Position numbers and translations under genes: made by a program | Notes under the pieces: generated by a model | Seen by the model: only the letters and a program-made list of their open reading frames with translations | What the model was told of the DNA's origin: nothing | The model's database searches: none | In this document: piece by piece, positions 1-64,000 of the stretch | How the letters are laid out: each line of letters starts with the position of its first letter | Numbering within the stretch: the first letter of the stretch is position 1 | NCBI RefSeq assembly: GCF_009914755.1 | Contig: NC_060935.1 | Direction: 5' to 3' (one strand) | DNA: 64,000 nt | Source: the human T2T-CHM13v2.0 reference genome, Homo sapiens

Positions 1-825
1 GTTGCAATGTTTGATCTTCATATCTGTCTGAGTTTCCAAGTAGCCAAAATTAACATAAATATAATAGTAGAGTTATACAGTTTTCAATGTATGTTAAACA
101 ATGCTTATTATAAAGAAGCAAGCCTTTCAGTTATTCATAGTAAGCAAAGTTTTCTCATAAAGTAAAAATCACTTCTAACTCATTTTCTCTTCCCCAAAGA
201 AACAAAAACAATTTACATGGAAATTTACATAGGAGTTACTGACAGATACCACTAGACAGAGCTTTTGCAAGAAGGAGAAAAGCTGTGTGTTTTTTATATA
301 AAGTGCTTAATTTTTTGTGTGTGTTATATCTCCATTATGGGATGCCTCTCATGTTACTGATTAGTTAACAAGGACCTGAGATATTTTTCTACTTAGAAGA
401 TTTTTCTGACTCCTGTTTAGAAGGTCAGTTAAGAAAATTAGGAGAGAGTAGGTAAGAAATGGTTTGACCGAGGGATGATACATAGGTGGGGTTACTGCAT
501 TTACTCTTGTATGCATATCCATGGCAGGCATAACTTCTGCATTATGGGACTCCAAAAAATTCAGATGTGGTGTGGTCTTTTTTTTTTTTTTTAAACTCAG
601 TGCTCAAGACTACCACTGTCATTTGACTAGCAATGACATATATAAAGAAATCTAATTTCCTTGGGGCTTTTACTAATTTTATATGCAGCTTATTCATTTT
701 CAATACTTTTTCCAAGGCTGAGAGACTACATAATGATTTAGGAACAACATCCTAGCTAGGGCTAAAGAGTATTTGTTTTTTGTATGTTCTCTTTGCATAT
801 ATTCCATTTAAAATTTTGAAGGTAG

Positions 826-3800
826 AAGGTGGAGCAAGAGGGTGGAATAGAAGCCTACATTCTTTGTCCCTCTCTGCTGTAACATCAAATTTTTAACAAC
901 CATCTGCACACAGAAAAGCACCTTCACAAGAACCAAAAAGCAGGTGAGCAATCGCAGTACCTGGTGTTAACTTAATATCATGGAAAGTGGCATTGAGGAA
1001 GCCAGGAGAGACAATCTAGAATCACCATTGCCATCTTTCCTCTATTCCCTTGCAGTGGCTGTGAAGCATGTAGAATCTGTGCACTTTGGGGAGGGAGAGT
1101 ACAGCGACTGGGAGACTCGGCATTGAACTCAGTGCTGCCCTGTCAAAGCAGAGAATAAAGCCATGCTAGGCTCGGCCAGTGCCTGCACACAGAGGGACCA
1201 TTTGGACCAGCCCTAGCCAGAGAAGAATCACCCATCCCAGCACTCAGAACATGAGTTTCTTACCAAGCCTCACCACTGCAGACTGAAGTGCTCTATAGTC
1301 CTAGGTAAACTTGAAAGGCAGTCTAGGGCACAGGACTGTAATTCCTAAGCAACTGCTAGTGCTAGCGTGGGCTTCGAGCCAGTGAACTGGGGTGGCATGT
1401 GACCTAGGGAGACATCAGCTGGCATGGGTAAGGGAGGACTTGCACTATCCCTCCCCCAGCCCCAGGCAGTGCAGCTTGTAGCAATGAAAGTGACTCCTTC
1501 CTTCTGCTTAAGAGGCGGAGAGTGAAGAGTAAAGCAGACTTTGTCTTGCATCTTGGATATCAGCTCAGCCATAGTAGGATAGGGTACCAGGCAGAGTTGT
1601 GAGACCCCCATTCCTGGCCCTAGTTCCTGGATGACATTTCTAGACTCACCCTGGGCCAAAAGAGAGCCAGTGTCTTGAAGGAAAAGACCCAGTCCTGGCA
1701 GGATTCATCACCTGCTAACTAAAGAGACCTTGGTATTTGAATAACCAGCAGTGATACTCAGGGAATATGCCATGGGCCTTGGGCTCTGAGACATGCTAGC
1801 TTTAGGAGAGACTCAGCATATTCCCAGCTGTGGTGGCTACAATGAAAGTCTCCTGTTTGAGAAAAACAGAGGGAAGAGTAAAGAAACTTTTTATTGCACC
1901 CTAGTTACCAGCTTGGTTACAGTGAGATATAGCAACAAGCAGGCCCAAGTCCAGGCCTAGGCTCTTGGACAGCATATCTGGGCCTGCCCTGGGCTATAAG
2001 GGAGGCCACTGCCCTAAAGGGTGAGTCCCAAGCTTGGCAGTATTCACCACAAACTGATAGAAGAGTCCTTGGGGTTTAAGCAAACATCAGCAGTGGCCTG
2101 GCAGAACCCCCCATGGACTGGTGGTGGTGGTGGCCACAGAAAGAGGCTCCTCTGCCTTTGGTAAGGGAGGGAAGAGTGGGAAGGACTTTGTATTGTGCTT
2201 TGAGTGCCAGCTTAGCTGCAGTAGAACAGAACATCAGGTAAGGCTTTTGACTCCAATTCCTGGCTCCTAGACAGCATCTGGGGACATACCCAGGGCCTGG
2301 GGGACTCACTATCCTGAAGGAAAAAGCCTTGGGCAAAACCCAGTGCTCTGCTGGCATCAAGTCTGACCCAGTTCAGTCCCAGTGGTGGTGGCCACGGGGT
2401 GCTTGCCTTACTCCCACTGTGCACACCAGTTCCAGGTGGATCAGCACAGAGAGAGTGAGACCCTGAGTATTTGGGAGAAAGTAAGGGAAAAGAACAAGAA
2501 TCTTTTCTGGGTAATCCAGAAAATTCTTTTGGATCCTATCGAAGACCAAGGCAAGTCGGCAAAAAGCACAGCATTATTAGGCGTGGGGCACATGTCCCTT
2601 TGAATACCTGGAAAGCCTTCCCAAGAAGGACAGGCACAAACAAGCCTACTGTGAAGATTACAAGTGCCTAACTCTTCAATGTTCAGACACTGAAGAACAT
2701 CTACAAGCATCAACACCATCTACAAAACATGACCTCACCAAATGAACTATATGAGCCACCAGGGTCCAATCCTGGAGAAACCGATATGTGACCTTTCAGA
2801 CGGAGAATTCAAAATAGCTGTTTTGAAGTAACTCAAATAATTTCAAGATAACACAGAGAAGAAATTCAGAATTTTATCAGATAAATTTAACAAAGAGATT
2901 GAAATAATTAAAAAGAATCAAGCAGAAATTATAGAGTTGAAAAATGCAATTGACATGTTTAAGAATGTATCAGAGACTTTTAATAGCAGAATTGATCAAG
3001 CTTCTGCTTGAAAGAATTAGTGAACTTGAAGACAGCCTATTTGAAAATACAGAGAGGAAAGAGAAGAAAAAAGAATACAAAGTGGCGAAGCAGCCTACAA
3101 GATCTAGACAATAGCTTCAAATGTGAAAATCTAAGAGTTGTTGGCATGAAAGAGGAGACAGAGAATGTGATAAAGGTAAAAAGTTTATTCAAAGAGACAA
3201 TAACAGAGAACTTCCCAAACCTAAAGAAAGACATTAATATTTAAGTACAAGAAGGTTATAGAACATTAAGCAGATCTAACCCAAAGAAGACTACCTCATG
3301 GCATTTAATAATCAAACTCCCAAAGGTCAATGATAAAGAAAGGATCCTAAAAGCAGCAAGAGAAAATAAACAAATACCATATAATAGAGCTCCAATACGT
3401 CTGGCAGCTAACTTTTCAGTGGAAACCTTACAGCCCAAGAAAGTGTGCCATGACATTTCAATTGCTGAAAGAAAAAAAACTTGTACCCTCGAATAGTATA
3501 GTATATCCACTGAAAATGTCCTTTATACAAGAAGGAGAAATAAAGTCCTTCCCAGACAAAAGTTGAGGATTTCATCAACACCAGACCTGTCCTACGAGAA
3601 ATGCTAAAGGGAATTCTTCAATCTGAAAGAAAAATATGTGAATGAGCAAGAAGAAATCATGTGGAGGTACGAAACTCACTGGTAATATTATATAGTAAGC
3701 ACACAGAAAAGCACAGATTAATATAATGCTGTAATTGTGACACATAAACTTCTCTTAAGTATAAAGACTAAATGATGGGCTAATCAAAAGTAATAACTAC

Positions 3801-6800
3801 AACAACTTTTGAAGACACAGACAGTACAATAAGACATAAACAGAAACAATAAAATGTTAAAAAGCAGAGAGATAAAGTGTAGTGTTTTTATTATTTTCTT
3901 TTTGCATGTTTGTTTATGCAATCAGTGTTAAGTTGTCATCAGTTTAAAATAATGGGTTATAAGATAGCACTTGCAAGCTTCGTGGTAATCTCAAACAACA
4001 TGCAACAGATATACAAAAAATAGGAAGCAAGAAATTAAAGCATATCAGTAGAGAAAATCACCTTCACTAAAAGGAAGACAGGAAAGAAGAAAAGAAGGAA
4101 GAGGATACCACAAAACAACCAGAAAAACCAATAACAAAATGGCAGGAGTATGTCCCCATTTATCAATAATGACACTGAATGTAAATGGTCTAAACTCTCC
4201 AATCAAAAGACATAGAGTGGCTGAGTGGATGAATAAACAGGACCCAACAATCTGTTGCCTAAAAGAAACACACTTCATCTATAAAGATACACATAGATTG
4301 AAAACAAAGGGATGGAAAAAGATATTCCATGCTAATGGAAACAAAAAAAGAGCAGGAGTATCTATACTTATATCAGACAGAATAGATTTCAAGAAAAAAA
4401 ACTGTAAGAAGAGACAAGGAAGGTCATTATATAATGATATGGGGTCAATTCAACAAAGGATATAACAATTATAAATACATACACACGCAACACTGGAGCA
4501 CACAGATATATAAAGCAAATATTATTAAAGCAAAAGAGAAAGGTAGATCTCAAGATAATAATAACTTGTGACTTCTACACCCCACTGTCAGCATTGGACA
4601 GATCGCCTAGACAGAAAATCAACAAGGAAACATCAGACTTTATCTGCACTATAGAGCAAATTGACCTAATAGATATTTACAGGACATTTCATCCAGTAGC
4701 TATAGAATACACATTTTTCTCCTCAGCACATGGATCCTTCTAAAAAATGGACCATATGTTAGACCATAAAACAAGCCTTAAATCATTCAAAAAATTTAAA
4801 ATAATATCAAGTATCTTCTCTAACCACAGTGGAATAAAACTACAAATCAGTAACAAGAGGAATTTTGGAAACAACACAAACACAAAGAAATTAAACAATA
4901 TGCTCCTGAATGACCAGTGGGTCAATGAAGAAATTAGGAAGGAAATTGAAAAAATTTCTTGAAACAAATAATGGAAACACAACATAGAAAAACCTATGGG
5001 CTACAACAAAAGCAGTACTCAAGAGAAACATTTATAGCTATAAGTAGCTACATCAAAAAAGAGGAGAAACTTTAAGTAAATAATGTAATGATGCATCTTA
5101 AATAATTATAAAACCAAGACCAAACCAAATGAAAAAATTACTAGAAGAAAATGAATAATAAAGATGAGATAAGAAATAAATGAATTTAAAATGAATAAAA
5201 AATACAAAAATCAAAATAAAAAGTTGTTTTTTTGACAAGTTAAACTAAATTGACAAACTTTTAGCCAGACTAAGAAAAAAAGACAGAAGACCCAAATAAA
5301 TAAAATCAGAGGTGAAAAAGATGTTATGACAGATACTGCAGAAATTAAAAAGATCATCAGTGACTAATATGAGCAACTATATGCCAATAAATCAGAAAGT
5401 CTAGAATAAATAGATACATTCCTAGACAAATACAACCTACCAAGATTGAACTAAGAAAAAATCTAAAACCTGACCAGACCAAGTAACGAGATCAAAGCCA
5501 TAATAAAAAGTCTCCCAGTAAAGAAAAGCTTGGGATCCAATAACTTCATGGCTGAATTCTACCAAATATTTAAAGAAGAACTAATACTAACCCTACTCAA
5601 ACTGTTCTGAAAAATAGAGGAGGAAGGAATACTTCCAAACTCATTCTATGAGGCCAGTATTACCCTGATACCAAAACTAGACAAAGACACATAAAAAAAA
5701 AGAAATTACAGGCCAATATCCTTGATGAATATTGATGCAAAAACACTTAATAAAATACTTGCAATCCAAATTCAAGAATACATTAAAAAGATTATCCATC
5801 ATGACCAAGTGGGATTTCTCCCAGGGATGCAAGGATGGTTCAACATACATGAATCAATCAATGTATACATTATATCATCAGAATGAAGGATAAAAACCAT
5901 ATGATCATATCAATTGATGCTGAAAAGTATTTGATAAAATTCAACCATCCTTTCATGAAAAAAAAAACCTCAAAAATTGAATATAGAGGGAACAAACATC
6001 AATATAATAAAAACCATATATGACAAACCCACAGTAAATGGGGAAAAGCTGAAAGCCTTTCCTCTAAGATCTGGAACATGACAAGGATGCCCACTTTCAC
6101 CCCTGTTATTCAACATAGTACTGGGAGTCTCAGCTAGAGGAATCAGAAAAGAGAAAGAAATAAAGGATTTGTCTAGGAATGTATCTATTTATTCTAGATT
6201 TTCTGATTTCCAAATTGGAAAGCAAGAAGTCAAATTAACCTTGTTTGCAGATGATAATATCTAATATTTGGAAAAACCTGAAGACTCCACCAAAAAACTA
6301 TTAGAACTGATAAACAAATTCAGTAAAGTTGTAGGATACAAAATCAACATAAAAAATCAGTAGCATTTCTATATGTCAACAATGAACAATCTGAAAAAAA
6401 ATTTAAAAAGTAATCCCATTTACAACAGCGACAAAGAAAATTAAATACTGAGTAATTAACCAAAGAAGCAAATGATCTCTGCAATCAAAACTAGAGAACG
6501 CTGATGAAAGAAATTGAAGAGGACACAAAAAATGGAAAGATATTCTATGTTCATAGATTGGAAAAATAAATATGGTTAAAATGTCTATACTCCCCAAAGC
6601 AATCTACAGATTCAGTATAATCTCTATCAAAATACCAATGACATTCTTCACAGAAATAGCAAAAACAATTCTTACACCACAGAAGACCCAGAATAGCCAA
6701 AGCTATTCTGAGCAAAAAGAACAAAACTGGAGAAATCACATTACCTGACTTCAAATTATACTGTAGAGCTACAGTAACCAAGACAGCATGATACCGGCAT

Positions 6801-8335
6801 AAAAACAGACACATAGACCAATGGAACAGAATAAAGAACCCAGAAATAAATCCACACATCTACAGTCATTTTCTACAAAGGTACCAAGAATAAACACTGG
6901 GGGGAAAACCAGTCTCTTCAATGAATGGTGCTGGAAAAACTGGATATCCATATGCAGGAGAATGAAACTTGACCCCGCCTCTAGCCTTATACAAAAATCA
7001 AATACAGATGGATTTAATACTTAAATTTAAAACCCCAAACTATGAAACTACTACAAGAAAACATTGGGGAAACACTCCAGGACATTGGTCTAGGCAATAA
7101 TTTCTTGAGAAATACCACATAAGCACTGGCACCCAAAGCAAAAACGGGCAAATGGGATCACATCAAGTTACACAGCTTCTGTACAATAAAGAATACAATC
7201 AACAAAGTGACAAGACAACCCACAGAATGGGAGAAAATATTTGCAAACTACCCCATCTGACAAGGGATTAATAACCAGAATAGCTCAAAACAACTCTATA
7301 GGAAAAAAATCTAATAATCTGATTAAAAATAGGCAAAATATTTTAATAGACATTTCTCAAAAGAAGACATGCAAATGGCAAACAGGTGTATGAAAAAGTG
7401 CTCAACATCATTGATCATCAGAGATATGCAAGCAGAACTACTGTGAGATGTCATCTCACCCCAGTTAAAATGGCTTTTTTTTCCAAAATTCAAGCAATAA
7501 CAAATGCTGATGAGGGCATGGAGCAAAAAGAACCCCCTTACACTTTTGAGGGGAATGTAAAATACTACAACCACTATGGAAAACAGCTTAAAAGTTTCTC
7601 ACAAAACTAAAAATAGAGCTACCATACGATATAGCAATCCCACTGCTGGATATATACACAAAAGAAAGGAAATCGGTATATCAAAGAGAAATTTGCACTC
7701 CCATGTTTATTGCAGCACTGTTCACAACAGCCAGGATTTGGAAGCCACCTAAGTAAGTGTCCATCAACAGATGAGTGGAAAAAGAAAAATGTGGTACCTA
7801 TAAACAATAAAAAACTATTAAACCATAACAAAGAATGAGATTCTGTCATTTTCAATGACATGGATGGAACTGGAGATCATTATGTTACGTAAAACAAGTC
7901 AGGCACAGAAAGACAACCATTGCATGTTCTCACTTATTTGTGGGAACTGAAAATTAAACCAATCGAACTCATGGACATAGAGCATAGAAGAGTGACTACC
8001 AGAGTCTGAGAAACTTACTGGGCAGATGAGAGGGATTTGGGGATGATTAATGGGTAAAAAAAAAAAAAAATTAGAAAGAATGAATAATACGTAGTATTTG
8101 ATAGCACAACAGAAGGACTATAGAAAATAATAATTTACTTTTACATTTTTAAATAATTAAAGAGTATAGTTGGATCGTTTGTAACAAAAAGGATAAACGC
8201 TTGAGGGGATGGATGCCAGATTTTCCATAATGTAATTATTATGCATTGTGTGCCTGTACCAAAATATCTCATGTACCCCATAAATATATATGCCTACTAT
8301 TTACCCACAAAAAATGTTAAAACATTAAAAAAAAT
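826..8335 (+). mobile_element. Near full-length, decayed LINE-1 (L1MA1-3-like): 5'UTR, ORF1, ORF2, 3'UTR, A-rich tail
   Basis: GC-richer 5'UTR about 830-2700; ORF1 remnants (3008..3244 ...ITENFPNLKKDINI); ORF2 start at 4139 (MAGVCPHLSIMTLNVNGLNSPIKRHR, endonuclease); RT-region sequence about 5700-6300; 3' end ATGTACCCCATAAATATATATGCCTACTATTTACCCACAAAAAA typical of L1MA1-3. Many stops and frameshifts. Confidence 0.92.
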
Positions 8336-9724
8336 TAGGGGGCATTTAGAAACAACTGTTGGGGAAATCAGAGTGTCAGGATGGCAGCCATTTTTTTCCC
8401 CAAAAGTACATCTAATACAATTTTAAAATATAATTAATATATATTTATTAAAACTTACGCTCTCCAGAGAAAACCTCTTTGTTTCTATCCATGCTTTGTA
8501 AGAACTTATTATATAAAATTCTGGGGAAAAAGTCAACAAATTCAAAACAACAGAAATGCCTTTAACCACAGCATAATAAAATTTGAAATTAATATGTGCA
8601 GTTTAAACACACCAACCTTATATTTTATATACCAATTTTTTAAAAGTCTTCTAAATAGCTAGAGTCAAAAAAGAATTCTTAGAATTAACGACAACTCCAA
8701 TAAATGAGAAACTTCCACACTGGCCATGAAGAATAACTGAGATCAGGTTAAGTCCCTGCTATAAACAACCAGAAACAAAAAAAAAATATTTAAAAACTAC
8801 TGCTTGGACACATTGGCAATAGGTAGGCTGAGTATGATCCCTGATAGAAGAGAAACAAATGAGGTGAGTCTTATAATTACATTGATTGTTCTCCCTGTTG
8901 GCACTTTCTAGACTATAAGTCAGAGAAGGGAATCCTTAACAGAGCACAGTAGTCTTACTGTGCTGAGGAGAGTTTGGGGAGGTGAAGGCACTTAGACTAT
9001 TTGGTACACATCTTCAGAGAGGAGGGGCGTCATATAGAGAAAGAACTCTATAAATTCTCATAGGAAGTTACCTTCAGTGTTTGACTGAACACCAGTGTTT
9101 GGGGTAGAACTCCACAAGGCCTAGCAAATAACAGCTGGAAAGCTACAAGGTAAAAACTTCTCAGAGCTCACAACCGTATGATCTTTTCATTTGACACAAT
9201 TGATCATCCATTTGTGAAAAAAATATGTTGCAAAGCAGGAAACGACACGTGATAAAAGCTTTGAAATTATTAAAAATCTATGTATTACTTCTCTATAATG
9301 ACTTGAAAGTCGTACTAAAATGGACCAACTTTAAGAGAAAATTTGTATTGAGTCAAAGAGGAATTTAAAGCACAAATAAATGAAAACTTTGAAAGAAATT
9401 GCTTCCAAAAGAAGATCCAAGTCTATATCACTGGTAAATTCTGTAAAAAGCATCAAGACGTAAATATTCCCGATACAGAAAATCTTGAGAGGACCTCCTA
9501 TTTATTAGGTATAATTCTGATACCAAAGCCTATCCAGATAGCTTGAAAAGTAAAGTCTGAAGACTGATTTCACCAATATAGATGTAAAAGTCCTAAAACC
9601 GACACTAACAAACCAAAGCAATGGCACATTAAAACGTCATCCAGAAAGTCTAGAATTTGTGTAATTAAGCAATCTATCAAATTTATGTCATACAAATTGA
9701 TTCTATTAGAAAATATTGATAATC

Positions 9725-9990
9725 TTGAATTTTTTTTCTTATTTCCATAAGTTTTTGGGGAACAGGTGGTATTTTGTTACATGAGTAACTCTTTAGTGAG
9801 ATTGTGGTGCACACATCACCCAAGCAGTATACACTGAACCCAATTTGTCATCTTTTATTCCTCAGCCCCTTCGACTCTTTGCCCCTGAGTGTCCAAAGTC
9901 CATTGTATCATTCTTATGCCTTCGCATCCTCATAGCTTAGCTCTCACTTATGAATGATAACATAACGATATTTTATTTTCCATTCCTGAG
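9725..9990 (-). mobile_element. 5'-truncated L1PB-type 3' end with target-site duplication
   Basis: T-rich start, then TTTTTGGGGAACAGGTGGTATTTTGTTACATGAGT...; flanked by TTAGAAAAT(A/G)TTGATAATC at 9706-9724 and 9991-10009. Confidence 0.88.
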
Positions 9991-10432
9991 TTAGAAAATG
10001 TTGATAATCATAATAAGTGCCTTGTGTTCTTCCAGGTTCTGATTTGAAACAAAGCAATAACAACCAAAAAACCTTTCAATATCTTTAATCATCTAATAAT
10101 AAAATGATCTTACCTCAACAAAGAAAAAAGCAATATTTAATATTAAAATCAGAGACTCAAGACAATAATGTTTGCTATCACCGTCGTTATCTAATATTTT
10201 CTGGATTTACAGCTAATTTTGAACCGGTGAAACCTATGTAAGTGTATTATTTTAAAAACAAGTAGAGCTTGGTCATACCGATAGAATTGACAGAATCTTC
10301 AATGGAATTGAATCAAAATTCTTAAAACAAAGTTTAATATATATATAGACAAACTTAGTATATGATTTTGTAAAAATCATAAACCAAAAGCGAAGTGGTA
10401 ATTTACACTAAAAACAGAGATTGAAAATTTAA

Positions 10433-10570
10433 CTTTTTTTTTTTTTTTTTAAAAGAAATGGAGTCTCAGTAAGTTGCCCAGACTTGTCTTGAACTCCTGG
10501 CCTCAAGCAACTCTCCCACCTTGACCTCTCAGAACACTGGAATTACAGGTGTGAGCCAACATGCCTGGCC
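10433..10570 (-). mobile_element. Alu monomer (FLAM-like)
   Basis: Poly-T followed by a single left-arm sequence ending GTGAGCCAACATGCCTGGCC. Confidence 0.85.
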
Positions 10571-13500
10571 TGAAATTTAGCCTTTTTTTTTTTTTTTTTT
10601 TTTTAGTAGAAAACTTTAACTCTTCAGTTAAGAAAATCCTGGACTCTGTAGATTTAAATAGAAAATTTAAAAATAAAGGAAAAATTTTAAATAAAGCAAT
10701 CCATACTAGGTGATATATGATGAACATTGGAATGGGTGAAGCCTTTTTAAACAGAAAAAAAAACAATGGAATAATATTTAAAAGACAAAAAAGTGATTTT
10801 TGACTGCTAACAGTTAAGAACATAATGTATATAAATTATAAATATGCATATCAACGCATATTCAAATGCACATTTACCTATTTATATATACATACACATA
10901 CTTATGTACATGTAATATGTGTTTTTGTATGTGCAAATAGAGCTATATTCTTAATAAATAACTCGTAATTTAGATAAACGCTACAAAAATAAATGTTGTA
11001 TGGGAAATCTGGGCAAAGAACAGAAAAGACATTAATACCAACATGAAAGTCATGGAAGAATTTTTAAAAGGCAAAGAAATGCTTATCCTTAATGATTAAA
11101 ATGCATATGAAAATGAGATTTTTTAGAAAACTCAATTGAAAATGATGTAGAAATTGATAATATTTACTGGAGGAAAGACTGATGAGATTGGATAGCTCAC
11201 ATATACCTCAACTCTATGTATTTTCTCAAAATCAGTCTATACAAACCATTCAGTAGAATTTACATATCTCTGAGGGATCTTTCTAAGACATCAGCAAATT
11301 TGAGGATTTTGTGCAGCATATAATTTACCTTATTAATATGTATTAAATATTATTCACTGTTTAAATGACCTTTTAAATCTTTAACAAGAATAGTTGTGCA
11401 AAAAGCAATTAGTAGAGAACATTAAAGTCAAATCTGGGCATAGGTTTGAAGTGGTTGGCTGGACTTTTACTTTTTCAGAGAATCGTTTTACATTTAAAAT
11501 TTTATCTGTATCGTAGGGTTATAAAACAGTATACAAGAGAAAGGCAGGAAAAAAGAATTTTAGAGACAGATGATTTCAAATGTAATCTTTGAATTATGGA
11601 ACTATGACATGGTGATGAGGAAGCATTTAATTTATCCTACTGGGATGTCTTACTTGGGTGATTGCCCTTTCAGGCCCTGATGCTGGGTGTGGTCCCCGGC
11701 GACTCTTGGCTTTGGAAAGCACCAGAGGTTCAGCTGCCCAGACCTTGGCATTTCCCTCCTACTCTATCAATAAATCTTTCTCACCAGAACTCGCCAACTT
11801 CAATTCTCCAAGGCTGTCTCAAGGGCCTGATGAAATCTTTGCAGTCTTAGAATGTATTTTGACTTGAATTTATATATCTATGATTACTACAAGGATATCT
11901 AAAATAGGAAGCTGCAGGTGAGTGAACCACAGCTATTTCATGTATTTCTTAAACTTTTTCTCATTCAGTTGGAGGTGTTCAAGCCTGAAATTATCCATTG
12001 AAAAATTCAGTGTGGAGTTTAGTCCTGGCCATGCCACTAACTGACCTTGTGAGCTTAGTGTGCTATTTCACTTCTCTGTGCCTTGACTTTATTATAATAG
12101 AGTCTAAGACCATTTTTTTTTCCTAATATGGTCTCTCCACTTTTAGGATGAAGAACAAGATTTAAAATTAGACTAAGGGTTTCCTCTTTAAATAGAATAA
12201 TTAAACAAAAGTTTTAAGCATCTGTAATTCTAGTAGGTAAGGGACAATTTCCAAATTTTAAATTATTACTCAAATTGAATGTTCAAATGCCACTGCTGGA
12301 CAGCTCTAAAGTCTGTGTGTAATTTCCTCATTTCCCTGATCATAAACCTTACCTAAAATAGAAACTCTTCAATCTGACATTTTAAGTTGAGGCCACAATC
12401 TGCCATCTGTTTACTTTTCCAATATTATCTCTTATCACAATTTCTATTTCAAACTGGGCATTTTGATTTGACTCGGATATATTCTCTGCATATTTTGTCT
12501 GTTCCTTCTTTCTGAAATGTATCATCTCTGTCCCACCCACATTTCTGACAGTCAAAAATCCTTTCCAAATTTTAAGATACAGCCACCATTATATTTATAT
12601 TCAAGATACTGCTACCTGGCATCTTCTAGGCACCAGGCTAAAAACTTTTTATACATCAGCTGATTTTATGCTTAAACCAACCCTACCGAGTACATGTTAT
12701 TCTCATTTTACAGTTTGTAAAATTGCAAGGGAGGAGTCATTGCCCACAACATACAGATTCAATTCAGAACAATTAGAGACTTTGCCCAGGAGTTCACAGT
12801 TAATGGGTGGCAAAGTCGGGGTCTGTACAGATGGCTCTGGGCCTCATAGCATACGCTACCCTCTTTATGAGAGCTCACTTCCATAGGGTTAGCAAATTGA
12901 GCACCTAGTAGGTGCCCGGTATAGAGATCCTGAGATGAAGGACACATACTCCTGCCCCCACGGTCTCACCATCCTCACATCTCCAAGAAGAAGGAGTTTC
13001 TTCCTTTCAGTTACACTATATATTTTAAATGTTAGAGACATTTCTTATATTTTAAATTTATTCTTAATTTTTATTTTATTAGTTTATCAAGTGATTATTT
13101 CTTTACCTTTATGTCTAAAATAAGATCTAAGAAGGTAGAGATCTTAAATAACTGATTCATCAATTCTTTTGGTTGCTAGTATTCTCTGCTTTACACAAAA
13201 TATTGAGAATAAATGATCACTGAATTGGATGGAATAGAAAATTCACACATGTATGTATAGAATTGTGCATATGTATGTTGAAGAGAAAAACAGTATGTCA
13301 GTGAAAAATAAAAAAAATACATTCTTGTTTCTAGTGATATGACTTATTACTATGAAGTCTCCATCATATCCATGGAAAGTTTCAGGTGTGATTCACCGGA
13401 GTAAACTTTTCTCCTTTAGTCTCACCTGTAACAGAGAATCTGCTTAAATCCAGACAGAGGCCTAACCAAATGTCAAGCCTTATATATTTACATATCTTGA

Positions 13501-13949
13501 ATTATTTGATACTAAAAATATCTCTGAGGAAAATTGGGAACATTTTATCATTTTCATTTTACAGACAGGAAAACTAAATTTGAGAGATACTAAGTGAATT
13601 CCCACGGCCACATATATTTTAGTGCAAAGGCTGAAGTACAATCCAGGTTTTCTAATGTAGTTTTCATAAGAATAGGTTTTTGTGAGACTGTTCAAAGGAG
13701 CAGAAGTCCAAATTAGTGCATTCTCTGGTGGTCTAGTCAGGACATCGCGTCCAACACTTCCAGGTTTTGTGGCTGATCTTACAAAATGTTTCACAATAGG
13801 CAAAGATAATTGAAGCTCCTGCCCATATTATGATTTTCCAAATAACTGTTTAGTGTAAGTGAGGCATTGATAAAGAATCTGAAGTAGCATCAACTCATTG
13901 TTAACACAGCTAACCTTGCAGATTATTAAAATGGAGCTTGATTTTTCTC

Positions 13950-14095
13950 AGTGTTCAGAAGAACTTTCTATGATGACGGGAATATTCTATATGTGCACTG
14001 TCCAACACAGTAGCCGCTAACCACATAGGGCTATTGAAAACACTTGAAACATGGCCAGTGCAACTTAAAAAAGTGATCTTTAAATTTAATTTAAT
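13950..14095 (+). mobile_element. MER3-like hAT-Charlie DNA transposon fragment
   Basis: AGAACTTTCTATGATGACGGGAATATTCTATATGTGCACTGTCCAACACAGTAGCC matches recalled MER3; cut off by the adjacent L1. Confidence 0.75.
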
Positions 14096-14104
14096 GAAAA
14101 AATT

Positions 14105-15400
14105 ATTTTAAATCAATGAATTATAATTGTACATAATTCTGGTATTATGTACAATCATATATATAGGATATATATTGATATATAATACATTATTGTTAAC
14201 TATAGTCATTATGCTGTGCAATAGAATGAACAAAATTTATTTATCCTGTCTAACCGAAACTTTGTATCCTTTGACCAGCATCTTCCCATTTACCTCTCCC
14301 CTTACCTCTTAACTATTTTTCTACTCTCTGCTTCTATGAGTTTAATTGTTTTAGATTCCACATGTAAGTTGGAACAGGCAGTATTTGTCTGTGTACCTAA
14401 CTTATTTCATTTAACATAATGTCCAGATTCATCATTTTTTTTTGCAAATGGTAGAATTTTCTTTTTAAAGGCTGAATAGTATTCCATTGCTAATGTATAT
14501 CACATTTTCTTTATCCATTCCTCCATTGATGAACACTTAAATTGCTTCCAAATCTAGGCTGTTGTGAATAGTGCTGCACTGAACATGAGAGCACAGGTAT
14601 CTGACATATTGATTTGAAATCCTTCAGATATATATCCAGAGGTGGAATTGCTGGATCATATGATCTTTTTATTTTTAATTTTTTGAGGAACCTCCATACT
14701 GTTTTCCATAATGGCTCTACTAATTTACATTTCTACCAATAGCATGCAAGGGTTCCCTTTTCTCCACATCCTCGCTAACCCTGGTTATTTTTGTCTTTTT
14801 GATAATAGCCATTCTGACAAGTGTAGGTGATGTCTCATTGTGGTTTTAATTTGCGTGTGGTTTCAATCTGATGATTAGTGATGCTGGGCATTTTTTCATA
14901 CATCTGTTGGCCATTTGTTGGCCATGTCTTCTTTTGAGAAATGTCTACTCAGGTCCTTTGCTCATTTTTGAAATCAGGTTATTTGTTTTCTTGCTATTGA
15001 GTTGTTTGAATTCCTTTTATATTTTAGATATTAACTCCTTATCAGATGCTTGGCTTGCTAATATTTTCTCCCAGTCCATAGGTTGTCTCTTCACTCTGCT
15101 GTTTCCTTTGCTACGCAGAAGCTTTTGTGTTTGATGTAATACAGTCTGTCTGTTTTTGCTTTTGTTGCCTGAGCTTTTGGGGTCAGTTTCAAGAAATCAT
15201 TACCCAGACCAATATCATGTAGTTTTCCCCCTATCTTTTCTTTCAGTCATTTTAGAGTATCTGGTCTCAAGTTTAAGTGGTAAATCTATTTTGGGTTGAT
15301 TTTTGTGGGTGGTGTGAGATGAGGGTTCAATTTCATCCTTTTGCATGTGGATATCCAATTTTCCCAACACCCTTTATTGCAGAGACTGCCATTTTTTCAC
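14105..15400 (-). mobile_element. L1MA (older, MA4-8-like) 3' portion
   Basis: Antisense L1 3'UTR/ORF2 end: TTGTTAACTATAGTC...GAAACTTTGTATCCTTTGACC...TTTTGAGGAACCTCCATACTGTTTTCCAT. Confidence 0.85.
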
Positions 15401-15729
15401 TATAGTTTGTTCTCTGGATAGTTCCTACTGAATGTGTGTTTGTTTCCTTTTCTGTCTTGTTCTAACTTGCCATATAGTAGTCTCCAGGTTATTTATTATT
15501 TTATTCAAAGAAAGACTTTTTTGTTTAATTATATCCATAGTTTTTTTTTCTTTTTTTTTCTGGAGTGCTGCTGGGGTGAGAGAGGTATTGTACTGTTGTC
15601 TCTGTATTTTTCCTTTTTATAGTGTCTTTTGTGAGATTCTTAATTTATATATTTTCCTTCTTTTTATTTTCCAATATATTAAATGGTGATTATCCTTCTC
15701 TTCTTACTGCTTTGTCTTCTGTCTGCAGA

Positions 15730-16020
15730 ATTTTTTTTTTTTTTTTTTTTTTTTTTTGAGACAGGGTCTCCCTCTGTCACCCAGGCTTGAGTGCAGTGGC
15801 GCAGTCTCTCTGCAGCCTCAAACTCCTGGGCTCAAGCGATCCTCCTGCCAGTTCTGAGTAGATAGAACCACAGGTACCCGCCACCAAGCCTGGCTAATTT
15901 TTAAATTTTTTGTAGAGACAGAATCTCACCATGTTGCTCAGGCTGGTCTTGAACTCCTAGGTTTCTGCCTTGGCCTCTCAAAGTGTTGGAATTATAGGCA
16001 TGAGGCACCACACCTGGCCT
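15730..16020 (-). mobile_element. AluJ-like element
   Basis: Long poly-T, GAGACAGGGTCTC..., dimeric structure; GCAGA(A/T)TTT on both flanks. Confidence 0.9.
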
Positions 16021-18090
16021 GCAGATTTTGATATGTAGTTTCTAACTAACTATATTCTAACTTTATGTTTGAATTTTTTAAACTGAAGAGTTAGTGTAAA
16101 TATATTTTAAAATTTTTTAGTGGATTTGTTTTAACTACTTTTTCACTACTAATCTGTAACGGTATAGCACATACTCTGCCATTTGGAGTTTATTCAAATT
16201 TCCTGTTACATGCTACATGGCATTTTGTGGGGGAAGACACATGAGTATTTGAAAACAATGTCACTTTCTGTTTTGGGGAGCTCACTGTTTTATGGATTTA
16301 TTAGTTCAGGCTGGTCAACAGTGTTATTTAAATTCTGTATACACTTACTGATTTTTTGTTTATATAATATAGTAGATTTTGACAGCTGGACTTATCATTT
16401 ATTTTTTCCTTATAATTCAAATGCACTTTTCTTTACATAGCGTGAAGCTACACTGTTAGATTCATAACTCTCCAAGACTGTTACATCTTTTTGTAAGATG
16501 ACATCTTTTCTCAATCCCTGTTAATAAAATATATATAATGAGTCTTATTTCATGTTATTATTCCAGTTGCTTCTTCTCTAAACATTTTCCTGGTTAATAT
16601 TTTCCTAGCCCTGCATTTACTTAATTTGTATTCAATTTTGGTTCACCATTTTTATTTAAATAGATGAATATTTATGTTGTGGGAAACTTGATTCTCCAAG
16701 ACAGCTAATTCTGTTTATCAAGCAAGAGAAATATTAACCTTAACAGATGGGCTCACTCATTTTTCCTTAACATTCTGGCTCAACAATCAGAATGCTACAA
16801 AGATTAAAAGAAGAATGACAGTATCGTGCACAACTTTATGCTAATAGGTTTGACAATTTAGATGACATGGGCAAATTCCTTGAGAAATACAACTTAACTG
16901 AAAGTGATACAATTTTTTTAAAAAAATCTTGATTTATTGTTCATGATAAAATCAACTGTGGATGGAGTGAGTTTTCCAGTCTCCCCTGAGGTCAGAAGAT
17001 ATCCACATGCTTAAGCAACTTGCCATACTGGCTGAAAAGGAATTTCAGCATAATTGGCTATCAAGAAACAGTATGTCGATTGCACACACTATTATTTGAA
17101 GAGTTTCTAGAAATTTTATGAATAAAAGTCGTTTTTTGAACATGGACATTTGACAGACTCATTATGCTATATGTATTATGGAACGTAACCTGAGAAAAAT
17201 ATTTCTGTTAGTGAAATATGAGTGGTTTTTATATTCCAGCAGAGGCTGTAGAAATGTGGTAAAGACTCTATTTTCAGGAATAATTTTTATAGTTCATTAC
17301 TCACTGTGCATTTTGCTTAGTGTGAGGAAGAGATGGAATTGTTCTCTTTTAACCAGTGCTTCACTGAAACTGCTGTTAACCATTGGTAGTCACGCCTGGA
17401 ACCACAATCCCACCACCACAACTGGAGAATACAGAGGAAAAGACTGCAGTCTGAGTATGACCTTTATACTTTGGCTTATCAGAAAAAAAGCTCTTGGTAG
17501 AGTTCTCTAGACCTTTTTCTGTTTGTTAAAAGGTCCAAATACAGTAGTATGTCAGTTAATTTTATAATTATGTTCCTTCCACAATTCCCTTGTTTTTAAC
17601 AAGCAATTTTCTTTTAATACCGTTGATGCAGTCTAGGAGGCTTTGGTTGTCAAATATGCTTACACAAGCAACCATATATCTCAATTTTGTTTCCACGTTT
17701 GGCACTTTTGAGAATGCTGAGAATGTAGATTTTCTGATGAGGTTCTACCTTTTCCAGGACAAGCCTAGATTTTGGATGAGTTTTACGTGCTGCATTTGGA
17801 AGCATAATGGACTCCTCTGTTTACTGGACTTTTTAGGTCTACTTTTAAAAATAAATATTTTTTAATTGATAAATTATAATTGTATATGTGTATGAGATAC
17901 GATGCAATGTTCTGATATATGTATACAATGCAGAATGAGTAAATCAAGCTAATTAACATATCCATCGCCTCACTTATTATTTTTTACAGTGAGTCATTTT
18001 TGAGCAACACCCCAGGTGCATTTCTAGATCCTCTAGGCCTACATAGTGGATATCCTTGAGTTAGAGTCACTTTCTTGTATACTATATTTA

Positions 18091-18486
18091 TTTTCTTTCT
18101 TTCTTTCTCTTTCTTTCTTTCTTTCTCTTTTTCTTTTCTCTCCTTCCTTCCTTTCTTTCTTTTCTTTCTTTCTTTATTTCTTTGCCTCTTTCTTTTTTTT
18201 TTTTTGAGGTGGAGTCTCACTCTGTCGCCCAGGCTGGAGTGCAGTGGCCCGATCTCAGATCACTGAAAACTTTGCCTCCCAGGTTAAAGCGATTGTCCTG
18301 CCTCAGCCTCCTGAGTAGCTGGGATTACAGGTGTGCACCACCATGGCTGGCTAATTTTTGTATTTTTAGTAGAGAGGGGGTTTCATCATGTTGGCCAGGC
18401 TGGTCTCGAACTCCTGACCTCGTGATCTGCCTGCTTTGGCCTCCCAAAGTGCTGAGATTAGAGGCGTGAGCCACTGTGCCCAGCCT
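18091..18486 (-). mobile_element. AluS-like element with expanded (TTTC)n tail
   Basis: TTTC/TTCC tract 18091-18205, then full Alu dimer. Confidence 0.92.
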
Positions 18487-18623
18487 TTTCTTTCTTTTTT
18501 TTGTATGAGACAGAGTCTCGTTGTGTTGCCCAGGCTGGTCTGGAACTCCTGGGCTAGTGTGATCCTTCTACCTCAGCCTCCTAAGTAGCTGGGGTTATAG
18601 GTGTGCACCCACTGCACCTGGCT
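18487..18623 (-). mobile_element. Alu monomer (FLAM-like), abutting the previous Alu
   Basis: T-tract plus a single left arm. Confidence 0.8.
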
Positions 18624-18957
18624 TACATTTTCTTTTGTCCTGGCTTACTCTATTTTGCAAGAACACATCTTTAGTAGGTTTCTGAAAATTGTTCTGAGAA
18701 CTTGAGTGGTTGAAATGTCTTTTTTCTACTTTCCCTTTCGAATAATATTTTGGCCAATTCTAGAATTTGAGGAAGAAAGTCATTTTCTATTAAAATGTCG
18801 AAGGTATTTCTGCATTGCTCTACCATCCAGAGCTGCTGTTAAGAAGTTCAAAGCCTTTCTAATTCTTATTTCTTTTTGGACATCTGTATTTTTAGCCTCT
18901 GAAAATCATGAGAATATTTACTTTCATCCAAGTGTTCCAAACTTTTATCAATATGTG

Positions 18958-19265
18958 ATTTGTTTGTTTGTTTGTTTGTTTGAGAGAGTCTCTCTCCGTC
19001 ACCCAGGCTGGAGTGCAGTGGTGCAATTTCAGCTCACTGCAGCCTCCATCCACCTCCTGGGTTCAAGTGATTCTGCTGCCTCAGTCTCCCGAGTAGCTGG
19101 GACTACAGGCGCTCACCACCACGCCCGGCTAATTTTTGTATATTTTGGTAGAGACGGGGTTTCGCCGTGTTGGTCAGGCTGGTCTCAAATTCCTGACCTT
19201 AAGTGATCCGCCTTTCTTGGCCTCCCAAAGTGCTGGGATTGCAGGCATGAGCCATTGCACCAGGT
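18958..19265 (-). mobile_element. AluS-like element with (GTTT)n tail
   Basis: TTTGTTTGTTTG tail and full dimer. Confidence 0.92.
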
Positions 19266-22200
19266 TGGAATCGAGAGCTCTTTTAATTCTGCTATAAAAA
19301 CAAATTTGTTTCCCGCTCTATTCTCCTCTATTCTCTTTCCGGAGTGTGCATTAATCAATCAGATATTGGTCTTCCTAACTTGATTCTGTGATTTTTGTAC
19401 CATTTCTGTCACATATTTCACTATTTTCCACACATTTTTAGGATATTTCCTTGACTTTATTTTCTAACCTTCCTATGGAAATTTTTTTATTATGGCTATC
19501 AACTTTTCAGTATTCAGGAGTCCTTTGTTGTTAGCTGATTGATATTTTTCATAACATTTTTTTCTTGATTTTTAGATATTACTTCCTTTTGTCTCTCTCT
19601 CAGGATATTATTTCCATGTGCTCTCTACATTATCTCTGTTTGCTCCAAATTTTCTTTTTCAGCTTGTTTATTTTTTTCTCTCTTATTGGAGGTTTTCCCA
19701 ACTGGTGATCCTTGGCTCTCAGTTTGTATTCTAACTGAGACACTGAAAAGCTCATTGGAGCTCTGTGAATATGGATGGAGTTCTCCATGATAAGCTTCGC
19801 TTTTGAATCACAGAATGATGATCCAGCCTTAGGTGACCCCCCAAATATCAGTAAATGGAAATATTTTCTTTGAGCTCTTCATTTTCTTCTGTGAAAATTG
19901 AAGGGGAGGTATACTCAGTAATTTAAAGCCTGTCTCCAGCCCAAGGACTATAAAGCCCTCAGACCTGCCATGTTTACCTTCCAGACTACTGGACAGTCAT
20001 GGTAGAACAATGATGGACAAGCACAAGTGTCTCACATGTAATTCTTGTGAACTGGTTGTAGCAGACTGTCATAGGACTATAAATTTTAGATTTGTCTTAA
20101 GCAATAACACCTCTGAAATTATAAGCTCAATGTACAAAAATTTTCTAAATATATAATAGATACTCAATAAAAATGATTTTTGCATAGCATTTAATTAATC
20201 ACATGGTCTACCAGTGATCCTTGTGTTTTGTTTTGTAAACACTGCTCCAGAGCAGAGTGACTGAGCCTGGGTCCAGGTTTGTATCTCCTGGGCTAATTTC
20301 TAAGCCAAGTTACTTAGAACCTCTGTGCCTCAATTTTTGTTATCTACAAAACTGGGTAATAATAGTATCTATTTCATAAACCATAAGAAATAATTGAGTT
20401 TTTATATATATGTAGAATAGTGCTTAGAATAATATTTATGTTTATTTATAATAATATTTATGTTTATGTTTAATACTTGTTGACTATAATTATTAGTTAT
20501 TATTTTGTCTAAAATTAAAAAAATTATGGCACTTTTTCATTTATTTAGGTCTCCTTTAATGGCTTTCAGCAATATCTTGTAGTTTTTGTAGTTTTCATTG
20601 TCGTGGTCTTGTAAGTCTTTTGTTAAATTGATGCTTGAATATTGTTAAATGACATATTAAAAATTCCATTTTCCAAATACTAGAAATGTTTGTTTCTAGT
20701 ATTTAGACATTCAAATATCTTAAAAAAAATTGATCATGTTTTCTATGACCTTGCTAACTTTATTTATTAATTCCAATAGTGTCTTTATGTTTCTTAGGAT
20801 TTTATCCATGAACAATGATGTCATTTGTGAATGACTTATTTTCTTCCAACCTTTACGTATTTATTTCTTTGATATTGGCAAAAGGGGCCGTCATTTTTTG
20901 TTCCTACCTAGGAGAAAGTATTCCATATTTTACCATTAAGTATAAGATAGACTTCTGGCTGTTAGTAGGTACCTTTTATTAGATTGAGAAAATGTCTTTC
21001 TGTTCCTACTCGTTATGAGTAGATGTTAAATTTTACTAAATGCTTTTCTCCATACCAATTGAAATGATCACACAATTTTCTTCTTTCTTCCATTAATATA
21101 GAAATTTTTATTATCTGCATTTTAATGTTAAACCATTCTTGATTCATGAGAGAAATTCTCCTTTACTATGATATATGTCATATAAAATGTCACATAGATC
21201 AACATTACATATTATCAACATGATATGACTATTGACACTATTGTAATTATCTGACTGGGGTAATGTTTGTCAGGTTCTCCACTGGAAATTTACCATTTTT
21301 TCACCACTTTCCATAATGTTCTCTTTGGAAGGAATACTATGTGCAGTTCGCACTTGAGTAAGAGTTTGCTTCACTTCCTTGAGGAGAGGGTATCCAACTA
21401 AATTACTTGGCATTCTTCCGCAAGGGAGATTTGACTATTCTCTCCCATTTATTTATTATTCAATCATGTATTTACATCATGGATGTTTATTTAATGCTTT
21501 GGTTTACAATTCAATGCTGGTTTGTTTTATTGTACAAATTGCTTCAGCTTTGGCCATGGAATCTCTTTCAGTTGATTCCTGTGTCTTTTTGATATATCCC
21601 ATCAATTTTTTGAACACTTTCTCATTTTCTGTCACTACGAGTTCTTCCAGGCTCATCCTGTATATTTCCTGCCTCAGTTTTAGAATCAGCTATTTTCCTA
21701 AGGAGACTTGATTTCTTTTATTAGAGAATGTATTAGAAACAAAAATCTGAGTGCTAGGTGTGTCCTTTGCACACCTAGAATTTAACTATTTCTAGGCACT
21801 TTGAGCTGACACAGCAAGGAAGTATATGCATGTATACTTGTCCATGTGTATACATGTATCTATAAATATTTTTATATGTGACCATCTGTGTTTATATCAA
21901 GCTAAACATGAATTTATATTGGTGCCCCCATCTTTAATCCATTACTATGTGGATCATCTTAGCCTCTTCCCATTGCTTGTCTGTAAATTCACACTTCAAC
22001 AGTGAGAATCCTGGGTTCCACAATGTGCCATTTATTTACTTAATTGTTCAATTGAGGTATACATGTATAGTGATACTAGAATTGTTTTCCTGTACCTCCA
22101 TGGAAAATTATAAATGAAACTACAGTTGTTTTGCATAGTTGCTTTGCTTTTAGTCTTACAGACTGTTCTCATTTCTAAACTTACTTAAGTCAATACTTTC

Positions 22201-24144
22201 TTCTCTTTCCCTTCTGTCTTCCTGCCTTCCTCAATGAGGTTGCTTTATACATTGGTAATACAATTGGTTTTTAAAATCACATTCTGCATTCTATCTTAGG
22301 ATCTTGTGACTTCCTGAATGACTTTTAACATGCATACATTAAGGTTCACTCTTTGTGCTATAAAGGTCTACAGGGCTTTAACAAATGTGCAATGTCATAG
22401 ATCCATTATTGCAGTATCAAGCATGGTTTCACTGCTCTAAAAAAAAATCCAGTAATTCACCCACTCAACACTTTCTCCCAGAAAACCCCTGACAATCAAT
22501 AATCATTTATCATTTCTATAGTTTTGACTTTTCCAGAATATCATATAATTGGAGTCAGACAGTATGTGGTTTTTGCTGATTGGCTTCTTTCATTTAGCAA
22601 TATGCATTTAAGATTTATTCATGTCTTTTTGTGGCTTAAAAGCTTAATTCTTTTCATTATTCAATAATATTCCATTGCGTGGATGTACCAGTTTGTTTAT
22701 ACACTCACCTATTGAGGGCATATTGTTTGCTTTCAAATTTTTGCAATCATAAATAAAGCTGCTATAGACATACATGTGGAGGTATTTTTGTGGACATAAA
22801 TTTTCTAACAGTTCCTAAATACCTAAAAATATGACTGATGGCTTGTATGGTAAGACAACACTTACCTTTGGAAGAAAATGCCAAACTGTCTTTCAAAGTG
22901 GCTGTGCCATTTTGCATTCCCACCAGCAATGAATGAGAGTTCCAGCTGCTCTGCATCATAACTAGCAATTGATAGGGTTTAAAAAATTTTTTTTTAAATT
23001 TTAGCCATTCTAATAGTAGTGTAGTGGTGTCTTATTATTGTCTGAATTTGTAATTCCCTAATTACAAATGATGTTTAGCATCTTTTTGATGTGCTTATTT
23101 GCCATCTGTATATCTTTGGTAAGGTGTCTGTTCAGATCTTTTACCCATTTAATTGCATTGCTTACTTTCTTATTGTTGAGTTATAAGGGGCCTTTGTATA
23201 TTTTAGATACAAATCTTTTATCAGACATGTGATTTTCTAGTATTTTTTTCACTGCTATCATTTGTCTTTTGATTTTCTTCACAGTGTCATTTCGAGAGCA
23301 GACATTTTTAATTTTGAGAAAGTCCAATTTATCATTTTTTTCATGGATTGTATTTTTGTTGTTGTATCAGAAAAACCTCATCATCAAAACCCAAGGACAT
23401 ATAAAATTTTTTGGGTGTTTTCTTCCTAGAAACTTTATAGTTTGAATTTTACATTTAGGTGTAAGTTTCATTTTGAGTTAATTTTCATGAAAAGTGTCAA
23501 ATGTGTAAATGTGTACTTTTTTTTACGTATGGACATCCAATTGCTTTACCACCATTTGTTGAAAAGACAACAAATCATCTCTCCATTGAATTCCCTTTGC
23601 TCCTTTGTTAAATATCGGTTGCCTATATTTGTTTGAGAAGGTGTCTAGTCCCTATTTTGTTTCATTGATTGATTTTTCTATTTCTCTCTGAATATCATGC
23701 TGCTTTGATTATTGTAACTTTGTAGTAAGTATTGAAACCAGTTAGTGTGAGTCATCCAACTTTGTTTTATTCAGTATTGTGTTGGTTATTCTATGCCTTT
23801 TGCCTTTCCATATAAACTTTAGATTCACCTTACTGATATCTACAAAATAGCTGCTGAGATGTTGATTGAGACTGTGTTGAATCCATAGATCAATTTAGGA
23901 AGAAATAACATCTTAACAATCTTGAATCTTCCAATCCATGAACACAAAATATCTCTCTTTTTTTAAATTTTACTTTTTTGTGAGTACATGGTAGGTGTAT
24001 ATATTTATGGGGTACATGATATATTTTATTAAGATCTTTAATTTTTTAGTCAGAGTGTTGTACATTTCCACATATAGGTCCTGCAAATTTTTTGTTAAAT
24101 TTATACATACATATTTCTGTGTTGGTGCTATTGCAAATGGTATT

Positions 24145-24450
24145 GGTTTTGTTTTGTTTTGTTTTTTTGTGAAAGAGTCTCACTATGTCACCCAGGCTGG
24201 AGTTCAGTGGCACGACCATATCTCACGGTAACCTCAACCTCCTGGACTCAACCAATTCTCCTGCCTCAGCTTCCCAAGTAGCTAGGTCTACAGATGTATG
24301 CCACTATGCCTGGCTAATTTTTAAATTTTTTTGTAGAAATCAAATCTTACCATGCTGCCCAGGCTGGTCTTCAACTCCTAGCCTCAATGCTCATTGGCCT
24401 CATTGTCTCTCAAAGCACTAGGATTACAAGCTTGAGCCACCATAGCTGGC
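24145..24450 (-). mobile_element. AluJ-like element
   Basis: GTTTT-repeat tail and diverged Alu dimer. Confidence 0.88.
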
Positions 24451-24492
24451 CTTGTTTTAAAATTCAAAATGCCAGTTATTCATTGCTGGTGA

Positions 24493-25152
24493 TGTTGCCG
24501 GAAGGCCCAAAGGGTCTCTGGACACTGGTGAAACCAAAGCCCTAGCCCGGTTCCAGGTTCTTGACATCTTTTTAAGGAAGAATTCAGGGACCTGATGTTA
24601 GGAAAAAAGCATTTACTTTGTCACAATTAAGTGTGATGCTAGCTGCATATTTTTTGCAAATATTCTTTATCAAGTTGAAAAGGTGCTTCTCTACTTGGTT
24701 GCTAAGAGTTTTTGTTGGGGATTGGTGTTGGATTTTGCAGAATGTGTTTTTGATAACAGTTTTTGAGAATAAAGTGAAAGGCAAGAAGCTTTTATTGTGA
24801 AGGGAGAGTACACACGTGAGAGAGAAGTGTTGGGGGCTCCTGGGAATGGGTTGCACATAAAAAAGTTTGTGTTTCTAATTTTATGGGTGTTTCTTTAATT
24901 AGGGGGTAGAATAATCATCAGGTATTCTGGAAAAGGACAGGATTTCAGGAACTCCCATTCACCTCCCCTTTCCTCTTATTTGGGTTTGCCCAGAAGAGTC
25001 ATGGACATGTCACCCTGACAAGAGTTTTGGCTGTTTTCTCTCCCTTATTTTGGATTTTCTGTTATCCCATGGTTTCTTTGCCTAGTACCTGTTTGAGGTG
25101 TTGTTTGGGTTTTTCTTTCTTCCTGAGACTACCCAGTGCTATTCCTATCTCA
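24493..25152 (-). mobile_element. ERV1/MER4-group solo LTR, interrupted by a 171-bp duplicated L1 segment
   Basis: TG...CA termini; minus strand begins TGAGATAGGAATAGCACTGGGT; minus-strand AATAAA near 24791-24796; L1 sequence resumes on both sides. Exact subfamily not assigned. Confidence 0.75.
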
Positions 25153-26460
25153 GTATATGACTTTTGTATACGAACCCATCTTGTAACCTTGCTATAATAG
25201 TTCAATAGTTTCTTTTTTTTTTTCAGTATTCTCTGGGATTTTCTACATAGACAAACATGTCAGCTGTAAACAGATACAGTTTGCTTTTTCTTTCCATTCT
25301 TAATAGCTTTTATTTCATTTTCTTATTTTATTATACTAGCTAAGATATCCAGAATAATGCTTAATAGGAGAGGTGAGAGTAGGTAACCTTATTTTTTTCC
25401 TGATGTTAGGAAAAAAGCATTTACTTTGTCACAATTAAGTGTGATGCTAGCTGCATATTTTTTGCAAATATTCTTTATCAAGTTGAAAAGGTGCTTCTCT
25501 ACTTGGTTGCTAAGAGTTTTTGTTGGGGATTGGTGTTGGATTTTGCAGAATGTGTTTTTGATAACAGTTGATAGAATTATATAATTTTTTTTCTTTAGCC
25601 TGTGGATGTGGTGGATTACAATTATTAGCTTTTGAAAGTTGAATCAGTCTTGCTATCTGCAATACATTTCACTTGGTTGTGGAGTATAATTCTTTCTATA
25701 CGTTGTTGGATTTAATCTGATAATATATTGTTGAGAAATTTTGCATCACATTCATGGGAGATACTGACCCATAATTTTCCTTTTTTTTGTATTGTGTTTA
25801 CCTGAATTTGCTATCAGGGTAATGCTGGTCCCATAGAATGGCCTAGGAAAAATGTTTCTTCTGCTCCACTTTGGGAAAATATTGCAGGGAATTGGTATCA
25901 TTTCTTCCTGAAATGTTTAAGAATTTACTAGTAAAAGCCTCTGGGCTGCAATCTTTCTTTTTTTGGAGGTTATGTGATAACTGATTTCATTTTTAAAATA
26001 GATATAGATCTGTTCAGATTGTTCATTTATCCTTGTGTAAGTTTTGGTCTTTTAAGGAATTGGTTTATTTCATATAAGTCATCAAATTTGTAGGTATACA
26101 TTTGTTCTCAGTATTACTTTATTATCCTTTTAATGTCCATGAGATTGGCAGTGATAACCCCTCCTTCATCTGATATTGGTAATTTGTGTGATATCAATTT
26201 TCTTTTTTGTTATCTTGGCTACAGGTTGATCAATTACTGATCTTTTTAAAGAATTAGCTTTTAGTTTCATTGATTTTCTGTATTGATTTCTTATTTTAAT
26301 TTCATTGATTTGTGCTATAATCTTTCTTATTTCTTTTCATCTGGTTCTTTAGGCTTAAGTTTTGATTATTTCTCTACTTTTCTAAGATGGAAACAGGTTA
26401 TTAATTCAAATGTTTCTTCTTTTCTAATATATGTATTTAATGCTATACATTTCTCTCTAA

Positions 26461-26923
<463 letters not shown>

Positions 26924-28149
26924 TCAGCTATCTTTATCTTATTGATTACTAGTTGAATTCCACTGTAGTCTGAAGACATACATTGTATGATTTCTATTCT
27001 TTTAAGTTTGTTAAGGTGTATTTTCAGGTCTATAATGTGGTCTATCACGGAGAACATTCCATGTGAGTTTGAGAAGAATGTGTATTCTGCTGTTGTTCAA
27101 TGGCATTTTGTATAAATGTCAACTAGAACCAGTTGATTGATTGTGCTGTACAGGTCCACAATATTATGATTTTCTGTTTTCTTGATCTATCAATCAATGA
27201 CAGACTAGTGTTGAAATCCCCAAATATCTGACTCATTCTGAGCTAATTTTTCTAAAGAGTGTAAGGTCTGTGTCTAGATTTTTTTTTTTTTTTGCAGGTG
27301 GATAACCAGTTCTAGCGCCATTTGTTGAAAAGGCTATCTTTATTCCATTGCATTGCCTTTGATCCTTTGTCAAAGATCAGTTGACTATATTTCTGTTGAT
27401 CTATTTCTGAGCTCTCTATTCTGTTTAATTGATCTATGTGTCTAGCCTGTTGCTAATACCACAATGTCTTGATTACTATAGCTTTATAAGTCTTGAAGTC
27501 TAGTAGTGTTGGTTGGTCCTCCAACTTTATTCTTCTCCTTCAATATTGTGTTGGCTATTCTACATGATTTGCCTCTTCATATAAACTTTAGAATCAGTTT
27601 GTTGCTATTCACAAAATAAAATTCTGGGATTTTTATTGATATTGCATTGAATCTATAGATCAAATTGGGAAGAACTGACATCTTGGTAATATTGAAACAT
27701 CTTATGCATAAATGTGAACTCTCTCTCCTATTATTTAGTTTTTGAATTTCTTTTATCAGAGTATTGTAGCCTTCCTCATATACACTTTGTAAGTATTTTG
27801 TCATATTTCTCTCCAGATTTTCAGGTGTTCATTTGCCCTGTGACCTCATGTCTCTGCTTGGTCCAAGAAAAGCCATTGACTTTCGGTTTACTCAGCTTTT
27901 TCTTGTTTTAAGGATAGGACTATTGACTTTCAAAGTCTTACATGTTGGAACCGAATCTGAAAATTCCCAATTATTTGTGTATTTTAAATACACAAATTTG
28001 GTTTTAATGTTATTAAAACTAAAGCAAAATAAATACATAGAGGTGAATAAGGGAAATCAAGGAAGCATGGGTTGAGCATAACTTCTGGCAACTTCAAGTA
28101 GTTTGATGTGCTCTAGATCACAGTTTATGTGTGAAAGAGGCTACACATG

Positions 28150-28512
28150 TGTATTAGTCCATTCTCACACTGTTCTAAAGATACTACCTGAGACTGGGTA
28201 ATTTATTTAAAAAAAAGGAGTTTTAATTGACTCACAGTTCCACAAGGCTGGAGAGGTCTCAGGAAACTTACAATCATGGTGGAAGGCAAAGGGGAAGCAA
28301 GGCATATCTTACATGGTAGCAGGTAAGAGAGAACAGGGGGACTGCCACTTTTAAACCATCAGATCTTGTGAGAACTCCTTCACTATCATGAGAACAGCAT
28401 GGGGGAAACCACCCCCATGATCCAATCACCTCCCACCAGGTCCCTCATTTTACATGTGGAGATTACAATACGAGAAGAGATTTGGGTGGGGACACAGAGC
28501 CAAACCATATCA
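28150..28512 (-). mobile_element. MaLR solo LTR (THE1D/MSTA-like)
   Basis: TGTATTAGTCCATTCTCAC...CCAAACCATATCA; 5-bp TSD ACATG/ATATG. Confidence 0.9.
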
Positions 28513-29174
28513 ATATGTTTTGATGAAACCTAATAGATGGGCAGGTGTTGGAACACTCCTATGCAGAGTGTTACACACTTAGAGATGTATTAAATCATTG
28601 TAGCTTACTCTTTAACCCCTTAGTATTTAGCACAGTGCCTAGTAAGTAGAAGGTGCTGAATAAATGCTTACTGAATGAATGGACAAAGGAAAGAAAATAT
28701 AATTGAAATCCATACTTAATATTAAGTTAAATTGAAATGACACTTCACGGTTCTATTCAGCAACATGAAGGCTTTTATTCTAGAGTTTGTTTAGTCATCT
28801 TTCTGAGTATGTTTTAAAGTACTTAAGTGTATGAAAACACCCCTTTTATTTTGAAGGTTTCCAAGGTAGCTCTGCGTTTTTAGATGGTGGTTTTAAAATT
28901 TTAATTAATATTTATAGCTTCCTCTTGCTGCTTCCCCTATGAATAAAAATTATTCTTTGGGTAATGTCTCTGAAATTAATATTGACATTCAAACGATTCG
29001 GAAGTGATTTAATATTCTTGTTGCCTTCTCCTATGTTTCCTCCGGGACTATAGTTTCTCTGGGTTTCCCAGAGCCACCAGACAGGAAGCTTTTTCTATCA
29101 CGTTTTCTTATCTAATTTTAGAGAGACTAGTAGTTCTTCACTACCCTTTTAAAGTGCAGGGGGCAGTGATTTCT

Positions 29175-29184
29175 TTTCTTTTCT

Positions 29185-29216
<32 letters not shown>

Positions 29217-29527
29217 TGACAGAGTCTCACTCCATCTCCCAGGCTGGAGTGCAGTGGCGTGATCTCAGCTCACGGCGGTATCCACCCCCAAGGTTCACGC
29301 CATTCTCCTGCCTTGGCCTGCTGCTCATCCCATTTTTCAATTTCTGAGTTTTTGAGTAGCTGGGATTACCGGTGCCCGCCATCATGCCAGGTAATTTTTG
29401 TAGTTTTATTAGAGACAGGGTTTCTCCATGTTGGCCAGGCTGGTCTCGGACTCCTGACTTCAGGTGATGCGTCCACCTCGGCCTCCCAAACTGCTGGGAT
29501 TATAGGCGTGAGCCACCGCGCCCGGCC
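29175..29527 (-). mobile_element. AluS-like element with ~33-bp internal foreign insert
   Basis: Alu dimer; TSD GTGATTTCT at 29166-29174 and 29531-29539; non-Alu sequence at about 29320-29352. Confidence 0.9.
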
Positions 29528-30174
29528 CCGGTGATTTCTATTCTGCTCCCTTACCCATGGCTTCAGTATCCTGCTAGGCCTGAAAATGTATATCCAAGAT
29601 AGAGCTATATCAGAAGGCAACTGAATATTTATTCAGGGCTGTAATGGACAACTTGCACTTCCTGTTGTTTTGGGACAAATATTAGAACTCTGTCAATCCA
29701 TGGAAGCTTCGTCTAAATGTCTGGCATGCAGGGATGCATCAGGTTTTCTAAATTAAGGCCATATATGGTATCAAATATTAAAGTAAAGGAGACTTTGAGG
29801 ACATTTTGGTTAATTTTATAGCATAGACAAGGGAAGCGAGGCTTAAAGAACTGCAGATAATTGTTTCTGTTTACACAACTAGTTACTGGAAGAATCAAAA
29901 TTCATTTTCCATTTAACACTCTCTTCTCTACATGCCATTTTCAATTTTTGAGGGCTTATTACTTCTGATTCTCATAAACCAGAAATAGTATGAGTGCTAT
30001 CCTGAGTTTTATGCCTTTGGAGTTTGATATCACCAATATATGATGTTCAAATGCTTGGTGTCCTGCAGAACCACTTACAACATTCTCCTTATGGAAAATG
30101 AAAGAGTGAAGAATTTCCCAGAGGAAGCAGAGGGAATTATTTTAGAGAACTTTGCAGATCCCCTGAATAATATG

Positions 30175-30191
30175 TCCTTTTTTCTTAGCAG
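30175..30191 (+). promoter_or_regulatory. Probable splice acceptor of the OR4D5 coding exon (tandem TAG/CAG)
   Basis: Polypyrimidine TCCTTTTTTCTTAGCAG|G ending 27 nt before the ATG; typical OR architecture with upstream non-coding exons. Confidence 0.6.
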
Positions 30192-30218
30192 GTTCATTGA
30201 CAAGGTCATACCAACCAG

Positions 30219-31175
30219 ATGAATCCAGCAAATCATTCCCAGGTGGCAGGATTTGTTCTACTGGGGCTCTCTCAGGTTTGGGAGCTTCGGTTTGTTTTCT
30301 TCACTGTTTTCTCTGCTGTGTATTTTATGACTGTAGTGGGAAACCTTCTTATTGTGGTCATAGTGACCTCCGACCCACACCTGCACACAACCATGTATTT
30401 TCTCTTGGGCAATCTTTCTTTCCTGGACTTTTGCTACTCTTCCATCACAGCACCTAGGATGCTGGTTGACTTGCTCTCAGGCAACCCTACCATTTCCTTT
30501 GGTGGATGCCTGACTCAACTCTTCTTCTTCCACTTCATTGGAGGCATCAAGATCTTCCTGCTGACTGTCATGGCGTATGACCGCTACATTGCCATTTCCC
30601 AGCCCCTGCACTACACGCTCATTATGAATCAGACTGTCTGTGCACTCCTTATGGCAGCCTCCTGGGTGGGGGGCTTCATCCACTCCATAGTACAGATTGC
30701 ATTGACTATCCAGCTGCCATTCTGTGGGCCTGACAAGCTGGACAACTTTTATTGTGATGTGCCTCAGCTGATCAAATTGGCCTGCACAGATACCTTTGTC
30801 TTAGAGCTTTTAATGGTGTCTAACAATGGCCTGGTGACCCTGATGTGTTTTCTGGTGCTTCTGGGATCGTACACAGCACTGCTAGTCATGCTCCGAAGCC
30901 ACTCACGGGAGGGCCGCAGCAAGGCCCTGTCTACCTGTGCCTCTCACATTGCTGTGGTGACCTTAATCTTTGTGCCTTGCATCTACGTCTATACAAGGCC
31001 TTTTCGGACATTCCCCATGGACAAGGCCGTCTCTGTGCTATACACAATTGTCACCCCCATGCTGAATCCTGCCATCTATACCCTGAGAAACAAGGAAGTG
31101 ATCATGGCCATGAAGAAGCTGTGGAGGAGGAAAAAGGACCCTATTGGTCCCCTGGAGCACAGACCCTTACATTAG
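30219..31175 (+). CDS. OR4D5: Olfactory receptor family 4 subfamily D member 5 (class II OR, 318 aa)
   Basis: Intact intronless 7TM ORF with OR motifs: N5 glycosylation site, [43 protein letters not shown]-terminus [12 protein letters not shown] recognised. Confidence 0.95.
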
Positions 31176-31689
31176 CAGAGGCAGTGACCTGAGAATCTGA
31201 AAGATGCTACAGGGTATTAGCCTGCTGGATAGGACCCTCGAGGTAGATAAAATCTATGCCTACTTCTTCTCCATTGTTCTTAACCTCAATCAGGTTCTGG
31301 TGACCTGAACTATTAGCCACAATAGAAGATGGGATGAGTGTCTTAGAACTGCTTCTAAATGCCTCCCAGATAAAAAGTATCAAGTTCTATGTAGAAGTAC
31401 TGTTTGGCTCAGGGGCCACTTTCCCACGTAAGAATGATGTTGGCCTTGCTGAGAAAGTTTCAACTAGTAAATCTGGTGTCTCTTTCCTGATATCACTTTT
31501 TGGACACAAAGTACATTGGAAGAGCTTAAAATATTTTTAAATTTCTTTGAGACAAGGGTTCTCTTGAAATATTGGACCCTGAGTCCCAGTGGAGACTGAT
31601 TGATTGATTGACTGTTCGTCAATGAGGAAAAAGGAAATTACCTTGGGCAAATCACTTTCTTCCTCATAGTTTCCTAGGGTCACTGTTGT

Positions 31690-32800
31690 TGCCATCAGTG
31701 TCATCATCATCATCATATTAATAACATTTAGTTAGAACTTACTATGTTCCAGACACTGTACCAGGTGATTTACATTTATTATTTTAATTTTCTCAAAATT
31801 CTTAGGAGGTAGGTATCATCTTTACTTTAAACATGAGTCCATTACAAATTAGAGACATTAAATAACTTACTTAAGGCTACAGAGCTTGTTTTCTGGAATT
31901 CAACCCAAGTCTATACAACATCAGAGCCCAAGTGCTCAACAGTACCTAAAACGTCTTATAGATTCTAAGGATCTGTGGGTTTATGTCATCACAGATAGAG
32001 TTTATATCATCGTGAGTTATACTGACATCATAGATAGACTTGGCATTTGATCCATCTTTTAAAATATGACTTGATCATTCTCTCCCTTACAATCACTCAG
32101 AGGCTTTCCATTGCCTTTAAAAAAAAAATCCACATGACTATTATAGATAAGATGTTGTCTGACCTGGCCTCCACCCATCTCTCCAATCTCACTTCTCTAA
32201 CTCCACTCTTTTCTAACCCTCTGTTTGCATTTACTTCTGTCAGTTTCTCTTTACTTCTTGAGTTTGCAAATACTCTTTGCTATCTCTGGGATGCTCTTCT
32301 CTTCATCCTTGCCTGGCAAACTGTTGCTCAATCTCAATCCTCGGTCTAAAGGTCACTTCCTCAAAGATGTGTTCACTGATCTTTAATCCGAATTAATTTG
32401 TCCTTATTAGTTTCTCTAACAAAACTCAAAAGTATTTATCACAGATTTCAATTACACACTGATTTATGTATTTATTTATTAATATTTTTTGTCAGCCATC
32501 GCCCACTAGACTATAAATTCTATAAAAGAAAGGGCCGTGTTTAGCTTACTTAATACTGTATTCTCCAAGCCTAGCACCACAGCCTAGATGAGGGTGCAGC
32601 AACAGAGGGGCCTCATGTCAACAATGAGCAGACATTTACTATCGAGTTTGTACACAGCCTGACCCTGCGCTAACACTCCCCTAAAAGTGCATGTCTCTTT
32701 AAAATTTGTTCTGTAGACATCTTCCTTGGCTCACCCTAGTTGGAGCCTTGCCATATTAGAGATTTAATAATATTTCTTAAAGGAATGATTAAATGAGTGT
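31690..32800 (+). mobile_element. MIR (about 31690-31940) and L2 (about 32050-32800) remnants between the two OR genes
   Basis: TTACTATGTTCCAGACACTGT...GGAATTCAACCCAAGTCT (MIR); GGTCACTTCCTCAAAGATG...CCACTAGACTATAAATTC (L2 3' end). Confidence 0.6.
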
Positions 32801-33468
32801 TGCCATATTTCAGTTTGTTGCCATATTTGAGTTTGTTAGTAGAGTTTGACTTAGGAATTAGGGCTATCCAAATATTTCACTGGTCTTAACATTCTTCCTT
32901 TATGAGATTCCTATAGGAGCTGCTAGTTACATAAGGAGCAATAACAAATGCAAATCAGAGAACCATTTATTACTGCAGCCAGAATTTGATTTTCTAATAA
33001 TACAGAGGTTCTGGTTAATTTTATTTGCAGTACCCAGTCTAGTTGGAAGACCTCAGAGACCCTCTTACTCCCCACTGAGCTCCAAATCTGAATCTCCATA
33101 TTTCAGCATCTTCTGATTGGCTACATGACACAGGAGACTGAGGCAGTAAGAAAAGTGTTTAAGCACACACGAAGAGAAGGAGGAGCCTCCCTGTATGCGG
33201 GTCACGTGCTCACACATGCTCTCCAATCCAAGGATTCCATCTTGAAAGAAATTTGACCAATTGGATCAGCCTTCTCTGTGGGGAGGAGGAGGCACAAGGA
33301 AGGTTGTAGGGAGGGAAAATGAAGGTTTACCACCGTATTTCATGTTGTATATTTATGAAGACTGTTCTTTCATTAGCTGAGAAAAGTGAACAGTGTTGCC
33401 TACATCCCTTAAACTTCTTGCACATTTAAAAAATTTTCAATAAACATTTAATCTCCCATTTAATAAGA

Positions 33469-34440
33469 TCATTTCCTTTGACTTGTGACCCTCAGTTTCA
33501 TCACAGCAGTGAGCCTGGGCCACCCCAAGGCTTCTCTCAGTGCTTGCTGCACCTTGTCATTGCGGAGAGTGAAGATGAATGGGTTCAAGAGGGGTGTGAT
33601 GATGCAGCTCAGGACGGAGGCACCTTTGTTGAGCAGTTTGGACTGAGCCTCTGACATACGAATGTAGAGAAAGATGGAACTGCCATAGATGATGACCACC
33701 ACTGTAAGATGCGAGGCACAAGTGGAAAACGCTTTCCTTCGCTCAGCAGCTGTAGGGGCCCTGAGAACAGTGGCAAGAATGCAGGCATAGGAAACTGAGG
33801 TCAGAGCCAGTGAGCCCAGTAACACCAACGTAGACAGCATGAAAGCCACCAGTTTCAGCAGGTGGGTGTCCCCACAAGAAAGCCTGAGCAAGGGCCAACT
33901 GTCACGAAAGAAGTGGTCAATACCATTGGGGCCACAGAAAGGCAGGCTGGCCATGAGGACAGTGGGGCAAAGGACCCAGAGGAATCCAGCTAGCCAGGAG
34001 GCCAGCACTAGTTGGGAACAGACATGGCCATTCATCAGGGTCTCATAGCGGAGTGGTCGGCAGATTGCCAGGTAACGATCCAGAGACATGACGGCCAAGA
34101 GGAAGAAGTCAGTGGTGCCTAGAAAGAAGTAGAGGTAGGACTGGATGATGCAGCTGACAAATGAGATGGTGTGATCCCCCGTGAGGATGACGACAAGCAT
34201 CTTGGGAACCACAACAGTTACCAGCAACAGCTCCAGGAAGGAGAAATTCCGCAGGAAGAAGTACATCTGTATGTGCAGGCGTTGGTCTATCCAGCTGAGC
34301 ACAATAATTAGCAGCTTGCCTGTGGCTGTTACAATGTAGGTCACCATTAACCCCAGGAACACCAGGAACTGTATGAGGTGGCTGCTGGGGAAACCCAGAA
34401 GGACAAAGCTTGTTACCTGAGTCCAGTTTTCAGGGTTCAT
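33469..34440 (-). CDS. OR6T1: Olfactory receptor family 6 subfamily T member 1 (323 aa)
   Basis: Intact intronless 7TM ORF: N5 glycosylation site, MSLDRYLAICRPLRY, KAFSTCASHL, PLLNPFIFTLRN. N-terminus MNPENWTQVTSF recognised. Several conserved residues are altered (see findings). Confidence 0.95.
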   Translation of the reverse strand: MNPENWTQVTSFVLLGFPSSHLIQFLVFLGLMVTYIVTATGKLLIIVLSWIDQRLHIQMYFFLRNFSFLELLLVTVVVPKMLVVILTGDHTISFVSCIIQSYLYFFLGTTDFFLLAVMSLDRYLAICRPLRYETLMNGHVCSQLVLASWLAGFLWVLCPTVLMASLPFCGPNGIDHFFRDSWPLLRLSCGDTHLLKLVAFMLSTLVLLGSLALTSVSYACILATVLRAPTAAERRKAFSTCASHLTVVVIIYGSSIFLYIRMSEAQSKLLNKGASVLSCIITPLLNPFIFTLRNDKVQQALREALGWPRLTAVMKLRVTSQRK

Positions 34441-34450
34441 CTTCAGTCAC

Positions 34451-34472
34451 CTGCAGGGGAAATGAAACAGAA
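34451..34472 (-). promoter_or_regulatory. Probable splice acceptor of the OR6T1 coding exon
   Basis: Minus strand reads TTCTGTTTCATTTCCCCTGCAG|GTGACTGAAGATG. Confidence 0.7.
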
Positions 34473-36589
34473 CTCTGTAACTGGTCTATAGCTACCAATC
34501 ATCATTTAACCAATCGGTAAAATAATATTGAACACCCAACACTTCCTTACATTCTGAGAATATGTTGATCTATAGTTTGGTCTGCACGTGACTTACAAAG
34601 AGAGAAACAAATTACAATAGTAAGCAGCATGGCAATATTGAACATCAGTTATATATCTGAAAATTTACACGGTGCACAGTATCTCTTCTCCTAGCTACTC
34701 TTAAAACTATGTTTTACTATTTTCAAAGATAAGAAAAGGATGACGAAGGGAGTTTAAGTGACTCTTCTATGATCAGGTAGGAAACAGGTGGTAGAGGCAG
34801 GATTTCATACTGAGCTTCTGTGACTCCAGCACATGCTGCTGATACTGTTGAGCTCAGGCAGAGAACCGTGTGAGTAGTGTGGCTTTAGACGAGTCCAGAG
34901 GAGTAGAGGGGTCAGAGAAGACTTCACAGAACAAATGCACCATGAACAAATTTTACTGGTATTAAGAACTCTCATTTTAGTGTTTATGGTCCTTCTGTGT
35001 CCTGGCTTGACATAAAATAACAGAATTTAAAAATCTGGGCTCTCGGTATCCTCAGAGATTTAATTTTCATTAGTCAGCCATGAAGCCAAATAGGACCGGA
35101 TTGTGCAAAGCCCAGTCCTGTCATAAAGTGTTATTTTTCTTTTTTCCCCCAATCCAGACTCCTGTAGAATGCTAGAAATCCTTCTTCCTTGTGGAATGCT
35201 TACTAGCTTCTCTTACCTTCAGCTTGCTCAATATTCTAATAGTATAAAATGAGGAATAAGGGAGAATGGTCTCAAAGGAGATGGTATATATCAACTTGCC
35301 TTCTCAACTTTTGCCTTAATTTGGAGATATGTTCATCTTGTCCTTGGAGCTTTTGGAATCCTGTAAAATGTATCCACATGTTTTGAAGGACTGGATTTCA
35401 TTAGACAATTAGATATCTTGGGTTCTTTTTTTTTTTTTTAAACATCTAGCACCAAATACTCAGAATCACATAGATTTGGCCTAATCAGGGAAAATGGAAA
35501 ATGTTCTAAGACAAAAAGAATGAAAATGAGCATCAAGTTACATTGTTTAATTGACAAGGAATGAAGTGTTGAGAGTTTAGACAGTTTAACTGAGGAATAT
35601 CTATTACTTCAGACCAACAGTGTTAAAGACGAGGAGCACAGATATTTTCTCAATTCTGTCTGAAGCTACTTTAACAGATAGTATTGAACTGAGGCAAGAA
35701 ATCCAGGTTTGAAGGATATTTCTGTTCTGTTTACATCAATTTTGGAAAGAATAAGTCTGGGATTTAAGTAGCTAAGTAATAATAATGCTTCATTCTGCTA
35801 GTCTAGGGCTTGTGTCTCCAAAATCAAAGAAATACCATAATAAAACCCAGCAAAGGAGGCCAGAGCACTGTTTCAGGATAACATAATCATTTCAGATAAG
35901 GAAAACATGCTACTGTGGCTATTTCCAAAGCTTTGGTTAAATATTATTAAAAGTAACTTATAAAGTCCGTCAAACACACAAAATCAGTTTCTGGCTACTG
36001 TGATAAAATACATGCACTAAAGTCTGTTCTCTAGCCTCTCTTTGTCAACCTGAATAACTGCTTATCAGTTCTGGAGAGCCTCATCAGTTGGCTGGCTGTC
36101 TCTCAAAACGCCAGACCATAACACTATCATCCCTGTATACGCATGTTTACAATTTTGTCATTTTCAACCTCAAAATAATCTTAATGCTTTAAATCATTTG
36201 CTTAATGTCACACAGAAGTTGTTTGTACTATAGTTGGAAATGTTTTTTTGTTCCTATGTATTTTGCACTAAAAATACTGGTTAACAAGATGAGAATCAGT
36301 GAAGGGAATTAGAACTTTGAGGGACTCACATGCACACATTTTTCATTGACATAATGATCTAATTTACACAATTAGATAACTATTATTATTGTCCACTTTA
36401 TAATTGAGCAAACTAGAACAGTGTGGGAAAAAAATACCCACCCTCAAACACAAAGCTAAGATACACATCTAAACTTATCTGACTCTGGTGTGTGTCTATG
36501 GCACTAGTGGATAAGACCATGAAATTTGAACCTATCAAGGGAAAAAAAGGATGTGGATTTAGAATGCCATAATATAATGATGCTTCTAA

Positions 36590-36810
36590 TGATAACAGCT
36601 AGAACTTACTGAGTAGTTACTATATGCCAGAGACTTTGTATTTATTTCATTGTGAAATATCTCAGCAACTATACGTTATTATTCTCTCCATCATACAGGC
36701 AAGGTTTAGGGTTCGAGGGATTAAGGACCCACATTAGTGAGTAGTAGAGTTAGTGAATAAAATTTTGGCAGTCTGAATTCAGAGCCTGAATTATTAGCTG
36801 CTAAACCACA
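36590..36810 (+). mobile_element. MIR
   Basis: ACTTACTGAGTAGTTACTATATGCCAG...GCAGTCTGAATTCAGAGCC. Confidence 0.65.
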
Positions 36811-37203
36811 ATATCTTATGTATGAGAGTTTGTCATTATAAATTTGATTTGATATCAATTTCCACTTGTCATCTTACTTCATCTGTCAACTAATGATAGG
36901 AATTCTACATATAGAAATAAATTGTTATAGTTTAAAGATTTGATCCTGAAAAAATGAAAACATCCCCCAGGATATGTGTTAGGTTGAGTTTCATCCAAAA
37001 GTCTTTCAGCTCCTCCTCCAGAGCAGTGGACAGTAGAGGTTATCGTCCCAATCACCACTCCCTATTCCCAGAAGATGGACACACCCCACCCCCTTGAATA
37101 AGTTTTTGAAACTTGTTTCTTCTTGTCTTTCAAGTTCTATTTCAGGATGTGCTGCATTTATATCACATAGAAATGGAAGCATTTTACTTGGCAACAAAGA
37201 TGA

Positions 37204-37531
<328 letters not shown>

Positions 37532-38034
37532 CATACACTTTATTTCTAGCCACTAACTGCTTATAGATCTAGAAGCACACATAAATACATACTTATTTTA
37601 TCAGTCCCCAGTAAGTATTCCCTTATGGCATTACTACATTTTGCTTGTTATCCTGAATTTGATGGAATCATCAAAATCGTCCTATCTCCCTTTTGTAAGA
37701 TGGAACTTCCCTGCCAGGGCGTACCATACACCTGTGCTTATCAGACTCTTTCTCTAGCCCTTCATCCATCTGGACCATTTGCTTTTGTAAATTTCTCCTT
37801 GGCTGACTGATATTTGCTAATGTGTGTATTTAGTCTGCCTAACCTTGTTACCTCTCAGTTTGCAGTCCTTTCATGCCTTCCTTGGCCAAATCCTTCCCAT
37901 TTTATTGACAACACTATTGCTTACTTTTCTTCCCTTTCTGCTCTGTAGATGTACTCTGGGAATCTTGAAGTTTGAATGGATTTTACACCGTATTAATCAA
38001 GGGTGACTTTAGATTTATTGGATTTTTCCTAAGA

Positions 38035-38202
38035 GTATGGAAAACTTGCACTGGAATCACCTGGTCTGTTTCTTAAAAATGCCGATTTCTAGGTTCTACC
38101 TATAAAATTGCAATTATTCTCTGGGTTTAGGGCTCAGGAATATAAATTTATATCAATTTGTATGGGTTATTCTTATTCAATCAAAAGTTGGAGAAATACT
38201 GG
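38035..38202. mobile_element. MER5-like hAT DNA transposon
   Basis: GAATCACCTGG...TTAAAAATGCCGATTTCTAGG...AAAGTTGGAGAAATACTG. Confidence 0.65.
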
Positions 38203-38666
38203 CTTTTGGGAGAAGGAAAAGTGTTGAGCAGGTTTGAGTATTATTAGGGTAAAGGACTGAAGTGTAAGGGAGGGGAAGGTTGAAGGTCAGATCTAGAAGG
38301 GCCTGCATATGGGAGGCCGAGTTTTCTAAACTAAAAGCATCACCAACTTTTTAATGTGGTGATAGAACTAACTATGCGGATGACCCAGAGCAGCAATAAA
38401 TCTAGCTTTCTGAATTCTCACAACATGTGTGGATGGCTGTTGCAGCCTCTAATATGTCCACAGGCATGCAGAGGCTATTTTTTTTTTTCAGGTGTGGGCT
38501 AGCAAAGTATTCTCACAAGGGTGAGACTGCACACTTGTTGTGTGCTGGATAATCTACCAGGTACAGGAGGTACCTAGCAGAATGAGCTGAATAAACTACT
38601 GAGGAGCTCATAGTATATAAGGGTTGGATACATGTAAATGATAAATTCCATTATAACTCAAATTCC

Positions 38667-39424
38667 ATGAGCCTTTAAACTCATCAGGTCAAAATCGGTT
38701 TTTAACTTAGCAAATAGCATGCTCTGTTCTTGCCATCTTCAAAGCAGCATATACTTATGTAATAACTATGAATATATTTTGAACAGTAGTTTGATAATCC
38801 TTATATTCTTATTTTCTTTATTTCCTCTTATTTTCAATTTATTTCTATATGTAGAATTCCTATCATTAGTTGACAGATGAAGTAAGATGACAAGTGGAAA
38901 TTAATATCAAATTTATATTAATAAATATAATCTTTATATTCTTATTTGCACATATGTGCAAATTGTACACCCAGGTGATCAATGGAGATTAGAAAAATAT
39001 TTGAATCTTACTCATCATTAAGTAGGACAAATAAAAAATTATCTTCTCATTTATATATATGTCAATTAAATCCATGACAAAAGTAAAATCACAGTTTCAT
39101 GGGGGAAGAGAAAAGGAAGGTAAAATTTTGTTTGGGGACAGCATGGGACATTTCAAAAGTTTAGTAACATTTAACTGGATGTTTATAGAATAAGTTTTTT
39201 TCCAGACCAAGCAGACACGTGAGTCTTTTAGGTTTAGAGTAGCCAAATACTAACATTTTGAGTTTTTTAAATAGGAGAATAAGGTTATGAAGATTATCAA
39301 ACTACTGTTCAAAATATACTCATAGTTATTACATAAGTGCTTCCTGCTTTGAAGATAGCAAGAACAGAGCATGCTATTTGCTAAGTTAAAAAACTATTTC
39401 GAACTGATGAGTTTAAAGGCTCAT
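38667..39424. repeat. Inverted repeat, 133-bp arms (38667-38799 and 39292-39424), about 92% identical
   Basis: Manual alignment: 123/133 identical without gaps; weaker similarity extends about 24 bp further inward. Confidence 0.92.
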
Positions 39425-40707
39425 TAGAACATGGGCTGAGTTGGCTTTTGAGACAGACAAAAATATAAGGTCTACCTTTGAATCTTTCTCATCTCTGGTA
39501 GTAGTATCATAATATTCTTGCTTTTTAGTAATTACCAAATAATCTTATTAATGTAATTTAAAAAGGTGTGTGAATATTTCCAGGTGTTTGCTTTTTATGT
39601 AGAAATACTTTGTGTTGAAGGCTTTAGATAAAATGGCTAACATTGTAATTGCAGAATAAAAAAATTTCTCTGAAATTGTCTATTTTGGGCAGGGTACAAT
39701 GTCTTGTGATCTCTCAAATGTAATAGGTTACCAATTGCTCCTCTGTATGTAAAACCTTATCTTTCCATGAAACTTCAGTGAGTACTTTAAAGATAAACTT
39801 TCCAAAAGCTGGAAGCTTCTTAACTCAGTCCCTAGTGAAAAAGAAAGTTGTTAGGGTCATTTTCTGGATACTCAAAATATGCAAATCAGAGCTTCTCATA
39901 ATGCAGTGCTGTACTTTATGGGCTCAAGTGTTGGTTTATCTGTGCAGAACTCAATAGCTGAGGATATAAATGAAGAGCTGTCATTCCTATCTTCCATCAG
40001 TAAATAGAAATTGTATAGCTGTGTACAATAAAATGTATCATAGTTTTAGTACTCTAAATCTTTATGCCTTAAATTACTTATAAACAAAACTCCTTGATTC
40101 CAATGAGTCCAGTTTTAAGTCAAGAATAAAAATAAATTTTGGATATATGAAGTTGCCTGACATAGGAGGTGATATAAGTTATCTCCTTTACCTGTTCCAA
40201 TACTGCATTTCTTAGGCTTCTTCCCCTGGCCAGTTTGAGGAATGTGCACTCAAAAGTTCTATCAGGATCCTGTTTATGTTCAATGGAGCACACAGAAGGC
40301 TTCTTGAATCTGCAGTTCTTTATGCTTCAAGTAATACCAAGCAAAACTCCTTCTCAGTGTTGAAAGAGAAGTTACTATAAATTTGCATGATTATTTCTTT
40401 GTACCTCCAATCAATTAAAATTTACTTTAACTTGCTTTGAATGGAAATCTCAAAAGGGAATAACTTTGACCAAAGTTCTCTAAAAGTAAACTAATGTAAT
40501 TAGTCCTTCAAGGCTTTAGGGGGTGAGACGTTTGAGATTTGTCATAGAGTATGAACTGTACTTCTTCAAAAAAAGATAGAGCTACTTCTTGGGTACAGAA
40601 GTAGTAGAAAACTTGTTACTGTATTTGAACTTTAAGAAATTCTCTTAAGCTAGGTAGTGACTCAGTGAGGCCTTGGGTATCTTGACGATGTAATGAAATT
40701 ATAACAA

Positions 40708-40856
40708 ATATATCCATATATATTTATCCATATATATATATGGATATATATTTATCCGTATATATATCCATATATATTTATCCATATATATATGGATATA
40801 TATTTATCCGTATATATATCCATATATATATGGATATATTTGAATATATATATATG
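40708..40856. repeat. AT-rich compound minisatellite with internal palindromes
   Basis: ~52-bp unit repeated about 2.5 times, built from ATCCATATATA / TATATGGAT blocks. Confidence 0.9.
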
Positions 40857-42639
40857 ATCAGTGTTAATTTGAAAATCCAATCTTTTTTTTTTTCAATGAG
40901 CATTGAACATTGAGTCACATACTAATTATGGTATATAATACTTGGCATGAACTTGGGTAAGTTACTTAAATTCCTAGCTTCAGTTTCTTCATCTGTAAAA
41001 TGGGTTTCATAGGATCTTTAAGAGAAATAATTGTGTATAATTTGCACCCAGGTGATCAACGGAGATGAGAAAAAATATTTGAATCTTGCTCATTATCAAG
41101 AAGTTCAAATAAAAATTATCTTCTCATTTATATACATTCAATAAGCTCAAAGTATCTACTTATCAAATTATCTGCGTACTTCACCCCTTTCCCACCAAAA
41201 TGTTGAACTTGTAGTTCATCAAAACCATACTGTAAACTGTTATGAGTTTACCTTTCTAGACGTGGTTATATTGAAATATTTTGCATGCACTGAAGTGTAA
41301 AATGAATGAAAAATGTTGGATTAAAAGAGATTCAATAAAAATCTAAAGAATATTTAAAAGCTTTATTAATGATTGTCTAACCTTGATTGGAATTTTAAAA
41401 TGTGAAGTTATGTCAAAATGTGTAGTAGGGATTTTTATTTGCACTAAATTATGTTTTTTTCTCCTTCCCTAGAAGCCATTTTATGCTACTCTTAGGACAT
41501 CATATGCTAAAGATATTATGGCTTAAAATAGATAATGGACAATGTTACACTGATGAGAATTATCTGTGTAAAGAAAGTTTTCAGTCATTCTAGGATTTCC
41601 AAACCTTGTCTTCTTAAATATGATAGAATGGTAAGTTCAATAAAAACTATCCATGTTCTGTGGGGAAAGGGGGTCAGTGAAGAGCCAGCCTTGCTGTCCT
41701 TTTCAGGAATTAGATAAAGTGTGCCTTAAGAGTGTCAAATACAGGTCTGGGCACTATGGGCACACTATTTCCACCTTTATTCTACCTTTCCTGCTGGGTC
41801 AACTTGCTACAGAACTGGGAGTCAATCCTGGAGTTCTAGTCTAAAACTCACTTCCTAAGCACACCTGGTGATTTTGTAAGCACTTAATTCTCTATTCTTT
41901 CTTGCTTAAAATAGCTAAAATCATTTCCGTTTCCTTCACTGAAGCTTAAATAATATAAATGCCAATGAGGAGGGACTTCTGTGAACTATGACAATAATCA
42001 TCTTATCCAGAGGATATTTTGGTGTCCTACTTGTTCTGAAAGCTTCCCCTATAGAACAGCCAAGAAACAAGAAATGAGTTCAAAATAGAGTGCTCATTAA
42101 CACATCTAATGATATCTACATTCATCTTGAGAAATAATGCCCCTATGTGACAATACTTCATCTTAGGAAAAAAAAAAAAAGGATATCAATCTGAGAGGGG
42201 TTTGGTATCATTGTTATTTTTTAAAAAGTGGATTTTTAAAAATTTTCTTTAAACATTTTTTACATGCCTACTTAATATGGTTAATCCATATGAATGGGTT
42301 AGGAAAAACTGAAATGTCTACTGATTAACTGAGTTACCTCAAAAACTAAACTGCAGCATTAAATTATTCTAAGATGTTACCCAAATCGAGAATATGTGTT
42401 GAATTACATAAAGTATGTAGCATTCCAGATCCTTTTCTTGAATCTCTTCTCCTAAACAAGATAACTTATTGGCTGTTTAAATGCTCTTGTGGAATGTTTC
42501 TTATCATTTCCTTTTTGCCATCAAAATATACCTTTATTTGTTACATGAGTAACATAAACATTAAAAAATAGTGTATTATTGATTTTGCCACAACACTCCC
42601 AGAACTATTAGCAACTTAAAAAAAGTTAGAAGTGACGAA

Positions 42640-45600
42640 TAAGAGCATTACATATTGATATAGGGGTCAATTCAATAAGAAGAGCTAACTATCCTAAATA
42701 TATATGCACCCAATACAGGAGCACCTATATTCAAAAAACATGTTTTTAGAGACCTAAAAAGAGACTTAGACTCTCACACAATAAAAGTGGGAGACTTTAA
42801 CGCCATACTGTCAATATTAGACAGATCATTGAGACAGAAAATTAACAAAGACCTTCAGACCTTGAACTCAACTCTGGATCAAGTGGACCTGATATATATC
42901 TACAGATCTTTCCACCCCAAAACAACATAATACACATTCTTCTTGGCACCACGTGGCACTTACTCTAAAACTGATTACACAATTGGAAGAAAATCACTCC
43001 TCAGCAAATGCAAAAAAAAAAAAAAAAAAACCCTGAAATCATAACAAACTGTCTCTCAGACCACAGCACAATCAAATTAGAACTCAAGAGTAAGAATCTC
43101 ACTCAAAACCACACAACTTCATGGAAACTGAACAACCTGCTCCTCAATGATTCCTGGGTAAATAATGAAGTTAAGGCAGAAATTAAGAAGCTCTTTGAAA
43201 CCAATGAAAACAAAGAGACAACGTGCCAGAATCTCTGGGATGCAGGTAAAGCAGTGTTAAGAGATAAATTTATAGCACTCAACGTCCATATCAAAAAGCT
43301 AGAAAAATCTTGAATCAGCACCCTACCATCACAACTAAAATAATTAGCGACCCCAAAGCAAACAAACCCCAAAGCTAGTAGAAAACGAGGAATAACCAAG
43401 ATCAGAGTGGAACTGAAGGAGATAGAAATATGAATAACCTTTCAAAAAAAATCAATGAATCCAGAAACTGTTTCTTGGAAAAAAAAATAATAAAATAGAC
43501 CACTAGCTAGTCTAATAAATAAGAAAAGAGGGAAGAATCAAATAGACCACAATAAAAAAATGATAAAGGAGATATCACCACTGACCTCACAGAAATACAA
43601 ACTACCACGAGAGAATACTACAAACACCTCTATGCACATAAACTAGAAAATCAGGAGAAATGGATAAATTTCTGGACACATACACCCTCCCAAGACTGAA
43701 ACAGGAAGAAGCTGAATCCCTGAATAGACAAATAAGTTACAAAATTGAGGCAGTAATAAATAGCCTACCAACCAAAAAAAGCCCAGGACCAGATGGATTT
43801 ACAGCTGAATTCTACCAGAAATACAAAGAAGAACTGATATCGTTTCTTCTAAAACTATTCCAAACAATTGAAAAGGAGAGACTCCTCCCTCACTCATTTT
43901 ATGAGGCCAGCATTATCCTGATACCACAACCTGACAGAGATAAAACCAAAAAATAAAATTTCAGGCCAATATCCCTGATGAACATTGATGCAAAAATTCT
44001 CAATAAAATTCTGGCAAACTGAATCCAGCAGCACATCAAAAAGCTTATCCATCATGATCAAGTTGGCTTCATTCCCAGGATGCAAGGCTGGTTCAACATA
44101 TGCAAATCAATAATTTATCACCTAAACAGATCTGAAGACAAAAACCACATGATTATCTCAATAGATGCAGAAAAAGCCTTCGATAAAATTCAACAATGCT
44201 TCATGTTAAAAACTCTCAATACACCAGGTACTGAAGGAACATACTTCAAAATAATAAGAGCCATTTATGACAAACCTACAGCCAATATCATATTGAATGG
44301 GCAAAAGCTGGAAGCATTCCCTTTGAAAACTGGCACAAGACAAGGATGCCCTCTCTCACCACTCTTATTCAACATAGTATTGGAAGTTCCAGCCAAGGCA
44401 ATCAGGCAAGAGAAAGAACTACAGGGTATTCAAATAGGAAGGGAGGAAGTCAAAATACCTCTGTTTGTAAATGACACGATCCTATATATAGAAAATCCCA
44501 TTATCGCATCCCAAAAGCTCTTAAGCTCATAAGCAACTTCAGCAAAGTCTCAGGATATAAAACCAATGTGCAAAAATCACAAGCATTCCTATACACCAAC
44601 AACAGGCAAGCAGAGAGCCAAATCATGAATGAACTCCCATTCACAATTGCTACAAAGATAATAAAATACCTAGGAATACAGTTAACAAGGGAAGTGGAGG
44701 ACCTTTTCAAGGAGAATTATAAACCACTGCTCAAGGAAACTAGAGAGGACACAAACAAATGAAAAAATATTCCATGCTCACGGACAGGAAGAATCAATAT
44801 TGTGACAATCACCACACTGCCCAAAGTAATTTATAGATTCAATGCCATTCTCATTAAACTACCACTGACATTCTTCACAGAATTAGAAAAAACTGTTTTA
44901 CAATTCATAATACAGAACTCAGATATAAGATCACATATCTACAATCATCTGATCTTCAACAAACCTGACAAAAACAAGCAATGGGGAAAGGATTCCCTAT
45001 TTAATAAATAGTGCTGGGAGAACTGGCTATCCATTTGCAGAAAATTGAAACTGGACACCTTCCTCACATGTTATACGAAAATTAACTCAAGATAGATTAA
45101 CGACTTAAATGTAAAACCCCGAACTATAAAAAACCTAGAAGAAAATCTAGGCAATACCATTCAGGACATAGGCATGAGAAAAGATTTAATGATAAAGTTG
45201 CCAAAAACAATTGTAATGAAAGCAAAAATTGACAAACGGGATCTTATTAAACTAAAGAGCTTCTGCACAGCATAAGAAACTAGCATCAGAGTGAACAGGC
45301 AACCTATAGAGTGAGAGAAGTTTTTTGCAATCTATTCATCTGACAAATGCCTAATATCCAGAATTTACAAGAAACTCAAACCAATTTACCAAGAAAGAAA
45401 CAAACAACCCCATTAAAAAGTGGATAAAGAACATGAACAGACACTTCTCAAAAGAAGATATTCATACAGCCAACAAACATATGAAAAAAAGCTCAACATC
45501 ACTGATCGTTAGAAAAATGCAAATAAAAACTACAATGAGATACCATCTCATGCCAATCAGAATGGCCATTATTAAAAAGTCAGGAAACAACAGATGCTGG

Positions 45601-46286
45601 TGAGGTTGTGAAGAAATAGGAACAGTTTTACACTGTTGGTGGGAATGAAAATTAGTTCAACAATTTTGGAAGATGTGTGGTGATTCCTCAAGGATGTAGA
45701 ACCAGAAATACCATTTGACCCAGCAATCCCATTACAGGGTGTATACCCAAAGGAATATAAATCATTCTATTACCAAGATACATGCACAGCTATATTCATT
45801 GCAATACTATTCACAATAGCAAGGACAGGGAATCAACCCAAATGCTCATCAATGATAGACTGGATAAAGAAAATGAGGTGCATATACAACGTATACAACA
45901 TGGAATACCATGAGGCCACCAAAAGGAATGAGATCATATCCTTCGCAGGAACATGGAGGAAGCTGGAAACCATTATCCTCAGAAAACTAATGCAGGAACA
46001 GTAAACCAAAACCCGCATTTCTTACTTGTAAGTGGGAGCTGATCAATGAGATTACATGGACACAGGGGAGGAACAACACACACTGGGGCCTGTCAGGGGG
46101 TTGGGTGGGAGGAAGGGGAGCATTAGGAAAAATAGCTAATGCATGCAGGGCTTAATACCTAGGTGATGGGTTGATAGGTGCAGCAAGCCATATGGCACAC
46201 GTTTACCTATGTAACAAACCTGCACATCCCACACATGTACCCCAGAACTAAAAATAAAAATTAAAATTACAAAAAAGAAAAAAAAA
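42640..46286 (+). mobile_element. 5'-truncated L1PA (PA8-13-like) with poly-A tail
   Basis: ORF2 fragments 43008..43313, 43660..43956 and 44080..44532 (RT: [17 protein letters not shown]); 3' end GCTTAATACCTAGGTGATGGGTTGATAGGTGCAGC; degenerate TSD AAAAAA(A/T)GTTAG(A/T)AGT; ~160-bp internal deletion near 44909. Confidence 0.92.
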
Positions 46287-46356
46287 TGTTAGTAGTTAGC
46301 CTCAGTGAATACCAGATTGTTACAAAATTTCAAGCATCTTTAAAAATGAGCAACAG

Positions 46357-47530
46357 AGGTGAGTGATGTCAGCGAGATGACAGAATAGAGATTCCAGCCC
46401 TCATCCTCCTATGGAAACACTGATTTTGGCAGCATTCATGGATGAGAATATCTTTGTGGGAGATCCAAAAGCTAGCTGAGAAGTTCCAGCACCCCAGTAA
46501 AGTAAAAAATCCAAGAGTGGACACATTAAAGAGAGAAAGAAGGGAAGTTAAATTTTATCCATATTTTCCCTCCTCAATACTCTCTCTGCTGAGTCCTCTC
46601 AATTGTGATTTTTTTTCCCATGAAACAAGGTATAAGTGAAGTGAGCTCCTGGCTTCCCCAGTCTTCCAGGAGCCCCTTGTAGGTCTTTTCTTACCCAGAA
46701 CACTGAGAAGTTCAACATAACTGAATGGTGTGAGAGCAGCTAGGCACAGGGAGAAGAGGCAGGGAGTAACAGAAACCAGGGTGTGGAATTCAACAGCCTG
46801 CCACAGATCCTGCTGACTAACTTGCAGACTCCACCAAAAGGCCCACCTACAAACCTTGCCTGTGGACTCCCCAAACCAGTCAATGTAAACCCTCAGTGCC
46901 TCATGCACCACCCCCCAGGTGGACAGTGCACTGTGTACACCTGTGATGGCCTGCACAAGCTCCTACAGTCAGCACACAGATCTTAACAGCAGGAGTGAAT
47001 CTTGGCAGTTGTCTCAACTCTGCTGGTTTGGGAGAAGGTGCACATCTTGTATACTTCAGGGCACTTCCCTAGGGAAAATAAACAGGCAGCTGTTTGCAAC
47101 AGCCCGAGCTTTGTAGGATCAGGGGAAGGCACACAATCCTAAGACTTTCTCCTTAAGAGGAAACAAGAGGATCAGAGGAGGCACATCTATACAAAAGGCA
47201 TGAGAGACCCTTAGAATCTCTAGGCAGGCTTACTGGCAAACTCTCTTTCTCTCCTGAAGCCAGTCTGTAAAGACTGAAGGAGGTTACTTTTTAAAAAGTG
47301 AAGATAGCAATGTAAAACTTCAAGAAATATGAAGAACCAAGAAAATATAATACCAAAAAAGAGAAGAAAATAAAGCTGTAATGACTAAACCCAAAGAAAT
47401 AAAGATCTACAAATTGCCTAAAAATAATTTAAAATAATATTCTTGAAGAAGCTCAGTGAGCTACACAAATAGACAACTAAACACTATCAGGAAAACAATA
47501 CTGGAAAAAAGTGAGACATTCAGGAGAAAG
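46357..47530 (+). mobile_element. L1M 5'UTR and start of ORF1, 3'-truncated
   Basis: GAGTGATGTCAGCGAGATGACAGAATAG start; ORF1-like ...CCCAAAGAAATAAAGATCTACAAATTGCC...GAAGCTCAGTGAGCTAC. Confidence 0.7.
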
Positions 47531-47532
47531 AC

Positions 47533-50500
47533 TATGATATCATCCCTTTTTAATGGCTGTGTAATATTCCATGGTGTATACATACCACATTTTCTTTATC
47601 CAGTCCACCACTGATATGTTTAAATTGATTCCATGTTTTTGCTATTGTTAATAGTGATGCAAGGAACATACATATGCCTGTGTCTTTATGATAGAACAAT
47701 TTATCTTCCTTTGAATATACACCCATAATGGGATTTCTGGGTTGAATGGTAGTTCCATTTTAAGTTTGTTGAGAAATCACCAAACTGCTTTCTATAATGG
47801 CTGAACTAATTGGCATTCCCACCAGCAGTGTATAAGTATTCCCTTTTCTCCACAACTTCACCAGCATCTGTCATTTTTTGACTTTTTAATAGTAGCCATT
47901 CTGACTGGTGTGAGATTGTATCTCATTGTGATTTTGATTTGCATTTCTCTAATGATTAGTGATATTGAACACTTTTTTCATATGCTTGTTGGCAGCTTAT
48001 ATGTCTTCTTTTGAAAAGTGTCTGTTCATGTCCTTTGCCCACTTTTTATGGGGTTGTTTTTTTGGTTTTAAATTTGTTTAAGTTAGTTATGGCTTCTGGA
48101 TATTAGACCGTTGTCAGATGCATAGGTTGCAAATATTTTCTTCCATTCTGTGGGTTGTCTGTTTACTCTATTGATAGTGTCTTTGCTGTGAAGAAGCTCT
48201 TTAGTTTAATTAGGTCTAATTTGTCAGTTTTTTTTTTGTTGTTGTTGCAATTGCTTTTTGTGTCTTCGTCATGAAATCTTTTGCCAGGGCCAATGTTCAA
48301 AATGCTATATCCTAGGTTTCCTTTAAGGGTTCTTATAGTTTTAGGTTTAACATTTAAGTCTTTAATTCATCTTGAGTTGATTTTTGTATATGGTGTAAGT
48401 AAGTGGTCCGGTTTTAATCTTCTGCATATGGCTAGCCAGTTATCCCAGCACCATTTATTGAATAGGGTGTCTTTCCCCCATTGCTTGTTTTTATCATCTT
48501 TTTTTTTTTTTGAAGATCAGAATGTTGTAGTCATGTGGCTTTATTTTTGTGTTCTCTATTATGTTCCATTGGGCTATGTGTCTGTTTTTGTACCATGCTG
48601 TTTTTGTTACTGTAGTCTTGTGGTATAGTTTGAAGTCAGCTTTATTCTCTTTGAATTGATATGGCTATTCAGGCTCTTTTTTGGTTTCATGTGCATTTTA
48701 AAATAATATTTTTCCTAATTTTGTAAAGAATGTCATTGGTGGTTTGATAGGAATAGCATTGAATTTGTACAATGCTTTGGGTAGTATGGCCATTTTAGCA
48801 ATATTGGTTCTTCTTATCTATGAGTATGGAATGTTTTCCATTTGTTTGTGTTATCTCTGATTTTTTCTTCAGTGTTTTGTAGTTCTACTTGTATAGATCT
48901 TTCACCTCTATGGTTAGTTGTATTCATAGTTATTTCATTTTCTTGGTGGCTATTGAAAGTGGGATTGTGGTATTGGTTTATGCTTATCCTGAATGTTGTG
49001 TATAGGAATGTTACTGATACTTGTACATTGATTTTGTATACTGACTTTACTGAAGTCATTTATGACTTCTGACAAAGTGTTTAGGATTTTCTAGGTATAG
49101 AATCATATTGTCAATGAAGAGAGAGAGTTTGACTTCTTCTTTTTCTATTTGGATGCCTTTAATTTCTTTCTCTTGGCTGATTGCTCTGGCAAGGGCTTCT
49201 AGTACTATATCAAATAGGGGTGATGAGAATGGGCATCCTTGTGTTGTTCCAGTTCTCAAGAAGATGCTTCCAACTTTTGCCCATTCAGTATGATGTTAGC
49301 TGTGGATTTGTTGTAGATGGCTTTTATTATTTTGAGGTATGTTCCTTTGATGCCTTGCTTGTTGAGGGTTTTTTAATATGAAGGGATATTGAATTTTATT
49401 GAACGACTTTTCTGCATCTATTGAGATAATCATTTGGTTTTTTGTCTTTAGCTCTGTTTATGTGATGAAACACAGTTATTGATTTGGGTATGTTGAACCA
49501 ACTTATCAGCTCAGGAATACAGCCTACTTGACAGTGTTGGGTTAGGTTTTTGCTATGCTGCTGGATTCAGTTTGCTAGTATTTTGTTGAGGGTTTTCCCA
49601 TTGATGTTCATCAGAGAAAATTGCCTGAAGTTTTCTTTTCTTGTTGTCTCTGCTAGGTTTTGTTATCAGAATGATGTTGGCCTCATAGAATGAGTTAGAA
49701 AGGAATCCCTCCTCAATATTTTGGAATAGTTTCAGGAGGATTGGTACAAGCTTTTTTTAATACATCTGGTAGAATTCAGCTGTGAATCTGTTTGGTCCTG
49801 GCTTTTCCCAGTTGGTGGGCTTTTTATTACTGATTCAATTTTGGAACTCATTATTGGTCTGTTCAGAGTTTTAATTTCTTTCTGGTTCAATCTTGGAAGA
49901 TTGTATGTTTCTAGAAATTTATCCTTTTCTTTTAGATATTCTAGTTTCTGTGCATATAGATATTTGTAATACTCTGAAGGTTTTTAAAAAATATTTCCAT
50001 GGGGTCAGTAGTAATATGCCCTTTTAAATTTCTGTTTGTGTTTACTTGGGTATTGTCTCTTTTTTTTTCTTTATTGGGCTAGCTAGCAACCTGTCAATCT
50101 TATGGATTCTTTCAAAAACCAACTTTTTGATTCATTGATTTTTATGTTTTTTTCACATCTCAATATCATTCAGTTCAGTTCTAATTTTGATTATTTCTTT
50201 TCTTCTTCTAGCTTCAGGATTGTTTTTGCTCTTGTTTTCCTAGTTCCTCTTGATGTGATATCAGGTTGTTAATTTGAGACCTAACTTCCTGATGTGAGTG
50301 TTAAGCACACTCAACTTGCCTCAGTGCTGCTTTAGCTGTGTCACAGAGATATTGGTATGTTGCATGTTTGTTTTTCTTAGTTTCAAATTATTTATTTATT
50401 TCTGCCGTAATTTCATTGTTTATCCAGAAGACATTTAGGAGTAGGTTATTTAATTTCCATGTAATTGTATGGTTTTTAGAAATCTTCTGAGTCTTATATC

Positions 50501-51285
50501 CTATTTTTATTGTACTATGATCTGAAAGTGTGGTTGGTAGATTTTTTTTTAACTTGTTGAGAATTGTATTATGGCTGATCATGTGGTCAATTATAGTGTA
50601 TGTGCCATGTCCAGATGAAAAGAATGTATATTCTGTTACTGTTTGGTGGAGAGTTCTGTAGCTGTTAGATCAAATTGGTCAAGTGTGGAGTCCAAGTCCT
50701 GAATATCTTTATTAGTGTCCTGGCTCAATGATCTGTCTAGCACTATCAGTGCATATTGAAGTCTTCCACTATTATTGTGTGGTTATCTGAGTCTTTTTGT
50801 AGGTCTCTAAGAACTTGTTTTATGATTCTGGATGCTCCAGTGTCAGGTTCATCTATATTTAGGATAGTTAAATCTTCTTGTTGAATTGAACCCTTTACCA
50901 TTATGTAATGTCCTTCTTTTTTTATTGTTGTTGGTTTAAAGTCTGTTTTGTCTGAAATTAGAATAGCAACTTCTGCCCTTTTTGCTTTTTTGTTTGCTTG
51001 GTAGATTTTTCTTCAGTTCTTTATTTTGAGCCTATGGGTGTCATTGCATGTGAGATGGGTCTCTAAAAGATAGCATTCAGTTGGATCTTGCTTCTTTATC
51101 TTACTTGCCACTCTGTGCCTTTTAAGTGGGGTGTTTAGCCCATTTATGTTCAAGATTAACATTGATATGTGCAGAATTTTTCCTGTTATATTGTTCGCCA
51201 ATTGTTATACAGACTTGATTGTGTGGTTGGTTTTTAATTTCAATGTTTTATGTATTTAAGTGTGTTTTTGTGTTGGCCAGTGCTT
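47533..51285 (-). mobile_element. Older L1P element covering ORF2, missing its 3' terminus
   Basis: Minus ORFs 51013..51201 (endonuclease start ILNINGLNTPLKRHR) and 49056..49259 ([13 protein letters not shown]). Confidence 0.9.
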
Positions 51286-51309
51286 TTTTAAATTTTTAAA
51301 TTTTTTCAG

Positions 51310-54300
51310 CTTTAAACTATTAATGCATGTAACAATCTAGATGAATATTCAGATAATCGAAGTAAGTGAAAAAGTTAATATCAAAAGGTTTCATACTGTG
51401 TGATTCCATTTATATAACGTTCTTGAAATGACAGAATTATAGAAATATCAAACAGATTAGCGAGTGCCAAGTGTCAAAATGAGAGAAGTGGATGTCTGGC
51501 TATAAAAGGTCAGTTTTAAAATCCTAGTTGTTATACTGTGCTATAGTTTTGCAAGATGTTACTATGGGGGAGATCTAGGTAAAGTACACAGAATCTCTCT
51601 TATTTCTTATAAATATAAATACATAATTATACCAAAATAAAAAATGCAATAACAATACTCAGCAAAAATGAGTATATAATTTATGCAATGTATCAATTTA
51701 TATTTAAAACAATATTAATATGTTTAAAGTTTATGCTAACCTAATACAATTTATATGGTGTCATTAAAGTTTTGCACTTGATACATCTGGGTTTTTCTTA
51801 AAAACATATGTATATATAATTTTTTTTGGAAAAAGAAGAACCAAAGATAAATTGCACAGCTAAAATTTACAGTAAATAAAATTTAAAATCCCACAGATTG
51901 AGCCTAGGGGTAGATTGGAAACAACAAAGTAAAGAAACAGTAAACTCAAGCACAAAAATTTATATAATCTGAAAAGAGAAAAAATAGACTAAACAAAAAT
52001 AATCAAAGCTTAAGAGACCTGTGAACAACACTTAACATTTAATATTTTTGTCTTTAGTCACAGAAAGCAAAGAGGAGGAGTGTAAGGCTGAAGACAATAT
52101 TCAAAGAAATGGTGGATGAAAATTTCTCAAATTCAATGAAAACATAAACATACAGATTTAGGAGTTGTGCAAACCCAAACAGAATATTCTCCAAAAATTC
52201 ATGCTATGATCTATCATAGTGAATGTTTTAAAAACTATAAAGAACAACAACAAAACCCCCAAACTAATATATTCAATATAGGTAAAGAGAAATGACAAAT
52301 ATTGAGATACAATTTAAATAATTTGAAATAATCATGGCAGAAGAAAGTGGTTCAACATTTTTTAAGTGCCAAAAGGAAGGAATGACTGATCTCAAATTCT
52401 TTATTCACTGACAAAATCTTTAGGAGTAAAGAGGGGAAATAAAGACATTTCCAGATAAGGAAGCCTAAAATAATTTGATGCCAGCATACCTATACTTACA
52501 GAATGGCTAAAAAAAAAAAAATGCATACCAAAGAGAAAGGAAATAATAGCAAAAGGAGGCTTGGAACTTCAGGAAGAAAGAACAATGGAATGGGCAAAAA
52601 TAGAAATAGAATAGAATATTCTCCTGTGTTTAAAAAAATTTTTTGACAGTTGAAGAAAATGTAGTAATATCATCTCATGCGGCAATCAATGTATGTAGAG
52701 GAAATACAATTTTCTAAAGTGAAAAAGGAAAAAGGAAACTAAATCGAAGCAAATTTATTTAAAGTTGTAATATGTCAATATCAGTACACTGTATAAGTTA
52801 CATACATATTTTAATGGCTAAGGAAAATATTAAAAACTTAGGGATACATGCTTTAAATAGCCATACATAAATCAAAATTGAATTCTGAAAAATATTGAAT
52901 AATTCACAGGAAAGCAAGAAAATTGAAAACAAGAATAAGAAACACAGGAACAAGTAAAAAAAAAATGCAATGATGGAGTAAGGCCTATGACATCAATAAA
53001 TCAATAAATGACCTAAACAAATTATCAGATTAAAAGGCAGATATTATCAAAATACATTAACAATTTCTCAACTATATGCTGTTTATAAAAAACTCACTTC
53101 AAAGAAAACAATATAGATGGGTTGAAAGTAAAAGAATGGAAAATGATATAACATACAAATATAATTCTGTAAGAATTATTTATATTTTCTTAGTACACGT
53201 CCTTATCAGTTAAACATTTTGAAAATATAGTCTCTCTTTGTGGCTTGATTTTTCATTTGCTTAATTGTATCTTACAACTTAATATTATGGAGAGGAATAA
53301 CCAAATCAGAAATTAGGCCCAATATTTAAACAGACATTTCATCAATGAAGACATAACAATGGTTAATAAACATATAAAAAGATGCTGAACATAAATATTT
53401 ATTAAGAATGTAAAAAATTAAAACCAAAATGAGATTCTATAATCCTCTAAAATGACTGTAATTAAAAAGACAAACAATACCAAGTGTTGACAAGCATGTG
53501 GAAAAACTCAAACCCTCATAGAATGCTGGTGGGAATATAATACAGTAAAGCCTCTTTTGAAAATGGTTTGGCAGTTTAATAAAAAGTGTAAGATAAACTT
53601 TCCGTTTAACATAGTAGTTCCACTCACCCCACCTTCATTTAACTTACTCTCCTCAGAAGCCCAAAAGCATTCACCAGTGCCACCATCACTAATCTTTGCA
53701 TCCAAATATCTTTATTCACTTATCTTGAGCCTGAACTACTTTTTTACAAGTCGTGGTGGGATAATTAAATAGGGATATACAAAAAAACTAACTTCAATTA
53801 GTAACTCACACCATATAAAAACTTAATTCAAAATAGACCACAGACCTGAATGTAAATCTGAAAGCCATAAAACTTCCAGAGAGAAACATAAGAAAATCTT
53901 CTTGGGACTTTGGGATTAGCAAAGAGTACTTAAATATGGCACCAAGAGCACACTCTATAATAAAAAATGGAGATATCAGTATTCGTAAAAATTAAAATTT
54001 TCCTGTTTTTTGAAAAACACAAGAGGATAAAAAGAAAAGACACATACCAGAAGAAGATATCTGTAAATAATATGTAAAATCTCAAAAGTTAATAAGAAAA
54101 CAATTCAGTTAAAAAAATGAGCAAAGACTTGAATAGTTGATTTATTAGGAAAGTTATATGGATGCAGATAGCACTTGAAAAGTGTTCCATATTACTAATC
54201 ATCAGGGAAATTTAAATTAAAACCATAAAGAGATCCACTATATACCTTTTGGAATGTCTTAAATTAAAATGAATGACTATGGTCATATTCATGACTGAAT

Positions 54301-54800
54301 GAGCATGGTTGTGGAGAAACTGAAACTCTCATGCACTGCTGATAGAAATACAAAGCTGTAAAGACTTTGGAAAACAATCTGAGAAGTTTTTAAAAAGTTA
54401 AACATACAAGTACCATATGACCCAGCTATTCTACTCCTATATATTTACCCAGGAGACACGGATCCATATCACACAAAGACTTGTACGTGAATGTTCATGG
54501 TAGCTTTGTTTGCAATAGTAAAAACTGGAAACTATCCAAATGTTCATCAACAGGGCAATGGAAAAAAAAGTAGCATATTTACTTAATTAACTATTTCTGA
54601 AATGCATAAGAAACTGTTTCAATTATTTCAGTCATACATGTTTCACACTGTTCAAATTGTTCCAAAGCTATTGGATATGCTGTTCTGTTTCTCACTTTTT
54701 TCTTCTTGAATTTGAGTTTGAGAAGTTTCTGGCTACGTACTTTCAAGCTCACTGATTATTTCTTAAGCTCTTTTGAGTTCGAATAAGTACATTGAAATGA
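51310..54800 (+). mobile_element. Mosaic of old L1MC/ME fragments (3' ends, ORF1, ORF2 start)
   Basis: Degenerate A-rich L1 segments, mostly + strand, with short inverted pieces. Confidence 0.6.
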
Positions 54801-55710
54801 TTCTGTTTTTAACCACTTCATTATGGTATGATTGATATACAAAAGCTGTACATATTTAATGTATATAGTTCAATAAGTTTGGATATGAGTATACATCCCT
54901 ATAATTATTACTAAAATCAATGTCAAAAACATGTCCATCACCTCAAGCTTCTTCCACTTTATAAATTAACTAATTAATTAATTTTTGTGATATGAACACT
55001 AATCATAAGATCTACCCTGTTAGCAAAATTTTAAGTATGCAACACATCATGGTTAACTATAAGTACTATGATGTGCAGTAGATCTCCAGGATTTATTTGT
55101 CTTGTATAACTGAAACTTTGTACACTCTGAGTAACACCTCCCCATTCCACTCTCCCTACATTCCATGACAGCTACCATTCTACTGTTACTATGAGATCAA
55201 CATTGTTTTTAGATTTTACATATAAGTGAGATCATGCAGTATATGTTCTTCTGTGTCTGGCTTATTTCACTTATCATAATGTTCTCCAGGTTCATCTATG
55301 TTGTCACTAATGGTAGGGTTCTTCCCTTTTAAAAGCTGAATAATATTTTATTATATATATGTCACTTTTTTCATACAGTCAGTGATAGATGGACATTTAT
55401 TTCCATGTCTTGGCTTTTGTTAATAGCACTGCAACGAACATGGGAGTGTAAATATCTCTTTGAGATCCTGAATTCAGTCTTTTGCAAATATATCCAGAAG
55501 TGAGATTACTGGCTCATATGGTGTTCTATTTTTAATTTTTTTGAAGAACCTCCATACTGACTGCACCAATTTATATTTCCAACAACATACAAGCGTTCTC
55601 TTTTCTTCATATCCTCATCAACACTTGTTATCTTTTATCTTTTTGCGAATAGAGGTGTGAGGTGATATCTCCTTGTGGTTCTGATTTGCATATCCCTCAT
55701 GGTTAGTGAT

Positions 55711-56622
55711 TATATTTAGCAAAATCCAACGGTTTTTCTTTGGATTCAGAGTCTGGAGTGCTCACCATTACACCATGGAACCATTCCAACTGTTTTCTCT
55801 ATGCTCACACTCAATACAGAACATTTCTGTGAGATGTGTGCAGTATTTCCCAACCAGCCAGTTCTCTAACTCCAGCTGGGTGTCCTATGGTTTAACTCAA
55901 TTCTGAAATGACAACCTGGATATAGTGTTAGCTCTCATGGACTAAGGGCTCAATCCCACAAGACTAACCCAACTTCAGATGTCAATTGAAAGTCCAGGTT
56001 GTCAACTGTGTTTCTGACTGACTGGCTGTAAATCAGAGATATATTCCCTCTTCATGTTCAGTCATTTGCTAGAGTGGCTCACATGACTCAGGAAAGACCT
56101 TTACTTACTATTATATGTTTATTATAAAAAAATACAACTTTGGAACAGCCAGTTGGAAGAGATGCATAGGGCAAGGTTCAGAAGGGTCTCCAGCAGGGGA
56201 GATTCTGTCCCTATGGAGTTAGGGTACACCACCCTACCAGCATGCGGGTATGTTCTTGTTTACCAACCCAGAAGCTCTCTGTATTCCATCTGGTGGATTT
56301 TTTATGGAGGATTCAACACATAGACATACTTGATGAAATCATTGGCCATTGGTGATCAACTCAACCTTCAGCCCCTCCCTCCTCCACCCTGGAGATTCCA
56401 TGTTGAGGTTGGGGATAGGCTGAAAATTCCAACCATTTAATCACTTAGTTGGTTCCCCTGGCAATTAATCCTTATTTTGAGGCTATCCGGGAGCCCCCAG
56501 TCATCAGTAATCTCATTAGCATAGAAAAAAATCACTTTGGAGATTCCAAGAGTTTTAAGCCCTCCATGCCAACAATTGAAATGAAAAACAAATATATATA
56601 TTTATTATAAATCACAATGGCA
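55711..56622 (-). mobile_element. MER21-like solo LTR
   Basis: CAGCTGGGTGTCCT...CAATTCTGA, GGAAGAGATGCATAGGGCAAGG, and TATTATAAATCACAAT end; GTGAT on both flanks. Confidence 0.75.
55741..55782 (-). pseudogene. 3'-truncated tRNA-Gln(CTG) retropseudogene (5' 42 nt)
   Basis: Minus strand GGTTCCATGGTGTAATGGTGAGCACTCCAGACTCTGAATCCA; flanked by A(A/T)TCCAAC(G/T)GTTTT direct repeats. Confidence 0.9.
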
Positions 56623-56693
56623 TGTGATATTGTGCACATTTTCATATGCCATCTGTATGTCTTCTCTGGGGGAATGTTCATTCAGTTTCTTTA

Positions 56694-59715
<3,022 letters not shown>

Positions 59716-61579
59716 AAATAAAGTTATTTTATTTTATTGCTATTGAGTTGTAGGAATTCCTTATATATTTGCATATTAACTCATTATCAAATATATTGTT
59801 TGCAAATATTTTCTCTTAGTCTGTAGGTTGCTTGATCATTTTGTTGATTGCTTCCTTTGCTGTGCAGAAGCTTTTTAGTTTTATGCAGTCCCATTTATCC
59901 ATTTCTGCTTTTGTTACCTGAGGTTTTTGTATTATATCCAAGAAATCATTACTAAGACAAATTTCAAGATTTTCCCTTCTATTTTCTATTAGAAGTCTTA
60001 TAGCTCAAGGTATTGCTTTTAAAAATCCATTATGAGCTAATTTTTGTGTATGGTATAAAATGGTATAAAATAAAGATACAATTTCTTTTCTTTTCTTTTT
60101 TTTGCATGTAGACACCCAGTTTTCCCCAGTTTTCTGTATTTTTGGTACTTCTGTTGAAGATCAGTTGACCATACAGATATGAATGAGTTTATTTCTAGGC
60201 CTTCTATTCTGTTCCAAAGGTCCATTCTATCCAATTTTTCTGCCAGTGCTATCATGTTTTGATTACTGTAGCTTTGCCATATAGTTTGATGTCAATTAGT
60301 GGGAAACCTCTAGTTTTGTTTTCTTACTCAAGATTGCTTTGGCCATTTGGGGAGTTTTGTGGTTCCATATGAATTGTAGAATTGTTTTTCTATTCTTCAG
60401 AAAATGCCATTGGGATTTTAATAAAAGTTGCATTATATCTGCAGATTAACTTGGATAGTATAAACATTTTAATAACATTTTCATTTAATCCATAAACATG
60501 AAATCTCTTTACATTCATTTATGTCAGCCTTAATTTCTTTCATCAGTGTTTTCTAGTTTTCATTGTACAAGTCTTTCATCTCCTTGGTTAAGTTTGTTCT
60601 TAAGTATCTTATTCTTCTTGACGTGATTGTAAATGAGATGGTTTTCTTAATTTTTCTCAGTTCATTGACAGTGTTTAAAAACATACAGCTGCATTTTGTA
60701 TGTTGATTTTGTATCCCACAACTTTATCAAATTAGTTTATTGGTTCTAATGGTTTCTTTCACATGTGTGTTTGAGTGGGTGGAGTATTTAGCGTTTTCTA
60801 TGTATATGATCATGCCATTCACAGAGAAAATCTTAGTTTTTCTTTTCTTATTTGGATGCATTTTATTTCTTTTTCTTTCCTAATCCTCTAGTTGGACTTT
60901 CAGTACTACGTTGAAAAGAAGTAGAGAAAGTGGGCATCATTGTCTTGTTCTTAATCTTAGAGACAAAGCTTTTAGCTTTTCACAGTCGAATATGATGTTA
61001 GCTGTGGGCTTGTTGTATATAGGCTTTATTGTGTTGGGGTTCATTCCTTCTGTACTTAATTTGTTGAGAGTTTTTATCATGAAAAGATGTTTTGTCAAAT
61101 GTTTTGTCTGCATGTATTGAGATTATCTTCTTAATTTCTATTCTTTATTCTTTCAGTGTTGGTATTATATTTACTGATTTGGTTATGTTTAACTATCCTT
61201 GCATCCCAGGGATAAATTCCACTTGATCATGGTGTATGATCCTTTTAATGTGCTGTTAAATTCAGTTTGTTAGTATTTGTTGATAATTTTTTACATCTAT
61301 GTTCTTTAGGAATATTGGACTGTAATTTTCTTGTAGTGTTATTTCTGGCTTTGGTATTAGGGTAATGCTGGCTTTATAAAATAAGCTTGGAACTTTTCCC
61401 TTCTTCCCAGGTTTTTTTGAAAAATTTGAGAAGGATTAGGATTGATTCCTCTTTAAATATCTGGTAGAATTCACCAGAGAAACTGTCAGGTCCTAGGTTT
61501 TCTTTAATGGGAGATTTATTACTGTCTTAATCTCCATACTCATTGTCAGTTCAGATTTTTTATTTCTTCATGATTAATC

Positions 61580-61872
61580 TTTTTTTTTTTCATCAGTGTC
61601 TCACTCCTGTCACACAGGCTGGAGTTCAGTGGTGTGATCTTGGCTCACAGCAGACTGGACTTCCCAGGCTCGGAAGATCCTCTGCCCTCAGCCTCCCAAA
61701 TCGCTGGGATAACAGACATGCACCACTATGCCTGGCTAATTTTTGTATTTTTAGTAGAGACGTGGTTTTGCCATGTTGTCCATGCTGGTCTTGAACTCCT
61801 GGGCTTAAGCAATCTGCCCATCTTGGCTTCCCCAAGTGCTGGGATTGTAGTCATGAGCCACTGTGCCCAGCC
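61580..61872 (-). mobile_element. AluJ-like element
   Basis: Diverged dimer; flanks ATGATTAATCTT and ATGATTCAATCTT. Confidence 0.88.
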
Positions 61873-62754
61873 TATGATTCAATCTTGATAGGTTGTATGT
61901 TTCTAGAAATCCATTTTTTCTAGGTTATAATATCTAATTTGATGATGAATGCTTGTACATAGTAGTCTCTTATGATCCTTTGTACTTCTCCAGTATCAGT
62001 TGTATCTTCTCTTTCATTTATAATTTTACTTGAGTCTTTTTTAAGAAAACCTTGCTAAAGTTTTATACAATTTGTATATCTTTTCAAAAAAACCACTCTA
62101 GCTTCACTGATCTTTTTAATATATTTTAGTCCCTATTTCATCCATTTCTGCTCTAATCTTATTATTCTTCATTCTGCTAACTGGTGTGGGTCTGATGTCT
62201 GCATCTGTGGGGATGAGTCTGAAGCCTGGGACTATATGGGTTGGCCTGATGCTGGGGTTTATCGGGCTGGTCTTGGTGCACAGGTCCATAGACAAGCCTG
62301 GGGCTCTCATCACTCTCCTTCCCAACAAGGAGGATCTCTCATTCCTGTGCTATCTGGGGTTGGGGGAAGGGTGACATGGATGACGTAAAGCTGTCCTTCC
62401 TACCCTCTTATTTCTGTGCTTCACTCAGGTGCTGTCATATAGATTCTTTAGTTCTCTCTTTGTGTTATTTCTTACAACTACCTGTAAATCTACATTTATT
62501 AAAAATAAAAGTGTAATAATATATGAATGTAAAATTAAGACATTTACAGAAATAACAAAATCAAAAGAATTCATCACCAGCAGACTTCCAGTGTAAGAGG
62601 TGTTATAGATATTAAAAAGTGTTCATGACATTAGAAAATGATACTACATTGTAACTTGTATATACAAAAAGAAATAAAAGGTACCAGAAATGATAACTAG
62701 ATGGGTAAATATAAAGCTATTTTCTCTTTTTTTAGTTACTTTCTAAATCTTTCT

Positions 62755-63313
62755 TTTTTAAAAAAACTTTTATTTTAGGTTCAGGGTTACATGTATAGCT
62801 TTGTTATTTAGGTAAATTGCATGTCACAGGAGTTTAGTGTACAAATTATTTTGTCACCCAGGTAGTGTGCATAGTACTTGATAGGTAGTTTTTCGTTTTT
62901 CTCCCTCCTCCCACCCTCCACCTTCAAGTACGCCCCAGTGTCTGTTATTTCCTTCTTTGTGTCTATGTGTACTAAATGTTCAACTTCCACTTATAAGTGA
63001 GAACATGTGAGATATATATAGAGAGAAATGCTATTTTATTAAATTCTGGCACTGCCAATTATATATTTATATCTATATATCTATATCTATATCTATATCT
63101 ATATCTATATCTATATCTATATCTATATCTATATCTATGGTTTTCGCTCCTGTATTAGTTTGCTTAGGATAATGGCCTCTATCTCCACCCACGTTGCTGC
63201 AAAGGACATGATCTCATTCTTTTTTATGGCTGTGTATTATTCCATGGTATATATATGTACTACATTTTCTTTTATACAGTCTACCATTGTTGGGCATTTA
63301 GGTGAATTTCATG
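62755..63313 (-). mobile_element. Old L1PA (PA13-16-like) 3' end with internal insertion and (ATCTAT)n microsatellite
   Basis: AACTTTTATTTTAGGTTCAGGGTTACATG...; 10 perfect ATCTAT units at 63079-63138. Confidence 0.85.
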
Positions 63314-63479
63314 ATAAAGCAAAATTTTTATTATTTAATATCTTTTAAAAATAATGACTTATTCCAAACGAAAAACCCACAATAACAATATATTGTGAAG
63401 TTTTAAAAAGTTGTATAAGTAGAAGTACAGTGTATGAGAACAATCTATTAATAATATTGTATCAAACATTTAAGGAAAG

Positions 63480-64000
63480 AAATAATACCAATTACCAAAA
63501 ATTGAAGCGTTTAGAATACTTACCATCTCAGTTAATGAAGACAATATTATTCTGATACCAAAAGTAGACAAAAATATTGCAATAAATAAAATATATAAGC
63601 CAATATCTCTCAAGGATATATATACAAAAATACTTAACAAACTTCTGGCATATCAAATTCAACAATATGTAAAAGGATAATACATGAAGACAATTGGGGT
63701 TCATTCCAGGAATGCAGATTGGTTTAACATTGAAAATCAAACATTGTAACTCACTATATTAACAGACTTAAAGAAAAATTATATGACCATCTCAGCAGAT
63801 GGAGAAAAAGCACTGGACAATATCCGGCATCCATTAATAAAAACTCTCAATAACTTAGAAGTAAAAGGGGACTTCCTCAACCTGATGAAGGATGTCTATG
63901 AAAATCCTACACCTAACCTAAGCAAATATCCTGAAAAACTAAATGCTTTCCCCTAGGATCAAGAACAAGGCACGTATGAAAGAAAAGTTATTTGGAATAT
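63480..64000 (+). mobile_element. Old L1M ORF2 (RT region), running off the window end
   Basis: ...GGGGTTCATTCCAGGAATGCAGATTGGTTTAACATTGAAAATCAA...CAGATGGAGAAAAAGCACTGGACAA. Confidence 0.8.

What the first reader, a model, noticed from the sequence alone, without database searches (positions are those of the whole stretch)
24591..25569. Perfect 171-bp non-tandem duplication: old L1 sequence pasted into an LTR 808 bp away
24591-24761 is identical (171/171) to 25399-25569. The second copy is collinear with the surrounding ancient L1MC/MD. The first sits in the middle of a solo LTR with no poly-A and no TSD. Zero divergence between copies of a heavily decayed repeat implies a very recent event, possibly human-specific or polymorphic, by DNA-templated insertion rather than retrotransposition. 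The direct repeats could also promote an 808-bp deletion about 5 kb upstream of OR4D5.
Basis: partly seen in the sequence, partly recalled or inferred. Interest (0 to 1): 0.7.

Follow-up and report, generated by a model that had tools for sequence, protein, structure and literature searches.

The report
Polymorphic DNA-repair patch copied from nearby
A 171-base piece of ancient repeat DNA sits as an exact second copy about 640 bases from its source, likely pasted in as a patch when a broken chromosome was repaired in a human ancestor; a published catalogue lists people who lack it and infers its absence in chimpanzee, so it is a real but ordinary case of a known kind of mutation with no sign of function.

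Summary
Confirmed: 24591-24761 equals 25399-25569 (171/171). The second copy is native to an old L1. The first interrupts a solo LTR whose halves are contiguous in 8 of 11 paralogues. Net gain is 169 bp: the 171-bp copy plus 4 extra bases in place of about 6 LTR bases; no target-site duplication, no tail. A long-read catalogue (Fujimoto 2021, Table S5) lists a 169-bp presence/absence variant at GRCh38 chr11:123,933,994-123,934,162, which maps to window 24596-24764. There, 3 of 22 Japanese alleles lack it, and liftover to chimpanzee classes it as a human insertion. So it is in two assemblies, polymorphic and probably human-specific. It fits the repair-mediated duplications of Pace et al. 2009 (824 in human, donor within 5 kb, mean 162 bp). 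It is not in their table, whose pipeline excluded repeat donors, and the catalogue labels it only L1MC/LINE. Likely mechanism: one broken end copied the nearby L1, let go and rejoined. No evidence for the proposed 808-bp deletion or for an effect on OR4D5. New member of a known kind; low interest.

The parts
24591..24761 (+). Acceptor: derived 171-bp copy of L1 sequence inside the solo LTR
   Evidence: Identical to 25399-25569; absent from LTR paralogues, whose halves are contiguous; overlaps the catalogued 169-bp variant at 24596-24764
24762..24765 (+). Four junction bases that belong to neither donor nor, apparently, the LTR (filler); possibly a second short templated slip
   Evidence: Do not continue the donor; differ from the paralogues at this place; 24759-24766 repeats 24746-24753, chance about 0.05
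25399..25569 (+). Donor: native part of the old L1
   Evidence: Aligned through both edges in 10 L1 paralogues: net gap 0 in 6 of 10 (1 bp in 3, 5 bp in 1) at the left edge and 0 in 9 of 10 at the right; identity 62-75%, like its flanks
24493..24590 (-). Left piece of the interrupted solo LTR (strand inferred from the poly-A signal)
   Evidence: Matches LTR paralogues at 69-81%; starts at a TG dinucleotide
24766..25152 (-). Right piece of the interrupted solo LTR; AATAAA on the minus strand at 24791-24796
   Evidence: 47 other matches at 73-85%; element length minus 169 is 491 bp against 479-507 bp in 9 paralogues
25159..26152 (.). Old L1 block that holds the donor; continues left of the LTR and the Alu at about 24025-24144
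   Evidence: One continuous alignment to L014, similar blocks in the other 9 paralogues; family L1MC per the catalogue row
24147..24452 (.). Alu-like element in the L1 just left of the LTR (context; name recalled from its sequence)
   Evidence: Many 70-75% matches in the window and in loci

Best explanation
This is likely a repair-mediated duplication: an exact 171-bp copy of nearby L1 DNA inserted into a solo LTR, probably while a germ-line double-strand break was being repaired on the human lineage. Shown: exact copy, direction (L1 to LTR), same orientation, donor 637 bp away, net gain of 169 bp, no target-site duplication or tail. Reported in print: polymorphic, and absent from chimpanzee by liftover. 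Inferred: a break in the LTR was resected; one 3' end annealed to the L1 about 640 bp away (sister chromatid, homologue or the other resected end) with little or no homology; a polymerase copied 171 nt and released; a short slip or untemplated addition gave 4 bases; the strand rejoined the other end with loss of about 6 LTR bases. This is SDSA-like capture closed by end joining. Which end invaded and which polymerase acted cannot be told. The allele is probably neutral and has drifted to high frequency.
For: Direction. Net size: of 11 LTR paralogues 8 were informative and show 2 bp (6), 3 bp (1) or 1 bp (1) less LTR sequence in the window; 171-2 = 169 equals the catalogued length, and the row maps to 24596-24764 by an offset that two genes give identically. 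Polymorphism and chimpanzee status. Class features: 824 human RDs within 5 kb, mean 162 bp; deletions of 1-15 nt and filler of 1-68 nt; none of 39 proximal cases had a poly-A/T tail.
Against: Junction microhomology is at most 1 bp on the left and ambiguous on the right, less than the 2-9 nt in most of Pace's cases, though 'filler + deletion' without microhomology was 5 of 39. The empty site was inferred from paralogues about 79% alike, not read from an orthologue; 3 of 11 paralogues were uninformative. The chimpanzee call is a liftover length ratio, not an alignment. The variant was found in one catalogue only: no row in the held supplements of Wong 2019 (file cut, GRCh37 position estimated from a recalled offset) or Wu 2021. 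No repair pathway can be proved from a scar.
Confidence: 0.85

Rival explanations
1. Replication template switch (FoSTeS/MMBIR-like): a stalled fork jumped about 640 bp, copied 171 nt and returned, with no two-ended break.
For: Gives the same product: direct orientation, close donor, small loss, short filler. The donor's left edge abuts a T7 run, one of 5 such runs in 1447 bp, a possible stall or release point noticed after the fact.
Against: Needs two switches with return to within about 6 bp of the start; junction microhomology is minimal. Not separable from SDSA-like capture by sequence alone.
Confidence: 0.08
2. RNA-templated patch: a transcript through the old L1 was reverse-transcribed into the break (endonuclease-independent insertion, class 2 TSIP).
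For: Class 2 TSIPs also show microdeletion and untemplated bases without TSD or tail.
Against: TSIP donors are distant; here the donor is 637 bp away in unannotated intergenic DNA. No T-tract from the donor's flank was carried into the left junction.
Confidence: 0.04
3. An older duplication kept identical by chance or gene conversion; the catalogue row is a later deletion or a miscall.
For: Identity alone allows up to 1.7% divergence (95% bound); only one catalogue row supports polymorphism, and two other supplements gave no hit.
Against: The catalogue infers absence in panTro6 and 3 of 22 alleles without it; its 169 bp equals the size predicted independently from paralogues.
Confidence: 0.02
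4. Assembly artefact of this reference.
For: Perfect identity is what a misassembly would give.
Against: The segment is also in GRCh38, and only 3 of 22 long-read alleles were called as lacking it; it has 4 junction bases of its own.
Confidence: 0.01

Closest known systems
Repair-mediated duplications (RDs), Pace et al. 2009, PMC2671141 (read: outline, parts 1-4 of 7 of the text, method passages, part 1 and searches of Table S1)
   Same: Insert of 50 bp or more interrupting a transposable element; donor within 5 kb; size near the 162-bp mean; small deletion plus filler; no tail. 7 human-specific RDs were identical to their donors, and 1 of 10 tested was polymorphic.
   Different: The donor is itself a repeat, a case their pipeline systematically excluded; no Table S1 row begins 1233 or 1234 (hg18 position near chr11:123.31 Mb is recalled). 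Microhomology here is minimal.
Catalogued variant chr11:123,933,994-123,934,162 (GRCh38), Fujimoto et al. 2021, PMC8082928 Table S5 row 1355 (read: outline, passages, supplement rows)
   Same: Same place (window 24596-24764) and same net length, 169 bp; it is this variant.
   Different: Filed as an insertion event covered by L1MC/LINE; the column for tandem duplication, pseudogene or templated insertion is empty, so the nearby donor was not recognised.
Polymerase theta templated insertions (TINS), Carvajal-Garcia et al. 2020, PMC7165422 (read: passages)
   Same: Direct-repeat insertions copied from flanking DNA, favoured by AT-rich templates and poor microhomology, with repeated rounds of synthesis; the 4-base filler could be such a round.
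   Different: TINS are typically 3-30 bp with first tracts rarely over 10 bp; 171 nt from 640 bp away is outside that range.
Class 2 templated sequence insertion polymorphisms, Onozawa and Aplan 2016, PMC5110952 (read: passages)
   Same: Polymorphic patch at a presumed break, no TSD or tail, microdeletion and filler.
   Different: Their donors are distant and proposed to be RNA-derived; this donor is 637 bp away.
Doublets of Thomas et al. 2004 (seen only as described by Pace et al.)
   Same: Short, near-identical, local non-tandem pairs ascribed to imperfect break repair.
   Different: Those surveys covered pairs under 100 bp.

Membership tests
Repair-mediated duplication (Pace 2009) | Insert of 50 bp or more splits an element whose halves are contiguous within 30 bp | tested here: met
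   1-3 bp missing in 8 of 11 paralogues; 3 uninformative
Repair-mediated duplication (Pace 2009) | Donor on the same chromosome, more than 50 bp and less than 5 kb away | tested here: met
   637 bp between the copies
Repair-mediated duplication (Pace 2009) | One parental copy can be identified | tested here: met
   100% to the donor against 71-83% for the other 38 of 40 scored matches. Their filter against repeat donors was an ascertainment limit that they state themselves
Repair-mediated duplication (Pace 2009) | No added poly-A/T tract of 5 or more | tested here: met
   None at the left; a T5 run at 24760-24764 has only 3 added bases and is on the wrong end for a tail
Repair-mediated duplication (Pace 2009) | At least one junction mark: deletion, filler or microhomology | tested here: met
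   Net loss of about 2 bp, read as about 6 lost and 4 filler
Repair-mediated duplication (Pace 2009) | Microhomology of 2-9 nt (common, not required) | tested here: inconclusive
   At most 1 bp at the left; right side obscured by the filler; judged from paralogues only
Repair-mediated duplication (Pace 2009) | Empty site in an outgroup genome | not testable with these tools
   No ape genome held; the catalogue infers absence in panTro6 by liftover
L1 target-primed retrotransposition / class 1 TSIP | Target-site duplication of 5 bp or more and poly-A tail | tested here: not met
   TSD 0-1 bp, no tail; definition
Polymerase theta TINS | Insertion of 3-30 bp copied from the immediate flank | tested here: not met
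   171 bp from 637 bp away
Polymerase theta TINS | Short secondary templated tract at the junction | tested here: inconclusive
   8-mer repeat 13 bp upstream; reached by 68 of 1200 control positions (5.7%) and by 5.2% of random fillers
Class 2 TSIP | Donor in a distant genomic region | tested here: not met
   Donor 637 bp away

The most novel reading that the evidence does not exclude
This is the youngest, still segregating scar of a local hot spot of break repair: the 64-kb window holds five short local-only duplicate pairs of different ages (85, 90, 98, 99 and 100% identical), three with a copy packed into 400 bp at 38667-39066, so this olfactory-receptor interval would have broken and been patched from nearby DNA repeatedly through primate evolution.
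Probability: 0.15. Interest if true: 0.45.

Novelty: new member of a known kind. Interest (0 to 1): 0.2.

Why it matters
Little on its own: repeat DNA copied into repeat DNA 5.5 kb from a single-exon olfactory receptor gene, with no annotated exon or element there (hub annotation). It is a clean marker with one origin, and a worked example of a blind spot: the 2009 RD survey excluded repeat donors, and a long-read catalogue files this event under an extinct L1 family. Other 'old-repeat insertions' in variant catalogues may be repair patches of the same kind, which can be counted with existing pangenome data.

Tried and rejected
Pace Table S1: no row starting 1233 or 1234, one chr3 row starting 1232; 30 of 123 chr11 hits viewed. 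Other catalogues: Wu 2021, 4 held files, no hit, and I did not check that they hold the full call set; Wong 2019, no hit for the estimated GRCh37 position in a file cut when stored; two further catalogue papers (ape and human long-read SVs) were not held, so ape status rests on one paper. Schloissnig 2025 (passages only) shows that local duplications are a routine class; its supplements were not seen and may list this site. Searches 'OR4D5 + insertion' (5 papers) and 'OR4D5 + structural variant/deletion/eQTL' (top 5 listed) showed nothing on this locus, from listings only. The 808-bp deletion: no row near it in Table S5 (that table keeps alleles seen 3 or more times in 22). PRDM9 motif (recalled): 1 match in the window, 14 kb away, 0.35 expected, so no link to a meiotic hot spot. 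LTR family name and its own target-site duplication could not be fixed: no repeat library; an exact TSD was found for 2 of 9 paralogues. Retrotransposition, artefact and gene conversion rejected as above.

Full report
Observation. Window 24591-24761 and 25399-25569 are identical over 171 bases and share no further base on either side. Start-to-start spacing is 808; 637 bases separate them. A genome search with the 171-mer scored 40 of 341 candidates: the two copies, and 38 others at 71-83% identity. The pair is therefore a true local duplication, not two members of an old repeat family.

Direction. The downstream copy is native. Ten L1 paralogues (10 of the 39 non-window matches; some are probably segmental duplicates of each other) align through it as part of a block such as 25159-26152. 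The net gap is 0 in 6 of 10 at its left edge (1 bp in 3, 5 bp in 1) and 0 in 9 of 10 at its right edge, and identity inside (62-75%) is like that of the flanks. The upstream copy is the intruder. It lies in a solo LTR at 24493-25152. In 11 LTR paralogues (the best 11 of 47 other matches) the parts matching 24493-24590 and 24766-25152 adjoin. Eight were informative: the window lacks 2 bp in six, 3 bp in one and 1 bp in one; L002, L004 and L008 failed through their own truncations or gaps. The element minus 169 bp is 491 bp, within the 479-507 bp of nine paralogues. The LTR family was not named; no repeat library was available.

Junctions. There is no target-site duplication (0-1 bp) and no tail. 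Four bases at 24762-24765 follow the copy but neither continue the donor nor resemble the paralogues, so the simplest reading is 175 bases in and about 6 out. The 8-mer spanning them repeats one 13 bp upstream, as a short slip of the copying strand would give, but 68 of 1200 control positions and 5.2% of random fillers do as well: suggestive only. Shared sequence at the left junction is at most 1 bp.

Age and polymorphism. Identity alone is weak: the chance of no difference in 171 bases is 0.13 at 1.2% divergence, 0.06 at 1.6% and 0.005 at 3.1%; the 95% bound is 1.7%. The decisive evidence is in print. Fujimoto et al. 2021 (PMC8082928, Table S5 row 1355) list chr11:123,933,994-123,934,162, 169 bp, allele frequency 0.136, a deletion against GRCh38, inferred event 'insertion', repeat L1MC/LINE. 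Their methods: nanopore reads of 11 Japanese individuals, and ancestral state from liftover of the flanks to panTro6. GRCh38 coding starts of OR4D5 and OR6T1 (Barnes et al. 2020, PMC7055050, supplement rows) give one offset, 123,909,398, which puts the row at window 24596-24764, on the upstream copy. Its length equals the 171 minus 2 derived from paralogues before I saw it. So the insert is in both references, 3 of 22 alleles lack it (95% interval 3-35%), and chimpanzee is inferred to lack it. A neutral allele at 19 of 22 has a textbook mean age near 37,000-74,000 generations, at which zero differences are expected with probability 0.73-0.85 (formula and rates recalled, rough). Against: I found it in one catalogue only; Wong 2019 (file cut, position estimated) and Wu 2021 gave no hit, and the chimpanzee call is a length ratio.

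What is known. Pace et al. 2009 (PMC2671141) found 824 human insertions that interrupt transposable elements and have a donor within 5 kb, mean 162 bp, with deletions, filler or microhomology and never a tail in 39 inspected cases; they ascribe them to synthesis-dependent strand annealing. Fifteen were human-specific, seven identical to the donor, and one of ten tested was polymorphic. This locus meets every feature that I could test except clear microhomology. It is not in their table (hg18 position recalled), as expected, since they excluded repeat donors. Polymerase theta insertions are much shorter, 3-30 bp, and could explain only the filler. Class 2 TSIPs come from distant donors.

Mechanism. 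Shown: exact copy, direction, orientation, distance, net size, no retrotransposition marks. Inferred: a germ-line break in the LTR, resection, annealing of one 3' end to the L1 about 640 bp away, 171 nt of synthesis, release, 4 added bases, rejoining with loss of about 6 bases (0.85). A fork template switch gives the same scar (0.08); an RNA patch (0.04), an older event (0.02) or an artefact (0.01) are unlikely.

Consequence. None shown. OR4D5 is annotated with one exon starting 5.4 kb away, and no functional element is annotated. The proposed 808-bp deletion is possible but has no row in the catalogue, and 171 bp is below the 300-500 bp quoted for efficient meiotic NAHR, although close repeats can recombine on under 50 bp (Gu et al. 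2008, PMC2583991, passages).

A side lead. The window holds four more short pairs; for the three at 36.8-41.1 kb the genome search found only the two local copies. Treated alike in 10-kb tiles, the window gave 4 local-only pairs in 64 kb (a fifth crosses a tile edge) against 1 in 200 kb of 20 hand-picked control stretches. Without the index pair that is 3 against 1, binomial p about 0.05 by hand calculation, after the fact and on a small control. It is a lead, not a result; donor and acceptor were not resolved for these pairs.

Verdict. Real, well explained, catalogued as a variant, apparently not recognised as a repair patch in the sources I saw (searches; supplements of several large catalogues unseen). 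New member of a known kind; interest 0.2.

Noticed in passing
window 38667-38816 and 39275-39424: Inverted pair, 150 bp, 90% identical, 459 bp apart; only these two copies found genome-wide. Looks like an older local duplication.
   Followed up: partly
window 36847-36924 and 38835-38912: Inverted pair, 78 bp with 1 mismatch, 1.9 kb apart, in otherwise single-copy DNA; younger than its neighbour (1/78 against 15/150 mismatches, Fisher p 0.013).
   Followed up: partly
window 38955-39066 and 41032-41142: Direct pair, 112 bp, 85% identical, 2 kb apart. With the two above, three different local duplicates have a copy within 38667-39066, about 4.2-4.6 kb upstream of the OR6T1 start codon.
   Followed up: partly
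window 5389-5431 and 6167-6209: Inverted pair, 43 bp with 1 mismatch, 736 bp apart, in L1-like sequence.
   Followed up: partly
window 23468-23971 and 27233-27742: The same part of L1 occurs twice in direct orientation at about 69% identity, so two old L1 pieces are nested or adjacent around the finding.
   Followed up: no
window 25392-25398: The donor's left edge falls exactly after a run of 7 T; 5 such runs lie in the 1447-bp L1 block. Could mark where synthesis started or stopped.
   Followed up: partly
L037:1-181 and 380-561: Inverted pair, 182 bp, 89%, in a control stretch on contig C4, cut by the stretch's edge; the only local-only pair in 200 kb of controls.
   Followed up: no

What the first reader, a model, noticed from the sequence alone, without database searches (positions are those of the whole stretch)
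38643..39078. ~400-bp patchwork insertion stitched from three neighbouring donor segments
Seen directly, in order. (A) 38667-38799 is an inverted copy of 39292-39424 (123/133). (B) 38835-38912 is an inverted copy of 36847-36924 (77/78). 38927-38947 re-copies the end of A (38794-38814, 20/21). A perfect 20-bp palindrome ATTTGCACATATGTGCAAAT lies at 38944-38963. (C) 38968-39066 is a direct copy of 41045-41142 (~88%). The block is bracketed by TAAATTCCAT and TAAATCCAT and appears to interrupt an L2-like remnant, so it is likely the derived copy. Inference: a germline chained template-switch event (FoSTeS/MMBIR or polymerase-theta synthesis-dependent end joining) that sampled DNA within about 2 kb on both sides and both strands. 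It lies about 4 kb upstream of OR6T1, so it may have duplicated cis-elements.
Basis: partly seen in the sequence, partly recalled or inferred. Interest (0 to 1): 0.8.

Follow-up and report, generated by a model that had tools for sequence, protein, structure and literature searches.

The report
Nested patchwork insertion copied from neighbouring DNA
A roughly 400-base stretch of human intergenic DNA near an olfactory receptor gene is stitched together from copies of three sequences lying within about 2 kb, most likely scars of two separate faulty DNA copying or repair episodes; it is a clear example of a known kind of mutation.

Summary
In the whole T2T genome each block segment has only one partner, its neighbour. 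The flanks are single-copy at the tool's sensitivity.

The reading "patchwork of local templated copies" holds. The reading "one chained event" probably does not.
- Segments A and C differ from their partners by 10-13%, but B by 1 of 78 bases (Fisher p = 0.0056).
- B sits inside the A-C junction, bracketed by a 21-base direct repeat. The whole block is bracketed by an 11-base direct repeat.
- I therefore read it as an old two-template insertion (A + C, with a fold-back palindrome at their joint). A much younger B insertion followed, at the edge of that palindrome.

Copied tracts of 78-157 bases, from templates 0.2-2 kb away, fit replicative template switching (FoSTeS/MMBIR-like) better than polymerase-theta end joining. 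An L1-type, RNA-mediated origin of B remains a minor rival.

The L2-remnant claim has only weak support. The OR6T1 cis-element idea is untested. No primate genomes were available, so direction and dates are inferred. This is a known kind of event, of modest interest.

The parts
38660..38670 (+). Left copy of the outer flanking direct repeat (AAATTCCATGA). Its last four bases (ATGA) are shared with the start of segment A and with the partner of A, giving a 4-base microhomology at the first junction.
   Evidence: junction strings; null 1.6% of 5000 random pairs.
38667..38823 (+). Segment A: inverted copy of 39269-39424. The last roughly 10 bases (38814-38823) are T-rich, and their homology is doubtful.
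   Evidence: (I1), 3, 4 and 5: 140 of 157 columns, 16 mismatches, 1 gap.
38794..38814 (+). First copy of the 21-base direct repeat that brackets the B insert (the end of segment A).
   Evidence: D7, 20 of 21; null 0.3% of 5000.
38815..38834 (+). T-rich filler (14 T of 20) holding a 10-base re-copy of 38807-38816 at 38826-38835. I read it as stutter synthesis; under the L1 rival it would be the complement of an A-rich tail.
38835..38917 (+). Segment B: inverted copy of 36837-36924. The core 38835-38912 matches 77 of 78. One 5-base slip extends it to 38917, 82 of 83 aligned bases.
   Evidence: (I2).
38918..38926 (+). Nine-base AT filler between B and the second 21-base repeat. No template was identified.
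38927..38947 (+). Second copy of the 21-base direct repeat.
   Evidence: D7.
38944..38963 (.). Perfect 20-base palindrome at the A-C joint. Its left arm matches the partner of C directly (38942-38951 versus 41038-41047, 9 of 10). Its right arm is part of an inverted copy of the same partner bases.
38956..38970 (+). 15-mer that matches the reverse complement of 41033-41047 at 14 of 15, but matches it directly at only 10 of 15. The head of C was copied in both orientations (fold-back).
38971..39066 (+). Body of segment C: direct copy of 41048-41142. The whole C alignment is 38955-39066 versus 41032-41142.
   Evidence: (D3-D5).
39068..39077 (+). Right copy of the outer flanking direct repeat (AAATCCATGA; one T shorter).
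39269..39424 (-). Partner (inferred template) of A, 191-346 bases to the right of the insertion point.
36837..36924 (-). Partner (inferred template) of B, about 1.9 kb to the left. An AATAAA hexamer lies at 36916-36921, 3 bases before the homology ends.
41032..41142 (+). Partner (inferred template) of C, about 2 kb to the right. It starts 4 bases after the detectable end of a dispersed-repeat copy at 40945-41028.

Best explanation
The stretch from about 38671 to 39067 is a derived insertion built only from copies of nearby DNA. It was made in two nested episodes of local DNA-templated synthesis, that is, template switching of a 3' end at a stalled fork or a broken end (FoSTeS/MMBIR-like).

Episode 1 (old; about 12% pairwise divergence). 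A growing 3' end at ...AAATTCCATGA left its template.
1. It re-primed through the 4-base ATGA match on the opposite strand 346 bases ahead and copied back about 150 bases. This is segment A.
2. It moved to a template 2 kb ahead. There it copied the first bases in both orientations, which made the 20-base perfect palindrome, and then copied about 95 bases forward. This is segment C.
3. It returned to its own template 11 bases behind the point of departure, leaving the outer direct repeat.

The result was a 150-base inverted repeat plus a perfect palindrome.

Episode 2 (young; about 1% divergence). At the edge of that palindrome a second switch copied 83 bases from the opposite strand 1.9 kb behind (segment B), with short stutter fillers. 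It returned 21 bases behind its departure point, leaving the 21-base direct repeat.

Shown: the copies, their uniqueness, their unequal divergence, the nesting, the flanking repeats and the both-orientation copy at the palindrome.

Inferred: which copy is derived, the order of the switches, the replicative nature of the process and the ages.
For: - Three segments in a row each have exactly one other match in 3.1 Gb, all within 2.3 kb and on both strands. No other local duplication exists in 30-48 kb, apart from an Alu dimer and one 78% inverted pair.
- The flanks are single-copy.
- Direct repeats bracket the block (11 bases; 1.6% of 5000 random pairs do as well) and bracket B (21 bases; 0.3%).
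- None of the three partner segments has such a bracket (read).
- One sink with three sources is simpler than one source with three sinks that copied adjoining, non-overlapping parts.
- Divergence: A 16 of 156, C 14 of 110 (A versus C p = 0.56), B 1 of 78. B versus A+C gives Fisher p = 0.0056. The binomial P(at most 1 of 78 at the A+C rate) is 0.001.
- A and its partner are longer and closer together than B and its partner, yet 10% apart. Gene conversion is therefore a poor explanation for the purity of B.
- The 15-mer at the head of C matches its partner inverted at 14 of 15, against 10 of 15 directly. The direct copy of the same bases lies 4 bases to its left.
- A 10-base stutter sits in the filler.
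- The region can fold strongly as single-stranded DNA (-161.6 kcal/mol, z = -15.6 against 20 shuffles). This fits a structure-prone site.
Against: - No outgroup or population data could be consulted, so direction and timing rest on parsimony, flanking repeats and divergence.
- The case for two events rests on one contrast (1 of 78 against 30 of 266).
- If the four clustered mismatches in A count as one event, the contrast weakens (my estimate, not computed).
- Microhomology is clear only at the first junction (4 bases). It is 5 of 6 at the A-to-C switch. The other junctions are blurred by age or by fillers.
- The A homology may run 9 bases past the first 21-mer (13 of 16 with a gap, read). That would make the second 21-mer a re-copy rather than a flank duplication.
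- Support from an interrupted older repeat is weak. Joining the flanks in a script raised the profile score from 2.3 to 5.7 bits, 3.5% of 400 random right flanks did as well, and shifts of up to 20 bases scored about the same.
- Templates here lie 0.2-2 kb away, whereas the published germline set was searched only within 100 bp.
Confidence: 0.6

Rival explanations
1. One chained template-switch event. A, B, the 21-base re-copy, the palindrome and C were all laid down in a single repair or replication accident. The near-identity of B to its partner is then later gene conversion, constraint or luck.
For: - All pieces are contiguous, and one outer direct repeat brackets the whole block.
- Chains of up to five templates are known in germline events (PMC8421209).
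- The 21-mer pair (1 difference in 21) cannot distinguish the ages.
- A's homology may run on beyond the first 21-mer.
Against: - B at 1 of 78 against A+C at 30 of 266: Fisher p = 0.0056, binomial 0.001.
- Gene conversion should homogenise the longer, closer A pair before the 78-base B pair 1.9 kb away. The A pair is nevertheless 10% diverged.
Confidence: 0.2
2. The young B insert was made by L1 endonuclease and reverse transcriptase (target-primed reverse transcription of a short local transcript, like class 1 templated sequence insertions). Only A + C would then be a DNA-templated patchwork.
For: - On the minus strand the order is 21-base repeat, 9 extra bases, B in the sense of its source, a 20-base A-rich stretch (14 A), then the 21-base repeat. 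This is the TSD-insert-tail-TSD layout.
- The plus-strand nick site would read ...TTATTT/GCAC, close to the T-rich L1 target.
- The source homology ends 3 bases after an AATAAA hexamer.
- The defining features are taken from the abstract of PMC5110952.
Against: - The tail has 6 non-A bases of 20, although the insert differs from its source at 1 of 78. It also contains a re-copy of the flank.
- Polyadenylation is expected 10-30 bases after the signal, not 3.
- L1-mediated insertions land without regard to the source. A source 1.9 kb away is about a 1-in-a-million coincidence (my estimate: 4 kb in 3.1 Gb).
- The same spot already holds two other local copies.
Confidence: 0.08
3. The block is the original sequence and the three partner segments are the derived copies. 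Alternatively, the pattern is what remains of a larger inverted duplication after deletions.
For: No outgroup was available to polarise the copies. In an inverted copy of 36.8-39.4 kb, A would precede B as observed.
Against: - It needs three separate insertions that each took an adjoining, non-overlapping piece of one 400-base source.
- C is in the opposite orientation to A and B, so one duplication cannot give all three.
- Direct repeats bracket the block and B, not the partners (read by eye).
Confidence: 0.04
4. The A arms are terminal inverted repeats of a non-autonomous DNA transposon, or the segments belong to a dispersed repeat family.
For: There are 150-base inverted arms 458 bases apart. 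The genome search tool misses very old families: a degenerate old repeat at 36570-36830 found only itself.
Against: - There are no other copies of the block or of 39067-39900 anywhere in the genome, even at E up to 10.
- The arms are 90% alike, so a family of that age would be found. The tool did find the 85% C pair.
- Profiles of two old families gave no significant match inside the block. The best was a match to the second profile at 38671-38732, E = 0.54.
Confidence: 0.03

Closest known systems
Complex MMBIR/FoSTeS-type templated insertions in the human germline (MMB-TI 'complex' class; PMC8421209, passages read)
   Same: The insert is made only of copies of nearby sequence, from several templates and in both orientations. 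It returns to the original template and causes no gross rearrangement. It persists as an inherited variant.
   Different: Tracts are 78-157 bases, and templates lie 0.2-2 kb away, whereas that study's search was set to templates within 100 bp. Here two episodes are nested at one spot. Microhomology is readable at only some junctions.
Polymerase-theta end-joining templated insertions (TINS; PMC7165422 passages; PMC4490562 passages)
   Same: AT-rich inserts: the block is 74% A+T against 65% for the window. There are direct and inverted copies of flanking DNA, and stutter from aborted rounds of synthesis. The 10-base re-copy and the short fillers look like this.
   Different: Reported inserts are 3-30 bp, with primary tracts rarely above 10 bp, and they are copied from DNA right at the break. 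The main tracts here are 78-157 bases, from up to 2 kb away.
Short-range template switches that invert quasi-palindromes in place (PMC5453318 and PMC7954356; only the search listing and abstract starts were seen)
   Same: The 15-mer at the head of C is an inverted copy of a quasi-palindromic partner stretch (14 of 15 inverted, 10 of 15 direct). This produced a perfect hairpin-forming palindrome.
   Different: Those events are single, replace sequence in place, and span tens of bases. Here the inversion is one link in a longer insertion chain.
Templated sequence insertion polymorphisms (TSIPs; PMC5110952, abstract)
   Same: Short patches copied from elsewhere in the genome and inserted. Class 1 carries target-site duplications, as B does.
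   Different: TSIP sources are distant and RNA-derived. Here all sources lie within 2.3 kb, no clean poly(A) tail is present, and the A+C patch is a two-orientation chimera.

Membership tests
Complex replicative templated insertion (FoSTeS/MMBIR-like) | The inserted sequence is a copy of nearby genomic sequence | tested here: met
   three pairs, each the only match in the genome.
Complex replicative templated insertion (FoSTeS/MMBIR-like) | Two or more templates joined in one insert, with direct and inverted orientations | tested here: met
   A inverted and C direct, with equal divergence (p = 0.56). The head of C is copied in both orientations.
Complex replicative templated insertion (FoSTeS/MMBIR-like) | Microhomology at the switch points | tested here: inconclusive
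   Four bases (ATGA) at the site-to-A junction; 5 of 6 at A-to-C; 6 bases (TTTATA, TTATTT) are available at the B junctions, but fillers intervene.
Complex replicative templated insertion (FoSTeS/MMBIR-like) | The insert is the derived state relative to an empty ancestral site | not testable with these tools
   No primate or population assemblies were on hand. The only indirect support is the flanking direct repeats and a weak continuity of an old repeat across the site (3.5% of 400 controls).
Complex replicative templated insertion (FoSTeS/MMBIR-like) | Template within 100 bp (operational rule of the published germline search) | tested here: not met
   Templates lie 191-346, about 1900 and about 1950-2060 bases away (coordinates).
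Polymerase-theta (TMEJ) templated insertion | Insert of 3-30 bp, with primary tracts rarely over 10 bp, copied from DNA next to the break | tested here: not met
   Tracts are 157, 83 and 112 bases. Only the fillers (20 and 9 bases, with a 10-base re-copy) fit.
L1-mediated insertion (class 1 TSIP / retrocopy) | Target-site duplication | tested here: met
   A 21-base repeat brackets B, and an 11-base repeat brackets the block.
L1-mediated insertion (class 1 TSIP / retrocopy) | Poly(A) tail 10-30 bases downstream of a polyadenylation signal | tested here: not met
   The tail-side filler is 14 of 20 A on the minus strand and holds a re-copy of the flank. Source homology ends 3 bases after AATAAA. 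There is no A- or T-run at either end of the whole block.
L1-mediated insertion (class 1 TSIP / retrocopy) | Insertion at a TTTT/A-like site | tested here: inconclusive
   The plus strand reads TTATTT/GCAC at the B site.
DNA transposon / MITE or other dispersed repeat | Multiple related copies in the genome | tested here: not met
   no copy other than the local partners. Caveat: the tool misses very old families.

The most novel reading that the evidence does not exclude
Templated patchworks can seed themselves. The first insertion built a 150-base inverted repeat and a perfect 20-base palindrome. That structure later stalled or broke replication at its own edge and drew in a second local templated insertion tens of millions of years afterwards. 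On this reading the locus is a naturally dated, two-generation example of structure-induced recurrent template switching in the primate germline.
Probability: 0.3. Interest if true: 0.5.

Novelty: new member of a known kind. Interest (0 to 1): 0.3.

Why it matters
It is a clean example, resolvable to the base, of a germline complex templated insertion. The tracts (about 80-160 bases) and template distances (0.2-2 kb) fall between the short scars catalogued by read-based searches and the kilobase-to-megabase FoSTeS/MMBIR rearrangements of genomic disorders.

If the two-step reading holds, it also shows one such scar creating the secondary structure that provoked the next. That can be tested directly on primate T2T assemblies.

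It has no shown functional consequence. Nothing here links it to regulation of OR6T1.

Tried and rejected
1. Naming old repeats around the partners in order to polarise the copies.
- Single-sequence nhmmer and Smith-Waterman comparisons between suspected old repeat copies were not significant (z = 0.8, 0.0, 2.3).
- A whole-genome search with 36570-36830 found only itself. The genome tool therefore cannot see very old families.
- A first profile iterated on fetched loci became contaminated by Alu and was dropped.
- A cleaner profile from 70 genomic copies sharing a 16-mer of the window placed a copy of that family at 40945-41028 (E = 1.4e-12). The 16-mer has 4117 exact genome matches, against 0 for the reversed control.
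- That copy ends 4 bases before the partner of C. Only weak pieces were found at 36597-36636 and 36715-36787, and nothing in the block or around the partner of A. No direction can be drawn from this.
- I recognise this family as MIR, and the second profile's family as the L2 3' end, from memory only.

2. The L2-remnant claim.
- I built a profile from 50 of the 51 genomic copies of a recalled 19-base motif.
- It gave no hit at the block flanks in a whole-window search at E up to 10.
- In a small targeted search it gave a weak left-flank hit at 38527-38620 (E = 0.017, 2.3 bits).
- It gave a modest gain when the flanks were joined in a script (5.7 bits; 3.5% of 400 random joins did as well; not specific to the exact joint).
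- The join was one base off. One search used the correct join.

3. Rfam: no family in 36000-42000.

4. L1-type origin, DNA-transposon origin and reversed direction were considered and ranked low (see the rival explanations).

Full report
**What is there**

Reading 38500-39500 and searching 36000-42000 for repeats reproduces every element of the finding.
- Segment A, 38667-38823, is the reverse complement of 39424-39269: 140 of 157 columns, 16 mismatches, 1 gap.
- Segment B, 38835-38912, is the reverse complement of 36924-36847 at 77 of 78. With one 5-base slip in a tandem motif the match runs on to 38917, 82 of 83 aligned bases.
- Segment C, 38955-39066, is a direct copy of 41032-41142: 96 of 113 columns, 14 mismatches, 3 gap columns.
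- The 21-mer 38794-38814 recurs at 38927-38947, 20 of 21.
- 38944-38963 is a perfect 20-base palindrome. It is the only one of that length in the window outside a TA-rich array at 40.7 kb. Of 20 shuffled windows, 2 produced one anywhere.

**Is it a dispersed repeat?**

A search of the whole 3.1-Gb assembly with the block returned four places: the block itself and the three neighbours (E = 5e-50, 8e-30, 8e-24).
- The left flank 38100-38666 matched only itself.
- 39067-39900 matched only itself and segment A.
- A self-comparison of 30-48 kb shows no other local duplication, except the two halves of an Alu and a 441-base inverted pair at 78% near 45.5/47.6 kb.
- The genome tool has a limit. A stretch I take to be a degenerate old SINE (36570-36830) also found only itself, so 'unique' means no copy above roughly 80-85% identity.
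- That is enough for the question asked. Each pair is far closer to its neighbour than to anything else in the genome, so these are local copies whatever older repeats underlie them.

**Which copy is derived?**

No outgroup genome could be consulted, so the direction is inferred from three things.
- Parsimony. One place that received three adjoining pieces is simpler than one source whose adjoining, non-overlapping parts were each copied to a different nearby site.
- The block is bracketed by a direct repeat, AAATTCCATGA at 38660-38670 and AAATCCATGA at 39068-39077. Repeats that good occur at 1.6% of 5000 random position pairs. I saw no such brackets around the partner segments (read by eye).
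- An attempt to use older repeats as a ruler gave only weak support.
  - A profile built from 50 of the 51 genomic copies carrying a recalled 19-base motif matched the left flank weakly (38527-38620, E = 0.017 in a 271-base search, 2.3 bits). I recognise this family as the L2 3' end from memory only.
  - When the two flanks were joined in a script, the match ran through the joint at 5.7 bits. However, 3.5% of 400 random right-hand pieces did as well, and shifting the joint by up to 20 bases made little difference.
- A second profile, from 70 copies sharing a 16-mer of the window (4117 exact genome matches, 0 for the reversed control), puts a copy of that family at 40945-41028 (E = 1.4e-12). 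It ends 4 bases before the partner of C begins. The profile finds nothing significant in the block or around the partner of A. I recognise this family as MIR from memory. This does not polarise the copies.

**One event or two?**

If one accident made the whole block, all pieces should be equally diverged from their templates. They are not.
- A differs at 16 of 156 aligned bases and C at 14 of 110 (A versus C, p = 0.56). B differs at 1 of 78.
- B against A+C gives Fisher p = 0.0056. The chance of at most one difference in 78 at the A+C rate is 0.001.
- Gene conversion is a poor rescue. The A pair is longer and much closer together than the B pair, yet it remains 10% diverged.
- The anatomy fits nesting. 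B, with a 20-base T-rich filler on its left and a 9-base filler on its right, lies between the two copies of the 21-mer. Flanking repeats that good occur in 0.3% of 5000 random pairs.
- Removing 38815-38947 would leave the end of A abutting the palindrome and C.
- Jukes-Cantor distances are 0.12 for A+C (95% interval 0.08-0.18) and 0.013 for B (0.0003-0.07).
- Set against primate divergences that I recall rather than computed (human-chimpanzee about 1.2%, human-macaque about 6-7%, human-marmoset above 10%), the old event is roughly as old as the anthropoid radiation and the young one is of ape age. The errors are wide.
- One caveat: A's homology may run 9 bases past the first 21-mer (13 of 16 with a gap in a T-rich stretch). 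In that case the second 21-mer is a re-copy rather than a flank duplication. The insert would still be a local patchwork.

**The joint between A and C**

The palindrome is not a random filler.
- Bases 38942-38951 match the partner of C directly (41038-41047, 9 of 10).
- Four bases later, 38956-38970 match the reverse complement of 41033-41047 at 14 of 15, against 10 of 15 in direct orientation. The direct copy then continues from 41048.
- The first bases of this template were therefore copied in both orientations. That is what a fold-back or a brief switch to the opposite strand at a quasi-palindrome would give.
- In the B filler, 38826-38835 repeats 38807-38816 exactly, a stutter of the kind left by aborted rounds of synthesis.

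**Mechanism**

The first junction shows a 4-base microhomology: ATGA is shared by the target and the template of A. The A-to-C switch has 5 of 6. The others are obscured by age or fillers.
- Copied tracts are 157, 83 and 112 bases. Templates lie 191-346 bases ahead on the opposite strand, about 1.9 kb behind on the opposite strand, and about 2 kb ahead on the same strand.
- Polymerase-theta templated insertions are reported as 3-30 bp, with primary tracts rarely over 10 bp, copied from DNA at the break (PMC7165422, passages; see also PMC4490562, passages). That fits the fillers but not the main tracts.
- Germline 'complex' MMBIR-type insertions from up to five templates are documented in humans, although that search was limited to templates within 100 bp (PMC8421209, passages).
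- I therefore favour template switching of a 3' end at a stalled, uncoupled fork or during break-induced synthesis. In each episode the end returned to the original template a little behind the point of departure, which leaves the 11- and 21-base flank duplications. This step is inferred.
- The product of the first episode folds strongly as single-stranded DNA (-161.6 kcal/mol, z = -15.6). The second insertion sits exactly at the edge of the palindrome. This suggests, but does not show, that the first scar provoked the second.

**A rival for the young insert**

Read on the minus strand, B has the layout of an L1-mediated insertion: 21-base repeat, 9 extra bases, B in the sense of its source, a 20-base A-rich stretch, then the 21-base repeat. 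The presumed nick site is T-rich, and an AATAAA lies 3 bases before the end of the source homology (features from the abstract of PMC5110952).
- Against it, the 'tail' has 6 non-A bases of 20 in an insert that is otherwise 99% identical to its source, and it contains a re-copy of the flank.
- The distance from signal to tail is 3 bases rather than 10-30.
- A retro-insertion landing 1.9 kb from its source would be a very rare coincidence, at a spot that already holds two other local copies.
- I give this rival about 8%.

**Comparison and verdict**

This is a member of a known class, the complex germline templated insertion. It is of an intermediate size class and probably built in two nested steps.
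- No known RNA family lies in 36-42 kb.
- Nothing was tested that bears on OR6T1, whose start codon lies 4.2 kb away.
Novelty is low to moderate.
- The decisive test is the alignment of primate orthologues and pangenome haplotypes, which could not be run here.

Noticed in passing
window 40680-40865: TA-rich tandem and palindromic array with units of about 12-14 bases. It holds three perfect palindromes of 20-26 bases and lies about 170 bases upstream of the partner of C. It could itself be a fragile, hairpin-forming site.
   Followed up: no
window 45469-45907 and 47565-47993: A 441-column inverted pair at 78% identity. These are probably two copies of an interspersed repeat in opposite orientation. 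The family was not identified.
   Followed up: no
window 40945-41028: A copy of a very abundant old interspersed repeat: its 16-base core has 4117 exact matches in the genome, and the profile E-value is 1.4e-12. From memory it is a MIR element. It ends 4 bases before the partner of C starts.
   Followed up: partly
window 36597-36636 and 36715-36787 (minus strand): Two weak, colinear matches to the same old-repeat profile (E = 0.017 and 0.78 in a small search). This suggests a decayed copy just left of the partner of B.
   Followed up: partly
window 32352-32580 and 28604-28689 (minus strand): The best window matches to the second old-repeat profile, which from memory is the L2 3' end (E = 1.5e-08 and 2.3e-08).
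   Followed up: no
window 38771-38776 versus 39315-39320: Within A, four of the 16 mismatches cluster in six bases. This looks like a multinucleotide change rather than independent substitutions.
   Followed up: no
tool behaviour: The own-genome DNA search returns nothing for decayed ancient repeats that an exact-core pattern search shows to be present in thousands of copies. 'No match' from it bounds only copies above roughly 80-85% identity.
   Followed up: yes
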